A stretch of DNA of 64,000 nucleotides from Akkermansiaceae bacterium (GTDB lineage: Bacteria; Verrucomicrobiota; Verrucomicrobiia; Verrucomicrobiales; Akkermansiaceae). Each line of letters starts with the position of its first letter. Position 1 is the stretch's first letter. The position numbers and the translations under genes were made by a program. The stretch is taken from the NCBI GenBank assembly GCA_021202525.1, contig JAJQCV010000015.1, positions 5,020-69,019 on the forward strand, written 5' to 3'. The notes below the pieces were generated by a model. The model did no database searches. It saw only the letters and a list, made by a program, of their open reading frames with translations, and was not told the DNA's origin. Below are positions 1-64,000 of the stretch, one piece after another.

Positions 1-251
1 AAGCCCAGAAGGCCGATGAGGGCGCCGGAGGATTTAAGCTCCACGGCATACAGGCCATAGCCCTTTTCATCCAGCTCCGTCCGCATGCGGTCCCACATGG
101 AGCGGGATTCCTCCTCCGCCAGCACGGACGGAAAGAAGCGCATCACCAAGGGGCTGGCGTTCATGGCCGCAAAGAAGGGCCAGTCCGCTTCCTCCCACGC
201 CCGGAATTTCAATCGGGCCGATTCCGGAAACGTCTGAGGCTCCGTCTTCAT
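1..251 (-). CDS. GNAT acetyltransferase, RimJ/RimL family (partial, runs off the window start)
   Basis: Manual translation from ATG 251: MKTEPQTFPESARLKFRAWEEADWPFFAAMNASPLVMRFFP...GYGLYAVELKSSGALIG, typical Acetyltransf_3 N-terminus. Not in the ORF track. Confidence 0.75.
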   Translation of the reverse strand, partial: MKTEPQTFPESARLKFRAWEEADWPFFAAMNASPLVMRFFPSVLAEEESRSMWDRMRTELDEKGYGLYAVELKSSGALIGLLG

Positions 252-255
252 TATT

Positions 256-3200
256 TCAGTTGTACATGGAGAGTTCCGTTTCCAACGCGGCACAGCGGTT
301 GACGCGGAATTGCTCGTCCAGCTCCAGAATCCGGCTGTGCCCCAGGCTGTCCTTGATGGTGAGGTTGACCTTGCCGCGGCCGGGATATTTTTTCAGAATG
401 TTCCGGATATGCTCCAGGTTTTCCCTGGTATGGCGCAGGGGGCTGACAATGATGTTCAGCGGTCCCTGGTCTCCGGATTTGGTCCTTCGCCTTTTTCCGC
501 CCAGCGGATCAATGCCCTGGGCGGCCACGCTCTTGGAGGAGGTGCGGTCGTCCTCCCGGATGTTGGCGCGCACGGCCACGAAGACGCCGGGTTCCAGACC
601 GCCTTCCATTTCCAGGGCTTTTTCATAGACGTCCGACCACAGAAGCACTTCCACGCTTCCAGTAAAGTCTTCCAGGGTCAGGATGGCGAATTTCCTTCCC
701 GCCTTGCTGATTTTGGGAATGACGGAGCGCACCATGCCGGCAATCTGGTGCTTCTGCTTGAGTTCGTGGGATTCCAGGGAGTCTATGAGGCCGATGCGCG
801 TGTATTTTTCCGCATCAATGACGCCGCGCATGGAGTCCAGGGGGTGCCCGCAGAAGTAGGCGCCCAGCAGGTCCTTTTCATCAGTCATGCGCTGTTCCTT
901 GGGCCATTCCGGAACGGGAGGCTCATCTTTTACCCTGGGGGCCTCAAAGGTCATGTCAAACAGGGAGCCCTGCCCCAGCGCCTTGTCCTTGTGCACCTGG
1001 GAGGCGCCGCTGAGGGCCAGGTCCACGCGTTCGAACATGATGGAACGCGGTTCCAGCGTCCAGTCCAGCGCACCCGCGCGAATCAGGGATTCCAGAATTT
1101 TCTTGTTGACGGATTTGGAGTCCAGCCTGTTGCAGATGTCCTCCATGCTGGTGAATTCCCCGTTCCTGTCCCGCTCTTCCAGAAGAATCTGCATGGCGCC
1201 TTCACCCACGTTCTTGATGGCGGCCAGGCCGTAGCGCACGGCCAGCTTGCCGGAAGGCGTTTCTTCGGGAGTGAATTTGAGCATGGATTTGTTCACGTTG
1301 GGCGGCAGGATTTCAATACCCATGCGGTTGGCCTCCTGAATGAACACGCCGATTTTGTCGTTATTCACTTCATTGGACATCAGGCCGCAGAGGAATTCCA
1401 CGGGGAAGTGAGCCTTGAGATAGGCCGTCCAGTAGGAGATGTGGCCGTAACAGGCGGAGTGGGATTTGTTGAATCCGTACCCGGCGAATTTTTCAATCTT
1501 GTCAAAGATGGCCGTGGCCGTTTTTTCGTCAATCTGGTTGGTTTTCCAGCATCCTTCCACAAAGTGGGCCTTTTCCTTGGCCATCTTCGCGGGGTCTTTC
1601 TTACCCATGGCGCGCCGCAGAAGGTCGGCGCCGCCGAGCGTGTAGCCCGCCAGCAGCTTGGCCGCAGCCTGCACCTGTTCCTGGTAGATCATCACGCCGT
1701 AAGTCTCTCCGCTGACTTGCTCCAGCAGGGGGTGTTCATATTCCACCTTCCGGATGCCCTTTTTGACCTCGATCATTTCATCCATGAACTGCATGGCTCC
1801 CGGACGGTACAGGGCCAGCAGGTCAATGATGTCTTCAATTTTCTGGATGCCATACCTCCGGCAGGTATCCACCATGCCGCCGGATTCCAACTGGAACACG
1901 CCCATCGTGTCCCCCCTGTTGAGCAGGTCCAGCGTTTCACGGTCGTCCAGGGGCACGTCGTCCAGCCTGAATTCCGGAACGCGCCAGCGGGCGTATTCCT
2001 CCGCGTCGTGCATGACGGTGAGGGTTTTCAGCCCCAGAAAGTCCATTTTCAACAGCCCCACTTCATAAATGGCGCTCATGTCGCACTGGGCGACGACGGC
2101 GGCGTGGGGATCGGAAAGGTCGTCACGGGTCAGAGCCACGTGTTCGTCCAGGGGACGGTCGCCGATGACGACGCCCGCCGCGTGCACGCCCACGTTGCGT
2201 ATCAGGCCCTCCAGGCGGGTCGCGTACCCCCAGAGTTCCGTGTACGCTTCATCAGACGCGATGAGGTCCCGGAGTTCCTCATTGCTTTTATAGCTGGATT
2301 GCAGCGTCACCTTGGGCCCCGTTTCAATCAGCTTGGAGATGCGGTCGCCGTCGGCATAGGACATGTCCATCACGCGCGCCACGTCCCTGAGAACGGATTT
2401 GGCGCCCATGGTGCCGTACGTGATGATGTGGGACACAGCGCGCTCTCCGTATTTCTGCCGTACGTAGTCAATCACCTCCGGACGCCGCGTCTGGCAGAAG
2501 TCGATGTCGATGTCCGGCGGGCTCACGCGTTCCGGATTCAGGAAGCGTTCAAAGATCAGGCCGAAGCGCAGCGGGTCGATGTTCGTGATTTTCATGGCGT
2601 ACGCCACCAGGGAGCCGGCGGCGGAACCGCGGCCGGGCCCCACAGGAATGTCGTGGTCCTTAGCCCAGTTGATGAAGTCCGCCGTGATCAGGAAGTAGGA
2701 AGCGAATTTCAACTGGTTGATGATACCCAGTTCATAGTCCAGGCGGGCGCACAGTTCCTTGTCCGCGGCCACACGCTGCTTGCCGTAACGTTCTTCCAGC
2801 CCCTTGTAACACACCTTGCGCAGGTATTCCTCCCGCGTGGAGCCGTCCGGCGTGCCGAATTCCGGGTATTTTTCCGTGCTGGTGGAGTCCAGCTTGATCG
2901 TGACGTTGCAGCGCTCCGCGATTTTCAGCGTGTTTTCCAGCGCGTCCGGATAGTCCTTGAATACTTCCCTCATTTCCTCCGGGGATTTGAGGTAGACTTC
3001 CGTGGAGTAGCGCATGCGCTTGGGTGAGGCCAGCTTTTCGTTGGTGCCGATGCAGATAAGCGCATCGTGCATGTCGTGGTCCTCCCTTTTCAGGAAGTGC
3101 ACGTCATTGGTAGCCAGGATGGGCGTTCCGGTTTTGCGGGCGATGCGCACCAGTTCCGGCAGGCACTTTTTCTGTTCTTCCATGCCGTGGTCCTGCAATT

Positions 3201-3780
3201 CCACAAAGATGTTGTTTTCCCCGAAGACGTCTTTCAGGGCCAGCAGGGCTTCTTCCGCCTTTTCCGACTGGTCGTTGAGCAGCCATTCATTGAGGGGCCC
3301 GGCAAGGCACGCCGTGCAGCAGATGAGGCCCTCATGGAATTCCCGCAGGGTTTCCATGTCCACGCGTGGCTTGTAGTAGAAGCCTTCCAGATGGGAGCGG
3401 GAGACCATCTTGACCAGGTTCTGCCAGCCCGTTTCATTTTCCGCCAGAAGAAGAAGGTGCGTGTATTTGCGGCGGCCGGGAAGCTGCTTTTTCACGCCGA
3501 TGGGCGTGGGGGAGAGGTACACCTCACAGCCGAAGATGGGCTTGACGGGCTGCTTCCAAGGGCCTTCCGGGTGTTCCTTGTTCCAGGCTTCCGCGGATTT
3601 GTTGAGGCTGTTGGTCTCCATGACCAGCTCAATGGCTCCGAAGAGGTTGCCATGGTCCGTGATGGCGACGGCGGGCATTCCCATGCGGGAGCATTCCGCA
3701 ATGAGGTCCTTGATGTGGACGGCGCCGTCCAGAAGGGAGTATTCCGTGTGGTTGTGGAGGTGTACGAAGGTGTCAGCCAT
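256..3780 (-). CDS. dnaE: DNA polymerase III alpha subunit
   Basis: 1174 aa; PHP motif FVHLHNHTEYSLLDGA, GPGRGSAAGSLVAY, PDIDIDF, GYGFNKSHS, C-terminal OB fold. Confidence 0.98.
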   Translation of the reverse strand: MADTFVHLHNHTEYSLLDGAVHIKDLIAECSRMGMPAVAITDHGNLFGAIELVMETNSLNKSAEAWNKEHPEGPWKQPVKPIFGCEVYLSPTPIGVKKQLPGRRKYTHLLLLAENETGWQNLVKMVSRSHLEGFYYKPRVDMETLREFHEGLICCTACLAGPLNEWLLNDQSEKAEEALLALKDVFGENNIFVELQDHGMEEQKKCLPELVRIARKTGTPILATNDVHFLKREDHDMHDALICIGTNEKLASPKRMRYSTEVYLKSPEEMREVFKDYPDALENTLKIAERCNVTIKLDSTSTEKYPEFGTPDGSTREEYLRKVCYKGLEERYGKQRVAADKELCARLDYELGIINQLKFASYFLITADFINWAKDHDIPVGPGRGSAAGSLVAYAMKITNIDPLRFGLIFERFLNPERVSPPDIDIDFCQTRRPEVIDYVRQKYGERAVSHIITYGTMGAKSVLRDVARVMDMSYADGDRISKLIETGPKVTLQSSYKSNEELRDLIASDEAYTELWGYATRLEGLIRNVGVHAAGVVIGDRPLDEHVALTRDDLSDPHAAVVAQCDMSAIYEVGLLKMDFLGLKTLTVMHDAEEYARWRVPEFRLDDVPLDDRETLDLLNRGDTMGVFQLESGGMVDTCRRYGIQKIEDIIDLLALYRPGAMQFMDEMIEVKKGIRKVEYEHPLLEQVSGETYGVMIYQEQVQAAAKLLAGYTLGGADLLRRAMGKKDPAKMAKEKAHFVEGCWKTNQIDEKTATAIFDKIEKFAGYGFNKSHSACYGHISYWTAYLKAHFPVEFLCGLMSNEVNNDKIGVFIQEANRMGIEILPPNVNKSMLKFTPEETPSGKLAVRYGLAAIKNVGEGAMQILLEERDRNGEFTSMEDICNRLDSKSVNKKILESLIRAGALDWTLEPRSIMFERVDLALSGASQVHKDKALGQGSLFDMTFEAPRVKDEPPVPEWPKEQRMTDEKDLLGAYFCGHPLDSMRGVIDAEKYTRIGLIDSLESHELKQKHQIAGMVRSVIPKISKAGRKFAILTLEDFTGSVEVLLWSDVYEKALEMEGGLEPGVFVAVRANIREDDRTSSKSVAAQGIDPLGGKRRRTKSGDQGPLNIIVSPLRHTRENLEHIRNILKKYPGRGKVNLTIKDSLGHSRILELDEQFRVNRCAALETELSMYN

Positions 3781-3808
3781 GAATCAGGGTCTGTGCAGGG
3801 TGAGGGGT

Positions 3809-4855
3809 TCAGGAGTTTACGGGGCATTCCGCCTTCATGGCTTCCACACATTCCCGGACCAGGTTGGGGCCCCGGTAGATAAAGCCCGTGTAGAGTTGAA
3901 CCAGGCTGGCGCCCGCCTTGATTTTGGCGACGGCATCCGCCCCGCTCATGATGCCGCCCACGCCGATGATCGGGATGCGGCCTTTCAGTTCCGAGGCAAA
4001 GGCCCCGATCACTTCCGTGGAACGTGCCGTGAGGGGTGCCCCGGAGAGGCCGCCCGCCTCCTCCCTGCGGGGACTGTTTTCCGCGCCGGTGCGGGAAAGC
4101 GTGGTGTTCGTGGCGATCAGGCCGTCCAGCCCTTCATCCAGAAAGACCCGGCTAAGTTCCGCGATTTGTTCGTCCGTGACGTCCGGAGCCACCTTCATGA
4201 AGATGGGAACCTGCCGCCCGGTTTCCGCCGCCATGTTCGCCTGTTCCGATTTCAGGGACGCCAGCAGGCGCGCGGCGGGCTCAGCCGCCTGGAGGTCGCG
4301 CAGGCCCGGCGTATTGGGAGAGGAGAAGTTGATGGCAATGTAGTCCGCCACGGGCCACGCCGCCCTCAGGCAGGCTAGGTAGTCCTGGGCGGCATCCTCG
4401 TTCGGCGTCACCTTGTTTTTGCCGATGTTGACGCCAAGCACCCCGTTGAAACGGGTGGCCTCCCGGATGTTTTCCACACCTGCGGCAATGCCGTGGTTGT
4501 TGAAGCCCATTCTGTTGATGATGGCACGCTGGGGAATGAGGCGGAACAGGCGCGGCTTGTCGTTGCCGGGCTGGGGACGCGGCGTCAGCGTTCCCACCTC
4601 CACAAAGCCGAATCCCACCTGGCCGAAGGCGCTGACCGTATCCGCCTCCTTGTCCATCCCGGCGGCAAGGCCTACCCTGTTGGGGAATTTCATGCCCAGG
4701 ATTTCCACCGGGTCGGAAGGCACGCCTCCCATCAGCAGGGGGAGAACGCGCATCCTTTCAGCCATACGCAACCCGAACAGTGTCAGGTTGTGGGCAGTTT
4801 CCGGATTCAACTGGAACAACAAACTTTTGGCAGCAGAATATAATGCGGGGGACAC
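3809..4855 (-). CDS. pyrD: Quinone-dependent dihydroorotate dehydrogenase (class 2)
   Basis: GLAAGMDK, EVGTLTPRPQPGN, NRMGFNN, GVNIGKNK, INFSSPNTPGLR, GGLSGAPL; GTG start. Confidence 0.95.
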   Translation of the reverse strand: MSPALYSAAKSLLFQLNPETAHNLTLFGLRMAERMRVLPLLMGGVPSDPVEILGMKFPNRVGLAAGMDKEADTVSAFGQVGFGFVEVGTLTPRPQPGNDKPRLFRLIPQRAIINRMGFNNHGIAAGVENIREATRFNGVLGVNIGKNKVTPNEDAAQDYLACLRAAWPVADYIAINFSSPNTPGLRDLQAAEPAARLLASLKSEQANMAAETGRQVPIFMKVAPDVTDEQIAELSRVFLDEGLDGLIATNTTLSRTGAENSPRREEAGGLSGAPLTARSTEVIGAFASELKGRIPIIGVGGIMSGADAVAKIKAGASLVQLYTGFIYRGPNLVRECVEAMKAECPVNS

Positions 4856-4865
4856 GATGGGGGGG

Positions 4866-4893
4866 AGTGTACCACACAGCCCTTTACGGTCAA
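4866..4893 (-). promoter_or_regulatory. Candidate sigma70 promoter of pyrD (TTGACC-N16-TACACT, extended TG)
   Basis: Minus-strand hexamers at 4893-4888 and 4871-4866; 10 nt to the GTG start. Confidence 0.6.
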
Positions 4894-4907
4894 GATTGGG
4901 AAGCGTC

Positions 4908-4935
4908 TTGTCCGGATGATTTTATCCGGTACAAT
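4908..4935 (+). promoter_or_regulatory. Candidate sigma70 promoter of thiE (TTGTCC-N16-TACAAT)
   Basis: Hexamers at 4908-4913 and 4930-4935; 8 nt to ATG 4944. Confidence 0.6.
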
Positions 4936-4943
4936 TCCCGTCC

Positions 4944-5588
4944 ATGAACCGGATGGAACGCCTCACCGCCTGCCGCCTGTACGGCATTGTAGATTTGGGA
5001 TACACGCCTGAACATCAATTAATACCTGTCACGAAAAAACTTCTGGGGGGAGGCCTGGGCATCCTTCAGCTCAGGGCGAAGAACCACAACCCGGAGTATA
5101 TAGAGAGGATGGGCCGCCAACTTGCCCCCCTGTGCCGGGAATGCGGCTGTCTTTTCATCATCAACGACTACCCGGAAATCGCCCGGAGCATCGGCGCGGA
5201 CGGGGTGCATCTGGGGCAGGAAGACGGGAAGCTGGAGACCGCGCGGAACCTGCTGGGACCACACGCCCTCATCGGCCGCTCCACGCACAGTCCGGAACAG
5301 GCGCTGGGCGGCTTCCGGGAGGGAGCGGATTACATAGGATTCGGCCCGCTGTTCCCCACGGGTACCAAGCCGGGGAGGCGGGCGATCGGCCTGGAACACA
5401 TTGCCGGCGTGCAGGCGCAGCTTCCGGAGGATTTTCCCGTCTTCTGCATCGGCGGCATCAATGAGGCCACTCTTCCCGCCGTTCTGGATGCCGGGGCGAA
5501 AAGGGCCGTGATCGTTTCCTGGCTGCTCACGCATCCCGATATCACGGGAACCGTTGCAGAGGTAAGGAAGAGGCTTGGAGAGGCCTAG
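4944..5588 (+). CDS. thiE: Thiamine-phosphate synthase
   Basis: LQLRAKN, FIINDY, ADGVHLGQED, GRSTHS, DYIGFGPLFPTGTKP, CIGGIN. Confidence 0.92.
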   Translation: MNRMERLTACRLYGIVDLGYTPEHQLIPVTKKLLGGGLGILQLRAKNHNPEYIERMGRQLAPLCRECGCLFIINDYPEIARSIGADGVHLGQEDGKLETARNLLGPHALIGRSTHSPEQALGGFREGADYIGFGPLFPTGTKPGRRAIGLEHIAGVQAQLPEDFPVFCIGGINEATLPAVLDAGAKRAVIVSWLLTHPDITGTVAEVRKRLGEA

Positions 5589-5596
5589 AAAGGGTT

Positions 5597-6271
5597 TTAC
5601 GCGCTCCCTTCTTCATCCGGGGAAAGAGCCGGACGGGAAATGAGCAGCACGGCCGTGTCCACAATCATTTTCAGGATACGGTCCTGGTCCTTCATCCAGG
5701 GTTCCTTGTCGTGAAGGTCGGGGCGCGTGGCGTATTTCCCCAGCGTGGCATGAAAGATGGAGCTCATGATATGGACATGCCAGGAAAGGGAGAGTTCATC
5801 TCCCCACGGACAGACCTGACGAACCCTCTCCGTCATTTCCCGGATGACCGGGGCGTAGAATTCATCATAGATTTTCTCAACGAGGCATTCCGGTTCCTGC
5901 GGCAGGCGCCACAGCAGGCGCATATGGTCCGGGCCGCCCAGGCTTTCGTCCAGAAGTATGCGGAAGGCAGGCTCAATGAATGCGCGGGCATACGCCCTGA
6001 GGGACGGTTCCTTGTCCGCCTCCTTCAGCAGCTTCATGCGCTCTTCCATCAGAGGTTCCGCATAGTGGCGGAAGACGGCGAGATAAAGCCCTTCCTTGTT
6101 TTCAAAGTAATAGACGATGGAAGCCAGGTTCACCCCGGCCTCCGAGGCGATGGCGCGCATGGTCACGCCGTCAAAGCCGCTGCGGGCAAAGAGCTTTTGT
6201 GCGGCGCGGAGAATTTTGCCGCTGGTTTCCGCGGAACGGTCGGCCTGGGATTTACGGACTGCGGGCATCAT
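5597..6271 (-). CDS. TetR/AcrR family transcriptional regulator
   Basis: N-terminal HTH ILRAAQKLFARSGFDGVTMRAIASEAGVNLASIVYYFENKEGLY. Confidence 0.9.
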   Translation of the reverse strand: MMPAVRKSQADRSAETSGKILRAAQKLFARSGFDGVTMRAIASEAGVNLASIVYYFENKEGLYLAVFRHYAEPLMEERMKLLKEADKEPSLRAYARAFIEPAFRILLDESLGGPDHMRLLWRLPQEPECLVEKIYDEFYAPVIREMTERVRQVCPWGDELSLSWHVHIMSSIFHATLGKYATRPDLHDKEPWMKDQDRILKMIVDTAVLLISRPALSPDEEGSA

Positions 6272-6298
6272 TTCAAAAACGCGGGAAAGCTTTTGTGC

Positions 6299-7039
6299 CT
6301 AGCGTGAGGGACGGGAGGAACCGGCGGCTTTCACCAGCTGCTCCATATTCTGGGAGGACTGGAGCGCTTTTCCGTCCTTATCCATCAAAACCATTGTGGG
6401 AATACCGCGCGGAGCGACCTTTTTGGCCATTTCCGTCAGGTCCTTCCGCAGCAGGACGGGCTAGGGCATGTTGTTGGCCGCGGCCCATTTCTGGGCGGCT
6501 TCCAGATTCTGGTCCAGATTGCACATGATGACTTCCACATCCGGGTTTTCCTTCACCACCTTGTTGTAGGATTCCACGCTGTGCGGAGCGTTCCGGCAGC
6601 ACGGACCGCACCAGCTCGCACTGAAATACAGGATGAAGTATTTGGCGTTCAGCTTGCCGTCCTTTTTCTTGAGCTTGCCGTCCTCCAGCATGTAGGTCTG
6701 CCCCTTCATTTCCTCAGCCAGCGGTCCGGACGGTGTGGAAGACCATTCGGAAAGGGGTTTGCCGATAACGTCCTTGTGCTCCTCCAGCCATGTGCGGTCT
6801 TCATCCGAAAGTTTTTCCAGCGGTATGGTGATGGGCTTTTTGGCCGTGGTCACCAGTTTGACGGTTTTCATGTTCAGGGCGATGGGACGCGCTTCCACCG
6901 TGGTGCCCGTAGCCTTGTTCGTCCAGATGCGGAGGGAGGGGTCCGCCGCGGAGTCCCGGGATTCCGCAAAGCCGAGGGAAGCACCCAGCAGGAACGCTCC
7001 CGCCAACAGAGTCCGAATAGAAGAAAAATTCAAACACAT
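6299..7039 (-). pseudogene. Exported thioredoxin-like (TlpA/nucleoredoxin-type) protein interrupted by an in-frame TAG at 6461-6463
   Basis: Signal peptide, then YFSASWCGPCC. After the TAG the same frame continues for 53 codons (PVLLRKDLTEMAKKVAPRGIPTMVLMDKDGK...) containing the cis-Pro GIP motif, to TAG 6299-6301. Confidence 0.75.
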
Positions 7040-7058
7040 GACATTGATATACTACATC

Positions 7059-9338
7059 TTATTTTCCGTGTCGAGAAGCTGATTCCAGAATTTGCCTGGC
7101 CTGGGCGTGCCTCGGCTCGCGGCGCAGGGTTTCCGCGGCGGCGGCAGCGGCGTCCCGGTAACGTCCGTTGCGGTACAGCATGACCGCCAGGGTGAAGGGA
7201 ATATCCGGGTTTTCCTTGTCCAGGGAGGAACAGTTTTCCAGATCCTGAATCGCCTGTTCCAGACGCCCCACTTTTTCATTGAGCAGGGCGCGGTTGAACA
7301 GGGCGCGAATGAAGGCAGGTTCTATTTTCAGCGCCTCGTCAAAGGATTGGAGCGCCCCTGGCTCATCATTGTTTTCAATCTGGCCCAGGCCCAGCAGGTA
7401 CCACAGGTTGGCGTCCCGGGGAGCCAGCCGCACCGCCTCCCTCATCTGTTCCACGGCTTCCCGGCTACGGCCCTGGGATGCCAGGAATACGGCGTAATCC
7501 CGATGCACGACGGAGGAGGTGGCATCCCACTTCAACGCCTTGGCAAACCATTGTTCCGCCGCCTTGGCGTCTTTCCGGCTGATGGCGATCTGCGCCAGCT
7601 TCATGGCCCCGGAGGGCTGGTCCGCCTGGTGCAGTGCAGCAGCTGTCAGTTCCTTCATGCCGGGGCTGTCCGGAGGCAGGGAATCCCGCAGGGCCCATTC
7701 CGCCTGCAGGCGCACAACCTTGAACGGGTCATTGAGAAGTTTTCCGGCGGAGGGATTGTTCGCGCGGCCCATTACCTTGGCGGCGGCGGCACGGGTCAGG
7801 GCATCCGGATCATTCACCGCTCCGGCAGCCAGTTCCTGCACGGCGGGTTCATGAGCCCAGGAGTCCATCAGGTCCAGCAGCGTGGCGCGCCATGCCCCCA
7901 CTTCCTCCTCCCTGAAGCATTCCATCAATAGGGGAAGAACGCCCTCCTTGCCTTCATAGGCATGCTGCACGGCCCTGGTGCGGTTCCTGTATTTCGCCAT
8001 TTTGGGGTCCGCCCCGTAATATTTTTTCACCGCTTCCGCAGCCCATTCATTGCTCTTGTCCCGGTGGCACATGGTGCAGGCATTCGGGATGCCCAGTTCC
8101 ACGCTCAGCAGCGGGTCCGGGGAATTGAACGAATGGTCGCGGCGCGGGTCGCGCGCCATGTACAGGCTTTCCGGCATATGGCATTCCACGCACCGCGCGC
8201 CCATGCTGGACTGCGGGCACGGGGTATGTTTGGAAATATCAATGACGGGGGCTTTCACTCCGTTGACAGCCTCTCCCGTACCATGGCACCTCATGCAGAG
8301 CGTATTGTCCTCCTGGGGAAGCTTGAGCGTGCCGGTATGCGGGTCATGGCAGTCCAGGCAGGTGACGCCCGCCTTGCCCATGCGGCTCAGGCGCAGCCCC
8401 GTTTCACAGTAGTCCTCGTCCCTCTGCATGCCGTTGGGCCAGAATACGCCGGGCTGGACGGGAAGCACCAGCTGGAAGTGGTCGTCAAAGCGGTCCCCCA
8501 CGGCAAAATCATGGTCGAATTCGTCGCGCCGGGCATGACAGGAAGCGCAGTTGTCATGAATCTGCTGAGGAGTCAGCTTGTTCTTGGTGGAGATCATGCA
8601 TCCCGTTCCCGCCTCCGGCTTGTCCAGCAGGGGGCCGTGGCACTGGATGCAGGTGACGCCGGGTTCCTTCCAGGTGGAGGCGTAGCGGTCCTTGACGGGA
8701 TCATAGTTTTTATGGAACAGGGACATGTGGCACCAGGCACACTGAGTGTTCCAGTTCATGCCGCGGCCCGTCCAGTGGCCCCAGTCGCCCGGCTGGCGGA
8801 CTTCCTTGCCGAAGATGTCGAACCATTCCTTGCGGTTCACGTCCCATGCGGCGCTGAGAGTATGGTAGCCGCCATCCTTCGCGGGAACCAGGTATTGCAC
8901 CAGCGGGATGCGTCCCGTGGCCCATTCCGCCCGCCAGGAGGTGTTGGCCTGCCCGTCGTGAACGGTACGTCCCTGCCCGTCCGTGGAGAATTGGAGAACG
9001 CTGCCGTGGGCGCTCAGCTTCATGTTGTGGAAAGCCTCGGATTCCCACTGGTCCCCCAGCTTGCGGAACGCCCAGGCGTGGTCGGAACCGGCCCACTGCC
9101 TGAATTCCTTTTCATGACAGGCGCCGCACTGCATGGAAACGGGAACTTCATTCTGGTCCCAGTGCTCGCTGCCGCCCGTAAATACGGCCGGCTGGACGCC
9201 TGTTCCCGCCCGTCTTTCCATCCATGCCTTCATCACGGTCCCCAACCCTACGAGCGCCCCCAGCACGACAATAAGAACCACCCATTTTTTCACGGATGAC
9301 TTTTTGCTGGAAACGCGGGAAGGTTCAGGTTCGGACAT
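7059..9338 (-). CDS. Membrane-anchored octaheme c-type cytochrome with HEAT-like and TPR repeats
   Basis: Eight CxxCH motifs (CGACH, CAWCH, CIQCH, CASCH, CLDCH, CMRCH, CVECH, CTMCH), N-terminal hydrophobic anchor, C-terminal TPR-like helices. Confidence 0.85.
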   Translation of the reverse strand: MSEPEPSRVSSKKSSVKKWVVLIVVLGALVGLGTVMKAWMERRAGTGVQPAVFTGGSEHWDQNEVPVSMQCGACHEKEFRQWAGSDHAWAFRKLGDQWESEAFHNMKLSAHGSVLQFSTDGQGRTVHDGQANTSWRAEWATGRIPLVQYLVPAKDGGYHTLSAAWDVNRKEWFDIFGKEVRQPGDWGHWTGRGMNWNTQCAWCHMSLFHKNYDPVKDRYASTWKEPGVTCIQCHGPLLDKPEAGTGCMISTKNKLTPQQIHDNCASCHARRDEFDHDFAVGDRFDDHFQLVLPVQPGVFWPNGMQRDEDYCETGLRLSRMGKAGVTCLDCHDPHTGTLKLPQEDNTLCMRCHGTGEAVNGVKAPVIDISKHTPCPQSSMGARCVECHMPESLYMARDPRRDHSFNSPDPLLSVELGIPNACTMCHRDKSNEWAAEAVKKYYGADPKMAKYRNRTRAVQHAYEGKEGVLPLLMECFREEEVGAWRATLLDLMDSWAHEPAVQELAAGAVNDPDALTRAAAAKVMGRANNPSAGKLLNDPFKVVRLQAEWALRDSLPPDSPGMKELTAAALHQADQPSGAMKLAQIAISRKDAKAAEQWFAKALKWDATSSVVHRDYAVFLASQGRSREAVEQMREAVRLAPRDANLWYLLGLGQIENNDEPGALQSFDEALKIEPAFIRALFNRALLNEKVGRLEQAIQDLENCSSLDKENPDIPFTLAVMLYRNGRYRDAAAAAAETLRREPRHAQARQILESASRHGK

Positions 9339-9428
9339 GGCGGGGAATATCTTGCCACATTATAGGCGCTCCACCAAGGAACTTTTACGCAAATCCCCCG
9401 GAAACGCTGAGAAAGTGGCGGAGAACAG

Positions 9429-10754
9429 TTATTCCTCGCTTTCCAGCGCCTCTTCCCGCATCAGCGGGGTAATCCGGGTGACGACGCACCGCTCCACCCC
9501 TCCGTTGTCCGTCCGGGTTACCTTGAATTCCAAACCGAGGTAACCGACAATATCGCCTTCCCGTGCCGGAGCCTGGAGCAGGTTGAGGACCAGACCGCCC
9601 ACGGTGTCTATTTCCTCATTCTGCAAGTCCATGTCCAGCGCCTCCCCCAGTTCGCCGATGCGGGCCAACCCGGACACGTCGCAGGAAAATCCCACGGCAT
9701 CCGGCGGCAGGTCCGTCAGCACGCGGATGCGGCCGCGGTCCCAGCCCATTACCTCGGAAAATACGTCCGTCAGGGTGAGCAGGCCGGAAGTGCCGCCGTG
9801 CTCGTCCAGGATAATGGCCAGCCGCACGTTGTCCCTCCGCATGATTTCCACCACATTGTCAAATTTGACGGTCTTGGGGACCTTCGGAATGGAATGAATG
9901 TATTCGGCTCCCATAGATTCTCCCCGGAGCATGATCTGGAACAGGTCGCGGGCATGAACCATCCCGACCACATGATCCAGGTCCCCGCGGTAAACGGGGT
10001 AGCGCGTGCGACGGGTGCGGCGCACGATTTCCCGGATTTGCTCATGGTCCGCTCCTTCCGGAATGGCGTCTATCCGGACGCGCGGCGTCATTACCTGATG
10101 CACATACAAGTCGTCCAGATCAAACAGGCAGTCCATGATGCGGCCGGATTCTTCCGGCAGGGCGCCGTTTTCATGGCTTTCCTCAATGATGTACTGGAGT
10201 TCCTCCGCAGAATGGTAGTGCGACTTGGATTCATTCCTGTCCACGCCCAGAAGTCCCAGAAAGAAGTTGCCCAGCATGTTCATGCCCACCACGAGGGGAT
10301 ACAGGCAGAGCTGGATGACGTACATGGGCATCGTGATGATGAGGCAGAGCTTCGTGGCGTATTGAAGGGCCAGGGCCTTGGGCACCATTTCCCCCAGAAC
10401 GATGTGCAGATACGTCAGCATGCCCACGGACAGGACACTGGCCGCGCCGTGTGCCACCAGCCAGGAGGCCCACCCGTACTGGGCCAGCCATTCCTGAATC
10501 CATACGGCCATGGTATGCTCCCCGTACATGCCCAGCCCCAGGCTGGCGAACGTGACGCCGAGCTGGGCCGTGGCAATGTAGCGGTCCTGAAGCCTGGGGG
10601 TTTTCAGCACCTGGGTGATGTGGCGCGCCACCATGTTGCCGGAGGCCGCCATCTGCTCCAGGGCCGCGCGGGGCGCGCCGAGCAGGGCGAATTCTGCAGC
10701 CACGAACAAGCCGTTGAGAACGATCAGCAGCAGGATGATGAAAACCGTCATCAT
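9429..10754 (-). CDS. HlyC/CorC (CNNM, DUF21-CBS-CorC) family Mg2+/Co2+ transport protein
   Basis: LNGLFVAAEFAL, AQLGVTFASLGLG, LGEMVPKALA, VMTPR, DEHGGTSGLLTLTD. Confidence 0.9.
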   Translation of the reverse strand: MMTVFIILLLIVLNGLFVAAEFALLGAPRAALEQMAASGNMVARHITQVLKTPRLQDRYIATAQLGVTFASLGLGMYGEHTMAVWIQEWLAQYGWASWLVAHGAASVLSVGMLTYLHIVLGEMVPKALALQYATKLCLIITMPMYVIQLCLYPLVVGMNMLGNFFLGLLGVDRNESKSHYHSAEELQYIIEESHENGALPEESGRIMDCLFDLDDLYVHQVMTPRVRIDAIPEGADHEQIREIVRRTRRTRYPVYRGDLDHVVGMVHARDLFQIMLRGESMGAEYIHSIPKVPKTVKFDNVVEIMRRDNVRLAIILDEHGGTSGLLTLTDVFSEVMGWDRGRIRVLTDLPPDAVGFSCDVSGLARIGELGEALDMDLQNEEIDTVGGLVLNLLQAPAREGDIVGYLGLEFKVTRTDNGGVERCVVTRITPLMREEALESEE

Positions 10755-12088
10755 ATGTCCACCCCGCTTTCTACGGCAGGTTTATCTTCCGCCTTTTTTT
10801 CAGGAGGGAGCAGCAGGACGGAAGATACGCGGTTGTGGTCCATTTTCTCCACCACCAGCACGCGCCCGGCGATGATCAGGCGGTCCCCCTCCTTCGGAAT
10901 GCAGGACATGTGCTTGATCACGCAGCCGCCTACCGTCGTGGCTCCGTTCATCAGGAAGGGAACCAGGCATTCCGCCTTGTGGGCACGCATCATTCCGGGA
11001 ATTCTGACGGAGCCGTCAGGCAGGTATTCCACCTTTTCACCGGAGCGGATGAATTCATCGTCAATGTCACCCACCATTTCACCCAGCAGTCGTTCCAGCG
11101 TCACCAGCCCCACGAATTTTCCGTATTCATTCAGTACGAAGGCTTCCTTGGCCTTTTCCTCGCGCAGCTGGGACATGAGCATTTCCACCGTCTGCATTTC
11201 CATCACGCACGGCACCTGGCGCAACATGGAGCGCAAGGGGGGAAGAACACCCTTTTCCGTGTAAGCAGCCACCATGTCCTTGATGTGCAGCATGCCGATC
11301 ACGGATTCCCGGTTGCCCTCATATACGGGGATATGGGTGTGGGGTCTGCCGGAAATCATGTCCAGAATATCCTCCTGCGTGGCGTCCACGTCCAGGCAGA
11401 CCAGCTGGAAGCGGGGAATCATGATTTGTTCCACGGTGCGTTCCGCCAGGGACAGCGCGCTGTGCAGCCGCTCGTGTTCGTCTTCCTCCAGCATGCCGCC
11501 CTCATGGCTTTCATCCAGCAGCATGTTGATTTCCTGCTGGGAGTGGATGTGCTGGTGGCCGCCCGGCGGCAGTCTGAAGAGCTTGAGCAGCAGCAGGCCG
11601 CTCCCGTTCAGGAAGTCAATGAACCACGCGAAGAAAGTGAGCGTCCAGCGCATGGGGTAATACGTGTACAGGGCCGCCTGCCGCGGAAATTGGAGAGCCA
11701 GCGACTTGGGCATCAGTTCCCCCAGAATCACCTGGAACACCGTCAGCCCCACCAGAACGACCAGAGCGGAAACGGAGGCGGCCATCACGGAGTCCATCCC
11801 GCCGAACCGCTCAAAAAGCGGAAGCAGGTAGGAAGACAACTGCACCTGCCCGTACGCACCCAGAATCAGACTGGAAATGGTAATGCCGAACTGGCAGGCC
11901 GCAATGTAGCGGTCAAGCTCGCGGGTGTTCTCCAGGATTTTCAGCAAATGAACGGCCACCTTGCTGCCGCCCTCCGCCATTTCACGGATCATGTTGCGGC
12001 GCACGCTTACGGCGGCGAACTCTGCGGCAACGTAAAAGGCGTTGACCAGAATCAAAAGGAGAATAACGAAAATGATGAAAAGAATCAT
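10751..12088 (-). CDS. HlyC/CorC (CNNM) family protein, tandem paralog
   Basis: VNAFYVAAEFAAV, ACQFGITISSL, LGELMPKSLA, IMIPR, NEYGKFVGLVTLE; 4 nt ATGA overlap with the downstream paralog. Confidence 0.9.
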   Translation of the reverse strand: MILFIIFVILLLILVNAFYVAAEFAAVSVRRNMIREMAEGGSKVAVHLLKILENTRELDRYIAACQFGITISSLILGAYGQVQLSSYLLPLFERFGGMDSVMAASVSALVVLVGLTVFQVILGELMPKSLALQFPRQAALYTYYPMRWTLTFFAWFIDFLNGSGLLLLKLFRLPPGGHQHIHSQQEINMLLDESHEGGMLEEDEHERLHSALSLAERTVEQIMIPRFQLVCLDVDATQEDILDMISGRPHTHIPVYEGNRESVIGMLHIKDMVAAYTEKGVLPPLRSMLRQVPCVMEMQTVEMLMSQLREEKAKEAFVLNEYGKFVGLVTLERLLGEMVGDIDDEFIRSGEKVEYLPDGSVRIPGMMRAHKAECLVPFLMNGATTVGGCVIKHMSCIPKEGDRLIIAGRVLVVEKMDHNRVSSVLLLPPEKKAEDKPAVESGVDI

Positions 12089-12127
12089 GAATTCCTGGGG
12101 TGTCCGTAAAACACAACGGGCATCCGC

Positions 12128-12155
12128 ATCATAGAAACCGCAAAAGTCCTGTCAA
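12128..12155 (-). promoter_or_regulatory. Candidate sigma70 promoter of the HlyC/CorC pair (TTGACA-N16-TATGAT)
   Basis: Near-consensus hexamers at 12155-12150 and 12133-12128. Confidence 0.7.
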
Positions 12156-12278
12156 GATTTCCCTGCATAATTTTATGCCATGGAAAAGCCTTCCCCTTCC
12201 CTGCCGTTCAAGGTTCCGCCATTTGCCGCGGATAGTCACATCTCCACTGCAATGTTTCCCGTTTTCCGCGTTATTCCG

Positions 12279-12821
12279 TTATTCCCGCTTCAGTTCAAAA
12301 GTGACTTCCACGTCCCCGGAGCCGAGGGCCTTCGCAAGCCCGGCGGCATTGCCAACGCGCCCCAGCCGCGTATAGCTGTAGGATGTGGAAAAAGTCTTGT
12401 AGAAGAGAACCAGTCCTCCGGCGCCCCACAACATCAAATCCCCTTCACGCACGGTTCCCGGGTTGGCCGCGGCAACGGGCAAGGGCCTGGAGAGGCGGTA
12501 AAATTTTTCATTCCCGTTGACGTCCTCCATCTTGAGCGTCAAAGGCAGCAGTGCCCGGAATGCGGCAGCGGCAGCGTTATCTGAAAGGGTGGCCGTGAAG
12601 GTTGCGGAGCCGACGGTTATTTTAATCATGTTGTTCATGACTTTGTTTTTTTGCGGGTGATGACCGGCAACCATACCGCCGTGGGGAGCATCGGCCCCGG
12701 AATGTCCGGCGGTTCCGTCCGCATCGCATGAAGTCATGCAGAGCAGGAGCGCCAAGGCAGGAGAGAAAATTATTGTTCCTGACGCTTTGCGGGAGAAGTG
12801 CATTTTTTTCATCTTCGTCAT
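12279..12821 (-). CDS. Cyclophilin-like fold protein, probably exported
   Basis: IKITVGSATFTATLSDNAAAAAFRALLPLTLKMEDVNGNEK, GDLMLWG, LVLFYKTFSTSYSYTRLGRV; lipobox-like LLLCMTSC. Confidence 0.75.
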   Translation of the reverse strand: MTKMKKMHFSRKASGTIIFSPALALLLCMTSCDADGTAGHSGADAPHGGMVAGHHPQKNKVMNNMIKITVGSATFTATLSDNAAAAAFRALLPLTLKMEDVNGNEKFYRLSRPLPVAAANPGTVREGDLMLWGAGGLVLFYKTFSTSYSYTRLGRVGNAAGLAKALGSGDVEVTFELKRE

Positions 12822-12824
12822 GAT

Positions 12825-14057
12825 TTATTTAAAGAGTGGGAGCCATTTTCCGTAAGTCAGCATGCGCCATATCCATTCCAGGGGGCCGAACAGGCAATAA
12901 CGCAGCCAGATGCGGCTGAATGCCGCCTCAAAGAGATAGACACCGGCTGCCGCCAGCATGACGGCAACAAGCCCGGTATCCGCACCAAAGCCGAAGCCGA
13001 TGCCATAAAAAATAATCATGCCCAGCACGGACTGCCCGATGTAATTGGTCAGGGCCATTTGCCCCGGAGCCGCCAAAATTTTGAATATCCGGCATTCCCT
13101 GCGGTGGAGGTACCACAGGCTGACGGACGCCATATACGCCAGCCCCACAGGGAAAACGCCAAACGCATACAGGGCCGAATGGGCCGTCATCCCCCACGGA
13201 TGGCCGTTCATGGAGCTCCACGCATAGAATACGGAGGCGGGCAGTCCGATCGCGAAGCCGTACATGGATACTTTTTTCAAGAGCTTTCTGTTGCCTTCCA
13301 GATTGGCATACAGGCGGTTTCTGCCTATGTAGAATCCCAGCAGGAACAATCCCATCACCTTAAAGAAACGGTTGCCGTCAATGAATTCCTGCATTCTGAC
13401 GAAGGCCCCCTGCACCAGGAATTTGAAAACGTCCGTGTAGCTGCCGGCATCCCTCAGCCAGAAGGCGAAGTTGTCTTCCGTAATGCCGTATTTTGCACAG
13501 AAGTACTGCTGCATGCGGACGACCGGGGCGGACGGGTCCATGCCGGAGACAGCCCTCGCCGCATCCGCCGCGATGGGGACCAGCAGCAGGAACGCGGAAG
13601 CAAGGAGCAGCCCCTTGTTGGATACATTCCGGAAGAGAGGCAGAAGCAGGCCCAGCAGGGCATAAAGCATCAGGATGTCACCGCTCCAGAGGAACATCAG
13701 GTGCAGGAAGCCGATGACCAGCAGGATTCCCATCCTCCGGTAGAAGATGCGGAAACCGTCCGCATGCTTCCGCATGGCGTTGGAGATGATGATGGAAAAT
13801 CCTATCCCGAAGAGGAGTGAAAACATCGTGTAGAATTTTCCGTCTATCAGGATGTACTGGATGTATTTGATGATCCTGTCGATTCCAGCTGTGGGCATTG
13901 CCGACACGGCGTCGCTTTTCAGAAAGGTATAGAGGGAGAATTCCGGGAAGTTGGCCAGACAGATTCCGAAGAGCGCCAGTCCCCTTAAAGCATCAAGGAT
14001 GACATGGCGTTCTTTCGGACGGACCGGGTCAATGTGTTCTGAAGGATGGTTTTTCAT
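12825..14057 (-). CDS. DUF418 (YeiB-like) membrane protein
   Basis: ILDALRGLALFGI, GKFYTMFSLLFGIGF, GDILMLYA, GQMALTNYIGQS, GPLEWIWRMLTYG. Confidence 0.87.
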   Translation of the reverse strand: MKNHPSEHIDPVRPKERHVILDALRGLALFGICLANFPEFSLYTFLKSDAVSAMPTAGIDRIIKYIQYILIDGKFYTMFSLLFGIGFSIIISNAMRKHADGFRIFYRRMGILLVIGFLHLMFLWSGDILMLYALLGLLLPLFRNVSNKGLLLASAFLLLVPIAADAARAVSGMDPSAPVVRMQQYFCAKYGITEDNFAFWLRDAGSYTDVFKFLVQGAFVRMQEFIDGNRFFKVMGLFLLGFYIGRNRLYANLEGNRKLLKKVSMYGFAIGLPASVFYAWSSMNGHPWGMTAHSALYAFGVFPVGLAYMASVSLWYLHRRECRIFKILAAPGQMALTNYIGQSVLGMIIFYGIGFGFGADTGLVAVMLAAAGVYLFEAAFSRIWLRYCLFGPLEWIWRMLTYGKWLPLFK

Positions 14058-15252
14058 GGTTGTTTTTCAGGATTTGAGAAGATGTGAGAGGATTTGAGGA
14101 ACGGTTCCTGAGGAAGATGAAGACGATGCCCGCCACGAGAAACAGCAGCGCCCCCAATACGGAATAGCGCGTATTGAAGAAGGTGATGAACAATCCGCAA
14201 ACGGCCGTCCCCACCGTCGTTCCAAGGTTGGCGGACGCCAGAAAGAGGCCATTGGCAAAGTCGGGAGCTTCCGGCGCGGCATCCGTGATGATGTACTGCA
14301 TGTTGTTGCTGGCAATGCCAGCCAGAATTCCCAGAACAAAGATGATGGCTACTGCCGGGACAAGCCAGCCCCCCAGCAGGAACAAGGACGCGTAAACCGC
14401 AAAGAGCATGAAGGGAATAACGGTCACACACCGCACGGCATTCAGGGAAAGCAGCCTGCCCGCCAGGAGGTTGCCGACGATATTGGCCAGCCCATACACC
14501 AGCAGCACCGTGCCAATGAGCGTGTAGGATATTTCCGTTACCGTTCTCAGATAGTCCGACATGTAGCTGAAAAAGCCGAACATGGCCGCGTTGATCATTG
14601 TAACGGCCAGAATGGCCTGCCAGGTGACTGCCTTTTTCAGAACACCGAGCTGGGTTCCATAGGAAAGCCGCTCCCGGACGGGCAAAGAGGGGACAAAGAG
14701 CAGCGTAGCCACAAGCACCACGGCATTCACGGCGGCAAAGAACAGCATGGCCATGGAGAACGACGCCATACTTGCAATGAAGCTGGTGACCGGAACGCCC
14801 AGGACCATTCCGGCCGATACGCCGATGAAGACCCTGGCAACAGCCCTGGGGGCTCCCGCCTTTCCTGCCGACGCCACAGCCACCGTGAAGGCCATGGAAA
14901 CGTAAACCGGGTGAAGGAAGGCGGGAATGGCCCGGGCTATCAACACGACTGTAAAACTGTCCGTAAATGCTGAAACGAGATTGCTCAGCGTGAAGGTTCC
15001 CAGGGCCAGCAGCATGACCGTCCTGCGGTTGACCCTGGAAAACAACATCGGCATGACGGGAGCGGACAAGGCCACAATCAGCGCAAACAGGCCGACCGTC
15101 CAGCCGGCATCCGGCACGCTGATCTGAAATGTCTCCGCTATCTGGGGAAGAATCCCCACGACTCCCATTTCCGTATTGATGATCCCGAATACGCCGACGG
15201 TAAGGATAAAGACAAGCAGACCGCCCGTATGCTGGTTGTTTTCCTGTTTCAT
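14029..15252 (-). CDS. MFS transporter, DHA1 (AraJ/NepI-like)
   Basis: FGIINTEMGVVGILPQIA, about 12 TM segments, GMVLGVPV, FLASANLGTTVG. Confidence 0.9.
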   Translation of the reverse strand: MKQENNQHTGGLLVFILTVGVFGIINTEMGVVGILPQIAETFQISVPDAGWTVGLFALIVALSAPVMPMLFSRVNRRTVMLLALGTFTLSNLVSAFTDSFTVVLIARAIPAFLHPVYVSMAFTVAVASAGKAGAPRAVARVFIGVSAGMVLGVPVTSFIASMASFSMAMLFFAAVNAVVLVATLLFVPSLPVRERLSYGTQLGVLKKAVTWQAILAVTMINAAMFGFFSYMSDYLRTVTEISYTLIGTVLLVYGLANIVGNLLAGRLLSLNAVRCVTVIPFMLFAVYASLFLLGGWLVPAVAIIFVLGILAGIASNNMQYIITDAAPEAPDFANGLFLASANLGTTVGTAVCGLFITFFNTRYSVLGALLFLVAGIVFIFLRNRSSNPLTSSQILKNNHEKPSFRTH

Positions 15253-15284
15253 CGTTTAATCGTGTCCGGTCCCCTTTTCCGTTT

Positions 15285-16208
15285 TTATTCCGTGTACTGC
15301 ATTTCAGAAGTTCTCTTGTCGGCGGATGCCGGGTGCCATGCAGCCTGTCCGGATTCCGCCCCACGGGTTTCCACGGAACAGTCACCCGGCGCCTTGCAGT
15401 GGCTGTCCAGAATGATTTCCCCGTAACCGTCCGCCACAATGCGGCCGCTGCGCGGATTTTTGATGCTGCGGACCGTTCCGCTGATTTCCGCCTGCACGCT
15501 GGCGTATTCAAAGGCCAGATCGGCATCCTCCGCCATGGAGCAGTTTTCCATGACCAGATCCGTGGCGTAGCACAGGGGCTGGGTTCCGGAAATCCGGCAG
15601 TTGACCAGGCGCAGGTTTTTCGAGTGCCAGCCCAGATATTCGCCGTCCAGCACGGAATCATACACCGTTACGTTTTCCGTGTTCCAGAAGGCGTCCTTGG
15701 AATGGATTTCCGCATTGCGTATTTCCACGTTTTTACAGTACTGGAAGGAATAGTTCCCCTGAAGCCGAAGTCGATTGATCCGTATATCGGAACCGTGCAT
15801 GAATATGTAGTCGCCCTTGTCCGCCGCCACCTGGTCCAGTTCCACATGGCTGCAATGCCAGAGGGTTTCCTGGGCATTGGGCAGACGGACGCGCCCCAGC
15901 TTCAGCCCGTCCATGTCGCGGAACATTTTCGGAGCTTCCACGAGGGTGTCCGCCATGTGCAGATTCCTGCAATACCAGATGGCGGCCCGTGCCCCTTCCC
16001 GGAAGATGCAGTTCCTGACGAGAAGGTCTTCATTGTGCCAGAAGGGGTATTTCCCCGTGAATTCACAATGAACGGCTTCAATTCCGGAGCATTCCTTCAA
16101 GGCCGATTCTCCGGGGAGGATCGTCACGTTGCGGAGTCTCAGGTTGCGGGTGGCAAAGAGGGGGCGTTCGCCTCCGTACGATGCGTTGCTGATGTATTGT
16201 TTTTTCAT
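15285..16208 (-). CDS. DUF3737 family protein
   Basis: YGGERPLF, GESALKEC, GKYPFWH, EAPKMFR, IHSKDAFW, GEYLGW, GTQPLCY, DLAFEY. Confidence 0.82.
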   Translation of the reverse strand: MKKQYISNASYGGERPLFATRNLRLRNVTILPGESALKECSGIEAVHCEFTGKYPFWHNEDLLVRNCIFREGARAAIWYCRNLHMADTLVEAPKMFRDMDGLKLGRVRLPNAQETLWHCSHVELDQVAADKGDYIFMHGSDIRINRLRLQGNYSFQYCKNVEIRNAEIHSKDAFWNTENVTVYDSVLDGEYLGWHSKNLRLVNCRISGTQPLCYATDLVMENCSMAEDADLAFEYASVQAEISGTVRSIKNPRSGRIVADGYGEIILDSHCKAPGDCSVETRGAESGQAAWHPASADKRTSEMQYTE

Positions 16209-16502
16209 AATGATGTGTGTTGTTGAAAGTATCGTTAATGTCTGCCGGGGCAGGAGATTTTTTGAAAGGACGCTTGTGATGCCCCTGTTCTTCAGGGTTT
16301 GTAATTTTTGCTGTTTGTATTCAGGGTTAAAGTTGGAATAACTGTAACTAGGATAGACCGTTTTTTCACGGTGGCATGAAGGATTGTTTCCGGCGGCAGG
16401 TTATTTGGTGTTGGCGAGAGGAAGTCCCGGCATGGGGTATCAACGAAATGTGATTGTGACGATGCGGCAGGGAGAGGTTCGGGGAATGGGGAGAATAGGG
16501 AG

Positions 16503-17459
16503 TCATGGAATTCCTTTCCGAATGTGGCTGCCGGAAGGTTTTCTGATGAGGGAGATGCTGAAAAGGATGATGCAGAGCCCCATTATTTGAATCCAGCTTA
16601 TCGCCTCACCGCCCAGCATCGTGCCCAGTACCACCGCCACAAGCGGGTTTGCGTAGGCATGAGTGCCTACTTCCGTTGCCGGGCGCACCTTGAGGAGCCA
16701 GATGTAGCTGGTATAAGCGAGGATGGAACCGAACAGGATCAAATAAATCAGGGAAAGCCATGCGGCGGACGGAACCGCTTCCCAATTGACGGCAGCCGTT
16801 TCACGGCCCAGGAGCGAACATATCCAGAACATTGCGCCCGCAAAAAGCATTTGCCACGCCGCTCCGGCAAAATCGTTCACCTTTTCTTCGGAAGACGATT
16901 TGTATTTTGCATACAGCGTTCCGAGAGACCAGGAGATGCAGCCCAGGACCAGGAGAACCACGCCGTATTCGTGATGGACGTTTTTCTCTCCATGGAAGAG
17001 CTGTTCCAGGAACAGGAGCCCCACCCCCAGGAATCCCATGACAATGCCGATGGAAACGGCAGGAATTCTGAAATTTGTTTTCCACATGGGGACGTCCAGA
17101 GCCATGATCCAGATGACGGTTGACGATGCAAGGATGGCCACGAGGCTGCTGCTCAGGTATTGCTGGGCGAGCATGATGACTGCCATGTCAATGAAAAGCA
17201 GGATAATTCCGCTGACGGCGGACTTCCGGATCAATCCGCCCCTGAAGATGCCCTCCCCCCTGAGGCGGCTGAAGGTCAGCAACAGTATGCCCGCCGCACT
17301 GAAGCGCAGGCCTCCCAGCAGAAACGGGGGAAATCCCTTGAGGGCCACGCCTATGAAGTAGTAAGTGGACCCCCAGACGACGTAGATCAGAAAATACGCA
17401 AGGAGAACAGCCACGCGTCCCGGTTCTTTTTTGGTCGTGCTTTCCGTCATTGCCGTCAT
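16503..17459 (-). CDS. EamA/DMT family transporter (YedA-like)
   Basis: IYVVWGSTY, FPPFLLGGLRF, LILFGSILAYTSY, THAYANPLVAVVLG. Confidence 0.9.
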   Translation of the reverse strand: MTAMTESTTKKEPGRVAVLLAYFLIYVVWGSTYYFIGVALKGFPPFLLGGLRFSAAGILLLTFSRLRGEGIFRGGLIRKSAVSGIILLFIDMAVIMLAQQYLSSSLVAILASSTVIWIMALDVPMWKTNFRIPAVSIGIVMGFLGVGLLFLEQLFHGEKNVHHEYGVVLLVLGCISWSLGTLYAKYKSSSEEKVNDFAGAAWQMLFAGAMFWICSLLGRETAAVNWEAVPSAAWLSLIYLILFGSILAYTSYIWLLKVRPATEVGTHAYANPLVAVVLGTMLGGEAISWIQIMGLCIILFSISLIRKPSGSHIRKGIP

Positions 17460-17609
17460 GTTCCGGTGCCGATTTCCGCGGAGGGCTTATCAGGCGAAAG
17501 CCATGCAGGTTTTCCTGTTTGTCCCTGTTTTATTCGTGAATCGCCGGGAGCATCGCCGCGGGAAGGTCCGTGACCAATGCTCCCGGCCCGTTCTTTTAAC
17601 GCGGGAGGA

Positions 17610-18713
17610 TTATTTCAGGTTTTTAGTGAAGAAGTCCGTCAACTTGTCGAACGGAATCAGGTCCACCCGGTCATAGAGGTCCACATGCCCGGCCTTGGGC
17701 ACCCAGTACAGTTCCTTGGGTTCGGCAGCCTTCCGGTAGGCGTCTTCACTGAATTCGCGTGAATGGGCCTCCTCGCCCGTGATGAACAGCAGGGCGCGGG
17801 GGGAGATGGTTTCAATGTCCGCAAACGGATGGAAGTTCATGAATTTCACGTTGCTGGTCAGCGTGGGATGCGTAGTTAGTTCCGGCGACTGGCCGCTGGG
17901 GGTGAATTCGCCTCTCGGAGTGCGGTAGAATTCATAAAATTCCCTTTCAATGGGGTGGGAATTTTCATGGAGTTCATGCACCGTGCCGCTGGTGTATTTG
18001 GCTGCCCCGCCGGAGAATTCCACATAACGCTGTTCCGCCGCCTCCGCGAGAGTTTTCTTTCTCTGTTCTAGAGTTTGCGATTTCCGGAGTCCGTTGCGGT
18101 TGGCCGCACCCATGTCATACATGCTGACGGTGGCGACGGCTTTCAGACGCGGGTCGATTTTGGCGGCGCTGATGGCAAAGCTTCCGCTGCCGCAAATCCC
18201 GATGGCCCCGATGCGGCTGCGGTCGACAAACGGGCGCGTGCCCAGAAAGTCCACGGCCGCGCTGAAAGCTTCGGCATACATGTCCGGAGAGACGGCGTTG
18301 CGGGGTTCTCCCTCGCTTTCACCCCAGAAGGGTAGATCGATTGCCAGCGTCACGAATCCCCGTTCCGCCATTTTCGTGGCGTACAGGTTGGCGCTCTGTT
18401 CCTTGACGGCGCCCATGGGGTGCCCCACGACGATGGCGGGGTATTTCGCATCCTTGTCCATGTCTCCGGGCAGGAACAGGTTTCCCGCCACCTTCATTTT
18501 ATACTGGTTGTTGAATTCAACTTTCTGCGAGGCGACCTTGCCGCTCTTGTAGAAGTTGTCCGCGTCTGCGGGCTTGTCCGCCGCACAGGCGATGCCGCCA
18601 GACATGACGAGCGCGCCCAGGGCCGTTGCCGTGAGGTTTTTCACTTTGCGGTTGATGATGGATTTCGAGTTCATTGACTGTTTCTTTCTGTTTGCTTGAT
18701 TGATGTTTTTCAT
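17610..18713 (-). CDS. Exported alpha/beta hydrolase (YcjY-like, Cys nucleophile); start may be 18674
   Basis: VVGHPMGAVKEQ, WGESEGEPR, nucleophile elbow GICGSG, HSREFSE, GHVDLYD. Confidence 0.85.
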   Translation of the reverse strand: MKNINQANRKKQSMNSKSIINRKVKNLTATALGALVMSGGIACAADKPADADNFYKSGKVASQKVEFNNQYKMKVAGNLFLPGDMDKDAKYPAIVVGHPMGAVKEQSANLYATKMAERGFVTLAIDLPFWGESEGEPRNAVSPDMYAEAFSAAVDFLGTRPFVDRSRIGAIGICGSGSFAISAAKIDPRLKAVATVSMYDMGAANRNGLRKSQTLEQRKKTLAEAAEQRYVEFSGGAAKYTSGTVHELHENSHPIEREFYEFYRTPRGEFTPSGQSPELTTHPTLTSNVKFMNFHPFADIETISPRALLFITGEEAHSREFSEDAYRKAAEPKELYWVPKAGHVDLYDRVDLIPFDKLTDFFTKNLK

Positions 18714-18933
18714 GGGGCGGAGGAAGGATTTCCGGCATGTTTCAGCGCAGCCTCTGTGCCCCAGGCCGCCGGGGGGCAGGAAACGGGGTGTGCTTCACCC
18801 CTCCCACCTTTCCCCTTTACGGTCCTGTCCGGTCTTTCAACCGGATAATGGCAATATAACAGAAGATCCGGAAATCAGGTAGCCCGATACTTTTGCATTA
18901 TTGCCCAATCCTGCAAAATGGAGATGAATGGAA

Positions 18934-18961
18934 TTGCCCCCGGCCATTTCTTGAATACAAT
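18934..18961 (+). promoter_or_regulatory. Candidate promoter of the AraC gene (TTGCCC-N16-TACAAT)
   Basis: Hexamers at 18934-18939 and 18956-18961; 9 nt to ATG 18971. Confidence 0.55.
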
Positions 18962-18970
18962 GGGGACATC

Positions 18971-19918
18971 ATGAAATGGACGAATGAAATGAAGAAGGGG
19001 TTTTCCGAAGTTCCTTCCTTCCCCGCCGCACATGAGCCATTACGGCTTGACGGCATGATCGCCAAGTGGACGGAAGGGAAGCACCGGGCAGAGACGGCCA
19101 TTCCCGGACTGGTGCTTCACCGCTGGTCGTCTCCCACGGAGCCGAGCAGCTATATGTTCGCCCCCCATCTTTGCCTGATTGCACAAGGGGTCAAGCGGAT
19201 ACTGCTGGGGGATGAGGCCTATGTCTATGACGCGCAAACGTTCGTGGTTTCTTCTGTAGAACTCCCGATCGTTTCCCACATCCTGGAAGCCACCCCGGAG
19301 AAGCCCTACCTGGGGTTGACGCTGGAACTTGATTTGAAGGAGATATCCCGGCTCATGCTCCACGGCAGCCTCCCCCCGGCCAGTTCCAGCCCGACGGACC
19401 GGGGGATAGGCGTCAGCAAGCTGACGCCGCCCCTGCTCAACGCCGTGGAACGCCTGCTGGCATTGCTGGATACTCCGGAGGAAATTCCCGTTTTCCAGCG
19501 CCTGGTGGAACAGGAAATTTACTACCGCCTGCTGATGGATGAAGGCCAGGGGACCCGGTTGAGGCAGATCATCATGGCGGAGAGCCGCAGCAACCAGATC
19601 GCGCGGGCCATTGACTGGATGAAGCAGCATTTCGACCAGCCCCTGCATATCAGTGAACTGGCGAAACACGCTGGAATGAGCCCTTCCGGCTTTCACCAGC
19701 ATTTCCGCGCCCTGACGGCCATCAGTCCGTTACAGTTTCAAAAGAGAATCCGCCTGAATGAGGCCAGGCGTCTCATGCTTCTGGAAAATATGGATGCCGG
19801 GAATGCCGCCTTCCGGGTGGGCTATGAAAGCCCTACCCAGTTCAACCGGGAATACAAACGCATGTTCGGGAATCCGCCCCGCACGGATATTAAAATGCTG
19901 CAATCCGCGCAAGTCTGA
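18971..19918 (+). CDS. AraC family regulator with AraC_N domain (YqhC-like)
   Basis: LCLIAQGVKRILLG, PEKPYLGLTL, C-terminal double HTH AGMSPSGFHQHFR...VGYESPTQFNREYKRMFG; start moved to MKWTNE. Confidence 0.92.
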   Translation: MKWTNEMKKGFSEVPSFPAAHEPLRLDGMIAKWTEGKHRAETAIPGLVLHRWSSPTEPSSYMFAPHLCLIAQGVKRILLGDEAYVYDAQTFVVSSVELPIVSHILEATPEKPYLGLTLELDLKEISRLMLHGSLPPASSSPTDRGIGVSKLTPPLLNAVERLLALLDTPEEIPVFQRLVEQEIYYRLLMDEGQGTRLRQIIMAESRSNQIARAIDWMKQHFDQPLHISELAKHAGMSPSGFHQHFRALTAISPLQFQKRIRLNEARRLMLLENMDAGNAAFRVGYESPTQFNREYKRMFGNPPRTDIKMLQSAQV

Positions 19919-19964
19919 CGGGGGCCAAGGTGGAGGGGGAGATCCCCAACGACGGAACCTCGAC

Positions 19965-20016
19965 AAAAAAAGAGGCCGCCCTTCCCCGGTTGAATTACCC
20001 GGGAGAGGCGGCCTCT
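19965..20016 (-). terminator. Rho-independent terminator of pnp
   Basis: AGAGGCCGCC (19971-19980) pairs with GGCGGCCTCT (20007-20016); T7 run follows on the minus strand. Confidence 0.8.
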
Positions 20017-20042
20017 ATGATTACAGGCTCAACGGAGAACCG

Positions 20043-22184
20043 TTATTCCGTGATGCCGGCGGCTTCAGCTTCGGCAGCCTTGGCGTCGCGCAGAGCGGCG
20101 CGGACGGACATTTTCACGCGGCCCTTGTCGTCGATGCCGATGCACTTGGCGGTCACCATGTCTCCTACGTTGACGACGTCTTCCGTCTTCACCGTGCGGC
20201 CTTCGGCCAGTTCGGAGATGTGAATGAGGCCGTCCTTGCCGGGCAACACTTCCATGAACGCACCGAAGGTGGTCGTGGAAACGATCTTGCCGGTGTACAG
20301 CTCACCGATTTCAATGGTCTTGAACATGCGGGTGACCAGCTCCATGGCGCGGTCCAGGCCTTCCTGCTTGGAGGCGTAGATGTGCACGGTGCCGTCTTCC
20401 TCAATGTTGATGTCGGCGCCGGATTCCGCCTGGATGGCCTTGATGTTCTTGCCGCCGGGGCCAATCAGTTCGCCGATGCGGTCGGCGGGGATCTTGGTGG
20501 ATTCAATGCGGGGAGCGTTCGGGCTCATTTCCGCCGGGGCGGCAATGGCTTCCTGCATCACGTTCAGCACGTCGGAACGGCCCTTCTTGGCCACATGGAT
20601 GGCTTCTTCCAGAATGTCCAGCGGGATGCCGGGGAGCTTGAGGTCCAGCTGGTAGCCGGTGACACCCGCGTCCGTGCCGCAAAGCTTGAAGTCCATGTCG
20701 CCGTAGAAGTCTTCGGAACCGATGATGTCCAGAAGGGTCACGTAGCGTTCCATCTGGTCGCCGTTGAATTCGGTCACCAGACCCACGGAAATGCCGGCAA
20801 CCGGACGGATCAGCGGAACCCCGGCGGCCAGCAGGGACATGGTGCCCGCGCAGACGGTGGCCATGGAGGTGGAGCCGTTGGATTCCATGACTTCCGAGGA
20901 AACGCGGATGGCGTAGGGGAAGTCCGCATCCGCGGGGATGACGGGGGCGATGGAACGTTCCGCAAGGGCGCCGTGTCCAATTTCACGGCGGTTCTGGCCG
21001 CCGAAACGGCCCGTGTCGCCCACGGAGAAAGGCGGGAAGTTGTAGTGCAGAATGAAGCGCTTGGTGTCTTCACCGCCGGTGTAGGAGTCAAAGTACTGTC
21101 TTTCTTCCAGCGGAGCCAGCGTGGCAAGGGCCATGGCCATGGTTTCGCCGCGGGCGAAGAGGGCGGAACCGTGAACGACGGAAGGCAGGCAGTTGATTTC
21201 CGCCGTCAGGGGACGCAACTGCTTGAGTTCGCGGCCGTCGGCACGCTTGTTCTTTTCCATGATGGAAATGCGGAAGGCCTTTTTCTGGATGTATTCAAAC
21301 ACCTGCTCCACGTCAAAGTCCGTGGCTTCCGGATGGCGTTCCTTGATGGCGGCTTCCACTTCATCGCGCAGGGCGCCCACCTTTTTCTGGCGTTCCACCT
21401 TGCTGTCGGCGTAGATGGCGTCTTCAATGCGGTTCCCGGCGATTTCATAGCCGATTTCCAGCAGTTCCGGCTTGGCGACAATCAGTTCGTAGGAGCGCTT
21501 GGGCTTGCCGGCCACACGGGCCAGTTCTTCCTGCGCTTCGCAAAGCCTGGTGACGTTTTCCTGGGCAAAGCGGAGGGCCTGCACGAATTCTTCTTCCGGC
21601 AGCTCGTTCGCGGAGCCTTCAATCATGATCACGTCCTTCTTGTTGCCCACGTACACCAGGTCCAGGGTGCTTTCCTTGCGCTGGGTATTGGTGGGGTTGA
21701 TGACGAACTGGCCGTCGATTTTACCGACGCGCACGGCGCCCACGGGGCCCTGGAAAGGAATGTCGGACACGCAGAGGGCGGCGGAAGCGCCGTTGATGCT
21801 GAGAATGTCGGAATCGTTTTCACCATCTGCGGAGAGCAGGATGGCAACCACCTGGGTATCGTAAAGATAGCCTTTGGGGAAAAGGGGGCGCAGCGGACGG
21901 TCCGTCATGCGGCAAGTCAGGATTTCCTTTTCCGTGGGGCGGCCTTCGCGCTTGAAGTAGCCGCCGGGGAACATGCCCGCCGCAGCGGCTTTTTCCTTGT
22001 ATTCCACGGACAAGGGGAAGAAGGTCTGGCCTTCCTTCACCTTGGTGGCGCTGACAGCCGTGACCAGAACCACGGTATCTCCGCAACGCACTGTCACGGC
22101 GCCGTCCGCAAGACGTGCCATTTTACCGGTTTCAATCGTAACGGGATTTGTACCAACGTTGCATTCAACTGAATGTATGCTCAT
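20043..22184 (-). CDS. pnp: Polyribonucleotide nucleotidyltransferase
   Basis: FPGGYFKREGRP, RREIGHGALAE, SNGSTSMATVC, EDFYGDMDFK, KH and S1 domains. Confidence 0.98.
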   Translation of the reverse strand: MSIHSVECNVGTNPVTIETGKMARLADGAVTVRCGDTVVLVTAVSATKVKEGQTFFPLSVEYKEKAAAAGMFPGGYFKREGRPTEKEILTCRMTDRPLRPLFPKGYLYDTQVVAILLSADGENDSDILSINGASAALCVSDIPFQGPVGAVRVGKIDGQFVINPTNTQRKESTLDLVYVGNKKDVIMIEGSANELPEEEFVQALRFAQENVTRLCEAQEELARVAGKPKRSYELIVAKPELLEIGYEIAGNRIEDAIYADSKVERQKKVGALRDEVEAAIKERHPEATDFDVEQVFEYIQKKAFRISIMEKNKRADGRELKQLRPLTAEINCLPSVVHGSALFARGETMAMALATLAPLEERQYFDSYTGGEDTKRFILHYNFPPFSVGDTGRFGGQNRREIGHGALAERSIAPVIPADADFPYAIRVSSEVMESNGSTSMATVCAGTMSLLAAGVPLIRPVAGISVGLVTEFNGDQMERYVTLLDIIGSEDFYGDMDFKLCGTDAGVTGYQLDLKLPGIPLDILEEAIHVAKKGRSDVLNVMQEAIAAPAEMSPNAPRIESTKIPADRIGELIGPGGKNIKAIQAESGADINIEEDGTVHIYASKQEGLDRAMELVTRMFKTIEIGELYTGKIVSTTTFGAFMEVLPGKDGLIHISELAEGRTVKTEDVVNVGDMVTAKCIGIDDKGRVKMSVRAALRDAKAAEAEAAGITE

Positions 22185-22464
22185 TATATTATTGTCTTTC
22201 AATCACCCGCAGCCTCATCTGCTCATCCAGGCCGGCTCCGGGCGGAAAACCTGAATGACGTTAGGTACGGGCAGTGCCTCAGGAAGAACTTATCCGCGGC
22301 CCTCGCTTCCCGGAATGGAAAAAGGACTCGCGCGGCAGGACGCACATCCCATACGGATCAAGCGTTCCATGCCAGTCTTACCGGCCTGACAGCCCGTGAA
22401 AATCCGAAAATTTCTCAAGGCATGCCCGATGAAAAACGAGCGGGAACACAGTCCCCGAACGTCG
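22185..22464 (-). ncRNA. Candidate structured 5' leader of pnp
   Basis: About 280 nt between the candidate promoter and ATG; long-range stem 22385-22397 with 22267-22283 enclosing further hairpins. Confidence 0.35.
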
Positions 22465-22470
22465 GATGCC

Positions 22471-22498
22471 AGCATAGCCCCTGTCAAGGATAATGCAA
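22471..22498 (-). promoter_or_regulatory. Candidate pnp promoter (TTGCAT-N16-TATGCT)
   Basis: Hexamers at 22498-22493 and 22476-22471. Confidence 0.5.
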
Positions 22499-22536
22499 GC
22501 AAATAGTTCGATAACGCGCCTTTCCGGAATTTTCCC

Positions 22537-23952
22537 TCATGCGGAATCCGGCCCCCTTTGCCACCCGCCGCCCAGAGCCTTGCAGAATTTGACAATGGCA
22601 TTCAAACGCATCTGCGCGGCGTCCGCCATGTCCAGCTCCCCGCTCAGCAGGCTCCGGTGTGTATCCAGGGCATCCATCAGCCCCAGGTACCCGGCTTCAT
22701 ATTGCTTGGAGGCAATGTCCCAGCTCCGGCGCAGGCAAGTTACCTCGTCCCGGGAAGCCTCGTAGGCTTCCGCGCTTTTCCGGCGCTCCACCAGGGCATC
22801 CCGTATTTCCCGGAAGGCGTTCAGCACGGCCTGTTCATAGGCGGCCTGCACAGCCGCGCATTCGGCGGAGGCGGCCCGCACCGCGGCGCGCTTTCTGCCT
22901 CCGTCAAACAAGGTTTGCAGAATGCCCGCGCCCATATCGTAGTTCCTGGACGGGCGCGACAGCAGGTCTTCCAGCCGGGTACTGACCTGCCCCAGCCTGC
23001 CCGTCAGCACCAGGGAGGGGAGCCTGTCCGCACGCGCCGCCTCCTTTCCGTAAAAGGCCGCCTTCAACCGGGCTTCCAGTTCACAGATGTCCGGACGCCG
23101 TTCGATCATATCCCCCGGTATTCCTGCCGGAATGGAGGGAGGTGAAGCCAGCAGGTCCGCCCGGCCTCCGGAGGGGAGCCTCCCCGCCATGATCTGCCGC
23201 GGGCTGTCCCCCACCAGGACGGCCAGTGCGCTTTCCGCGCGGGACAGCTCGTTTTCCGCCAGCTTCAGCTGGGCCAGGGTTTTGGCCCGCTCCGCCTGGA
23301 CGCGCCGCAGGGCAAGTTCCGGATACTGTCCCTGAACAAACCGCTTTTCATACATGGAGCACGTCTGTTCGTAGGAGGCGTGGACATGCCGGATGATGAG
23401 GCATTTCTCCTCCCACGTCCGCACATTGATGTAGGCGGAAGCCACTTCCGCGGTGAGTCTCAGATAAACGGCATCCCGCGCCGCGGAGGAGGCCAGCAGG
23501 TCCGCCCGGGCCTCTTCCGTGAGGGCCCTCAGCCTTCCCCACAGGTCAACTTCATAGGAGAGCACCCCGGACATGCCCCAAAGGTCCCTCGCACGGTCCG
23601 GCAAATTGTTCATGTAGCGCTCTCCCTCGGACAGTTCCTGCCTTTTCCCTTCCGCCTGAAATCCGGCCTGCGGCATCAGGGAGGCCCCCGCCTCCGCCGC
23701 CATGGCTGCGGCACGGTCCACCAGCGCGGAAGCGCGGACAAGATCGCGGTTGTGTTCCACGGCTTTTTCCTCCAGCCGGTTCAGGGCTCCGTCATGGAAG
23801 ACGAACCACCAGTTTTTCCCCACGGGGGAAGACCGGGCCGTTCCGTCCGGAATGTCCATCGCGGGCCTTTCAAATGCAGCCGGGCCGCCGCACGCCGCCA
23901 ACAGAAGGGCTGCGGCCGCCGATACGGAAGCAAGGGAGATCAGAGTATTCAT
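22537..23952 (-). CDS. Efflux outer-membrane channel lipoprotein, TolC/NodT family
   Basis: Lipobox LLLAAC, SYEVDLWGRLR, IERRPDICELE, AVLNAFREIRDAL, KALGGGW; ATGA overlap with the MFS gene. Confidence 0.92.
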   Translation of the reverse strand: MNTLISLASVSAAAALLLAACGGPAAFERPAMDIPDGTARSSPVGKNWWFVFHDGALNRLEEKAVEHNRDLVRASALVDRAAAMAAEAGASLMPQAGFQAEGKRQELSEGERYMNNLPDRARDLWGMSGVLSYEVDLWGRLRALTEEARADLLASSAARDAVYLRLTAEVASAYINVRTWEEKCLIIRHVHASYEQTCSMYEKRFVQGQYPELALRRVQAERAKTLAQLKLAENELSRAESALAVLVGDSPRQIMAGRLPSGGRADLLASPPSIPAGIPGDMIERRPDICELEARLKAAFYGKEAARADRLPSLVLTGRLGQVSTRLEDLLSRPSRNYDMGAGILQTLFDGGRKRAAVRAASAECAAVQAAYEQAVLNAFREIRDALVERRKSAEAYEASRDEVTCLRRSWDIASKQYEAGYLGLMDALDTHRSLLSGELDMADAAQMRLNAIVKFCKALGGGWQRGPDSA

Positions 23953-25508
23953 GAAGCTGTGTTTCGTTCCTTTCCGGATTTCAGGCAAAGCAGCGCAAAG
24001 AGGACTCCGGCGGCCCCCACGATCACGGTGCAAAGGTAAAAGGCATCCACGGAAAAGACCTGGCTCTGCAAGGCCACGGCATGGTTGAGCATGGCGTTCA
24101 CGGAGGCATGGATGTCAGCCGCCGTCCCCCCGGTTTCCGAGAAATGCCGCTGCCACATGTCGAGCGTCTGCACCGTGCCGGGGGAGTCGTCCCGGACCTG
24201 TTCCGCCATGTCGAAGCGGTACCCCGTCTTCATGTGGGCGAGTACGGTGCTCACGCTGCCGACATACATGGAAATGAAGACGTAGCGCACCGTGTTCAGC
24301 GTCCGGGAGGAGGCCACGGCGGATTTAGCCTCCACCCCCCGCAGCGCGAGCGGCGTGGCTACATTCAGGCAGAAGGCGTACCCGACACCGAAAAGGCCCA
24401 GGGGCCCCGCCACGTCCAGCCAGGAGCAGCCGGCGTCGAGCCGGGACAGGAAAAAGGCGGAGGAACCCAGCCCCAGCAGCCCCGCCATCATGCCCACCCT
24501 CAGGGCCAGCCTGCCTTTCTGCATCAGCGGCAGAACGATGGCCGCACCGGCGCAGAACCCCGCCACCAGCACCAAGAACACCCAGGCAATTCCCGCGGGC
24601 TCATAGTTCATGACGTTGCGCATGAATTGCACCGTTCCCACGCGCACCCAGCAAATGCAGAAGATGTTGCACAGGGAGGCCAGCAGTCCGAACAGAAACC
24701 GCCAGTTTCCCAGCACGCGGACATCCAGCAAAGGCGTCCGGTGGGTCATGCAGGAGATGGCGGCCAGCACGAAGGCGCAGAATCCGCCGTACATCCAGCA
24801 CAGGACTCCGGGAGCAGTCCAGCCGTCCGTTTCCCCATAAATGAGCACCATCAGAATGCACACGCATCCTGCCGCCAGCGCCAGGAAGGAGAACCAGTCA
24901 AATTTCCCGTTTTTGGGAATCTTCGTGTTGGGAACGTACAAGGTCGTCAAAACCGCCAGCAGTGCGGCGGCCATGCCCACGATCACAAACAGCCCCCTCC
25001 AGTGCCAGTACTGAACCAGCAGGCATCCAGCCACCGGGCTTGCACAGGAAGCCAGCCCGATGGAACACAGTTTCACTCCCATCGCCGGGCTGCGGCGTTC
25101 CGGCGGCAGCGCGGCATTGACCAGCCCCGTGCCGTAAACCAGCGCCAGGCCGCCTCCCGTCCCCTGCAGGAAACGGGCCAGAACCATGATGAAGAAATGG
25201 TCCGCCGCCAGTCCCGCCAGCGTCCCGGCCAGCATCAGGAGCAGGGCCGTCCGCAGCGACCTTCTCAATCCGAGGCGTGCCCACAGGTACGCCGCCACGG
25301 TGAAGGACAGGGCCGTTCCGAGCGGACACGCCGCTCCGGACCAGGAGACATCCAGGGTACCCACGACAAAGGTGCCGGAGAGGTCGGGCGTGGCGGCCGT
25401 GATGCACCCCATGTTCAGGAAGGTGAGCATGGTGCAGGCGCAGGCCATCCCCAGCAGCAGCCACCGCCGCCCTCCGGACATTTCCTTTTCATCCGCATTT
25501 CCGTCCAT
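23949..25508 (-). CDS. DHA2 (EmrB/QacA-like) MFS efflux pump
   Basis: About 14 TM segments, ARFLQGTGGG, SPVAGCLLVQYWHWRGLF, PLLDVRV. Confidence 0.85.
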   Translation of the reverse strand: MDGNADEKEMSGGRRWLLLGMACACTMLTFLNMGCITAATPDLSGTFVVGTLDVSWSGAACPLGTALSFTVAAYLWARLGLRRSLRTALLLMLAGTLAGLAADHFFIMVLARFLQGTGGGLALVYGTGLVNAALPPERRSPAMGVKLCSIGLASCASPVAGCLLVQYWHWRGLFVIVGMAAALLAVLTTLYVPNTKIPKNGKFDWFSFLALAAGCVCILMVLIYGETDGWTAPGVLCWMYGGFCAFVLAAISCMTHRTPLLDVRVLGNWRFLFGLLASLCNIFCICWVRVGTVQFMRNVMNYEPAGIAWVFLVLVAGFCAGAAIVLPLMQKGRLALRVGMMAGLLGLGSSAFFLSRLDAGCSWLDVAGPLGLFGVGYAFCLNVATPLALRGVEAKSAVASSRTLNTVRYVFISMYVGSVSTVLAHMKTGYRFDMAEQVRDDSPGTVQTLDMWQRHFSETGGTAADIHASVNAMLNHAVALQSQVFSVDAFYLCTVIVGAAGVLFALLCLKSGKERNTAS

Positions 25509-25519
25509 AACGCCCCTGA

Positions 25520-26530
25520 TCAGAAACCGATGGAAACCGTGCCCTGCATGCCGGGCCGGAATACCACGCCGCCCCCGCTTTCCGGCAGGCTCACCTTGAT
25601 GGGGAAGCGCTGCATGACCTTGGTGAAGTAGCCGCTGACGTTTTCCGTGGAGATGAGGGAGAACATGGCACAGGAGGCGGCGCCTATTTCATACACCTTT
25701 CCGTAAAACACCCGGCCGTCATAGCCGTCCAGCGTGAACCGCACCTCCTGCCCCGTCCTGATGCGGCCTATTTTCGTTTCCTCCACCCGGACATTGAGCC
25801 AGATGTCATGGCTGTCCACGATGGAGAAGAGTTTCTGCCCGGCGCTGACCATTTCTCCGCCATTCACCAGCTTGCGGGCAATGATTCCGTCCACGGGGGA
25901 CTTGATCACGCATTCCTCGCACAGCACTTCCAGTTCATCCTGCTCCGCCCTGGCCGCCTCCAGCTGGGCCTGGGCCGATCTTTTTTCCTCTTCGCGGTAG
26001 CCTTCCAGGCGAAGGGCCAGATTTTCCCGCTCCGCCTTTTCCACGGCCTGTGCCGCCAGGTAGGAGGCCCGGACGGCGTCGCGGTCCGCGGAGCTGATGC
26101 CCGCCTGGTCGCGCACCAGTTTTTCAATGCGCTCGTAATCACGCCGGGCATGTTCCAGATTGGCGGCGGCCTGGGCGGTTTTGGCCCGCTGGGATTCGAT
26201 TTCCTGAGGGCGGAATCCCGCCAGCATTTCATCATACCTGGCCTGCATGAGCTTGACTCTGGAACGCGCGGCCAGCAGGCGCGCCTGGACGGCCCGGCCA
26301 TCCAGATGGGCGAGCGTCTGTCCCTTCTTCACCGTGTCTCCTTCTTCCACATCCACGGCAACCACACGTTCCGCCAGCTTGGTGCCCACGGACACGATGC
26401 TCGCTTCCACGCGGCAATCGTCCGTATTCATGGAACGGCTTTCCCGGATGTGCCAGACTCCCCAGATGATGCCGCCCGCAGCCGCCAGAGCCATGCTTCC
26501 CAGGGAAACGGCCTTCAGATGCTTGCTCAT
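25520..26530 (-). CDS. EmrA/HlyD family membrane fusion protein
   Basis: N-terminal TM, VDVEEGDTVKKGQ, IKSPVDG, ENVSGYFTKVMQRFPIKV, RPGMQG. Confidence 0.92.
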   Translation of the reverse strand: MSKHLKAVSLGSMALAAAGGIIWGVWHIRESRSMNTDDCRVEASIVSVGTKLAERVVAVDVEEGDTVKKGQTLAHLDGRAVQARLLAARSRVKLMQARYDEMLAGFRPQEIESQRAKTAQAAANLEHARRDYERIEKLVRDQAGISSADRDAVRASYLAAQAVEKAERENLALRLEGYREEEKRSAQAQLEAARAEQDELEVLCEECVIKSPVDGIIARKLVNGGEMVSAGQKLFSIVDSHDIWLNVRVEETKIGRIRTGQEVRFTLDGYDGRVFYGKVYEIGAASCAMFSLISTENVSGYFTKVMQRFPIKVSLPESGGGVVFRPGMQGTVSIGF

Positions 26531-27144
26531 GCAGTGACGGAATCGCGGGTTTGAGAGAATCCCCGAATGAACAGGTCTATGGTCAGCTTCATGGAAGCCA
26601 CCTTGCCCTCCCATGATTTGCCGTCGTCATTCAGGCAGTACATGAGCATGTACCCGTGCAGCATGTTGACGAAGGCGCGCACCATGAGGCGCACGTCCCC
26701 CGCCCTGACCTTCCCCTTTTCCTGCATGGCGGTCATGTAGTCGCACAGGAAGGCGTGAAGCTCCCGCGGATCACGCAGAAAATCCTCTCCGTTCGTGTCC
26801 ACGGAATCCAGGGCGCTCAGATAGGCCCGGAATGCGTTCCTCTTGGCCTTCGTTTCCTGAAAGTAGAGCCGCGCCGCCAGTTTCAGGTCATGCTCCAGAT
26901 TCCAGGTCCTGCCATTTTCAAATTCCCTTTTCAGTTCGCTGGCGTACGCCCTGTACCGGATGATTTCATCCAGCAGGGATTTTTTCGTCGCAAAGTAGCG
27001 GAATACGGTTTTTTCACAAATGCCGGCCTTTTTACCGACCTCCTGCACACTGACCCGGTGGAATCCCCGCTCGCTCATCAATTCAATGGCCGCCTCCACA
27101 ATCCTCCGTAGCGTCTTTTGCTGGATTCTTGTCATCTGTTCCAT
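26527..27144 (-). CDS. TetR family regulator of the efflux cassette
   Basis: HTH IVEAAIELMSERGFHRVSVQEVGKKAGICEKTVFRYFATKKSL. Confidence 0.92.
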   Translation of the reverse strand: MEQMTRIQQKTLRRIVEAAIELMSERGFHRVSVQEVGKKAGICEKTVFRYFATKKSLLDEIIRYRAYASELKREFENGRTWNLEHDLKLAARLYFQETKAKRNAFRAYLSALDSVDTNGEDFLRDPRELHAFLCDYMTAMQEKGKVRAGDVRLMVRAFVNMLHGYMLMYCLNDDGKSWEGKVASMKLTIDLFIRGFSQTRDSVTA

Positions 27145-27146
27145 AG

Positions 27147-27183
27147 ATGTCTGTCAGGCTAACAGACATTTTCAACCAGTCAA
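27147..27183 (-). promoter_or_regulatory. Promoter (TTGACT-N16-TGnTAGCCT) overlapped by a palindromic TetR operator
   Basis: ATGTCTGT-CAGGCTA-ACAGACAT (27147-27169) covers the -10 element, 2 nt from the tetR ATG. Confidence 0.7.
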
Positions 27184-27233
27184 GCCTTCCTTCCCATCCT
27201 GAAGGAGGCAGGAAAACCCGTACACCGGACCAC

Positions 27234-27267
27234 AAAAAACGGCCGCCGCGAAAAACGCAACGGCCGT
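27234..27267 (-). terminator. Rho-independent terminator of rpsO
   Basis: ACGGCCG/CGGCCGT arms with inner GCG/CGC pairs, followed by a T run on the minus strand. Confidence 0.7.
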
Positions 27268-27292
27268 ATCAAACGGGAATATGCTCCTCCGC

Positions 27293-27547
27293 TTAGCGGC
27301 GCAGTCCAAGACGCTGAATCAGTCTCTGATACTGGGCCAGATCTTCACGCTTGACGTAGTCAAGAAGCTTGCGGCGCAGAGCCACCATTTTCAGCAGTCC
27401 TCGGCGGGAGGAAACGTCGTGCTTGTTTTCTCCCAGGTGGGCGGTCAGGTGGGCGATGCGCTTGGTCAGAAGGGCGATCTGGAAGCTGGAGCTACCGGAG
27501 TCCTTTTCGTGCATCTTAAATTCCTGCAGATTGATTTCGTTACTCAT
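27293..27547 (-). CDS. rpsO: 30S ribosomal protein S15
   Basis: [50 protein letters not shown]. Confidence 0.97.
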
Positions 27548-27564
27548 GAGTGTTTTTCTTGAAT

Positions 27565-27596
27565 GTGTTTAGCTCGTGGCAGCGGCTAATCGACAC
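27565..27596 (-). ncRNA. Candidate S15 autoregulatory leader hairpin
   Basis: GUGU-CGA-UUAGC...GCUAA-ACAC bulged stem in the short rpsO 5' UTR. Confidence 0.5.
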
Positions 27597-27609
27597 TGTG
27601 AGGGCGTCA

Positions 27610-27637
27610 ACTATGCACGATCGCCCTTTAAAGGCAA
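27610..27637 (-). promoter_or_regulatory. Candidate rpsO promoter (TTGCCT-N16-CATAGT)
   Basis: Hexamers at 27637-27632 and 27615-27610. Confidence 0.5.
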
Positions 27638-27645
27638 TTCAAATT

Positions 27646-28278
27646 TCACGGCATCCGGGAATTTGTCTCCGCCCGGCCGTCCACGCGCCTGTTTCCGGCG
27701 TAAAATTCGCGGTCTCTTTCCGCAATGGGCCGCAGAACGCGGCAGGGGTTGCCCGCGGCCACCACATCCGGGGGAATGTCCCGGGTCACCACGCTTCCGG
27801 CTCCTATCACGGAGTTCCTGCCGATGCGCACGCCGGGAGCCACCGCCACGTGGCCGCCTATCCAGACGCCGTCTTCAATGACGACCGGCAGTGCGAATTC
27901 CCGGCATTCCTGCCTGAGGCCGGGGTCCACGGGATGGCCCGCGGTGTAAATACCCACATTCGGGCCTATCAGCACGTCATTCCCAATTTCCACCCGGGCG
28001 CAATCCAGAATGACCAGATTGAAATTGGCGTAAACGCGGTCCCCCAGGCTGATGTTGGAACCGTAGTCACACCGGAACGGGGGCTCCAGATAGCATCCTT
28101 CCCCCATGCTCCCGAAAAGCTCGCGGGCCGTTTCCCTGCGCAATTCCTCATCTTCCGGGTCCGAGCCGTTATAACGGGCCGTCAGCCTGCGGGCCCTGAG
28201 GCGCCGCGCGGCCAGTTCCGGATCGCGGGCGTCGTACAGACGCCCGGAGAGCATGTTATTCAGTTGGTGGGAGTCCAT
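27646..28278 (-). CDS. Sugar O-acetyltransferase (maltose/galactoside, hexapeptide repeat)
   Basis: EPPFRCDYGSNI, ANFNLVILDCA, IGPNVGIYTAGHP, GAGSVVTRDIP, AGNPCRV; start moved to MDSHQL. Confidence 0.9.
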   Translation of the reverse strand: MDSHQLNNMLSGRLYDARDPELAARRLRARRLTARYNGSDPEDEELRRETARELFGSMGEGCYLEPPFRCDYGSNISLGDRVYANFNLVILDCARVEIGNDVLIGPNVGIYTAGHPVDPGLRQECREFALPVVIEDGVWIGGHVAVAPGVRIGRNSVIGAGSVVTRDIPPDVVAAGNPCRVLRPIAERDREFYAGNRRVDGRAETNSRMP

Positions 28279-29152
28279 GGCCGGGAGAGGGGGATGCCGC
28301 CTCCGCCGGAGAAAAGGAAGGGATGGCAGATTCCGCCACGGGCGAAGCGCCCGAGGACGCGGAAGCTTCTTCATTTTTTCCCGCGGATTGTCCCGATTTT
28401 AAAGGAACTTCCAGTCCGGGGGAAGAAGAATTCCCGCCAGTCCCGGCCACCGCGGTTCCTCCCGACTTGTCCGGAGAGGGCCTGTGCACCGTTTTGAAGT
28501 GGGAATCCGGTTTCTTCTGCAGGTCATGAACGTTCCAGCTGCCGTATTTGACAATGACGCGCGTCCCCACCGGGGCGACCTCAAAGAGATTTGCGGCAAT
28601 CAGATGGGGAATGCGTATGCACCCGTGCGAGGAAGGATGGCCGGGCAGATACCCTTCATGAATGCCCACCGCCCCGTTCACTCTCATGAAGTAGGGCATT
28701 TTGGCGGGTTCAAACCTTTCGCCCGCCCGCGGGGATTCCTTTCTGATGTCGCCGTCACGCTGGCTTCCGTCACTCGCGATAAACGACCCATAATAGGAGT
28801 GATGGTCCCTGTCCTTGGAGGAAATGCGGAAATAGCCGTCCGGCGTCATGCCGTGGCTTTTTCCGGAGCTGATGGGAGCATAGGCTATGCGGTGCGTGCC
28901 GCGGTAGACGTACATCATCTGCTTTTTCTTGTCCACCACGATCAGAAGCTTTCCGGACAGGGAAGGATCATCCTCCCACTTGAGCAGATGGCCAGGAATG
29001 GTTCCCTTCCCCTCAAAATACCCGGTCAGTTCCTCCACGGGCGTGGAGGAAGCGGGAGGAAGAGGCGCATTCCGCCCGGTAATACCGCAGGAGGTTACCA
29101 GAACCGGGATACAGAACAACAGGGCAGGCAGGGAAAAACGGGGCAATTTCAT
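28256..29152 (-). CDS. L,D-transpeptidase (YkuD family) lipoprotein
   Basis: Lipobox LVTSC; catalytic GIHEGYLPGHPSSHGCIRIP; low-complexity Ser/Pro tail. Confidence 0.87.
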   Translation of the reverse strand: MKLPRFSLPALLFCIPVLVTSCGITGRNAPLPPASSTPVEELTGYFEGKGTIPGHLLKWEDDPSLSGKLLIVVDKKKQMMYVYRGTHRIAYAPISSGKSHGMTPDGYFRISSKDRDHHSYYGSFIASDGSQRDGDIRKESPRAGERFEPAKMPYFMRVNGAVGIHEGYLPGHPSSHGCIRIPHLIAANLFEVAPVGTRVIVKYGSWNVHDLQKKPDSHFKTVHRPSPDKSGGTAVAGTGGNSSSPGLEVPLKSGQSAGKNEEASASSGASPVAESAIPSFSPAEAASPSPGHGLPPTE

Positions 29153-29198
29153 TATCTCGTGCGGCAGCATCACTCCGTTAGACAACGGAACGCCGGAA

Positions 29199-29254
29199 AA
29201 AAGAACCGTTTTTTGACGAAACTGTCAACCATCAATCAAAAAAACGGTTCTTTT
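29199..29254. repeat. 16 bp perfect inverted repeat with a nested TTGAC-N6-GTCAA palindrome just past terL (terminator or operator)
   Basis: AAAAGAACCGTTTTTT (29199-29214) and AAAAAACGGTTCTTTT (29239-29254). Confidence 0.65.
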
Positions 29255-29262
29255 CCTTTCCC

Positions 29263-30894
29263 TCACCACATTTTGGCCCGCCTGCGGCGCGGCCGCCCGT
29301 CTCCGGGTCCGTGGAGCAGTCCGTGGGACCAGGCTTCCGCAAAGGTGCGGGCGGCGTCCGCCGTGTGGGAATGGGCGTCATGCACGGGACTTTCCGCCAG
29401 GGAGCCGCCCGTTCCGGGCGGTCTGGACCGGTACAATTCCAGATGCTCCACGCCTCCCGGCTCCTCCTCCCCGCGCAGATTGCGCACCCGCTCCTGGGTG
29501 CGGGCATGGAAGAAGCTGCGCTCCAGCAGTTCCCGGAGCGTGTTGATGCCGCGCCATACATCCGCGGTCCGGGGCACCACGCGCACATTGTCCAGTCCCA
29601 GCCGCGCCATGTTTTCCACGTAGGAAACGCCGTGGGCGTCCCTCCGTGCGGCGTCATGGGGCAGCAGGTGGGCCGTTACCGCCAGGCCGTATTCCTTTTC
29701 CCATTCCTTCATTTTTTCCGCATAGTGGGCCAGGGGCTGCTGGTTGGCGGCGTAATGGTCCAGCCAGTGGATGCTGTCCCCCATGACCTGGACCAGCCAG
29801 ATGGCCGTATGGTCGCTCAGGCCCAGGTCCCATGCCGTGAACGCGGGGGCCTCCGGATCCGCCGGGAATTCCACCCCCACGCGCCCCCGTTCCCGCAGGG
29901 CCATGATACGGCTGCCGTAAATGCTCCCCTCCTCTCCGGTGGAGAACGCCTCCTGGGGGGTTCCCGGATATTCCTGCTTCATGGCCGCGCCCATCACGCG
30001 CGCCATGCGGGCATACCACCGCTTCTGCCCCGCGTCCAGCTTCACACCCGTTTCCCGTTCCAGGGAGAGGAAATAGGCATCCAGTTCCCTGCTCCACCTG
30101 CCGCGCCCCGGCAGGGAGTATTCCTCCTGGTCAAACCAGCTGAAGAAGAAAAACCGGAAATCCAGCGGGGACAGTTCGCTCTTGCCCATGTTTTCCATGG
30201 CCTGCCGCGTCAGTTCGTAGTTCACGCCGTAGCGGCCGCCTTCATGGGTGCTTTCCTTCAGGATAAAGCCGCCGGGCGGCACGGTGTTAATGGCGCCGGA
30301 GCGGATTTCCCGCGCACGCCACGGGGCATGCACAGAGACGTGAGCCAGCTCGGAAACATGCAGGAACTGCATCGTTCCGCCGCGCAGGTTCGTGCCCACC
30401 CTCACGTCGCTGCCGTTGGAGAAGGCCAGCCGGGTGAGCGCCGCTGTACAGGGTCGCCATTCCCCCTTCTTCTCCACGCCGGACATGCGCTTGATCCTTT
30501 CCCCCAGGCGGGCCAGCGCCACATCCATGGCGGATGGTTCCGGCGGCAGGTAGTCCAGATGGTCCCACGCAAAATGGAGCTTGGCCAGCTTTGCCTGGGC
30601 GTCAGGCAGGCTTTTATCAATTATGCCGCAGTGGAAGTTGGAACGGAACAGGCTCATGTCCAGCATCAGCAGGGCCACATACGTGGAGATGCCGAGCTGG
30701 CGCGCCTTCAGAATGTCGTTCCGGTACCACAGCCGCTCATGCAGCCGCCTCTGCGCCTTGTTCATGGAAAAGCGCTGGAGCTGCCCCGCCTTGTTTTCTA
30801 TCCAGTACAGGTGTTCCAGCCGCCAGAGCTGGCTGGACAGGACGGACTGCCACGGCAGACTCCACGATTCCGTCAAATGTTCATGGTTTTTCAT
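29263..30894 (-). CDS. terL: Phage terminase large subunit
   Basis: Q-motif MNKAQ, Walker A ILKARQLGIST, Walker B LHVSE, coupling motif ESTHEGG, nuclease AWDLGLSDHTAIW, PHDA and SHTADAAR. Confidence 0.9.
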   Translation of the reverse strand: MKNHEHLTESWSLPWQSVLSSQLWRLEHLYWIENKAGQLQRFSMNKAQRRLHERLWYRNDILKARQLGISTYVALLMLDMSLFRSNFHCGIIDKSLPDAQAKLAKLHFAWDHLDYLPPEPSAMDVALARLGERIKRMSGVEKKGEWRPCTAALTRLAFSNGSDVRVGTNLRGGTMQFLHVSELAHVSVHAPWRAREIRSGAINTVPPGGFILKESTHEGGRYGVNYELTRQAMENMGKSELSPLDFRFFFFSWFDQEEYSLPGRGRWSRELDAYFLSLERETGVKLDAGQKRWYARMARVMGAAMKQEYPGTPQEAFSTGEEGSIYGSRIMALRERGRVGVEFPADPEAPAFTAWDLGLSDHTAIWLVQVMGDSIHWLDHYAANQQPLAHYAEKMKEWEKEYGLAVTAHLLPHDAARRDAHGVSYVENMARLGLDNVRVVPRTADVWRGINTLRELLERSFFHARTQERVRNLRGEEEPGGVEHLELYRSRPPGTGGSLAESPVHDAHSHTADAARTFAEAWSHGLLHGPGDGRPRRRRAKMW

Positions 30895-33800
30895 ATTCCT
30901 GCATCAATTCCTTCAATAACACGCCCTCCCGGGTCATCGCCCTCAGGGCCTCCGTCCCCCGGTCCAGCGGCAGCCGGAACGCCAGGGGGTCATTCAACAC
31001 GTGGGAAACAAAGCGCAGCCCCTGCACCATCACGGGATGGAACAGGTCCAGCCTGCCGCTCAGATAATCTTCCCTCACGCCCTGTTCCTCATACAGCCTG
31101 ATCACGTCTTCCATGAAGCACCCCACGGCCTGGTCCGCATTCCACCAGTACCGTTCCTGTGCGGCGGCATCACCGAAGGTCTCCAGAATCCGGCCTAGGA
31201 AACGGCCGCGGCTTTCCCGCGCCACGGCGGCGGAAGGTTCTTCACCCGCCCCCGTAAAGCATTCCAGAGGAATGTAGGATTCCCGCTCAGATACGGCGGG
31301 GCGGCCGTTCCCGTCCAGATAGACTCCGTTCCAGGCATGCACCACGTACGGCGCGCGCGCCTCCTTCACGGGGCTTTCCGGAACGCCCGGCATCAGGCGC
31401 ACGGTATGCCCCGGATCATCCGGATCACGGTAAAGAACACAGGTGGCGTACATCGCACGCGCCTCTTCCGGGTCAGGCAGGAAGGGGAGCATGCCTCCAC
31501 GTACTTCCTGCTGCCTCCGGTCCAGCATGTCAATCAGTACTGCCGCTTCATCCAGCGGCACCTCCCGCGTCCATGCGGACGTCACTCCCTCCGGAGCCGC
31601 TTCCGAGTCCACGCGGTATTTCCTCCCCTGCCAGACGATGCCGGATTCCGCCGCTTCCGGGCGGCCTGCAAAGTCACGCCTCACCGCCTCCAGTGTCTGT
31701 ACCGCCCTGACCACGTCCGGACGGCCGCGCCAGGCGGCGGGAGCGGGGACGCCGCGCCGGACGGAAAAGTCATCCTCCACGTAGGAGGGAGCCTCCAGAA
31801 CCGGAGCGGGCAGAGGACCGTCCACCGTCCGCGGAAAAGCGTTTTTCGAGCCTCTGAACGGTTTGCGCACCAAATGCAGGTACAGGCCGGGACGGTCTGG
31901 GTCCGGACGCCAAGCGTTCAGATCCGGGAATTCCTGCAAGGCCCCGGCCAGTTCCGCCATGCGCGCCTCCGCCAGACGCCCCGCCCGGCGGAGGGAACCG
32001 CCTTCATAACCGTCCAGGGAAGACAGAGCCCTCTCCAAGTCCGTCCGCACATGGCCGGGCACGGAGGACAGAACATGCCCCGCCATCAGGCTGTGAGCGT
32101 ACCGCTCCATCATCGGAAGGCGGACTTCCGCACTCCCGTTCCTGCTCCAGGCGCGTTCCGCCCGTATCCGCCCGTTCATTCCCACGGTTTCCCGTAGCAT
32201 GTCCAGAAATCCGGCGTCTGCCCCCTTCCCCTCCTTCAGCGTCCTGTTTAATGCAGCCGCGCGGCGGCTCAGTTCCGCCAGGGGCTGCGGAGCCCTGTCC
32301 GGGCTGGCCGCGCCGTAACGCGCCCATGCGGCCACCGTTTCCGGCACGGATTCATGGTCCAGATTGGCAAAGAAATATTCCTTGGAAAGCTGGGACAGTT
32401 CCTCGATCAGCTCCGTTTCTCCGGGGAACGCCTTGCGGCGCGGGACACGGCCCATGCGCTTGAGCATTTCCCAGGCCGCCTCCGGGGGAAGCTGTTCCGT
32501 GCGCATCAGGCGGTCCCAGACAACTTCCGCCTTGTCCTCAATCAGGGCCAGGGGATTGGTCGTGTTATGCAGGCGCAGGCGGTGCATGACCAGCCCCTTG
32601 GCGGTCATCACGGGCTGGTTGTCCGCATCCACGCCCAGTCTTTGCACGCCGCCCACATATTTGCCGTGGATGTCCATGCGTTCCCGCAGGGCGTCAGGAC
32701 TCATCAGCTTTTCCGCGGCCACACGGCCTGCACCCGTCACTTCCAGCAGGTCTCCGGACCCGGCGGCTCCGCGGAAGCCGTAGCCCGCCCTGAGCATGTC
32801 GGAGACGGCCAGGGCCGTCAGACCGTCATACAGGCAGGGAAGGCGCTCGCCGCGCGCATTTTCCAGACCGCCGAACAGTCTCAGATGCGTAGGGTCCCAC
32901 TCCGGATGCCCGTTGACGGCATGCCACCGCCACCCGCGGATCAAATCCTTCTTGGCAATGCAGGCCGGAGAAAACATCATGGAGACATTCGCCATCAGGT
33001 CCGCCGCGGCTCCCTCCCGCGAGGAATGCCACGCCGACCATGTTCCCGAGGGATAGCGGACTCTCCACAATCCGTTCCCGCGGACGCCCGAGGACTGGAA
33101 CAGGCGGGGCGTCAGGCAGGAGAGGTTTTCCACGGCCTTCTCCGTACCGGGATAGATACGGGGGGCAGGCTGTTCCGGCCCGGCGGACAGTCGGTCCGCA
33201 TCCAGCACGGAGGCAAATTCCGCCGTCCGGCCGGGAGAAGTCTCCAGATACCGGGACAGCAGGCGGGAGTAACTTTCCACCGGCGTATAGCCGCGCCCCA
33301 CGAAAACGTCAAAATCCGCCATGTTCGGCAGCACGTGGAACAGGCTGTTCACGTCCGCCTGAGCACTCCATACGCAGCGGTTCATCTCCTGCAGTTCGGG
33401 ACTGACGGACTGGCGCTCCCTGTCTCCCAGCCGGGACATCATCGCGCTCATCCGGGACAGGGAGGAAACGAGCCCCTCCGGAGTGGAGGAACCCTCCAGC
33501 AGTTCCGGTGCGTTCAGCAGGGAGCTTCCCTCCTCCAGCCAGCCGCGAGCCCTGCCGGAACTGTATTCATCCCGGCAGAAGGACTGCCACAGCCTTCCGG
33601 CCACGTGAACGGCCGCTTCCTCCTGGGAAGCGCCGTGCACGCGCTCCATGACGCCCTCATACACATTCGCGCGGCCTTTTCCGTCCATTTCCCGCGTCAC
33701 GGCGTCCCAGTCCTGCCGGGTAAACTTCACCGCGGCGCCCGCTTCCTCCGGATAAGCCAGCAGAAGCATCTTGTAAGGGCGGGCGGCGCCCTGTTTCAAC

Positions 33801-36034
33801 CTTTCCGCCACAAAGGAGCGGCGCACGTCTTCCGCCCGCATGTCGTAATCCGCCTCATTGCGCAGGCGCCACGGAATTTCCAGGCCGTTCCTGTTGCGGA
33901 TCAGGCCCAGGTCCTCCGCCTCCTTCCGGCACAGGAATTCATACCAGGAGGAAAGGGCCTCCTCCGCAGAAGGCTTTCCGGAAACGCGCTTGAGCGGAGA
34001 ACCCGGAGCGGGGTCCATGCCGTACGCCGTCCTTCCCTCCGCGTCCAGGGATTCTCCCAGGCGGGGCAGCCCGGCGCGGAGCAGCCACCGGGAACGCACC
34101 TCCGCATGGTCCGGATGAGGGGAAAGTTTTCTCAATGCTTCCGCGGATTCCGGGAAGTCAGCCACGCTCCACGGTTTGGAACGCACGGGGGAAGGCAACT
34201 CCAGAAAATCCCGCACCTCCCGTTCCGTCCTTAAAAACGGTTCTCCGGCCTCGCCCAGGGCGCGGGACCATTCCAGCGCCTTCCCGGAAATGTACAGGGA
34301 GCCCCACAGCGGGGAATTGCGCAGGGACTCCTGCAAAAGCTCCCCGGCCCGGTACACGTCCTTTTCCCGCAGAATGCGGGCCGCTTCATCGTCCGGAATG
34401 CCGAATACTTTGAGAGGAGTCCCATCCCCCAGAAGGGAGGACGGATGGCGGAAGTGGTGCAGGGCCGCCTTCCCCGCCCCGATCAGCAGGAAAGGCATCA
34501 TCATGCCGGCCTCCCTCAACTGGTCTTCCGGGGAAAGCTGCCTCTCCTTCCATCCTTCCCAGTCCACGCCGGATTCCTTTCCGGTAGCCAGGCCGACCCC
34601 TTCCTGAGCCAGCATGGGGGTCAGTTCCATCAGCTTGTTCTCCGCGGCCATCTTCACGGCATCCGCGGCAAGGGCGCCCGTTCCGGAAAGAACCGCTCCG
34701 GCGGCGGCCCCGGCACTTGCCGCGGCACGCATGGACTGGAAGGAGCGCATGCCCTGGCCCAGCATTTTCTGCCCCAGCTTCGTCATTCCGAAGGAAAGGA
34801 GGGTATTTGCTCCGCCGGACAGAACGGCCCCGCCCATCTGGGCGTCAAAGTCGCCGTCCGGATTCATGCGCCGCGCATCCGCCATGTGCTGCCCCGTCTC
34901 TCCGGCCATCAGTACGCCGAGCCCCGCGGGCCCGGCAAACGCCAGCGCCGTGGATGCGCCCTGCTGGGCCATGTCCACCATCATTTCACGGAACCACGGT
35001 GCATCCTTGCCCCCGCGCAGGGGGGCAAATTCCATCCGCGCAAAATTCCTCAGATCCTCAAAACTCCGGGAATACCGGTCCAAGGCCTCCTTCGTTTTTC
35101 CGTCCGGCATGACCCAGGCCGCACCGTTCACGGCAAACTGGCCGACATTTTCTGCCGTCTCCGCAGCCCCGCGTTTCAGCGCGGACTCCAGGGCCGTCCT
35201 GAAACCGGGCCGGGAACGCATGTACGGAGCCATCATGCGGAACACCTTCTGCCTGTCGCCGCCGTCCAGCCCAGCCAGACAGTCCACGGCGCGCACGACG
35301 TCCGGAATGCCTTTCACCGGTTTCCAATTCACCTGAACGGTAGGGAAGCCGCCTTCCGGCAGCGCTTCATTGGCCACCAGCCCTTCCAGCCCCTTCCGTA
35401 TCACGTCTGCGGCTTCCGCCAGACGGTTCCGGTCATCCAGCGCGTCGGAGACGGCCCTGCTCCTCATCTTCTCCGCCACGGACCGCAAATCCTCCGGCCA
35501 GAGGGAAACGGCCTCCTGACGCCGTTCGTCCGGCTCTTCCGAAGTTCCCGCCAGGGCCAAGTCATAAGCCTCCTGGTACAGTTCAAACAGCGTCTCCCGC
35601 TGGGAGAGGCGCACCTGGTTGTGCTGGGAGACCGCTACGAACAACTCGTTGTCGGACTTTCCGGAAGCCCCGTACTGGCGCGCCACCTGTTCCCGTATCT
35701 GCCCCCAGTCCTTCCGGATGCGTTCGCGCGGAATCCCTCCGGTGTCCGCCACCCAGGACTGCATCACGCAGGCGGCCACCCGCTCGCCATCCGCCATGCC
35801 GGGGGCGTACATGGCCTCCGCCTCACGCCGCACCTCCCGGGGGATGGTTGCCACATCCCCCGTCAGCACGCTGTTCCAGTACTCTTCCCGCTCCGCCGCC
35901 TCCCGTTCCGCATCCTCCACGACCACGGCAGGCGCGGCCTGTGCCGGGACCGCCTCCGTCTTCCTGGTTTCCTCCGCCAGAGCCTCTTCCTGCAGGAGTG
36001 AGCCGCCCTGCCCTTCTTTCCATTCCGCCTTCAT
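30881..36034 (-). CDS. 1717 aa phage-like large protein, putative internal virion/DNA-ejection protein
   Basis: Uninterrupted ORF; Gly/Ala-rich hydrophobic helices at about aa 355-525; directly upstream of terL. The ORF is secure, the function is inferred. Confidence 0.6.
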   Translation of the reverse strand: MKAEWKEGQGGSLLQEEALAEETRKTEAVPAQAAPAVVVEDAEREAAEREEYWNSVLTGDVATIPREVRREAEAMYAPGMADGERVAACVMQSWVADTGGIPRERIRKDWGQIREQVARQYGASGKSDNELFVAVSQHNQVRLSQRETLFELYQEAYDLALAGTSEEPDERRQEAVSLWPEDLRSVAEKMRSRAVSDALDDRNRLAEAADVIRKGLEGLVANEALPEGGFPTVQVNWKPVKGIPDVVRAVDCLAGLDGGDRQKVFRMMAPYMRSRPGFRTALESALKRGAAETAENVGQFAVNGAAWVMPDGKTKEALDRYSRSFEDLRNFARMEFAPLRGGKDAPWFREMMVDMAQQGASTALAFAGPAGLGVLMAGETGQHMADARRMNPDGDFDAQMGGAVLSGGANTLLSFGMTKLGQKMLGQGMRSFQSMRAAASAGAAAGAVLSGTGALAADAVKMAAENKLMELTPMLAQEGVGLATGKESGVDWEGWKERQLSPEDQLREAGMMMPFLLIGAGKAALHHFRHPSSLLGDGTPLKVFGIPDDEAARILREKDVYRAGELLQESLRNSPLWGSLYISGKALEWSRALGEAGEPFLRTEREVRDFLELPSPVRSKPWSVADFPESAEALRKLSPHPDHAEVRSRWLLRAGLPRLGESLDAEGRTAYGMDPAPGSPLKRVSGKPSAEEALSSWYEFLCRKEAEDLGLIRNRNGLEIPWRLRNEADYDMRAEDVRRSFVAERLKQGAARPYKMLLLAYPEEAGAAVKFTRQDWDAVTREMDGKGRANVYEGVMERVHGASQEEAAVHVAGRLWQSFCRDEYSSGRARGWLEEGSSLLNAPELLEGSSTPEGLVSSLSRMSAMMSRLGDRERQSVSPELQEMNRCVWSAQADVNSLFHVLPNMADFDVFVGRGYTPVESYSRLLSRYLETSPGRTAEFASVLDADRLSAGPEQPAPRIYPGTEKAVENLSCLTPRLFQSSGVRGNGLWRVRYPSGTWSAWHSSREGAAADLMANVSMMFSPACIAKKDLIRGWRWHAVNGHPEWDPTHLRLFGGLENARGERLPCLYDGLTALAVSDMLRAGYGFRGAAGSGDLLEVTGAGRVAAEKLMSPDALRERMDIHGKYVGGVQRLGVDADNQPVMTAKGLVMHRLRLHNTTNPLALIEDKAEVVWDRLMRTEQLPPEAAWEMLKRMGRVPRRKAFPGETELIEELSQLSKEYFFANLDHESVPETVAAWARYGAASPDRAPQPLAELSRRAAALNRTLKEGKGADAGFLDMLRETVGMNGRIRAERAWSRNGSAEVRLPMMERYAHSLMAGHVLSSVPGHVRTDLERALSSLDGYEGGSLRRAGRLAEARMAELAGALQEFPDLNAWRPDPDRPGLYLHLVRKPFRGSKNAFPRTVDGPLPAPVLEAPSYVEDDFSVRRGVPAPAAWRGRPDVVRAVQTLEAVRRDFAGRPEAAESGIVWQGRKYRVDSEAAPEGVTSAWTREVPLDEAAVLIDMLDRRQQEVRGGMLPFLPDPEEARAMYATCVLYRDPDDPGHTVRLMPGVPESPVKEARAPYVVHAWNGVYLDGNGRPAVSERESYIPLECFTGAGEEPSAAVARESRGRFLGRILETFGDAAAQERYWWNADQAVGCFMEDVIRLYEEQGVREDYLSGRLDLFHPVMVQGLRFVSHVLNDPLAFRLPLDRGTEALRAMTREGVLLKELMQEYEKP

Positions 36035-36035
36035 G

Positions 36036-37337
36036 TTACTGTTTCTCCTTCCTGTTTTTCATGTCCCGGAAGCCGACCCATCCGGCATCCTGCATCCGGT
36101 TCTCCTCTTCAAAAACCCGCTCCATCTCCGCGGCGGCATTTGCCGGATTCCTCTTCACGGCATCCAGCAGAGCCCACTGCACCCGCTTCCATTCCTCCAC
36201 GGCCCGCGCATCCGTCACCGGTCCCCAGGCCCCGTTCCGGAACATGGAAGACAAGCGGCGGGAAGCCGCCCGGCGCACCTCCTGCGGCACTAGCTTCATC
36301 GCTTCCCGCCTCTCGGCCAGCATCTTCACCTGCCCGGCGGGAAGTCCGGAAGTGGCCACCTCGATCACGGCGTCCGTATCCCCGTCACCACCGCAATCCT
36401 CGTCAATCAGGCGGGTCATCCGGCACAGCAGCCCCTCGTCCGCCGGGAAGCTGATGCCGGAAAGCTCCGCCTCCCGCATGCGGTCGCGGGCATCCGCATA
36501 ACGCCTCAACTGGCCGGAACTGACCAGGCCGTATTTCTCCGCATTCGCCAGCCCTTCGTCGCGCAGCATGCCGCCGCCGGCCACGGTACGGAAAATGGAA
36601 TCCGCATACCGCCGCTTCAATTCCCCATAGGCCGCCTCAGCTTCCCGGGCCACCTTCCTTTCCATTTCATTCAGGGGGGCTCCGTCCTGTTCCGCACGGA
36701 CGACGGGCAGAGCGGCAGCCGGGTCCCGGCGCACCTCTTCCACAGCCCGGTTCAAAGCAACCCGGTCGCGCGCGTCCTCCGCCATGCGCCCGGCTTCCTC
36801 ACCGGTCACAAATACGCCCGTTCCCTCTTCAATCCTGCGTTCCGCCAGTCCGGCATCCCCCTGCTCCACGGCGGACTCCACGCTTCCGGACCAGGAACGG
36901 CGCGCCTGCTCCACCTGGCCAAGACGGGACATCTTTTCCAGGTAAATGCTTCCGGCGGCGGCCAGATTTTCCCGCGCCGCATCCACACGTCCCTTCACCC
37001 GGACGGACATTTTTTCCGGCAGGTAGGAAGGCAGCCTGTCCGCCAGGGCCTTCTTCCACCTGGCTTGCAAATCGTCCGCGGCGCCGGCGGAATCCAGCTC
37101 CCGCATCACGTCCTGTTCAAAGCGGTAGAGGCCGTCCCGGGCCTCGGCCCACTGTCCGGCGTCCCTCACCTCCTGCATCCCGGCCAGCATGTTCCCTGCC
37201 GTTCCCGCCAAATCCGCCACCCCGGCGGACAGGCGGCGAACGCCTGCGGCCTGGGCTTCCAGCGCATCCAGCGGGATCATTCCGGACAGATCCGGCCCCA
37301 TGCGCGACATTCCAAAATCCTGTATTCGTATAGCCAT
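36036..37337 (-). CDS. 433 aa helical phage-like protein, putative ejection protein
   Basis: Amphipathic Ala/Gly-rich N-terminus, charged helical remainder; first gene of the terL operon. Function inferred. Confidence 0.55.
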   Translation of the reverse strand: MAIRIQDFGMSRMGPDLSGMIPLDALEAQAAGVRRLSAGVADLAGTAGNMLAGMQEVRDAGQWAEARDGLYRFEQDVMRELDSAGAADDLQARWKKALADRLPSYLPEKMSVRVKGRVDAARENLAAAGSIYLEKMSRLGQVEQARRSWSGSVESAVEQGDAGLAERRIEEGTGVFVTGEEAGRMAEDARDRVALNRAVEEVRRDPAAALPVVRAEQDGAPLNEMERKVAREAEAAYGELKRRYADSIFRTVAGGGMLRDEGLANAEKYGLVSSGQLRRYADARDRMREAELSGISFPADEGLLCRMTRLIDEDCGGDGDTDAVIEVATSGLPAGQVKMLAERREAMKLVPQEVRRAASRRLSSMFRNGAWGPVTDARAVEEWKRVQWALLDAVKRNPANAAAEMERVFEEENRMQDAGWVGFRDMKNRKEKQ

Positions 37338-37454
37338 GTTCTAATGGCTTTCAAGCTAGGGAGCGGACGGAACACCGGTCATCCATTCCAAACCGTCACT
37401 GTCTCCCTTACTTGCCTCTTGCCAAAACGGAGGCATTCCAACACAATCCCCTGC

Positions 37455-38249
37455 ATGCCCCGCATCCGTTTCACCGCCGCTTACGACGGCCGCCCCTACC
37501 TGGGCTGGCAAAGCCAGCCGGGAGGCCGCACTGTGCAGGACAAGCTGGAACGCGCCTTTTCAGCCCTCTTCGGGAAAGCCGTCCGCATCCACGGGTCCGG
37601 CAGGACGGACGCCGGAGTGCACGCCCTGGGACAGGTCTTCCACGTGGATGCGCCGGACACCCACCGCATTCCCGCAGACAAATGGCCTGCGGCCATCAAT
37701 ACCCGCCTGCCCCGCACCATCCGGGTCATCCATGCGGAGTACACGGACCCCGGCTTTCACGCCCGCTTCAACGCCGCGGGGAAAACGTACCGCTACTGCA
37801 TTTCCAGCGAACCCATCCTGAACCCGTTTGACGCGGGCCTGGTCTGGCACCGTCCGCTGGCCTGGAGCCTGGACACCCTGGCGGAAGCCGCCGGGCTCTT
37901 TCTGGGAGAACACGATTTTACGGCTTTTGCCGCCCTGAGGGGCAACGAGCCCCGCCCCATCCCGGAAGACTACTTCCGGCGCACCATTACCCGTGCGGAC
38001 GTGAGGCGGGAAGGGAACCACACCTTCATCACATTCACGGGCACGGGCTTCCTTTATAAAATGGTGCGCCTCATGGCGGGCGCGGCCCATGAGGCGGCAC
38101 GTGGGAAAATCACGCTGGAGGAATTGAACCGCCTCATCCGTTTCCCGCGCCCGGATGACAAAAGCCCGTTCTGCGCACCGCCGGACGGCCTTACCCTGAT
38201 GCAGGTGCATTACCCGGACCCCGCTCCGGAAAACAGGCCGGAGCAATAA
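37455..38249 (+). CDS. truA: tRNA pseudouridine(38-40) synthase
   Basis: AYDGRPYLGWQSQP, GSGRTDAGVHALGQ, FHARFNA, GTGFLYKMVR, APPDGLTL. Confidence 0.96.
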   Translation: MPRIRFTAAYDGRPYLGWQSQPGGRTVQDKLERAFSALFGKAVRIHGSGRTDAGVHALGQVFHVDAPDTHRIPADKWPAAINTRLPRTIRVIHAEYTDPGFHARFNAAGKTYRYCISSEPILNPFDAGLVWHRPLAWSLDTLAEAAGLFLGEHDFTAFAALRGNEPRPIPEDYFRRTITRADVRREGNHTFITFTGTGFLYKMVRLMAGAAHEAARGKITLEELNRLIRFPRPDDKSPFCAPPDGLTLMQVHYPDPAPENRPEQ

Positions 38250-38266
38250 AAAACGGCCTCCGGCGT

Positions 38267-38854
38267 TTACTTTTCCTCCATTCCCCGCGGAATGGCGTAC
38301 AGGCCTTCCCTTCTGATGAAGCTTTCCACTTCCGGATTCAAATGCGGCACGGGGCATACGCCCGCGCGCAAAGCTTCCCGGATTCCGGTGGAAGATGCGG
38401 GTTCATCCCCTTCAATAAAAACGGCCCGGACTCCTTCCCTGGGAGCCGGAGCGCCGCCCCGGTGGTACACGATGAACGTCGCCAAGTCAGCCAAATGCCG
38501 CCAGCGGCCCCATTTCTCCAGGGAATCCCACTGATCCTTGCCCATCAGCCAGAACAATTCCGCTCCCGGATGGCAGGCAGCCACGCTTTCCGCCACCCGC
38601 CATGACCAGGAAGGCGGGGGCAAATTCAAGTCCGTGCGGTCCAATACGGCCCACTCCAGCCCTTTCAGGGCCAATTCAATCATCCGGCAGCGCCGGGCTT
38701 CCGAAACGGAAGGGGGCTGTTCCTTCAGCGGGGAAAGGGAACAGGGCATGAACAGCACGCGGTCCAGGCAACAGCGCTCTCTGGCGCGGGAAGCCACGCG
38801 CACATGGCCTTCATGCACGGGATCAAACGAACCGCCGAAAATGCACAACTTCAC
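38267..38854 (-). CDS. nadD: Nicotinate-nucleotide adenylyltransferase
   Basis: IFGGSFDPVHEGH, WLMGKDQ, ASSTGIR, V..FIRREGLY. Confidence 0.92.
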   Translation of the reverse strand: MKLCIFGGSFDPVHEGHVRVASRARERCCLDRVLFMPCSLSPLKEQPPSVSEARRCRMIELALKGLEWAVLDRTDLNLPPPSWSWRVAESVAACHPGAELFWLMGKDQWDSLEKWGRWRHLADLATFIVYHRGGAPAPREGVRAVFIEGDEPASSTGIREALRAGVCPVPHLNPEVESFIRREGLYAIPRGMEEK

Positions 38855-38882
38855 CGTCCGTCACCTCCATGAGGGCAGGAAA

Positions 38883-39560
38883 TCAGAGCCCTTCCGTACC
38901 TTTGTAGGGAAGGAACCCACCGATGGGAACGCGCACCATCCTCTTTTCCAGCGGCAGGCGCCGGAACCGGTTGATGAAATCCGTCAGGCGGCCGTAATTG
39001 CGTTCCGTCTTGGGAATCCCCTGATGGCCGCAGTTCACGTCCGGATTGTAATGCAGCTCCACATGAAGATGGGCCGGATACATGCCGCGGTTCGTGCCGA
39101 TGGTGCCCACCTGGGTGCCGCGCAGCACCAGCTGCCCCAGCACCACGTTGATGTCATTCAAGTGGGAATAAAGCGTCTGGCAACAGAGAACCTTTCCGGA
39201 CTTGGGCTCCCGGAAGGCATGGCGGACAATCACCACCTTTCCCCAGGCGCCCCGTGCGTCTGCGGCATACGTGACCACGCCGTGGCCCACGGAATAAACG
39301 GGGTCCCCCAGGTCGGTATTGCCGCCGCCGTTGCCGTTCCAGTCCTCGCCCATGTGGCGGGGGCTCTTCAGGCGCAGGCCGCGGGAACGGTAATAGCCCT
39401 TGCCGTCCGGCTTGCCAACCGGAAAGTCAAAGCCATCGCACAGGGGGACGAGCGCAAACTTGCTGTCCCGCTTGGCCATGTAAACGGGCGCGCTCTCGCT
39501 GATGAAGGCCGTGCCGGTCAGAAAGAACAGGGCCAACAGTAAAAAACGGAAGTAGAACAT
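38883..39560 (-). CDS. M23 family metallopeptidase, exported
   Basis: HMGEDWN (HxxxD), YSHL, AHLHVEL (HxH). Confidence 0.87.
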   Translation of the reverse strand: MFYFRFLLLALFFLTGTAFISESAPVYMAKRDSKFALVPLCDGFDFPVGKPDGKGYYRSRGLRLKSPRHMGEDWNGNGGGNTDLGDPVYSVGHGVVTYAADARGAWGKVVIVRHAFREPKSGKVLCCQTLYSHLNDINVVLGQLVLRGTQVGTIGTNRGMYPAHLHVELHYNPDVNCGHQGIPKTERNYGRLTDFINRFRRLPLEKRMVRVPIGGFLPYKGTEGL

Positions 39561-39753
39561 AGGGGAAAAAAGTTTCCATATGCTAGACAGCGCGCATGCC
39601 CGTATCAAGCGGAATTCTCAGTATGTCCCAGTTAGAACATCTGAGCCGTTTCCCCGCCCGGAACGCACCGTTTCCCTTTCAACTTGACAGCAAAGCCCCT
39701 CTATGAAAGAAGGAGGGAGCATTCTGCGTATTTCTGCAACACATATATTCCCC

Positions 39754-41832
39754 ATGAACAAGCTTGTGCCTCTCTTTATTGGAACCGCTCTTTCCACCCT
39801 CATGCTGCCCGGACGGGCCGCAGATCCGCCCAAACCTTACGGCGCCGTGCCAACTCCCCAGCAGGTGAACTGGCAGCGAATGGAATTTTACGGTTTCATC
39901 CACTTTGGCCTGAATACCTTTACCGGCAGGGAATGGGGATACGGAGACGAAAACCCGCAAATTTTCAATCCCTCGGATTTCAACGCCTCCGAGATCGTGG
40001 AAACTTTCAAGAAAGGCGGCATGAAGGGCATGATTTACACGGCCAAGCACCACGACGGCTTCTGCGCCTGGCCCACCAAGTCCACGGAGCACAACATCAC
40101 GAAAACCCCATGGAAAAACGGCAAGGGGGACGTGGTCAAGGAATTCGCCCTGGCCTGCAAAAAACACGGCATCAAATTCGGCACCTACCTCAGCCCGTGG
40201 GACCGCAACCACGCCGAATACGGCAAGGAAGGCTACCTGAAAGCCTACTACCAGCAAATCCGGGAACTTCTGAGCAACTACGGTCCCGTGTTTGAAATCT
40301 GGTTTGACGGAGCCAACGGCGGCGACGGCTACTACGGCGGAGCCCGTGAAAAACGCAACATCGGAGATGCGGAGAAATACTACAACTTTGAAAAGATCGT
40401 GGAAATGATCCGCTCCATCCAGCCCAACTGCATCATCTGGGGCGCCGGCCATTATGGAGACGCCCGCTGGGGCGGTTCTGAAAAGGGCCATGTCAACTAC
40501 CCCCACTGGAGCACCGTGGGACTGAACGGCGGCGGTGGCGGAACCGGCAAGCGCGGCGGCGAACGCTGGGTGCCCGCGGAAGGAGACACCACCATCAACC
40601 ATTCCGGCTGGTTCTGGCACCAGGGCCAGGCTTCCCGCGTCAAATCCCCGGAAGAACTCATGCAGGTCTGGTTTGACTCCGTAGGCCGCGGAGCCAACCT
40701 CATCCTGAACGTTGCCGCGGACAAGACCGGCAAACTGGACCCCGCCGACGTCAAATCCCTGATGGAATTCAAGGAATTGCGCGACAAGCTGTATGCCAAG
40801 AACTTCGCTCTGGGAGCCACGGCCACGGCCAGCCAGACCCGCGGCAACGACAAGAAATTCTCCCCTTCCAACATGACGGACGGCAACCTGGACACCTACT
40901 GGGCCGTGGAGGACGACAACCTGACGCCCTCCGCCGTCATCACGCTGCCCAAGCCCGCCACCTTTGACGTCATCCGCCTGCGCGAACAGATCCGCCTGGG
41001 CCAGCGCGTGGACTCCTTCAACATCGACGCTTTCATCAAGGGCAAATGGGTTTGCATCGACAACGGAGGAAAAACCATCGGCAACCAGGTCATGCGCCGG
41101 CTTGACCGCCCCATCACAGCCCAGAAGCTGCGCCTGCGCATCACGGGCAGCCAGGCCACACCCTGCATCTCCGAATTTGCCCTGTTCCGCCAGCCTGCGG
41201 GAGCCGTGCGCCCGTCCATCTTCCGCCGCGGCGACAACCTGGTCATCCTGGCGGACGGCAAGAACAAAATCCTCTACACGACGGACGGAAGCGAGCCCAA
41301 GGCCGGGTCCTCCGTCTATTCGCAGGGAGCCAAATTCAGCGAAAGCGGAGTTGTAAAGGCACGCTGCCAGTTTGCCAACGGCAAGCTCGGCCCCGTCAGC
41401 CGGGCGAAATTCGGCATCAGCAAAACCGGATGGAAAGTGAAAAGCGCCACCTCCGGCAATGCGGCCGCCGCCATTGACGACAACCCGGAAACCTCCTGGA
41501 CCGCCAATTCCGGCGCTCCCCAGTCCTTCGTGGTGGACATGGGCAAACCCTACCGGGCCACCAGCTTCTCCTACCTGCCGCGCCAGGATGGAAAAACGGA
41601 AGGCATGACGGACAAGTACCAGTTTGAAGTGAGCGCGGACGGCAAAACCTGGAAAAAGGCGGCAGAGGGGGAATTCTCCAACCTCCGCGCCAATCCCATC
41701 GAACAAAACGTCAACCTCAAGGATGCCAGCGAGCCCGTGCGCTACTTCCGCTTTACCGGAACAAACGCGTTGGACGGCAACGGAGCTTCCGCCGCAGAAA
41801 TCAACGTTTTCGGCACTCCCGCCCAAGGCTAG
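39754..41832 (+). CDS. Alpha-L-fucosidase, GH29, with F5/8 type C domains
   Basis: Signal peptide, FIHFGLNTF, TAKHHDGFCAWP, YLSPWDRN, IWFDGANGG, SVGRGANLILNV. Confidence 0.93.
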   Translation: MNKLVPLFIGTALSTLMLPGRAADPPKPYGAVPTPQQVNWQRMEFYGFIHFGLNTFTGREWGYGDENPQIFNPSDFNASEIVETFKKGGMKGMIYTAKHHDGFCAWPTKSTEHNITKTPWKNGKGDVVKEFALACKKHGIKFGTYLSPWDRNHAEYGKEGYLKAYYQQIRELLSNYGPVFEIWFDGANGGDGYYGGAREKRNIGDAEKYYNFEKIVEMIRSIQPNCIIWGAGHYGDARWGGSEKGHVNYPHWSTVGLNGGGGGTGKRGGERWVPAEGDTTINHSGWFWHQGQASRVKSPEELMQVWFDSVGRGANLILNVAADKTGKLDPADVKSLMEFKELRDKLYAKNFALGATATASQTRGNDKKFSPSNMTDGNLDTYWAVEDDNLTPSAVITLPKPATFDVIRLREQIRLGQRVDSFNIDAFIKGKWVCIDNGGKTIGNQVMRRLDRPITAQKLRLRITGSQATPCISEFALFRQPAGAVRPSIFRRGDNLVILADGKNKILYTTDGSEPKAGSSVYSQGAKFSESGVVKARCQFANGKLGPVSRAKFGISKTGWKVKSATSGNAAAAIDDNPETSWTANSGAPQSFVVDMGKPYRATSFSYLPRQDGKTEGMTDKYQFEVSADGKTWKKAAEGEFSNLRANPIEQNVNLKDASEPVRYFRFTGTNALDGNGASAAEINVFGTPAQG

Positions 41833-41854
41833 CGAACACAGCCCCGCTTGTTTG

Positions 41855-41888
41855 AACGTCTCGGCCCGAAAGGACCGGGACGTTTTTT
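41855..41888 (+). terminator. Rho-independent terminator of the fucosidase gene
   Basis: Stem AACGTCTCGGCCC / GGACCGGGACGTT, GAAA loop, T6 tail. Confidence 0.8.
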
Positions 41889-41903
41889 CGTGGCCACGAA
41901 AAA
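41884..41903. repeat. Perfect 20 bp palindrome TTTTTCGTGGCCACGAAAAA
   Basis: Read directly; overlaps the terminator T tail. Confidence 0.8.
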
Positions 41904-42323
41904 GGACACGCGCATTTATCCGCTGGAGAGGAATTTCTCTGTTTCACGGCTTCCAGGTAACCCTATTGCTCCTTGAAAAAAGAGTTCCGGAAGTAATGGA
42001 CGGCTCCACCCCGATTCCACCACCTTAATACATTCCTCATCCTTCTTCCGAGGCGCATCAAGAGACCGCCCGGACCGGAAGGGTCCACCAGAGGGCAGGC
42101 ACTTTCCGAAACCACCGAAAGAATCCTTCGTATTCTCCAATGCCCCTCTCAGCAGGGCAGATGGAAGAACACTACCCCGGTTCCGCCGGAAAGGAAGGAA
42201 CGCCAAGGAAAGCCTTTCTAGATGGAACTGCCTTGCGTTATCCTCTTCCCTATCCTGCCAGTCTCCCACTAGCCCCTCATCAGTCTGAGTGGAATGCCTT
42301 TCTCCCGCAATACGCACATACAC

Positions 42324-42351
42324 AAAAAAGGCGCGTCCCGAAGGACGCGCC
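42324..42351 (-). terminator. Rho-independent terminator of the pilin gene
   Basis: GGCGCGTCC-TTCG-GGACGCGCC then T6 on the minus strand. Confidence 0.88.
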
Positions 42352-42381
42352 GCACAAAATCATGCCGACTTGGGAAAAGAC

Positions 42382-43140
42382 TTATTCCTGGCCGCTGAAA
42401 TCAGGAGTGAGGATCAGGAACTGGTCGCTGATGTCCTTACCCCTTCTCTTGGGAATGAAGGTGTCCTGAAGGTCGTCGTTGTCGTTCAGTTCCAAGGTTT
42501 TGGCACTCTGGGCAGTCGTGAAGATCAGCACCTTGCCGCGGAAACTTTCCGGGTCAAAGCGGACGGCATTGCCGGCAACCACCGTGGAGCCGTCATCGCC
42601 GGGAAGCACGGAGGTAACCATCAGGGGATATTCACCAACGGAGCTGCCGATACCCACCTTCTTGTTGTTCTCACCCTTGCGCATCACGTAGGAAATGCCC
42701 ACTTCACCGGGAGTCAGGGCCTTGCCGTCATAGATTTCACCGTCGGGAGTGACGGTGGAACCGCCGGAAGCAGTCTGGACCTTGGCGTAGAAGTTGCTTT
42801 CAGACACGGACTCATTGGCCAGAAGCTGGCGGAAATAGTCATTGGAGGTGTCGCCCTGCAACGGCCCCAGGCCGGCCATGTAACTGTGCTGGGCCACCAC
42901 GCGGTCAGCGGTGATGTCGTCCGGGAAATTGCCCAGCTTGCTGTTGGACTTGAATTCGTTCATCGCCACGCCCACGTTCTTCATGTTGGTCAGGGCCTGC
43001 ATCTGGTCTCCCTTGTTGATCTGGTTGATAATGGGACCATACGCCACGGACGCGAGCAGCGCGATAATGGCGATAACGACCAAAAGTTCGATCAGGGTGA
43101 AACCCCGGCGTAACTGGCGTGTTGCAAAAGATACTTTCAT
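42382..43140 (-). CDS. Type IV pilin-like protein (prepilin N-terminal cleavage/methylation)
   Basis: RRG|FTLIELLVVIAIIALLASVAYG with Glu5. Confidence 0.92.
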   Translation of the reverse strand: MKVSFATRQLRRGFTLIELLVVIAIIALLASVAYGPIINQINKGDQMQALTNMKNVGVAMNEFKSNSKLGNFPDDITADRVVAQHSYMAGLGPLQGDTSNDYFRQLLANESVSESNFYAKVQTASGGSTVTPDGEIYDGKALTPGEVGISYVMRKGENNKKVGIGSSVGEYPLMVTSVLPGDDGSTVVAGNAVRFDPESFRGKVLIFTTAQSAKTLELNDNDDLQDTFIPKRRGKDISDQFLILTPDFSGQE

Positions 43141-43329
43141 TGTTGAATCTAATGGAATGTTTACAGTTTAAGAAAACCGTATGTGGTTATCTATGTTCGT
43201 TTCTACTATTAACGTCATTTCCTAGTCAGGACAAGCATATTCTCACAAAATTCTCGGGCCTGGAAACGCGGTTCCGGATTGCCGGAAATACAGGACGTTT
43301 CCCTGCCCGGAGAAACATGGAAAACGTCT

Positions 43330-44115
43330 TTACTTGCCGCGGCCGAAAAAGGCGCTCAAATCTTCCAGCGCTCCGGCGTCCGGTTTGTCCGCCTCCGCGA
43401 TGACGCGGCGCTGAAGTTCCGTAATCTCGTCCAGCCCTTTGCGCCCCAGCTCCAGCATCCTGTTCATCTGGTCTGCGGTAAAGACGGCTTCCTCTCCGGA
43501 ACCCTGCACTTCCACGAACTCGCCCCGGTCCGTCATCACCAGGTTCATGTCCACTTCCGCGTCCTTGTCTTCCACGTAGCAAAGGTCCAGCAGGGCCTCC
43601 CCTTCCAGCATGCCTACGGACACCGCGGACACGAGCCTCTTGAGGGGGGATTCCGTCAGTTTGCCCGCCGCCACCAGCTTGTTCACGGCAATCGCCAGAG
43701 CCACGGAAGCCCCGGTGATGGAGGCGGTGCGCGTCCCGCCGTCAGCCTGGAGAACATCGCAGTCCACCCAGATAGTGCGCGCGCCGATCTTGCCCAGGTC
43801 CACGGCGGCCCGCAGGGAGCGGCCGATCAGCCGCTGAATCTCGCTGGAACGTCCGTCCAGCTTGCCTGCCGTGATGTCGCGGCGCTTGCGGTCCAGCGTG
43901 GAATAGGGAAGCATGGAATACTCCGCCGTCAGCCAGCCGCCTTCCACACGCTGCACCTTCATCCAGCGCGGCACATCCTCTTCAATCGTTACGGCGCAAA
44001 TCACCTTCGTCCGTCCGAAAGTCACCAGCACGGAAGCCGTGGCGTTCGGAGCGATGCCCGTTTCAAAGCTGATCGGGCGCAACTGGTCCACAAGTCGTTT
44101 ATCCTGACGTTCCAT
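43330..44115 (-). CDS. rph: Ribonuclease PH
   Basis: GWLTAEYSMLP, GRSSEIQRLIGRSLR, DCDVLQADGGTRTASITGA, VEVQGSGE. Confidence 0.96.
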   Translation of the reverse strand: MERQDKRLVDQLRPISFETGIAPNATASVLVTFGRTKVICAVTIEEDVPRWMKVQRVEGGWLTAEYSMLPYSTLDRKRRDITAGKLDGRSSEIQRLIGRSLRAAVDLGKIGARTIWVDCDVLQADGGTRTASITGASVALAIAVNKLVAAGKLTESPLKRLVSAVSVGMLEGEALLDLCYVEDKDAEVDMNLVMTDRGEFVEVQGSGEEAVFTADQMNRMLELGRKGLDEITELQRRVIAEADKPDAGALEDLSAFFGRGK

Positions 44116-44195
44116 GCGGTGAATCATGACGGATGCGGAGCGTTTTTTCAAATGGAAAGATGGATTTCCTGTGCCGAACCGGTAATATTTCTCCC

Positions 44196-45581
44196 ATGAA
44201 ACTTCCCGCCACCCGTGTAGCCGTCCTTGATGCCGTAGCCCTTTCCCGCCAGATGATGGAACACATGCCCAGGCTTTCCGCCTGGGCGGAGCGCCAGCGC
44301 ATTTCCTCCTTCCCTCCGGCCTTTCCGGCGGTCACCTGCACGGCGCAGAGCTCCTACATCACCGGCCTCGCCCCGGAGGAGCACGCCATCCCCGGCAACG
44401 GCTGGTACAACAGGAACATGAACGAGGTGCAGTTCTGGAAGCAATCAAACAAACTGGTGCAGGGACCGCGCATCTGGGAAAAGCTGAAGAACCTGTACGG
44501 CCCCTCCTTCACCTGCGCCAAACTCTTCTGGTGGTACAACATGTACTCCACTGCGGACTGGAGCATCACGCCGCGGCCCATGTACCCGGCGGACGGCCGC
44601 AAAATCTTTGACATCTATACGCAGCCCATGGACCTGCGGGAAACCATCAAGCAGGACCTTGGGGAATTCCCCTTCCCCACATTCTGGGGCCCCATGGCCG
44701 GCATCGGCGCCACGCAATGGATTGCGGACTCCGTCCGGTGGATTGAGCAAAAATACCGCCCCAATCTCAACCTGGTCTATCTGCCCTACCTGGACTACGA
44801 CCTCCAGAAATTCGGCCCCTCCTCCGGGGAGGCGGCCAAGGCGGCCCGGGCCATGGACGATCTTCTTTGCGACCTGATCGACTTCCTGGAACGGGAGGGC
44901 GTCACGCCGATCATCGTAAGCGAATACGGCATTTCCGACGTCTCCCGCACGGTAACCCTGAACCGCCTCTTCCGGGAACGCGGCTGGATCACCGTCAAGC
45001 CGGAACTGGGAACGGAAATGCTGGACGGCGGAGCTTCCAAAGCCTTCGCCGTGGCCGACCACCAAGTGGCCCAGATTTACGTCAACGACCCCTCCGTGCG
45101 GGAGGAAGTAAAAGCCCTGCTCTCCGCCACCCCCGGCGTGGAGGAAATCCGGGAGACGAACTTTTCCGGCCTGAATCCGGCCGCCTGCGAACGCCTGCCG
45201 GACTTCACCGCCGTGGCGGCCCCGGACACATGGTTCACCTACTACTACTGGACGGACGACGCCAAGGCGCCGGACTTCGCCCGCTGCGTGGACATTCACC
45301 GCAAACCCGGCTACGACCCCGCGGAAATGTTCTTTGATCCGGCCCTCTCCTTCCCCATGCTCCACGCTGCCCTGTTCCTGCTGAAAAAGAAACTGGGCTT
45401 TCGCGCCCTGATGAAAGTCACTCCCCTCAACGGGGACCAGGTGAAAGGCTCCCACGGCAGGGACAACGTACCGGACTTCCAGCAGCCCGTCTTCATCGGT
45501 CCTGCCCGCCTGCCGGAGGTCCATTCTCCGCGGGACGTGCATGAAGCCATTTTGGCGGCCTTCGCCTCCGACTTCCCATAA
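44196..45581 (+). CDS. Alkaline phosphatase superfamily nucleotide pyrophosphatase/phosphodiesterase (EboF-like)
   Basis: FPAVTCTAQSS, GNGWY, VYLPYLDYDLQKFGP, SEYGI, AVADHQVAQIY, DIHRKPGYDPAEMF, KGSHG. Confidence 0.82.
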   Translation: MKLPATRVAVLDAVALSRQMMEHMPRLSAWAERQRISSFPPAFPAVTCTAQSSYITGLAPEEHAIPGNGWYNRNMNEVQFWKQSNKLVQGPRIWEKLKNLYGPSFTCAKLFWWYNMYSTADWSITPRPMYPADGRKIFDIYTQPMDLRETIKQDLGEFPFPTFWGPMAGIGATQWIADSVRWIEQKYRPNLNLVYLPYLDYDLQKFGPSSGEAAKAARAMDDLLCDLIDFLEREGVTPIIVSEYGISDVSRTVTLNRLFRERGWITVKPELGTEMLDGGASKAFAVADHQVAQIYVNDPSVREEVKALLSATPGVEEIRETNFSGLNPAACERLPDFTAVAAPDTWFTYYYWTDDAKAPDFARCVDIHRKPGYDPAEMFFDPALSFPMLHAALFLLKKKLGFRALMKVTPLNGDQVKGSHGRDNVPDFQQPVFIGPARLPEVHSPRDVHEAILAAFASDFP

Positions 45582-45617
45582 AGAGGAAACAGCCGGAAGA
45601 CGGCGCGCTTCCACGGG

Positions 45618-45642
45618 AAAAAACTCCGGACTTCTGTCCGGA
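45618..45642 (-). terminator. Possible terminator of the cdaA-bioD unit
   Basis: TCCGGAC/GTCCGGA hairpin followed by a T6 run on the minus strand. Confidence 0.5.
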
Positions 45643-45670
45643 CCGCTTTCATTCCGGATGCCTCACCCCG

Positions 45671-46312
45671 TCAGCCCAGGCGTTCCAGCAGGGCGTCCAC
45701 GTCCAGGGAATCCTGCCCGTGGATCAATTCACCCAGCACAGGCACGTCGGAAAACTCCTCAATCATGCTCCGGTTCGTCACGCAGGCGGTATCCCATTCA
45801 TCCTTCACATTGTTGAAAATGATCCCCAGGCACTCCAACCCGCGCGCCTTGATGGCGTCAAGCGTCAGCAGAGCGTGGTTGATGGCTCCCAGCTTGTTGC
45901 CGATCACCAAAAGAATGGGAAGATGGAAATCTGCGGCCATGTCGCTGAATCTCCGCTCTGCCGCGATCGGCACCTCCCAGCCGCCCACGCCTTCCACCAG
46001 CACGCAGTCATGCGCGGCGGCCAAAGCCTCATAAGCGCGGCGCACAGCCTCTTCATCCACCTGCGTATTCTCCAGCCTGGCGGCCACATAGGGACAGGTG
46101 GCATTCTTCAAAAACACGGGGTTCAACTCATCCAGCGTCAGGCCTTCCGGCCCCGCCTCCCGCAGAAGCCGGGCATCCTGCCTGTCTCCGCAGGCCACGG
46201 GCTTGAATCCCGCGGCATTCACACCCCGTTCCCTCAGGGCCTTCACAATCAGGCAGCTCACGTAAGTCTTGCCTGCTTCCGTATCAGTTCCGGTAACGAT
46301 AAAATTTCTCAT
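45671..46312 (-). CDS. bioD: Dethiobiotin synthase
   Basis: TGTDTEAGKT, FKPVACG, LVEGVGG, NKLGAINHALLT. Confidence 0.94.
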   Translation of the reverse strand: MRNFIVTGTDTEAGKTYVSCLIVKALRERGVNAAGFKPVACGDRQDARLLREAGPEGLTLDELNPVFLKNATCPYVAARLENTQVDEEAVRRAYEALAAAHDCVLVEGVGGWEVPIAAERRFSDMAADFHLPILLVIGNKLGAINHALLTLDAIKARGLECLGIIFNNVKDEWDTACVTNRSMIEEFSDVPVLGELIHGQDSLDVDALLERLG

Positions 46313-46323
46313 GATGGTAAGCT

Positions 46324-46476
46324 TCAGGGATGGGATCTTCTGATCTCCTCCAGTTGCGCGCGGGACGGCGCGGCATCATTCGTGGTTACCCAGTGGTTGA
46401 TGAATGACCAGATGATGACGGCCAGCACCAGGCAGAACAACTTGGCTGGCCAGTTAAGCAATAGCAGTTTTTTCAT
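46324..46476 (-). CDS. 50 aa single-TM protein resembling the CdaR/YbbR membrane anchor (not in the ORF track)
   Basis: MKKLLLLNWPAKLFCLVLAVIIWSFINHWVTTNDAAPSRAQLEEIRRSHP; overlaps the cdaA 3' end by 23 nt and ends 11 nt before bioD. Confidence 0.7.
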   Translation of the reverse strand: MKKLLLLNWPAKLFCLVLAVIIWSFINHWVTTNDAAPSRAQLEEIRRSHP

Positions 46477-47245
46477 TGGAAGGGGAAATATTCAGCAGCT
46501 CTTCAAGACGGGCCTTCAACTGTTCCGGATTCAGGTTGCGCTCCAGCTTGCCACCCACGGCCAGGGCAATGGCTCCCGTTTCCTCGGACACCACCACCAC
46601 CACGCAATCACTCTCCTCGGACATGCCCACGCCGGCCCGGTGCCGCAGTCCCAGGGTACGGTCGCTCATCTCCTTCTGGGAAACGGGGAACACGCAGGCG
46701 GCCGCGGAAATCCGGTCACCGGAAATGACCACTCCACCGTCGTGAAGAGCGGTCTTCGTATGAAAAATGGTCAGGGCCAGTTCCGGGGAAAAAATGGCGT
46801 CCAGCTTCACGCCGGAATCCTCGATCGGCTTCATGCTGATGCTCCGTTCAAAAGCGAACAGGGCTCCGAACCGCTGGTTGGAAAGCTTGCTCACCGCCTT
46901 GCAGAAATTATCCAGGAAATCCACCCGCTGAAGCTTGGCGAAGGAGGAGAAAAACGGATGGCTGCCCAGCTTCGCCAGCCCCACGCGCAGCTCCGGCTGG
47001 AAAATCACCACCAGCGCCAGCGCCAGGCCGGGGGCGAAGATGCGCGTCAATATCCATGAAATTACGTTCAACTGGAAGAAAAAGGCCAGTACCACCAGGG
47101 CCAGGAAACAGGCGAACAGCCCCACCATGATGCGGGCGCCGCGCGTCGCATGGAAAGCGCGGTAAATCTGGTACAGGAACACCCACAGGATGAAAATTTC
47201 AACGATCGCCCTGAGCGCATCCTTGATCACAATCCAGTCCCACAT
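46454..47245 (-). CDS. cdaA: Diadenylate cyclase, CdaA/DacA type
   Basis: Three N-terminal TM helices, VVIFQPELR, LHDGGVVI, GLRHRAG, VVSEETGAI. Start 47245 preferred because the GTG at 47251 abuts a -10 element. Confidence 0.93.
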   Translation of the reverse strand: MWDWIVIKDALRAIVEIFILWVFLYQIYRAFHATRGARIMVGLFACFLALVVLAFFFQLNVISWILTRIFAPGLALALVVIFQPELRVGLAKLGSHPFFSSFAKLQRVDFLDNFCKAVSKLSNQRFGALFAFERSISMKPIEDSGVKLDAIFSPELALTIFHTKTALHDGGVVISGDRISAAACVFPVSQKEMSDRTLGLRHRAGVGMSEESDCVVVVVSEETGAIALAVGGKLERNLNPEQLKARLEELLNISPSNEKTAIA

Positions 47246-47336
47246 GGGCACAAGCTACACAACAACCCCGACGATTGCAACACCGATCCTTTCCTTCCCT
47301 GTTGCCACGCGGGACGGGAACTGCTATAAGCACAGC

Positions 47337-48323
47337 ATGAAATTCCGGGTATTTCTCTCTCTGCTATCCGCCGCGCTCATCCTCTCCATCTCCACGGGCT
47401 GCATCATCTCCCACTGCACCACGCCCGGAAACGGCACGGCACCAGCCTCCGCCGTGCGGCCCGGTCTGGAAGGCGAACTGAAAAAAGACGTCCGCTATCT
47501 GGCGAAAACCTGCCACCCCCGCCCGGCGGGCTATGAAAAAAACCAGGCCAAAGCCGTGGAATACATTGCCCGTTCCCTGGCGGACTCCGGAGCCAAAGTC
47601 ACCTATCAGCCCTTCACGGCGGACAAGCGCACCTTCGTCAACGTCAGCGCCGTCTTCTCCGGAAAATCAGCCAAAAGAATCATCGTAGGGGCGCACTACG
47701 ATACCTGCGGAGACACGCCCGGCGCGGACGACAACGCCAGCGGAGTCGCCGGGCTGCTGGCGCTGGGGCGCATGCTCAAAGGCATATCCCCCCAATACAC
47801 CATTGAACTCATCGCCTACGCCAACGAGGAACCTCCGTACTTCGCCACGGAACACATGGGAAGCGCACAGCACGCCCAAAAACTTTACACGGAACAAATA
47901 GGAGTCAAGGCCATGATCTGCCTGGAAATGATCGGCTACTTCTCCGACAAGGAAAACAGCCAGACCTATCCGGGGCCCGGCATGGGAACACTGTATCCGG
48001 ACAAGGGAAACTTCATCGCCATCGTAGGCAACTGGAACAGCGTCAGGCTGGGCCGCGACATCCAGAAAAGCATGCGCCCCTTCCTTCCCACCGTCCGCCT
48101 CAACCTGCCGCAGATCAAGGGCATGTGCATGGACTTCTCCGACCACCGCAACTTCTGGGCCAAAGACATGCCTGCCGTGATGATCACGGACACGTCCTTC
48201 TTCCGCAACCCGAACTACCACCAGCCCGGAGACCTTCCGGAAACGCTGGACTACCGCCGTATGGCCCAGGTGGTCCGCGGCGTCCACCAGGCCGTCCTGC
48301 ATCTGGCCACGGAAGAAAAATAA
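47337..48323 (+). CDS. M28 family peptidase, exported
   Basis: IVGAHYDT, PGADDNASGVA, YANEEPPYF, LEMIGY, FSDHRNFW, NYHQPGD. Confidence 0.87.
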   Translation: MKFRVFLSLLSAALILSISTGCIISHCTTPGNGTAPASAVRPGLEGELKKDVRYLAKTCHPRPAGYEKNQAKAVEYIARSLADSGAKVTYQPFTADKRTFVNVSAVFSGKSAKRIIVGAHYDTCGDTPGADDNASGVAGLLALGRMLKGISPQYTIELIAYANEEPPYFATEHMGSAQHAQKLYTEQIGVKAMICLEMIGYFSDKENSQTYPGPGMGTLYPDKGNFIAIVGNWNSVRLGRDIQKSMRPFLPTVRLNLPQIKGMCMDFSDHRNFWAKDMPAVMITDTSFFRNPNYHQPGDLPETLDYRRMAQVVRGVHQAVLHLATEEK

Positions 48324-48345
48324 AGGCCCCGCGCTGCGCGCGGCG

Positions 48346-48999
48346 TCAAACGGCCTGGCCGTCCATGATCGTGATGATGCGGTCGCCCCGCCGGGCCAGG
48401 TGCTCGTCATGAGTCACGATCACCAGCGTCTTGCGGGACTCGTCCGCCAGGCCGAACAGCAGGTCCAGCACTTCCGCACCGTTCTTCCTGTCCAGATTCC
48501 CCGTAGGCTCATCCGCAAAAATAATGGGGGCGTCGTTCGCCAGTGCACGTGCAATGGCCACGCGCTGCTGTTCCCCGCCGCTCAATTCGCCCGGCAGATG
48601 GTTCAGGCGGTGGGACAGGCCCACGCGGTCCAGCAGTTCCGTGACGTACTCCACGCGCGGCCTTTTGCCGATGGAAGAAGCCAGGCAGGCATTCTCCAGG
48701 GCCGTCAATTCCGGCATCAGCAGATAATTCTGGAAAATGAACCCCATGTTCCTGTTGCGGAAGATGGAGCGCCCCGTGGCGGACAGGGAATAAATATCCG
48801 TGCCGTTCACCGTCACTTTGCCCTCCTGGGGCGTTTCCAGCCCGGCGAGCGTGTACATCAGCGTCGTCTTTCCGGCGCCGCTGGGGCCGCACAGGAACAC
48901 CTTCTCCCCGGCGGCAATATGCAGGTTCACCCCGTGCAGAATTTCAATGGACTTCTTGCCGATGGAATAACTGCGGTGGAGGTTGGCGGCGGTAATCAC
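48346..48999 (-). CDS. ABC transporter ATP-binding protein, LolD/MacB-like
   Basis: GPSGAGKTT, GFIFQNY, LSGGEQQRVAIARAL, ADEPTGNLD, IVTHD. Confidence 0.87.
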   Translation of the reverse strand: MITAANLHRSYSIGKKSIEILHGVNLHIAAGEKVFLCGPSGAGKTTLMYTLAGLETPQEGKVTVNGTDIYSLSATGRSIFRNRNMGFIFQNYLLMPELTALENACLASSIGKRPRVEYVTELLDRVGLSHRLNHLPGELSGGEQQRVAIARALANDAPIIFADEPTGNLDRKNGAEVLDLLFGLADESRKTLVIVTHDEHLARRGDRIITIMDGQAV

Positions 49000-49029
49000 G
49001 GAATGCAGTATAGCGGAATGGCCGCCGGA

Positions 49030-49875
49030 TTAAAGTTCTATATTGTCGATAAGACGCACGTCGCCGAAATAGACGGCGGCGGCCATCAGGGCCGGCTCCC
49101 GGTTCTCCTCCAGGGGCTGCATGGTCTCCGCATCCACAATCTCCAGGTAGTCGATCCGCGTGCCGGGAACGGCTTCAACCATCGCGGCGGCATGGTCCTT
49201 CACTTCCCGGACTCCTGCCCCGGACCTGAACTCGTCCCTGGCCTGGAGCATGGCCTTCCGTATCACAACGGCCTGTTCCTTCTGCTCCGGGGACAGCCGG
49301 GCGTTCCGGGAAGAACAGGCAAGGCCGTTCTCATGCCGCACGATCTCCGCGCCGTGGATGCGTACCGGAATATCCAGGTCACGTACCATGCGGCGGATAA
49401 TCGCCAGCTGCTGGTAATCCTTCTTCCCGAAGATGGCGTCCGTAGGCTGCACCAGGTTGAAAAGTTTGGCCAAAACCGTGCAAACCCCGGAAAAATGTCC
49501 CGGACGCGAAGCCCCGCACAGCGTGGCGGACAAAAAGCCTTCCTCCACGCTGATGCTGCGCTCCCCGGCATACATCTCTTCCGGAGCCGGGGAAAACACG
49601 TAATCCACTCCGGCGGCCTCGCACAACTCCAGATCCTTCTCCAGAGTGCGGGGGTAGGTCTGCAAATCGGAAGTATTGTTGAACTGGATGGGGTTGACGA
49701 AAATACTGGCTACCACCACGCCGTCCTCCCCGGCCAGCTTTCTGGCCTGCTCCAGCAGGGAGCGGTGACCGCTGTGGAGCGCTCCCATCGTAGGAACGAG
49801 AACAACGGGATCATTCTGCCGGTGGTGTTTGGACAGGGCTCCCTTCAACTGAGCCTTGGTCGAAAAAGTTTGCAT
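49030..49875 (-). CDS. panC: Pantoate--beta-alanine ligase
   Basis: VPTMGALHSGH, SIFVNPIQF, RPGHFSGV, FGKKDYQQ, GLACSSRN, VRLIDN. Confidence 0.96.
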   Translation of the reverse strand: MQTFSTKAQLKGALSKHHRQNDPVVLVPTMGALHSGHRSLLEQARKLAGEDGVVVASIFVNPIQFNNTSDLQTYPRTLEKDLELCEAAGVDYVFSPAPEEMYAGERSISVEEGFLSATLCGASRPGHFSGVCTVLAKLFNLVQPTDAIFGKKDYQQLAIIRRMVRDLDIPVRIHGAEIVRHENGLACSSRNARLSPEQKEQAVVIRKAMLQARDEFRSGAGVREVKDHAAAMVEAVPGTRIDYLEIVDAETMQPLEENREPALMAAAVYFGDVRLIDNIEL

Positions 49876-49931
49876 GCGCATAAAGTGGCCTCATGATGAC
49901 AAAAGTTCAATCCTGAAATATGGCTAGAAGA

Positions 49932-49959
49932 TTGACGCATGCCATTCCACATGTAAACT
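49932..49959 (+). promoter_or_regulatory. Candidate skp-lpxD promoter (TTGACG-N16-TAAACT)
   Basis: Hexamers at 49932-49937 and 49954-49959. Confidence 0.62.
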
Positions 49960-49985
49960 GGCAAAGTCAGAAGACGCTAAAAATT

Positions 49986-50621
49986 ATGAGATTCTTCAAA
50001 ACAGCATTATGTGTATCCGCTGCAATGGCATTCAGCGCCACTGCCAACGCCGAACTGAAAGTAGCTACAGTGGACGTGCAGAAACTCTTTGCCGACTACT
50101 ACAAAACGCATGAAGCCCAGGCGGAAGTGGACAAGGCGGCGCAGGCGGTCCAGCAGGATAACAACACCCGTGCGGAAAGCATCAAGAAGATGGAAGCCGA
50201 TTTCACCGAAATGGTCAAAAAGCTCCAGGACCCTTCACTGAATGAAAAGGATAAGAAAGATCTGGAACAGAAAGCCCAGATCACGCGCCAGCAGGCGATT
50301 GCCCTGGAACAGGAACGCCGCACTTATGTGGAACGCCAGCTCAAATCCCTTCAGGAACAAATGAAACTGCGTTCCACCAACATCATGGGTGAAATCACCA
50401 AGGTTGCGGAAGGCATCGCCACCAAGAGCAACTACGACCTTGTTCTGGACAAAAGCGCCCAGGCCCTCCGTTCCAACAACGTCTTCGTTTACACCAAGCC
50501 CAGCATGGACATCACCCCCACCGTGATGAAGGAACTCAACAAGGACGCGCCCGCAGGCTTTGATCCCACCAAGAAAAAGACCCCGGCCGTTCCCGCCGCA
50601 CCTGCGGCCCCGGCCAAGTAA
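49986..50621 (+). CDS. skp: OmpH/Skp periplasmic chaperone
   Basis: Signal peptide, LKVATVDVQKLF, coiled coil, YDLVLDK, DITPTVMKEL; upstream of lpxD. Confidence 0.9.
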   Translation: MRFFKTALCVSAAMAFSATANAELKVATVDVQKLFADYYKTHEAQAEVDKAAQAVQQDNNTRAESIKKMEADFTEMVKKLQDPSLNEKDKKDLEQKAQITRQQAIALEQERRTYVERQLKSLQEQMKLRSTNIMGEITKVAEGIATKSNYDLVLDKSAQALRSNNVFVYTKPSMDITPTVMKELNKDAPAGFDPTKKKTPAVPAAPAAPAK

Positions 50622-50660
50622 CCCTTGACATTCCCCCCGGGAAGGCGGAATCATATCCCC

Positions 50661-51746
50661 ATGAAGCTTTCACTTGAAGCCGTGGCCGCCCTCACCGGGG
50701 GAACAATCCTCTCCGGCGACCCCGAACTGAACGTGTTCGGGGTCGCTTCTCTTCTCGATGCCACCCCGGAGGAAGCCTCCTTCCTGGGCAACGAGAAATA
50801 CTTTGAAGACTTCCTGCACACTTCCGCGGGAATTGTCCTGGTGCCTCCGGGACTACCCAAATATCCGGAAAACGTCGCATTCGTGGAAGTAGCCAACCCG
50901 TCCATGGCCTTCAACGCCCTGGTCAAATACTTCAAGGCTTCCTCCTATAAGTTCGTGCCCGGTATTCATCCCACGGCCATCATCGACCCTTCGGCGAAAA
51001 TCAATCCGGACAGGGTCCGCGTGGGGGCTTACACCTGCATCGGCGCGCACTGCGAAATCGGCGACGGCACGGACATAGGCAACGCCTGCCAGATCGGCGA
51101 CGGCGTCACGATGGGGGAAAACTGCCGCCTGCACGCCAACGTCACCATCCGCGAACGCTGCAAGCTGGGCAGCCGCGTCACCATCCAGCCCGGCGCCGTC
51201 ATCGGCTCCGACGGCTTCGGTTTCCTGATGGGAGACAATGGCCGCTACGTAGGCATCGACCAGGTAGGCATCGTGGAACTGGGGGACGATGTGGACGTAG
51301 GCGCCAATACGACAATTGACCGCGCCCGGTTCGGCCGCACCGTCATCGGGGAAGGAACCAAGATAGACAACCTCGTCCAGATCGGACACAACGTCGTAGT
51401 GGGCAAGCACTGCATCATTGTCGCGCTGTCCGGAATTGCCGGCAGCACGCAAATAGGAGAGTATGTCACCATCGCGGCCCAGGTAGGTATTGCCGGCCAT
51501 CTCAAGGTTGGTTCCAGATCCACGCTGGCGGCGCAGACGGGCGTTACGGCGGACATTCCGGGAGACGGAGCCTACTGGGGCACACCCGCCTCCCCCTTCA
51601 AGGACGCCTGCCGCCAATTTGCGGCTCTCAGAAAACTTCCGGCCCTCGTCAAGGAAGTCCATTCCCTCAAAAGGAAGCTGGATCCATCCGGAAACCAGGC
51701 AGAAACAGGACAGCCCGGGGACGGAGCCGCAGAAAGCCGTCCCTGA
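50661..51746 (+). CDS. lpxD: UDP-3-O-acylglucosamine N-acyltransferase
   Basis: IHPTAII, IGSDGFGF, VGANTTIDR, KIDNLVQIGHNV, GIAGS. Confidence 0.96.
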   Translation: MKLSLEAVAALTGGTILSGDPELNVFGVASLLDATPEEASFLGNEKYFEDFLHTSAGIVLVPPGLPKYPENVAFVEVANPSMAFNALVKYFKASSYKFVPGIHPTAIIDPSAKINPDRVRVGAYTCIGAHCEIGDGTDIGNACQIGDGVTMGENCRLHANVTIRERCKLGSRVTIQPGAVIGSDGFGFLMGDNGRYVGIDQVGIVELGDDVDVGANTTIDRARFGRTVIGEGTKIDNLVQIGHNVVVGKHCIIVALSGIAGSTQIGEYVTIAAQVGIAGHLKVGSRSTLAAQTGVTADIPGDGAYWGTPASPFKDACRQFAALRKLPALVKEVHSLKRKLDPSGNQAETGQPGDGAAESRP

Positions 51747-51756
51747 AAACAATCCT

Positions 51757-52548
51757 TCAGGCCTGCCCCGTTCCCCAGCGGCGGTGAAGAAACCGTTCCA
51801 AAGGTGAAAACAGAATCTTGTCCGACAGGAGCCCGATCACCACGATCACGAACATGATACCCACCACCTGTTCCATCGCGTTCAGCTCACGCCCATAGTG
51901 CAGAAGCTGCCCCAGACCGAACCCGGTCAGGATGGGAACGAAAATCTCCGCCGCCATCAGGGAACGCCATGCAAACGCCCAGCCCTGCTTCATGCCGCTC
52001 ACCACAAACGGGGCGGAAGCGGGCAAGGTGACGTGGATCAGGCAATAAATGGGCCCGGCGCCCATCGTGCGGGCGGCCCTGACATAAATGGGCGGCACAT
52101 TTCGCATGCCGTTGGCCGTAGCCAGAATGACGGACCACAGGGTACCCATGATCACCACAAACAGCATGGCGGACTCCGTCTGCCCGAACCACAAGGTAGC
52201 CAGAGGCACCCAGCACACGCTGGGCAGAGCCTGGAACCCCAGTGAAACCAGGCCCAGCGTATTCTGCATCAATTGAAACCGGGAACACAGCATGCCAAGG
52301 GGAATCCCCATCACCAGGCCAATGCCGTACCCCAGCCCCAGCCGCTTCACCGTAATCCAGGAAGCTTCCTCCAGAGCGCCATCCGCAAAGGAGGAGCGCA
52401 GGTATTCCCAAACCTCCAGCGGAGAGGGGAACAAATAAGGCTTCCAGACCTTCTCGTCGCTCAAATACTGCCATACCCAGATGACGACAATGAAAAACAC
52501 GAGTGAACATGCGTGGGCTCCCCATTTGGACCATCTGCTCCTGTTCAT
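51757..52548 (-). CDS. NitT/TauT/Ssu-type ABC transporter permease
   Basis: LFPSP, QALPSVCWVPL, AARTMGA, WRSLMAAE. Confidence 0.9.
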   Translation of the reverse strand: MNRSRWSKWGAHACSLVFFIVVIWVWQYLSDEKVWKPYLFPSPLEVWEYLRSSFADGALEEASWITVKRLGLGYGIGLVMGIPLGMLCSRFQLMQNTLGLVSLGFQALPSVCWVPLATLWFGQTESAMLFVVIMGTLWSVILATANGMRNVPPIYVRAARTMGAGPIYCLIHVTLPASAPFVVSGMKQGWAFAWRSLMAAEIFVPILTGFGLGQLLHYGRELNAMEQVVGIMFVIVVIGLLSDKILFSPLERFLHRRWGTGQA

Positions 52549-53333
52549 TTCGCAGCTCCTTTCAAATCACGGGTGATGCGGGACGACAGCAGGGCCAGAT
52601 CCTGGCTGTTGATATCCCTGGGATGGGGCAGATCCACGGAATACTCCTCGCAAATTCGCCCCGGATGCGGAGTAAACAACACCACGCGGTCCCCCAGACA
52701 CACGGCTTCCCGCATATTGTGGGTAACAAAAATGATCGTCATGCCCCACCTGAGGTGGATATCCTGAATATCCTGGTAAAGCTGTTCCCGGGTCATGGCG
52801 TCCAACGCGCCGAACGGTTCGTCCATCAGCAGGATGCGGGGATTCGTCGCCAGCGCGCGGGCCAGGGCCACGCGCTGCTTCATTCCCCCGGAAAGCTCGT
52901 GAATATGGGCGTGCGTACAATCCTGGAGCCCGACCAGTTCCAGATTCTTCTCTGCAATGGCCATGCGCGCGCCGCGCGTCAGACCGGGCACCAGCTTCAG
53001 GCCGAACATCACATTCCCCAGCACGTCCAGCCACGGAAACAGCGCGGACTCCTGGAACATCACGGTACGGTCCCGGCCCGGCCCGCTCACGGGAACGCCG
53101 TCCAGTTCCACCGTGCCGGAAGAGGGGAACTCAAGCCCGGCGATAATATTCAGCAGAGTGGTCTTCCCGCAGCCGCTGGGGCCTACCAGGCAGACAAACT
53201 CCCCGGCCTTGATATTCAGGTTGATGCCCTCCAGGGCTTCCACCTTCCCCCGCCGTCCTTCAAACACCTTGGACACTCCGGCAATGCGCAGCTTGCACCC
53301 GCCCGGCCCGCAATGCTCTTCTCCCATAATCAT
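52545..53333 (-). CDS. NitT/TauT/Ssu-type ABC transporter ATPase
   Basis: GPSGCGKTT, ALFPWL, LSGGMKQR, MDEPFGALDAMTRE, FVTHN. Confidence 0.92.
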   Translation of the reverse strand: MIMGEEHCGPGGCKLRIAGVSKVFEGRRGKVEALEGINLNIKAGEFVCLVGPSGCGKTTLLNIIAGLEFPSSGTVELDGVPVSGPGRDRTVMFQESALFPWLDVLGNVMFGLKLVPGLTRGARMAIAEKNLELVGLQDCTHAHIHELSGGMKQRVALARALATNPRILLMDEPFGALDAMTREQLYQDIQDIHLRWGMTIIFVTHNMREAVCLGDRVVLFTPHPGRICEEYSVDLPHPRDINSQDLALLSSRITRDLKGAAK

Positions 53334-54376
53334 CCCTGCGTTTCCTCCTTCATGGCCAACTGTTTCTCCTCCGCCGCCTCCGGTGTCACCAGGCCGGAAA
53401 CGTCAGGAATCTCCTTCATGAATCCGGCGTGATAGGCGTCCTGCACAAACTGCTGGAGCTTGGGAATGGAAATCTTGTCCTTCATGTGAATGCTCTTCCA
53501 TGCCCGGGCAATCAACTCCGGTTCAATCCTGGAATGGGTGAGCTCCTCCAGTTCCTTCACCACAATGGCCTGGGCCTCCTCCGGATTCTCGCGTATCCAC
53601 TGATTCAACTCCTCATGCGCTTTCACGACGGCCTGCGCCACTTCAGGCTTCTCCTTCAAAAATTCGGACCCGCACACCAGCACCGTGGCTATGGACTCCT
53701 TTTCGTCCACCAGCACCTTCCCTTCGGCCATCATCACCAGACGGCTCACCCAGGGCTCCACCGTCCAGACACCGTCCAGCTTCCCCTGGCGGAACAGGCT
53801 CAACTGCTCCGGATTGGGCGTAGGAAGAATCTTCACGTCCCCACCGCGCTGCGTCACATGCAGGCCGCCGCGGGAAAACCAGGCACGGGCGGAAACATCC
53901 TGCGTATTGCCAAGCTGGGGCGTGGCTACCACCTTGCCGCGGAAATCCTGCGGCTCCTTCAGGCTGGAATCCTCCGGCACTACCAGGGAGGCGCCCCCTT
54001 CCACGGCTCCGGCGATCATCCTGATATCCTGGCCGCGGGAACGGACAAACGCGTTGATGGCGGGGCTGGGCCCCACATACGTCAATTCGATGGACCGGGC
54101 AAACACCGCCTCCATGGCGCTGGGCCCTGCGTTGTACACATACCAGTTGATCTTGACGTCCTTCCCGGTGGCCTTCTTCACGCGCTCTTCAAACCAGCCG
54201 TTCCCCTGCCGGGAAAAATGATGGGCCACCAGGCCCTGCACGTGGGTCACATTCGGAAAATGGCCGAAATTCAACTCAATCATATTCGCTTCCTCTTTCT
54301 TCCCGTCGCGGCAGGAAACGAGAGGCAGGCAGAGGGAGGCGGCCAGAAACAACAGGGGGAATCTTGAAAAAAGCAT
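53330..54376 (-). CDS. Aliphatic sulfonate-type ABC substrate-binding lipoprotein (SsuA-like)
   Basis: Lipobox LVSC, GHFPNVTH, YVGPSPAIN, ATPQLGNTQDV, VEPW. Confidence 0.85.
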   Translation of the reverse strand: MLFSRFPLLFLAASLCLPLVSCRDGKKEEANMIELNFGHFPNVTHVQGLVAHHFSRQGNGWFEERVKKATGKDVKINWYVYNAGPSAMEAVFARSIELTYVGPSPAINAFVRSRGQDIRMIAGAVEGGASLVVPEDSSLKEPQDFRGKVVATPQLGNTQDVSARAWFSRGGLHVTQRGGDVKILPTPNPEQLSLFRQGKLDGVWTVEPWVSRLVMMAEGKVLVDEKESIATVLVCGSEFLKEKPEVAQAVVKAHEELNQWIRENPEEAQAIVVKELEELTHSRIEPELIARAWKSIHMKDKISIPKLQQFVQDAYHAGFMKEIPDVSGLVTPEAAEEKQLAMKEETQG

Positions 54377-54606
54377 GGGGTATCAGACAAATGGTTGCAG
54401 GTTCACGGCATCTTGGCCGCACCCTTTCAGGCTCCGACTAGCAGAAAAAGACATCTGCGGCAAGTTCCCGCATGTGACGACTTTTTCACAATGGACAGCC
54501 GGATTGCCAATTCTGTTGAAAAACTCCCCCATTCTGCAACCCGCAAAATCCGGTCTATTGACAAGGACGCATGTTCCCGTTACAAAAAAGCGTTATTCGC
54601 CCCACG

Positions 54607-55251
54607 ATGCCGAACAAAACGCACCAGTCACATTTCGGAGCATGGCTCAACCTGCCTCCGCCCGGGGACAGACGGGTGCGCCCTGCCGTCAAATACAGAT
54701 GCACCCTTCTGCTGCTCCTTTACTGGGGCATTCTGTCCGCCATTCCGCAGGCGGGAAACAATGTGGCGGAAGTCGGCACCTCCTTCTCCCCCTGGATAGC
54801 GGTGCTGGAGCTTACCCCATTCATCCTCGTTCCGGCATTCCTGTGCCTCGTCCCCCGTACGGGGTCCCAATGGAGGGCCCTGATGATTGCCGCGTATGCG
54901 GGACTGGCCCTTTGCCTGCTGCTGAACCTGTCGCTTCCTGCGGACGGCTCATGGGGGGACCTTCCCCTGGCGGGACACTACGGCACACTTGCGTGGCCCG
55001 CAGACGGCCACCGGGAATGGCTTGTCACGCTGCCCCGCTTCTCCTCTTTCTGGAGCCTGCTCATTTATGTATCCCTTTCCAGCACCGGGACTTCTCCCAT
55101 CCTGCGGCTGCTGGCGCTCGTCTGGTGGTTCCTGCTCTGCCTGGCCCCCATCAACACCGGAATAATAGGATACGCGGACCTGCTGGGCCCTCTGGTCATC
55201 ATCGCCGCCATCCTGGCCTGCATGCACCTGGCGGACAAGCGCGCCTCCTGA
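54607..55251 (+). CDS. Multi-pass membrane protein, degenerate PAP2/Aur1-like
   Basis: About 6 TM segments; LPRFSS and GYADLLG lie where PSxH and HxxxD motifs would be. Start uncertain (54571 or 54607). Confidence 0.5.
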   Translation: MPNKTHQSHFGAWLNLPPPGDRRVRPAVKYRCTLLLLLYWGILSAIPQAGNNVAEVGTSFSPWIAVLELTPFILVPAFLCLVPRTGSQWRALMIAAYAGLALCLLLNLSLPADGSWGDLPLAGHYGTLAWPADGHREWLVTLPRFSSFWSLLIYVSLSSTGTSPILRLLALVWWFLLCLAPINTGIIGYADLLGPLVIIAAILACMHLADKRAS

Positions 55252-55431
55252 CAAGGCCTGCCGTTCCCGCCGGAAAGGCAGGCTCCATCTTCCTGTTCCT
55301 GCGGAATGGGGAAAATTCCTGCCTTCCCGGTTGAAAAACTCTCCCGCAGCCCGGCAAAAGGGAATACTGCTCCCATCGCCATTTCCCTGCCGCGGAAATG
55401 GGAGCGACCATGGCACGGAAGGTTCATAATC

Positions 55432-55467
55432 AAAGGGCTGTTCCACACCCGGTGAAACAGCCCTTTT
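55432..55467. terminator. Bidirectional terminator between the membrane protein and GH84 genes
   Basis: AAAGGGCTGTT (55432-55442) pairs with AACAGCCCTTT (55456-55466). Confidence 0.75.
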
Positions 55468-55489
55468 CCAGATTTATTTCAAGGCCCCG

Positions 55490-58483
55490 CTACTTCCAGA
55501 TCACCTCAAAAATATTCACGGAAGTATCCTTCTTGCCCGTAAGGCCGATAGCCTTGACCGGCTTCTTGACGGACTTCAAATTCAAGGTGGTCACTTTTTT
55601 GCCCTTGCCCAGATTGCCCACGGGAACCCAGCGGCCATCCGCGCCGCAGGCCTGAACGGTGGCTTCCCTGCCGTCCGACAGGACAATGGCCGAGTTCGCC
55701 CGCGGAGAAGTGCAGGGAATCTCCACCCGCTCCGGGGACAACTCCACGGGCAGGAACGTAGCCAGGTTGAAATCGCCGGCCGCGCCGCTGTTGCCGTCCT
55801 TCTTGCCCTTGTTGGCAAGATTGAGCTTGAACTCTTCCAGCGTCACCTCCTGCGGGGATGACCCGGCATTCACCAGCTTGACGCCCTTCACCACTCCGCC
55901 GATCTCCGCGGAACCGTCCGCTTTCAGCGGCACTTCCGTCCAGCCCTTCCCGTCCATGGAAATAAACAATTTGGCCCACTTCATATCCGGCGTCTTCAAA
56001 TTGATAGACGCGGACTCCACGGCCGCGCCGGCAGGGATTTGAAGCCCCAGAGACTTCCTGGGGGGCAGCGGATGCACCTCCATGATGCGCTTCAGGGAAA
56101 TATCCCTGTCTCCGGTCTCGGCCACGGCGCTCTTGAAAGCGGGAGCGTCCGTCAGCACGGAAGGAGCGGCGGGGGCGTTCACCTTGAAATCGCGTATGGC
56201 CGTCCACACGTCAGACTTGCCGCCGGGAACGCCCTGCACCGTGGCGCGGTAGCGCACAAAGCGGCCTTTTTTCCCGCTGCCCTGGTACTCCACGCGCACG
56301 CCGCTCGTTTCCGGCATCAGGGGCGACCATGACTGTCCGTCCATGGACACTTCCAGCTGCCCCTTGTTCACAGCATCCTTGTCGGAATCATTCCGGCCCA
56401 TCACGATGGAAACGGTGCGTATCTCGCGGGGGACGCCCAGGTCCACACCGAAAAAGTCACCCTTCTTCTGTACTTCCTTGCAGTAAAAATAGGACTCGGG
56501 ATCGTCATCCAGCATCTTTTCAATGCCGTTCTTCAGCTTGGTGGAAACGTACGGCTTCACCCTCCCCACGGCCTGACCGCTCACGCGGGAAAGCACGGGA
56601 GTGGACCCCAGGTCCAGCAACTCGCGCACGGCGGGGGCCATCACCAGTTCGGACGGCTTGACGGCCGTCTGCCACGGGGAATTCTTCTTGGTTACCTCCG
56701 TCACGTGCTTGTTGATGGCCTTGCTGATCTCCTTGCTGTAGCGCTGCATCTCCGCCAGCAGGCAGGCGGCCTCCATGGCATAATTCAATGCCGCGGCGGA
56801 ATTCCCCGCCTCCGTGGCCTCCAGCATCTGCATGCTGTTCATCCCCGCCTTGCCGAGGGATTCAAACTGGATCAGCCAGGGCTCCACTTCCGCGACAAAG
56901 GCGGGATTGTTCGACTTGGCCCGGATTATGTCCGGAGCCTGGGCCATCTTCGCAAACTCGGCCTTCAGGCGTTCAAACGCCTTGCTGTCCGCCACCTTCG
57001 CGCCGCGGCGGCACTGGTCCAGAACCTGTTCCACCACGGGGGCGATCTCCACGGACTCCTCCTTGCGGTAATTGTGCCCGCTCGGACCGCCGTCGCTATT
57101 GTGGTTGGCAAACGTCTGCATCGCGGAGGCGCAGCCGGGGAACAAAATGCGGATGCTGTCCTTCCACGTCTTGTCGGAATCATACGCCTTGGCGTTCCAG
57201 GTCATGTTCGCCACGCTGAACAGGGAAATCTTGGAGGCCTCCGGCTTGTCCATCGGATTGGAAGCGAACCCCTGCATGTACGGCATGGCATCCGCATCCA
57301 CGCCGTAGGTGCGCCCCAGGAACAGGGCGTGGCGGACATAATCCGTCACCGGGAAATTCCACCAGATGAAGGCGGGTCTCTGCAAAAACTTGTTGATTCC
57401 CTTCAGGGCCGGGGTGCGGATATCGCTCACAATGCCGGACCCCGTCCACATGATGCCGATGTCCTTGTCCAGATGTTCCCCCATCACCTCGTGATAACGG
57501 CCTCCGCCGCCGGAATACGCCGTGGGGCACACGATCAGCGGGGTTACGTCCGGCTTCTTGTGAATAAACTCCTTGTTCAGGTAATTCAGGAACTCCACCT
57601 GGCCTTCGGGCTTGGCCCCTTCCCCGCCAATGTCATCGAAAAACACGGCAAAGGAGCGGAACCCCAGGTCATACATCATCTCAAACTTCTTCACGGCCGC
57701 CTTCCGGTCCGCCTCTCCCCAGCGGATATCCGCACCGGGGTGCACGGCCCAGACGAAATTCACCTTGTTTTCCTTCGCAATCTTCACCAGCTCCTTCAAA
57801 TCCTTGGCCATGTCCGCCGGATAAGGCTCCCGCCACCTCTTGGAAAAACCGTGGAACACGTCGTCCTTCGGGCCGTAGATGTAAGTATTCATCTTGTACT
57901 TCCCGTAGAACTTGAACTGGCTGATGCGGCCTTCCTGCCCCCACGGCAGCCCGTAAAAACCTTCAATGGTGCCGCGGAACGGCACGTCCGGCCAGTCCAG
58001 CACCTCCACTTGCGGAATTGTCACGCCGGAGGGCGTCTTCTCCGCCAGTTGAAGCAGAGTCTGGGCCGCGTAAAACAGGCCCTCGTCATCATACCCCGTC
58101 ATCCGGATTCCCTGCGGCGTCACGCTCAGGGAATAGGCGCCCGCCTTCTGCGGAATATTCCCGGCAGGCTTCTTGCTCCCCTTGATGATGGACATCTGAA
58201 CGGGCAGCCCGTTGGGAGACAGGGCGAACATGCTCTTCAGCGCATTCATGGTGGGGGCATCCTTGGCGCCGGTCAGCTTCAAGGCCGGGACCGTCACGGA
58301 ACCGCCGCTCCTGGTCATCTTCTGGGGGATGGGATACACCGGCATCCTGGCCGCTTTTTTCGCGAGGCCGGATGCGGCGGAGGATGAAGCGGAGGGTGCG
58401 GGAGACTGGGCGAACAGAGGCAGGGCAAGCCCGGCCCCGAGCGCCGTGACCGCCATCATGGATCGGAAGGGAATCAAGTTCAT
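55490..58483 (-). CDS. GH84 beta-N-acetylglucosaminidase (O-GlcNAcase/NagJ-like) with F5/8 type C domain
   Basis: RGTIEGFYGLPW, YIYGPKDD, AVHPG, catalytic FAVFFDDI, WWNFPVTDY, SNPM. Start 58483 or 58459. Confidence 0.93.
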   Translation of the reverse strand: MNLIPFRSMMAVTALGAGLALPLFAQSPAPSASSSAASGLAKKAARMPVYPIPQKMTRSGGSVTVPALKLTGAKDAPTMNALKSMFALSPNGLPVQMSIIKGSKKPAGNIPQKAGAYSLSVTPQGIRMTGYDDEGLFYAAQTLLQLAEKTPSGVTIPQVEVLDWPDVPFRGTIEGFYGLPWGQEGRISQFKFYGKYKMNTYIYGPKDDVFHGFSKRWREPYPADMAKDLKELVKIAKENKVNFVWAVHPGADIRWGEADRKAAVKKFEMMYDLGFRSFAVFFDDIGGEGAKPEGQVEFLNYLNKEFIHKKPDVTPLIVCPTAYSGGGGRYHEVMGEHLDKDIGIMWTGSGIVSDIRTPALKGINKFLQRPAFIWWNFPVTDYVRHALFLGRTYGVDADAMPYMQGFASNPMDKPEASKISLFSVANMTWNAKAYDSDKTWKDSIRILFPGCASAMQTFANHNSDGGPSGHNYRKEESVEIAPVVEQVLDQCRRGAKVADSKAFERLKAEFAKMAQAPDIIRAKSNNPAFVAEVEPWLIQFESLGKAGMNSMQMLEATEAGNSAAALNYAMEAACLLAEMQRYSKEISKAINKHVTEVTKKNSPWQTAVKPSELVMAPAVRELLDLGSTPVLSRVSGQAVGRVKPYVSTKLKNGIEKMLDDDPESYFYCKEVQKKGDFFGVDLGVPREIRTVSIVMGRNDSDKDAVNKGQLEVSMDGQSWSPLMPETSGVRVEYQGSGKKGRFVRYRATVQGVPGGKSDVWTAIRDFKVNAPAAPSVLTDAPAFKSAVAETGDRDISLKRIMEVHPLPPRKSLGLQIPAGAAVESASINLKTPDMKWAKLFISMDGKGWTEVPLKADGSAEIGGVVKGVKLVNAGSSPQEVTLEEFKLNLANKGKKDGNSGAAGDFNLATFLPVELSPERVEIPCTSPRANSAIVLSDGREATVQACGADGRWVPVGNLGKGKKVTTLNLKSVKKPVKAIGLTGKKDTSVNIFEVIWK

Positions 58484-58829
58484 AAGTGTAAAAAAAAGCC
58501 TGTACGGGACAAGTCGACGTAAATACGGACCAATCGCCTCACTTCTAGCAGGGTGGCCCCTGTATGTCAAATTACTTCGCCCTGGTACGGAAAGCTGCCC
58601 ATCGTAACGAATGTGCCATGAAGACAGATAGTTGTTCCTGCGAGCATCACCGCTCCCCCGGCAGGGGCCCCGTACCCTCCATGCGTACTCCGGTTTGTAC
58701 CATCATACGCGCCGCAGGCGGAGTCGATTCCCGAAGCGGAAAAAATGAAAACACATTCGAGGGGAACGAACCGGACAGGCCGCCGCCCCAGTACGAAAAG
58801 CTGAAAATGGACCCAGAAATTGTTCTTTC

Positions 58830-59198
58830 CTAACCCCTGGCAGGGAAAAATCCGGAAATATCGAAATAAACGACTACTTCCTTGCCTTTTTTCGTCCTGA
58901 TCGTAATCACATCATAGGACTTTCCTTCATGCTGGACGAGCCCCTGCTTGAGCTTTTCATAATTCCCGTATTTCTTCTTAAGCCATTTCCCTTCGGCAGG
59001 AACACCATCCATCGAACTCTTGGCGCCAGTGATCACGACGGCCTTTTCAAAGCTGGAACCGTCTCCGCCTTTATAAGTGATGCGGGAGGCTGCCTCTTTT
59101 TTCCCGACCTTTGCAGGCATGGACGGGTCTTCGGTTTTGGCAACGGCGCACAGGCCGGGGACCAGCGCAAGAAATAAAACGGGTAGTAAGGTTTTCAT
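58830..59198 (-). CDS. Small exported hypothetical protein
   Basis: Signal peptide; GGDGSSFEKAVVI...YDVITI...VYFDISGFF; low GC (24/60 at 58861-58920). Confidence 0.7.
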   Translation of the reverse strand: MKTLLPVLFLALVPGLCAVAKTEDPSMPAKVGKKEAASRITYKGGDGSSFEKAVVITGAKSSMDGVPAEGKWLKKKYGNYEKLKQGLVQHEGKSYDVITIRTKKGKEVVVYFDISGFFPARG

Positions 59199-59357
59199 GC
59201 TCTATGAAATATAAGAAGCACTCATTCCCATGTAAAGCTTTTTAAGACAAGAACATCCGCATAACCGCATCAGGAAACAGGCATGCGGGAAAACATATCA
59301 ACAAGCCCCTGCCGTCCTCTTCCGGCTCGGCCTTTCACCTGCGGAACCATTCCCGGC

Positions 59358-59864
59358 CTACAACCACGCCGCCACTTCGTTTAAAGCCCCGACACGGGCC
59401 GTGGCGCAAGTCGGCCCATTCCCGGAGGAAAACAGAAAATTCCGTCCCACACCGGCGGAAAGGGCTGCCCGAACATCCCGTTCCCGGTCGCCGACGGACA
59501 CGCAGGATGCCATATCCAGCCCATGCGCGGCGCGGGCTTTCAAAAACAGGCCGGGATTCGGCTTCCGGTCGGGATGGCTGTCATCCACGCTGGGGCAGTG
59601 GAACACATCCGCAATCTCTGCCCCGGCGTCGAGGAACACATCCTTCATGTAATCCGTCAGCCGTGAAAAATCCTCTTCCGTAAACATGCCGCGGCCTATG
59701 CCGGACTGGTTGGTCACCACGATCACCAGATACCCCTTCTCCTTCGCCCGGCGGCAAAGCTCCAGAATTCCCGGCACCAGCTGGAAATCCTCAATGCGGT
59801 GCACATACCCCCCGTCCACGTTTACTACGCCGTCCCGGTCCAGAAACAGGGCTTTACCGTCCAT
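59358..59864 (-). CDS. gmhB: D-glycero-D-manno-heptose 1,7-bisphosphate phosphatase
   Basis: ALFLDRDGVVN, VVTNQSGIGRG, RKPNPG, VGDRERD. Confidence 0.93.
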   Translation of the reverse strand: MDGKALFLDRDGVVNVDGGYVHRIEDFQLVPGILELCRRAKEKGYLVIVVTNQSGIGRGMFTEEDFSRLTDYMKDVFLDAGAEIADVFHCPSVDDSHPDRKPNPGLFLKARAAHGLDMASCVSVGDRERDVRAALSAGVGRNFLFSSGNGPTCATARVGALNEVAAWL

Positions 59865-60423
59865 ACATCTCCTGTTCAACCAGCTCGCAGACCAGATGAC
59901 CCACGGCAATGTGCATCTCCTGAATATTATTCGTGGCATCGGAAGGAACGGCAATGCAGAAATCCGCCTGCTCCTTCATGGAGCCTCCGCCCCGCCCCGT
60001 AAGGGCTATGGTCCGGATGCCCATGCTCCGCGCCAGCTCCATCGCCAGCACGATATTCCGGCTGTTGCCGCTGGTGGAAAGCCCTACCAGCAGGTCCCCC
60101 GCACGCCCTACGCCTTCAAGCTGCCGGGCAAACACGGTATCATACCCGTAATCATTCCCTACGGCGGTCAGAATGGACGTATCCACCGTCAGGGCCAGGG
60201 CATTCATGGCCGGCCGGTTCAACTTGTAGCGCCCCACCAGTTCCGCGGCTAGGTGCTGGGAATCCGCGGCAGACCCGCCATTGCCGCAGAACATGATCTT
60301 GTTCCCGGCTCGGAGAGTGTCCGTGCAAACGCGCGCCACCGTTTCAATATCCCCGGACAAAGCGGCCAGCGCCTTGAAATTGTCCGCTATCCCTAAAATC
60401 TGTTCCCTGATGTAATCACTCAT
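59854..60423 (-). CDS. gmhA: D-sedoheptulose 7-phosphate isomerase
   Basis: CGNGGSAADSQHLAAELVGRY, GNDYGYD, LSTSGNS, IQEMHI. Confidence 0.96.
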   Translation of the reverse strand: MSDYIREQILGIADNFKALAALSGDIETVARVCTDTLRAGNKIMFCGNGGSAADSQHLAAELVGRYKLNRPAMNALALTVDTSILTAVGNDYGYDTVFARQLEGVGRAGDLLVGLSTSGNSRNIVLAMELARSMGIRTIALTGRGGGSMKEQADFCIAVPSDATNNIQEMHIAVGHLVCELVEQEMYGR

Positions 60424-61932
60424 TCCGGTCTCTTCTTCATGCGGTTGATAATATCGGTGGAGGAAAAGCCCTCCAGCCGGGGCAACTCAACGGCCCTGCC
60501 CCCATAGGACACCACATACTGCCCTTCCGGCCAGCGTTCCAGAGGGTACCCCTCCTTGGCGATCACGTCCGGGCGTAGCTTCTCGATCAGCGGAAGCGCC
60601 GTATCCTCGTCGAAAAGAACCACGTAATCGATGAAATCCAGAGACGCCAGCAGCAGGGAGCGGAGTTCCTCGTTATTGACGGGCCTGTCCTCCCCCTTCA
60701 GCCGCTTGATGGACGCATCCGTATTCAGTCCCACAAAAAGCACGTCGCAGGCCTTGCGCGCCTTCATGAACGAATGTAGGTGGCCCAGATGCAAAAGGTC
60801 GAAACAGCCGTTCGTAAACCCTACCACCTTCTTTTCCTTCCGGAAGCGTTCCGCCAGCTCCGCAGCAGCTTCCGCCGTCAGGATATTGTTTCGGTGATGC
60901 CAGGAGGAAACCTTGCGGGCCTTCTCCTCCAGCGCCTCTTTCAACTCCCCGCCGGTCACGCTCGCCGTGCCGAACTTGCCCACCACGATTCCGGCGGCCA
61001 CATTGGACACGACCAGAGCCTCAGGCACCGTGGCACCCGCCGCCAGGGCCGCTCCCAGGCTGGCCAGGGACGTGTCCCCGGCGCCGGATACGTCAAACAC
61101 CTCGCGCGCCTCCGTGGGAATGCACACAAAATCGGCGGGATTGGAGGAAGGAATGAAAATCATCCCGTGCTCGCTCAAAGTCACGAGCAAATTCTCAATG
61201 CCGAACTCGTCAAACAACTTTACGGCGCCTTCCAGGGCCGCCTTCTCCCACATCGGAGTGGAGGGATTCAAACAGATCCCCGTGGCCTCCTGAAACTCCT
61301 TCATATTCGGCTTCACCAGAGTCGCCCCGCGATAACGGGAGTAATCCGCCCCCTTGGGGTCCACGATGACGGGCTTTCCGGCCGCACGGCACCGGGCAAT
61401 CACGGCGGGAGCGGTTTCCCCGTCAAACAGGCCCTTGCCATAATCGGACAAAAGGACAAGATCGGCGTCCGGCAGGCAGGCATCCACCCGTTCCAGGAAC
61501 CTGGCGGCCAATTCCGGCGCCATCTTCAATTCCTGCTCCTGGTCCGCCCTCAGCAAATGATGTTTTCCCGCCACAAAACGGATCTTCACCGTCGTCTCGT
61601 AATCCCGGCACTCCACCAACTCAGGGGTGCAGCAAGTATCTTCCAGAAAAGCCTTCACCTGCCGTCCGTTCGCATCGTCCCCCACCACGCTGACGAAAGT
61701 GGTCCGGCACCCCAGAGTGCACAAATTGGACACTACGTTCCCCGCACCGCCCAGCATGCGCGTCTCCCTGTCCATCCTCATGATGGGAACGGGAGCCTCC
61801 GGAGAAATCCGGGTGACGCTGCCGACCACACTATACTACAACATCACGTACCACAACCAATCATTAAAAAAAAAATTAAATCCATCAATCAATGTATGCC
61901 GCCGGTTCATTGGAGACGTTTCTTTCTACCAT
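60420..61932 (-). pseudogene. hldE: Bifunctional heptose kinase/adenylyltransferase with a disrupted 5' end (genuine lesion or assembly artefact)
   Basis: RISPEAPVP, GGAGNV, DVSGAGDT, FTNGCFDLLHLGH, GFSSTDII intact. ATG 61932 frame stops at 61885; main frame has TAG at 61836; GDVMLD motif reads WYVML*. Confidence 0.85.
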
Positions 61933-62143
61933 GCCCCGCCTGATAAGGCAAGGACAGTTGAAAACCGCCGGGAAACCGGGAAAAAAGGTAAAATCCCCGT
62001 CTCCCCGGGCTGCCTGCGGCATCTCCCTGCCCCCTCCGGACCGCAAAAAATGGGTCAGTCACGATAAAAATCTTGACCTCCAGGCGGGAAAGCACTACCT
62101 ATTGTCTCCCGTTCCCGGACGAATAGAAAAAGGAAAATAAATC

Positions 62144-62398
62144 ATGCGTGAAGTTACCGTAAGAAAAGGTGAACCTATCGACCGCGCTCTCAAGCGCCTC
62201 AAAACCAAACTGGATGTCGAAGGCATTCTGGACGAAATGCGTCGCCGCCGTGCCTTTGAAACCCCGATGGACGAACGCCGCCGCAAGGCCCGTTCCGCCA
62301 GCAAGCGCAACAAGGTGAAATGGCGCTTCAACAACAGGAGCGAAGAAGCCGCCGTCGAAACCGCCGAAGCTGCTCCCGTTTCCGCTCCTGAAGCTTAA
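62144..62398 (+). CDS. rpsU: 30S ribosomal protein S21
   Basis: VTVRKGEPIDRALKRLK, FETPMDERRRK; short acidic Ala-rich tail. Confidence 0.95.
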   Translation: MREVTVRKGEPIDRALKRLKTKLDVEGILDEMRRRRAFETPMDERRRKARSASKRNKVKWRFNNRSEEAAVETAEAAPVSAPEA

Positions 62399-62481
62399 AT
62401 CTCCATTGGTTCGGGAATAGAACCTCTTTCAACAAGGGCAACCCTTCTCCAAGGTTTGCCCTTTTTGCTTACCTCAGCAAC

Positions 62482-63762
62482 ATGAATCAATCCGCCCAGC
62501 TCTTCTCCCGTGCGCGCGCCGTCATACCGGGCGGCGTCAACTCCCCCGTCAGGGCCTTCCGCAACGTGGACGGCGATCCCTTCTTCGTCCAGTCCGCCAA
62601 AGGCGCCTACATCACGGATGCGGACGGCCGCCAGCTCATCGACTACATCGGCACGTGGGGCCCCGCCATCCTGGGGCACGCCCCGGAAGCCGTCCTGAAT
62701 GCCGTACACGCCGCCGTGGACCGGGGGCTGGGCTATGGCATCCCCGCGCCGGCGGAGGTGGACATGGCGGAAATGATTGTCCGCATGGTGCCCTCCGTGG
62801 AAAAAGTGCGCATGGTCAACTCCGGCACAGAGGCCACCATGTCTGCCATCAGACTGGCTCACGGCTATACCGGACGCCGTAAAATCATCAAATTCATCGG
62901 CTGCTACCACGGGCATGTGGACTCCCTGCTCGTCGCGGCGGGTTCCGGCGCACTCACCTTCGGGGAACCGGACAGCGCGGGCGTTCCCCGGGAAATGACG
63001 CAGCTCACCATCACCGTGCCGTACAACGACCGGGAAGCCGTCAAAAAAGCCTTTGAACTCCATGGCCGGGACATTGCCGCCGTCATCCTGGAACCCTTCC
63101 CCGCCAACGCCGGGCTCTACTTTCCTCAAAACGGTTTTCTCCACTTCCTGAGGGAAATCACCCTCCAGTATGACTCCCTGCTCATCTTTGACGAAGTCAT
63201 GACGGGCTTCCGCGTCGCCCCCGGCGGCGTCCAGCAGCTTCACGGCATCATGCCGGACCTCACCTGCATGGGCAAAGTCATCGGCGGCGGACTTCCCGTG
63301 GGCGCCTTCGGTGGCCGGGCTGAAATCATGGACTGCCTTTCCCCGCTGGGTCCCGTGTACCAGGCCGGCACCCTCTCCGGAAACCCCGTGGCCATGGCGG
63401 CAGGGCTGGCACAGCTCCGGGAACTTCTGGAAGGAAACGCCTATGACCGCCTGGAGCAACTGGGGGCGCGGCTGGAGGCAGGCATCCGGGAAGCCATCCG
63501 GGAACACGGCAGGAACTACACCTTCCACCGCGCAGGCTCCATGTTCTGCCTCTTCTTCACGGAAGAGGAAGTCTATGATCTGGACACGGCCCAGAAAGCC
63601 TCCAAGGCCCTCTTCAAGCCCTTCTTCTGGAACATGCTGGAACAGGGCGTCTACTTCGCCCCTTCCCCCTATGAAACGGGATTCATCTCCCTGGCCCATA
63701 CGGAAGAAGACATTGACCGCACGGTGGAAGCCGTGCATGCCAGCCTCTCCAGGCTCGGCTAA
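62482..63762 (+). CDS. hemL: Glutamate-1-semialdehyde 2,1-aminomutase
   Basis: IPGGVNSPVRAF, NSGTEATM, YHGHVD, IFDEVMTGFR, GKVIGGGLPVGA, YQAGTLSGNP. Confidence 0.97.
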   Translation: MNQSAQLFSRARAVIPGGVNSPVRAFRNVDGDPFFVQSAKGAYITDADGRQLIDYIGTWGPAILGHAPEAVLNAVHAAVDRGLGYGIPAPAEVDMAEMIVRMVPSVEKVRMVNSGTEATMSAIRLAHGYTGRRKIIKFIGCYHGHVDSLLVAAGSGALTFGEPDSAGVPREMTQLTITVPYNDREAVKKAFELHGRDIAAVILEPFPANAGLYFPQNGFLHFLREITLQYDSLLIFDEVMTGFRVAPGGVQQLHGIMPDLTCMGKVIGGGLPVGAFGGRAEIMDCLSPLGPVYQAGTLSGNPVAMAAGLAQLRELLEGNAYDRLEQLGARLEAGIREAIREHGRNYTFHRAGSMFCLFFTEEEVYDLDTAQKASKALFKPFFWNMLEQGVYFAPSPYETGFISLAHTEEDIDRTVEAVHASLSRLG

Positions 63763-63864
63763 CGCGTCACAACCGTTTCATTCTCCGTGGAATGCGCCGC
63801 CCTCCGGCGGTTGCAGTCCACGATTTGGAGTGACAGATGACGGCCCTTCCCTTATAAGGATGGC

Positions 63865-64000
63865 ATGAGACAGATGGCAGGTTCTGTTCTGCTCGCGTCC
63901 GTGGCGGCCCTCATGGCAGCTCCGCTGGCAGACGCGGAGGAGAGAACAATCCGACTTACAGAAGAGGAAAAACAGGAACTCAGGGAGGCGAACGAACGCC
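63865..64000 (+). CDS. Exported protein, N-terminal fragment (runs off the window end)
   Basis: MRQMAGSVLLASVAALMAAPLADAEERTIRLTEEEKQELREANER; signal-peptide-like, open to the end. Confidence 0.5.
   Translation, partial: MRQMAGSVLLASVAALMAAPLADAEERTIRLTEEEKQELREANER

Follow-up and report, generated by a model that had tools for sequence, protein, structure and literature searches.

A conserved 50-residue membrane protein encoded between cdaA and bioD in an Akkermansiaceae bacterium is a candidate CdaR reduced to its membrane anchor

The closest described relatives of the small protein analyzed here are the CdaR (YbbR) proteins of Bacillus subtilis, Listeria monocytogenes, Staphylococcus aureus, Lactococcus lactis, and Chlamydia trachomatis, which are encoded directly after cdaA (dacA), with the start of their gene overlapping its stop. 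CdaR proteins are ∼300 to 480 residues long and have a basic N terminus followed by one transmembrane (TM) helix, with the shared motif N-(W/F/R)-x-x-K-L-x-x-x-x-L-A-x-x-x-W. Known CdaRs carry three or four extracytoplasmic YbbR domains, and fusions of CdaA with CdaR occur in some streptococci (PMC10243994). Two-hybrid assays have placed the contact between CdaR and CdaA in their membrane domains, and GlmM is reported to bind the catalytic domain of CdaA (PMC6368335, PMC10243994). CdaR is reported to activate CdaA in B. subtilis (assayed in E. coli) and to inhibit it in L. monocytogenes and P. gingivalis, whereas S. aureus shows no clear effect (PMC10117814, PMC9259658, PMC6368335). In C. trachomatis, DacA needs YbbR for c-di-AMP synthesis, and YbbR appears to be limiting (PMC12422730). 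The signal read by the YbbR domains and the mode by which CdaR controls CdaA are unresolved (PMC10117814, PMC6368335); how cells sense osmolarity to set c-di-AMP is likewise not understood, according to a 2023 review (PMC10117814). Our search of the literature, whose coverage was incomplete, found no description of a domain-less or truncated CdaR.

The window, by which we mean the whole 64,000-nucleotide stretch of Akkermansiaceae DNA that we analyzed, encodes a membrane diadenylate cyclase, CdaA, on the minus strand (46454..47251), whose DAC domain is preceded by three TM helices at the N terminus. Its product matches the Pfam models DAC (1.7e-36) and CdaA_N (8.8e-9) and scores 218.3 bits against TIGR00159, above the equivalog cut-off of 188.8 bits. 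Immediately downstream on the same strand is an open reading frame (ORF) of 50 codons with an ATG start (46324..46476), here called mini-cdaR, whose translation is MKKLLLLNWPAKLFCLVLAVIIWSFINHWVTTNDAAPSRAQLEEIRRSHP. It overlaps the 3′ end of cdaA by 23 nt in a different frame (46454..46476, minus strand), and its stop lies 11 nt before the ATG of bioD; the ORF thus fills the 141-nt gap between cdaA and bioD, and the coordinates bear out what the sequence-only reading had noticed about a small frame running across the cdaA stop. Its product, mini, is a single-pass membrane protein without a YbbR domain. Codons 9 to 31 (46384..46452, minus strand) encode the TM helix, with the motif NW-x-x-K-L-x-C-L-x-L-A-x-x-x-W; codons 32 to 50 (46327..46383, minus strand) encode a tail, predicted to be periplasmic, in which a variable linker precedes a conserved C-terminal L-E-E-I-R-R-S-H-P. 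In its position after cdaA, the overlap with the cdaA stop, its basic N terminus, and its one helix, mini resembles CdaR; it differs in being 50 residues long and in lacking any YbbR domain, so that sensing through such domains would not be possible.

The last gene of the transcription unit is bioD (45671..46312, minus strand), which encodes dethiobiotin synthase (153 bits against TIGR00347; cut-off, 83). A terminator-like hairpin followed by a T-run (45615..45642, minus strand) lies 29 nt 3′ of the bioD stop and probably marks where the operon ends. Because this hairpin follows bioD and the genes flanking the trio are on the opposite strand, we take the unit to be cdaA-mini-cdaR-bioD. An Rfam scan of 45400-47500 gave no match and hence no sign of a known RNA element. 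The cdaA ORF as listed begins at a GTG at 47251 (MPMWDW...), and an ATG is found two codons further on, at 47245 (MWDWIV...); 47245 is the likelier start because close relatives and gene calls begin with MWDWI.

The window is G+C rich and contains dozens of spurious ORFs of the size of mini-cdaR, many of them of at least 50 residues; a 50-codon frame is therefore not beyond chance, and this is the background from which one could argue that mini-cdaR is a chance open frame without biological meaning. Since its length is unremarkable, the case for a gene rests on conservation and on the pattern of substitutions. A six-frame search found the ORF in 37 of 41 related genomes. The sequence-only reading had considered that the ORF might not be conserved; in the related loci that we fetched, which come from the genus and from at least five further families within the order, mini-cdaR is directly 3′ of cdaA without exception (30 of 30). 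In all 30 it has an ATG start, overlaps or abuts the cdaA stop, and encodes 50 to 75 residues, with start codons of the relatives picked by rule; in most loci the overlap with cdaA is 1 to 41 nt, and for relatives within the order it was also given as 17 to 41 nt. The gene order cdaA-mini-cdaR-bioD is maintained across the order. In an alignment of 29 minis, K12, L16, A19, and W23 are invariant, and N8, W9, L13, and P50 are nearly so. Although the sequence-only reading described the ORF as unannotated, gene callers have found mini in public collections, where it forms 20 near-identical clusters, every one of them unnamed; some of their members are from data derived from NCBI.

Substitutions in mini-cdaR point the same way. 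For codons 9 to 49, which lie outside the overlap with cdaA, dN/dS is 0.08 to 0.33 in comparisons with three relatives of 84 to 86% protein identity, against 0.11 to 0.13 for bioD and 0.02 to 0.06 for cdaA; dS in these comparisons ranges from 0.7 to over 2, that is, into saturation. Among 14 more distant members of the genus, several invariant residues (R38, I49, R50, and P54 among them) are specified by three to six different codons, which indicates that selection acts on the amino acids, including those of the C-terminal tail, and not on an open frame alone. The minis of close relatives differ only in residues 31 to 42, and most of the genus shares the tail motif E-W-x-I-D-D-I-R-L-S-x-P-E. 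We conclude that mini-cdaR is present, conserved, and under purifying selection. Conservation, selection, and synteny all argue against a chance frame, which we regard as already refuted and to which we assign virtually no probability. Some metagenomic variants of mini (P0012-P0016; window 46284-46379, minus strand) switch frame after about residue 35 (...RNWRRSE.PIPE...); these switches are probably single-base indels in the assemblies, and they illustrate how easily so small a gene is mis-called.

Transcripts of a relative that is 95 to 97% identical were available from three RNA-seq runs. The assembled RNA contigs cover ∼45604-47231 without a break, including both gene junctions, and one contig (46241-47203) contains nearly all of cdaA, the whole of mini-cdaR, and the start of bioD. 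Coverage stops at both borders of the operon: one contig ends at 45604, and past cdaA, in the intergenic DNA, depth falls to nearly zero. These data, which are assembled contigs of a near relative in which some DNA carry-over is possible, support cotranscription of cdaA, mini-cdaR, and bioD. The 23-nt overlap between cdaA and the start of mini-cdaR also suggests that their translation is coupled.

Such coupling could in principle account for the persistence of the ORF: mini might be a relic, an inert peptide whose frame stays open owing to its overlap with cdaA and to the coupling of bioD or glmM to cdaA. The arrangement of the locus is compatible with a relic, with the start of mini-cdaR inside cdaA, its stop close to the bioD start, and similar overlaps usual in relatives; so is the fact that tail length and linker sequence differ between families. 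Coupling, however, constrains only frame and length, yet dN/dS outside the overlap is similar to that of bioD, invariant residues are encoded by as many as six different codons, and the motif NW..KL.CL.LA...W is kept throughout the class even though synonymous sites are saturated. For these reasons, we consider an inert relic improbable.

Scans of the mini-cdaR ORF with Pfam (E ≤ 1) and NCBIfam gave no match. Its relationship to CdaR was assessed by comparing profiles. Aligned with hhalign, a profile of 29 minis matched one of 26 full-length YbbR proteins with 95.4% probability (E = 2e-8), N terminus on N terminus. These 26 proteins, all with a clear ATG start, are 310 to 356 residues long, and most begin R-N-N-W-x-x-K-L-x-A-x-x-L-A-x-x-x-W-Y. 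The match spans about 36 to 44 columns, largely one TM helix. This, together with the failure of any Pfam or NCBIfam model to recognize the ORF, is what might be expected if mini were an unrelated small membrane protein whose likeness to CdaR reflected convergence or hydrophobic composition. Profile matches of single TM helices can indeed be inflated by composition. In a rerun, the real score was 46.3, compared with 9.3 ± 2.0 (maximum, 15.6) for 100 column-shuffled controls and 15.9 for the reversed control; the shuffle control and the position of the gene lower the risk of such inflation but do not abolish it.

A search of 1.84 billion representative proteins with the mini profile returned 358 matches at E ≤ 0.001. 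Most are 40 to 100 residues long, but three of 306 to 331 residues are genuine YbbR proteins, carrying YbbR domains and matched at their residues 3 to 45. Among the distant small matches that we sampled, all four lie directly after cdaA. Full-length YbbR proteins have the same position: the genes of the best 30 YbbR loci in a sample of the phylum all directly follow cdaA (30 of 30) and overlap or abut its stop. Furthermore, CdaRs shortened to one or two YbbR domains occupy this slot in other members of the class, and the order cdaA-X-glmM is kept. The N terminus of one shortened CdaR (L065), LVLAICTWSFVNH, is strikingly close to that of the window's mini, LVLAVIIWSFINH. Taken together, these observations make it highly improbable that mini is an unrelated protein. 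By descent, position, and retained anchor, mini appears to be a cdaR ortholog cut down to its anchor, which agrees with the sequence-only reading of mini as a CdaR-like N-terminal membrane anchor. By the Pfam definition, which calls for at least one YbbR domain (PF07949), mini is not a YbbR-family protein. With permissive settings, hhalign also placed the tail (E-W-x-I-D-D-I-R-L-S) onto the start of the first YbbR domain (E-x-x-I-x-x-V-P-V-x-I) with a per-column confidence near zero; that the tail may be left over from the linker and the initial strand of YbbR domain 1 is a suggestion only.

The sequence-only reading held that the sensory domains had been lost and raised the concern that this could be a strain-specific truncation, with orthologs retaining full YbbR domains. 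No PF07949 match above the cut-off was found in the window's own genome, where the best (9.8 bits) was in an unrelated place, and no YbbR domain was found in the genomes sampled from the genus, family, or order. The loss thus held up and the concern did not: the loss is ancient and extends across the lineage. A YbbR protein is present in 115 of the 201 genomes in our sample of the phylum. Within the class, a YbbR match was found in 28 of 151 genomes; these are shortened CdaRs, all encoded directly after cdaA, either 216 to 232 residues long with two YbbR stretches or 127 to 158 residues long with one. At 22 shortened CdaR loci, the gene is directly 3′ of cdaA and overlaps or abuts its stop. 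The same slot is also occupied by proteins of 310 to 356 residues with two or three detectable YbbR stretches and by proteins of 44 to 94 residues with none. The one- and two-domain CdaRs resemble mini in position, in the overlap with cdaA, and in their very similar N termini; they differ in keeping their domain or domains, whereas the window's mini ends ∼19 residues past its helix.

Among the 102 genomes of the class that have a CdaA-type cyclase, 65 have a mini profile match beside cdaA and no YbbR (∼58 of these are clear, and ∼7 have long open frames, which might represent one-domain forms that fall short of the Pfam threshold); of the remainder, 27 have a YbbR-containing CdaR, 8 have neither, and in 2 the match lies elsewhere in the genome, according to a cross-tabulation of three class-wide searches whose tables were transcribed by hand. 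In the 65 genomes, the median distance from the DAC domain to the mini match is 97 nt. When 101 CdaA sequences were placed in a maximum-likelihood tree, the label "mini" needed one change only, and the forms with one or two domains branched between the minis and the full-length proteins; because the branch that sets the minis apart is weakly supported (47/22), a single loss of YbbR domains is the simplest reading and is not proven. Absence of the domains from CdaR is a lineage-wide state that includes the group to which Akkermansia belongs, and the series provides a clean example of a multidomain regulator that would have been reduced stepwise (3 or 4, 2, 1, and 0 YbbR domains) to a small membrane protein.

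Where families of the class lack both mini and YbbR, CdaA is replaced by a different, longer DAC protein. Such DAC proteins of another type were seen in families f9, f11, f12, f13, f16, and f54 and also in f55, f64, f73, f82, and f88, most of which are without mini or YbbR; their frames are either ∼450 to 500 residues long (E = 1e-19 to 1e-24) or ∼470 to 580 residues long (E = 1e-31 to 1e-33).

Charge distribution predicts the orientation of mini in the membrane. Within 15 residues of the helix there are, on average over 30 sequences, 4.4 lysines plus arginines on the N-terminal side and 1.7 on the C-terminal side; with its basic residues on the N side, mini is predicted to have its N terminus inside and its C terminus outside, which matches the orientation of CdaR. 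The best 19-residue hydropathy window has a mean Kyte-Doolittle value of 2.26. AlphaFold2, given mini alone and the 29-sequence alignment, predicted a helix at residues 9 to 33, with a pLDDT of about 88 to 90 over residues 11 to 30, and a short, less confident second helix at residues 39 to 48.

In one of 151 genomes of the genus (G224), CdaA and mini are encoded in one frame of 342 residues (L086:661-1689; G224:C45), and the mini part is not preceded by an ATG in this frame. A linker of ∼35 residues precedes the helix, and the mini helix becomes the fourth, C-terminal TM helix of the fused protein. This frame could be an assembly error; it looks like a natural CdaA-mini fusion, which would fit an N-in orientation of mini. 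It is of the same kind as the streptococcal CdaA-CdaR fusions, with the differences that those carry a full YbbR ectodomain, while the one in G224 has mini only and is a single case.

The gene after mini-cdaR in the window is bioD and not, as in the canonical cdaA-cdaR-glmM module, glmM. The sequence-only reading took this to mean that a cdaA-mini-bioD operon replaces the canonical one. The order stands as described for the window. Several sister families still have cdaA-mini-glmM, with mini in the cdaR slot and glmM retained after it, and a metagenomic contig (L118, 1708-4809) carries cdaA-mini-glmM-bioD. Because these arrangements occur, bioD did not simply replace glmM. The order on L118 links the canonical module to that of the window, which is best read as a cdaA-mini-glmM-type operon after loss or relocation of glmM. 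In the window's genome, no GlmM scored above the TIGR01455 cut-off (best, 76.5 bits; cut-off, 447.55). The best match is a 650-residue frame of the phosphohexomutase type that lies outside the window (G000:C129:19783-20721). Control of CdaA through GlmM, as known from Bacillota, may be absent or different here.

That the downstream gene changes by lineage (bioD, glmM, or others) allows another interpretation, in which mini works with a partner other than CdaA, such as BioD, GlmM, or another membrane protein, and regulation of c-di-AMP has been lost; the periplasmic tail, with a conserved motif of its own but without known function, could be accommodated in the same way. We find such a partner distinctly improbable, because cdaA is the sole neighbor common to every locus examined, because both mini and YbbR proteins are missing from the families that have the other type of cyclase, and because one genome fuses mini with CdaA.

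The explanation that we believe to be probable is that mini is a cdaR-derived single-pass protein, cotranscribed with cdaA and bioD, that serves CdaA as a fourth-helix subunit. We propose this role for mini because it keeps exactly the module through which CdaR contacts CdaA: what it retains is the helix alone, the part of full-length CdaR reported to contact the CdaA membrane domain. The short basic N terminus would lie in the cytoplasm, a helix of ∼23 residues would cross the inner membrane, and a tail of ∼19 residues is predicted to extend into the periplasm. Coupled translation from the 23-nt overlap would match the amounts of mini to those of CdaA, and the helix would join the three of the CdaA membrane domain, packing against them as a fourth and setting the stability, oligomeric state, or activity of the cyclase. 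Chlamydia is a lineage related to that of the window; since its DacA needs YbbR, an activating or stabilizing role is the likeliest one for mini. Mini would then be a constitutive activating or stabilizing subunit and not a sensor of the cell envelope, and this lineage would have abandoned the use of YbbR domains to sense the envelope. Translation of mini, its topology, its binding to CdaA, and the direction of its effect on c-di-AMP are all points that we infer from these comparisons.

Small single-helix partners of larger membrane proteins are familiar from other systems. MgrB (with PhoQ), KdpF (with KdpABC), and AcrZ (with AcrB) are accessory subunits of ∼30 to 60 residues encoded next to or near their partners, and packing of helix against helix in the membrane has been proposed for them, as we propose it for mini. 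Unlike mini, they are not products of domain loss from a multidomain regulator, and none of them is known to act on a diadenylate cyclase.

A large bacterial group that keeps only the helix of CdaR, under purifying selection, amounts to a natural deletion experiment, and it points to the contact of this helix with those of CdaA as the part of CdaR that cannot be dispensed with; mini offers a 50-residue system in which that contact can be tested. A stronger version, which we consider unlikely, is that the functional core of CdaR consists of nothing but the TM helix, with the YbbR domains dispensable, and that the pair of CdaA and mini answers a signal within the membrane. If so, the signal could be lateral tension, lipid composition, or a lipid-linked cell wall precursor; CdaA and mini would form a minimal two-part sensor of osmotic or envelope state, and the tail motif (E-E-I-R-R-S-H-P in the window) would be a second contact site. 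Such a sensor could help to explain how osmolarity is sensed to set c-di-AMP. Reviews describe c-di-AMP from the gut bacterium Akkermansia as triggering the STING pathway of the host and connect it with how patients respond to cancer immunotherapy. If a small protein sets the output of CdaA, it would be an overlooked control point in Akkermansia, of a kind that annotation and mutant screens easily miss.

Finally, the overlap between the two genes is much longer in some other families of the class. In most loci of families f15, f19, and f70 (L088-L099), mini-cdaR overlaps the 3′ end of cdaA by 107 to 122 nt; CdaA is ∼290 residues long there, and its extra C-terminal ∼30 residues are encoded in an alternative frame over the N terminus and helix of mini, a possible conserved dual-coding stretch.
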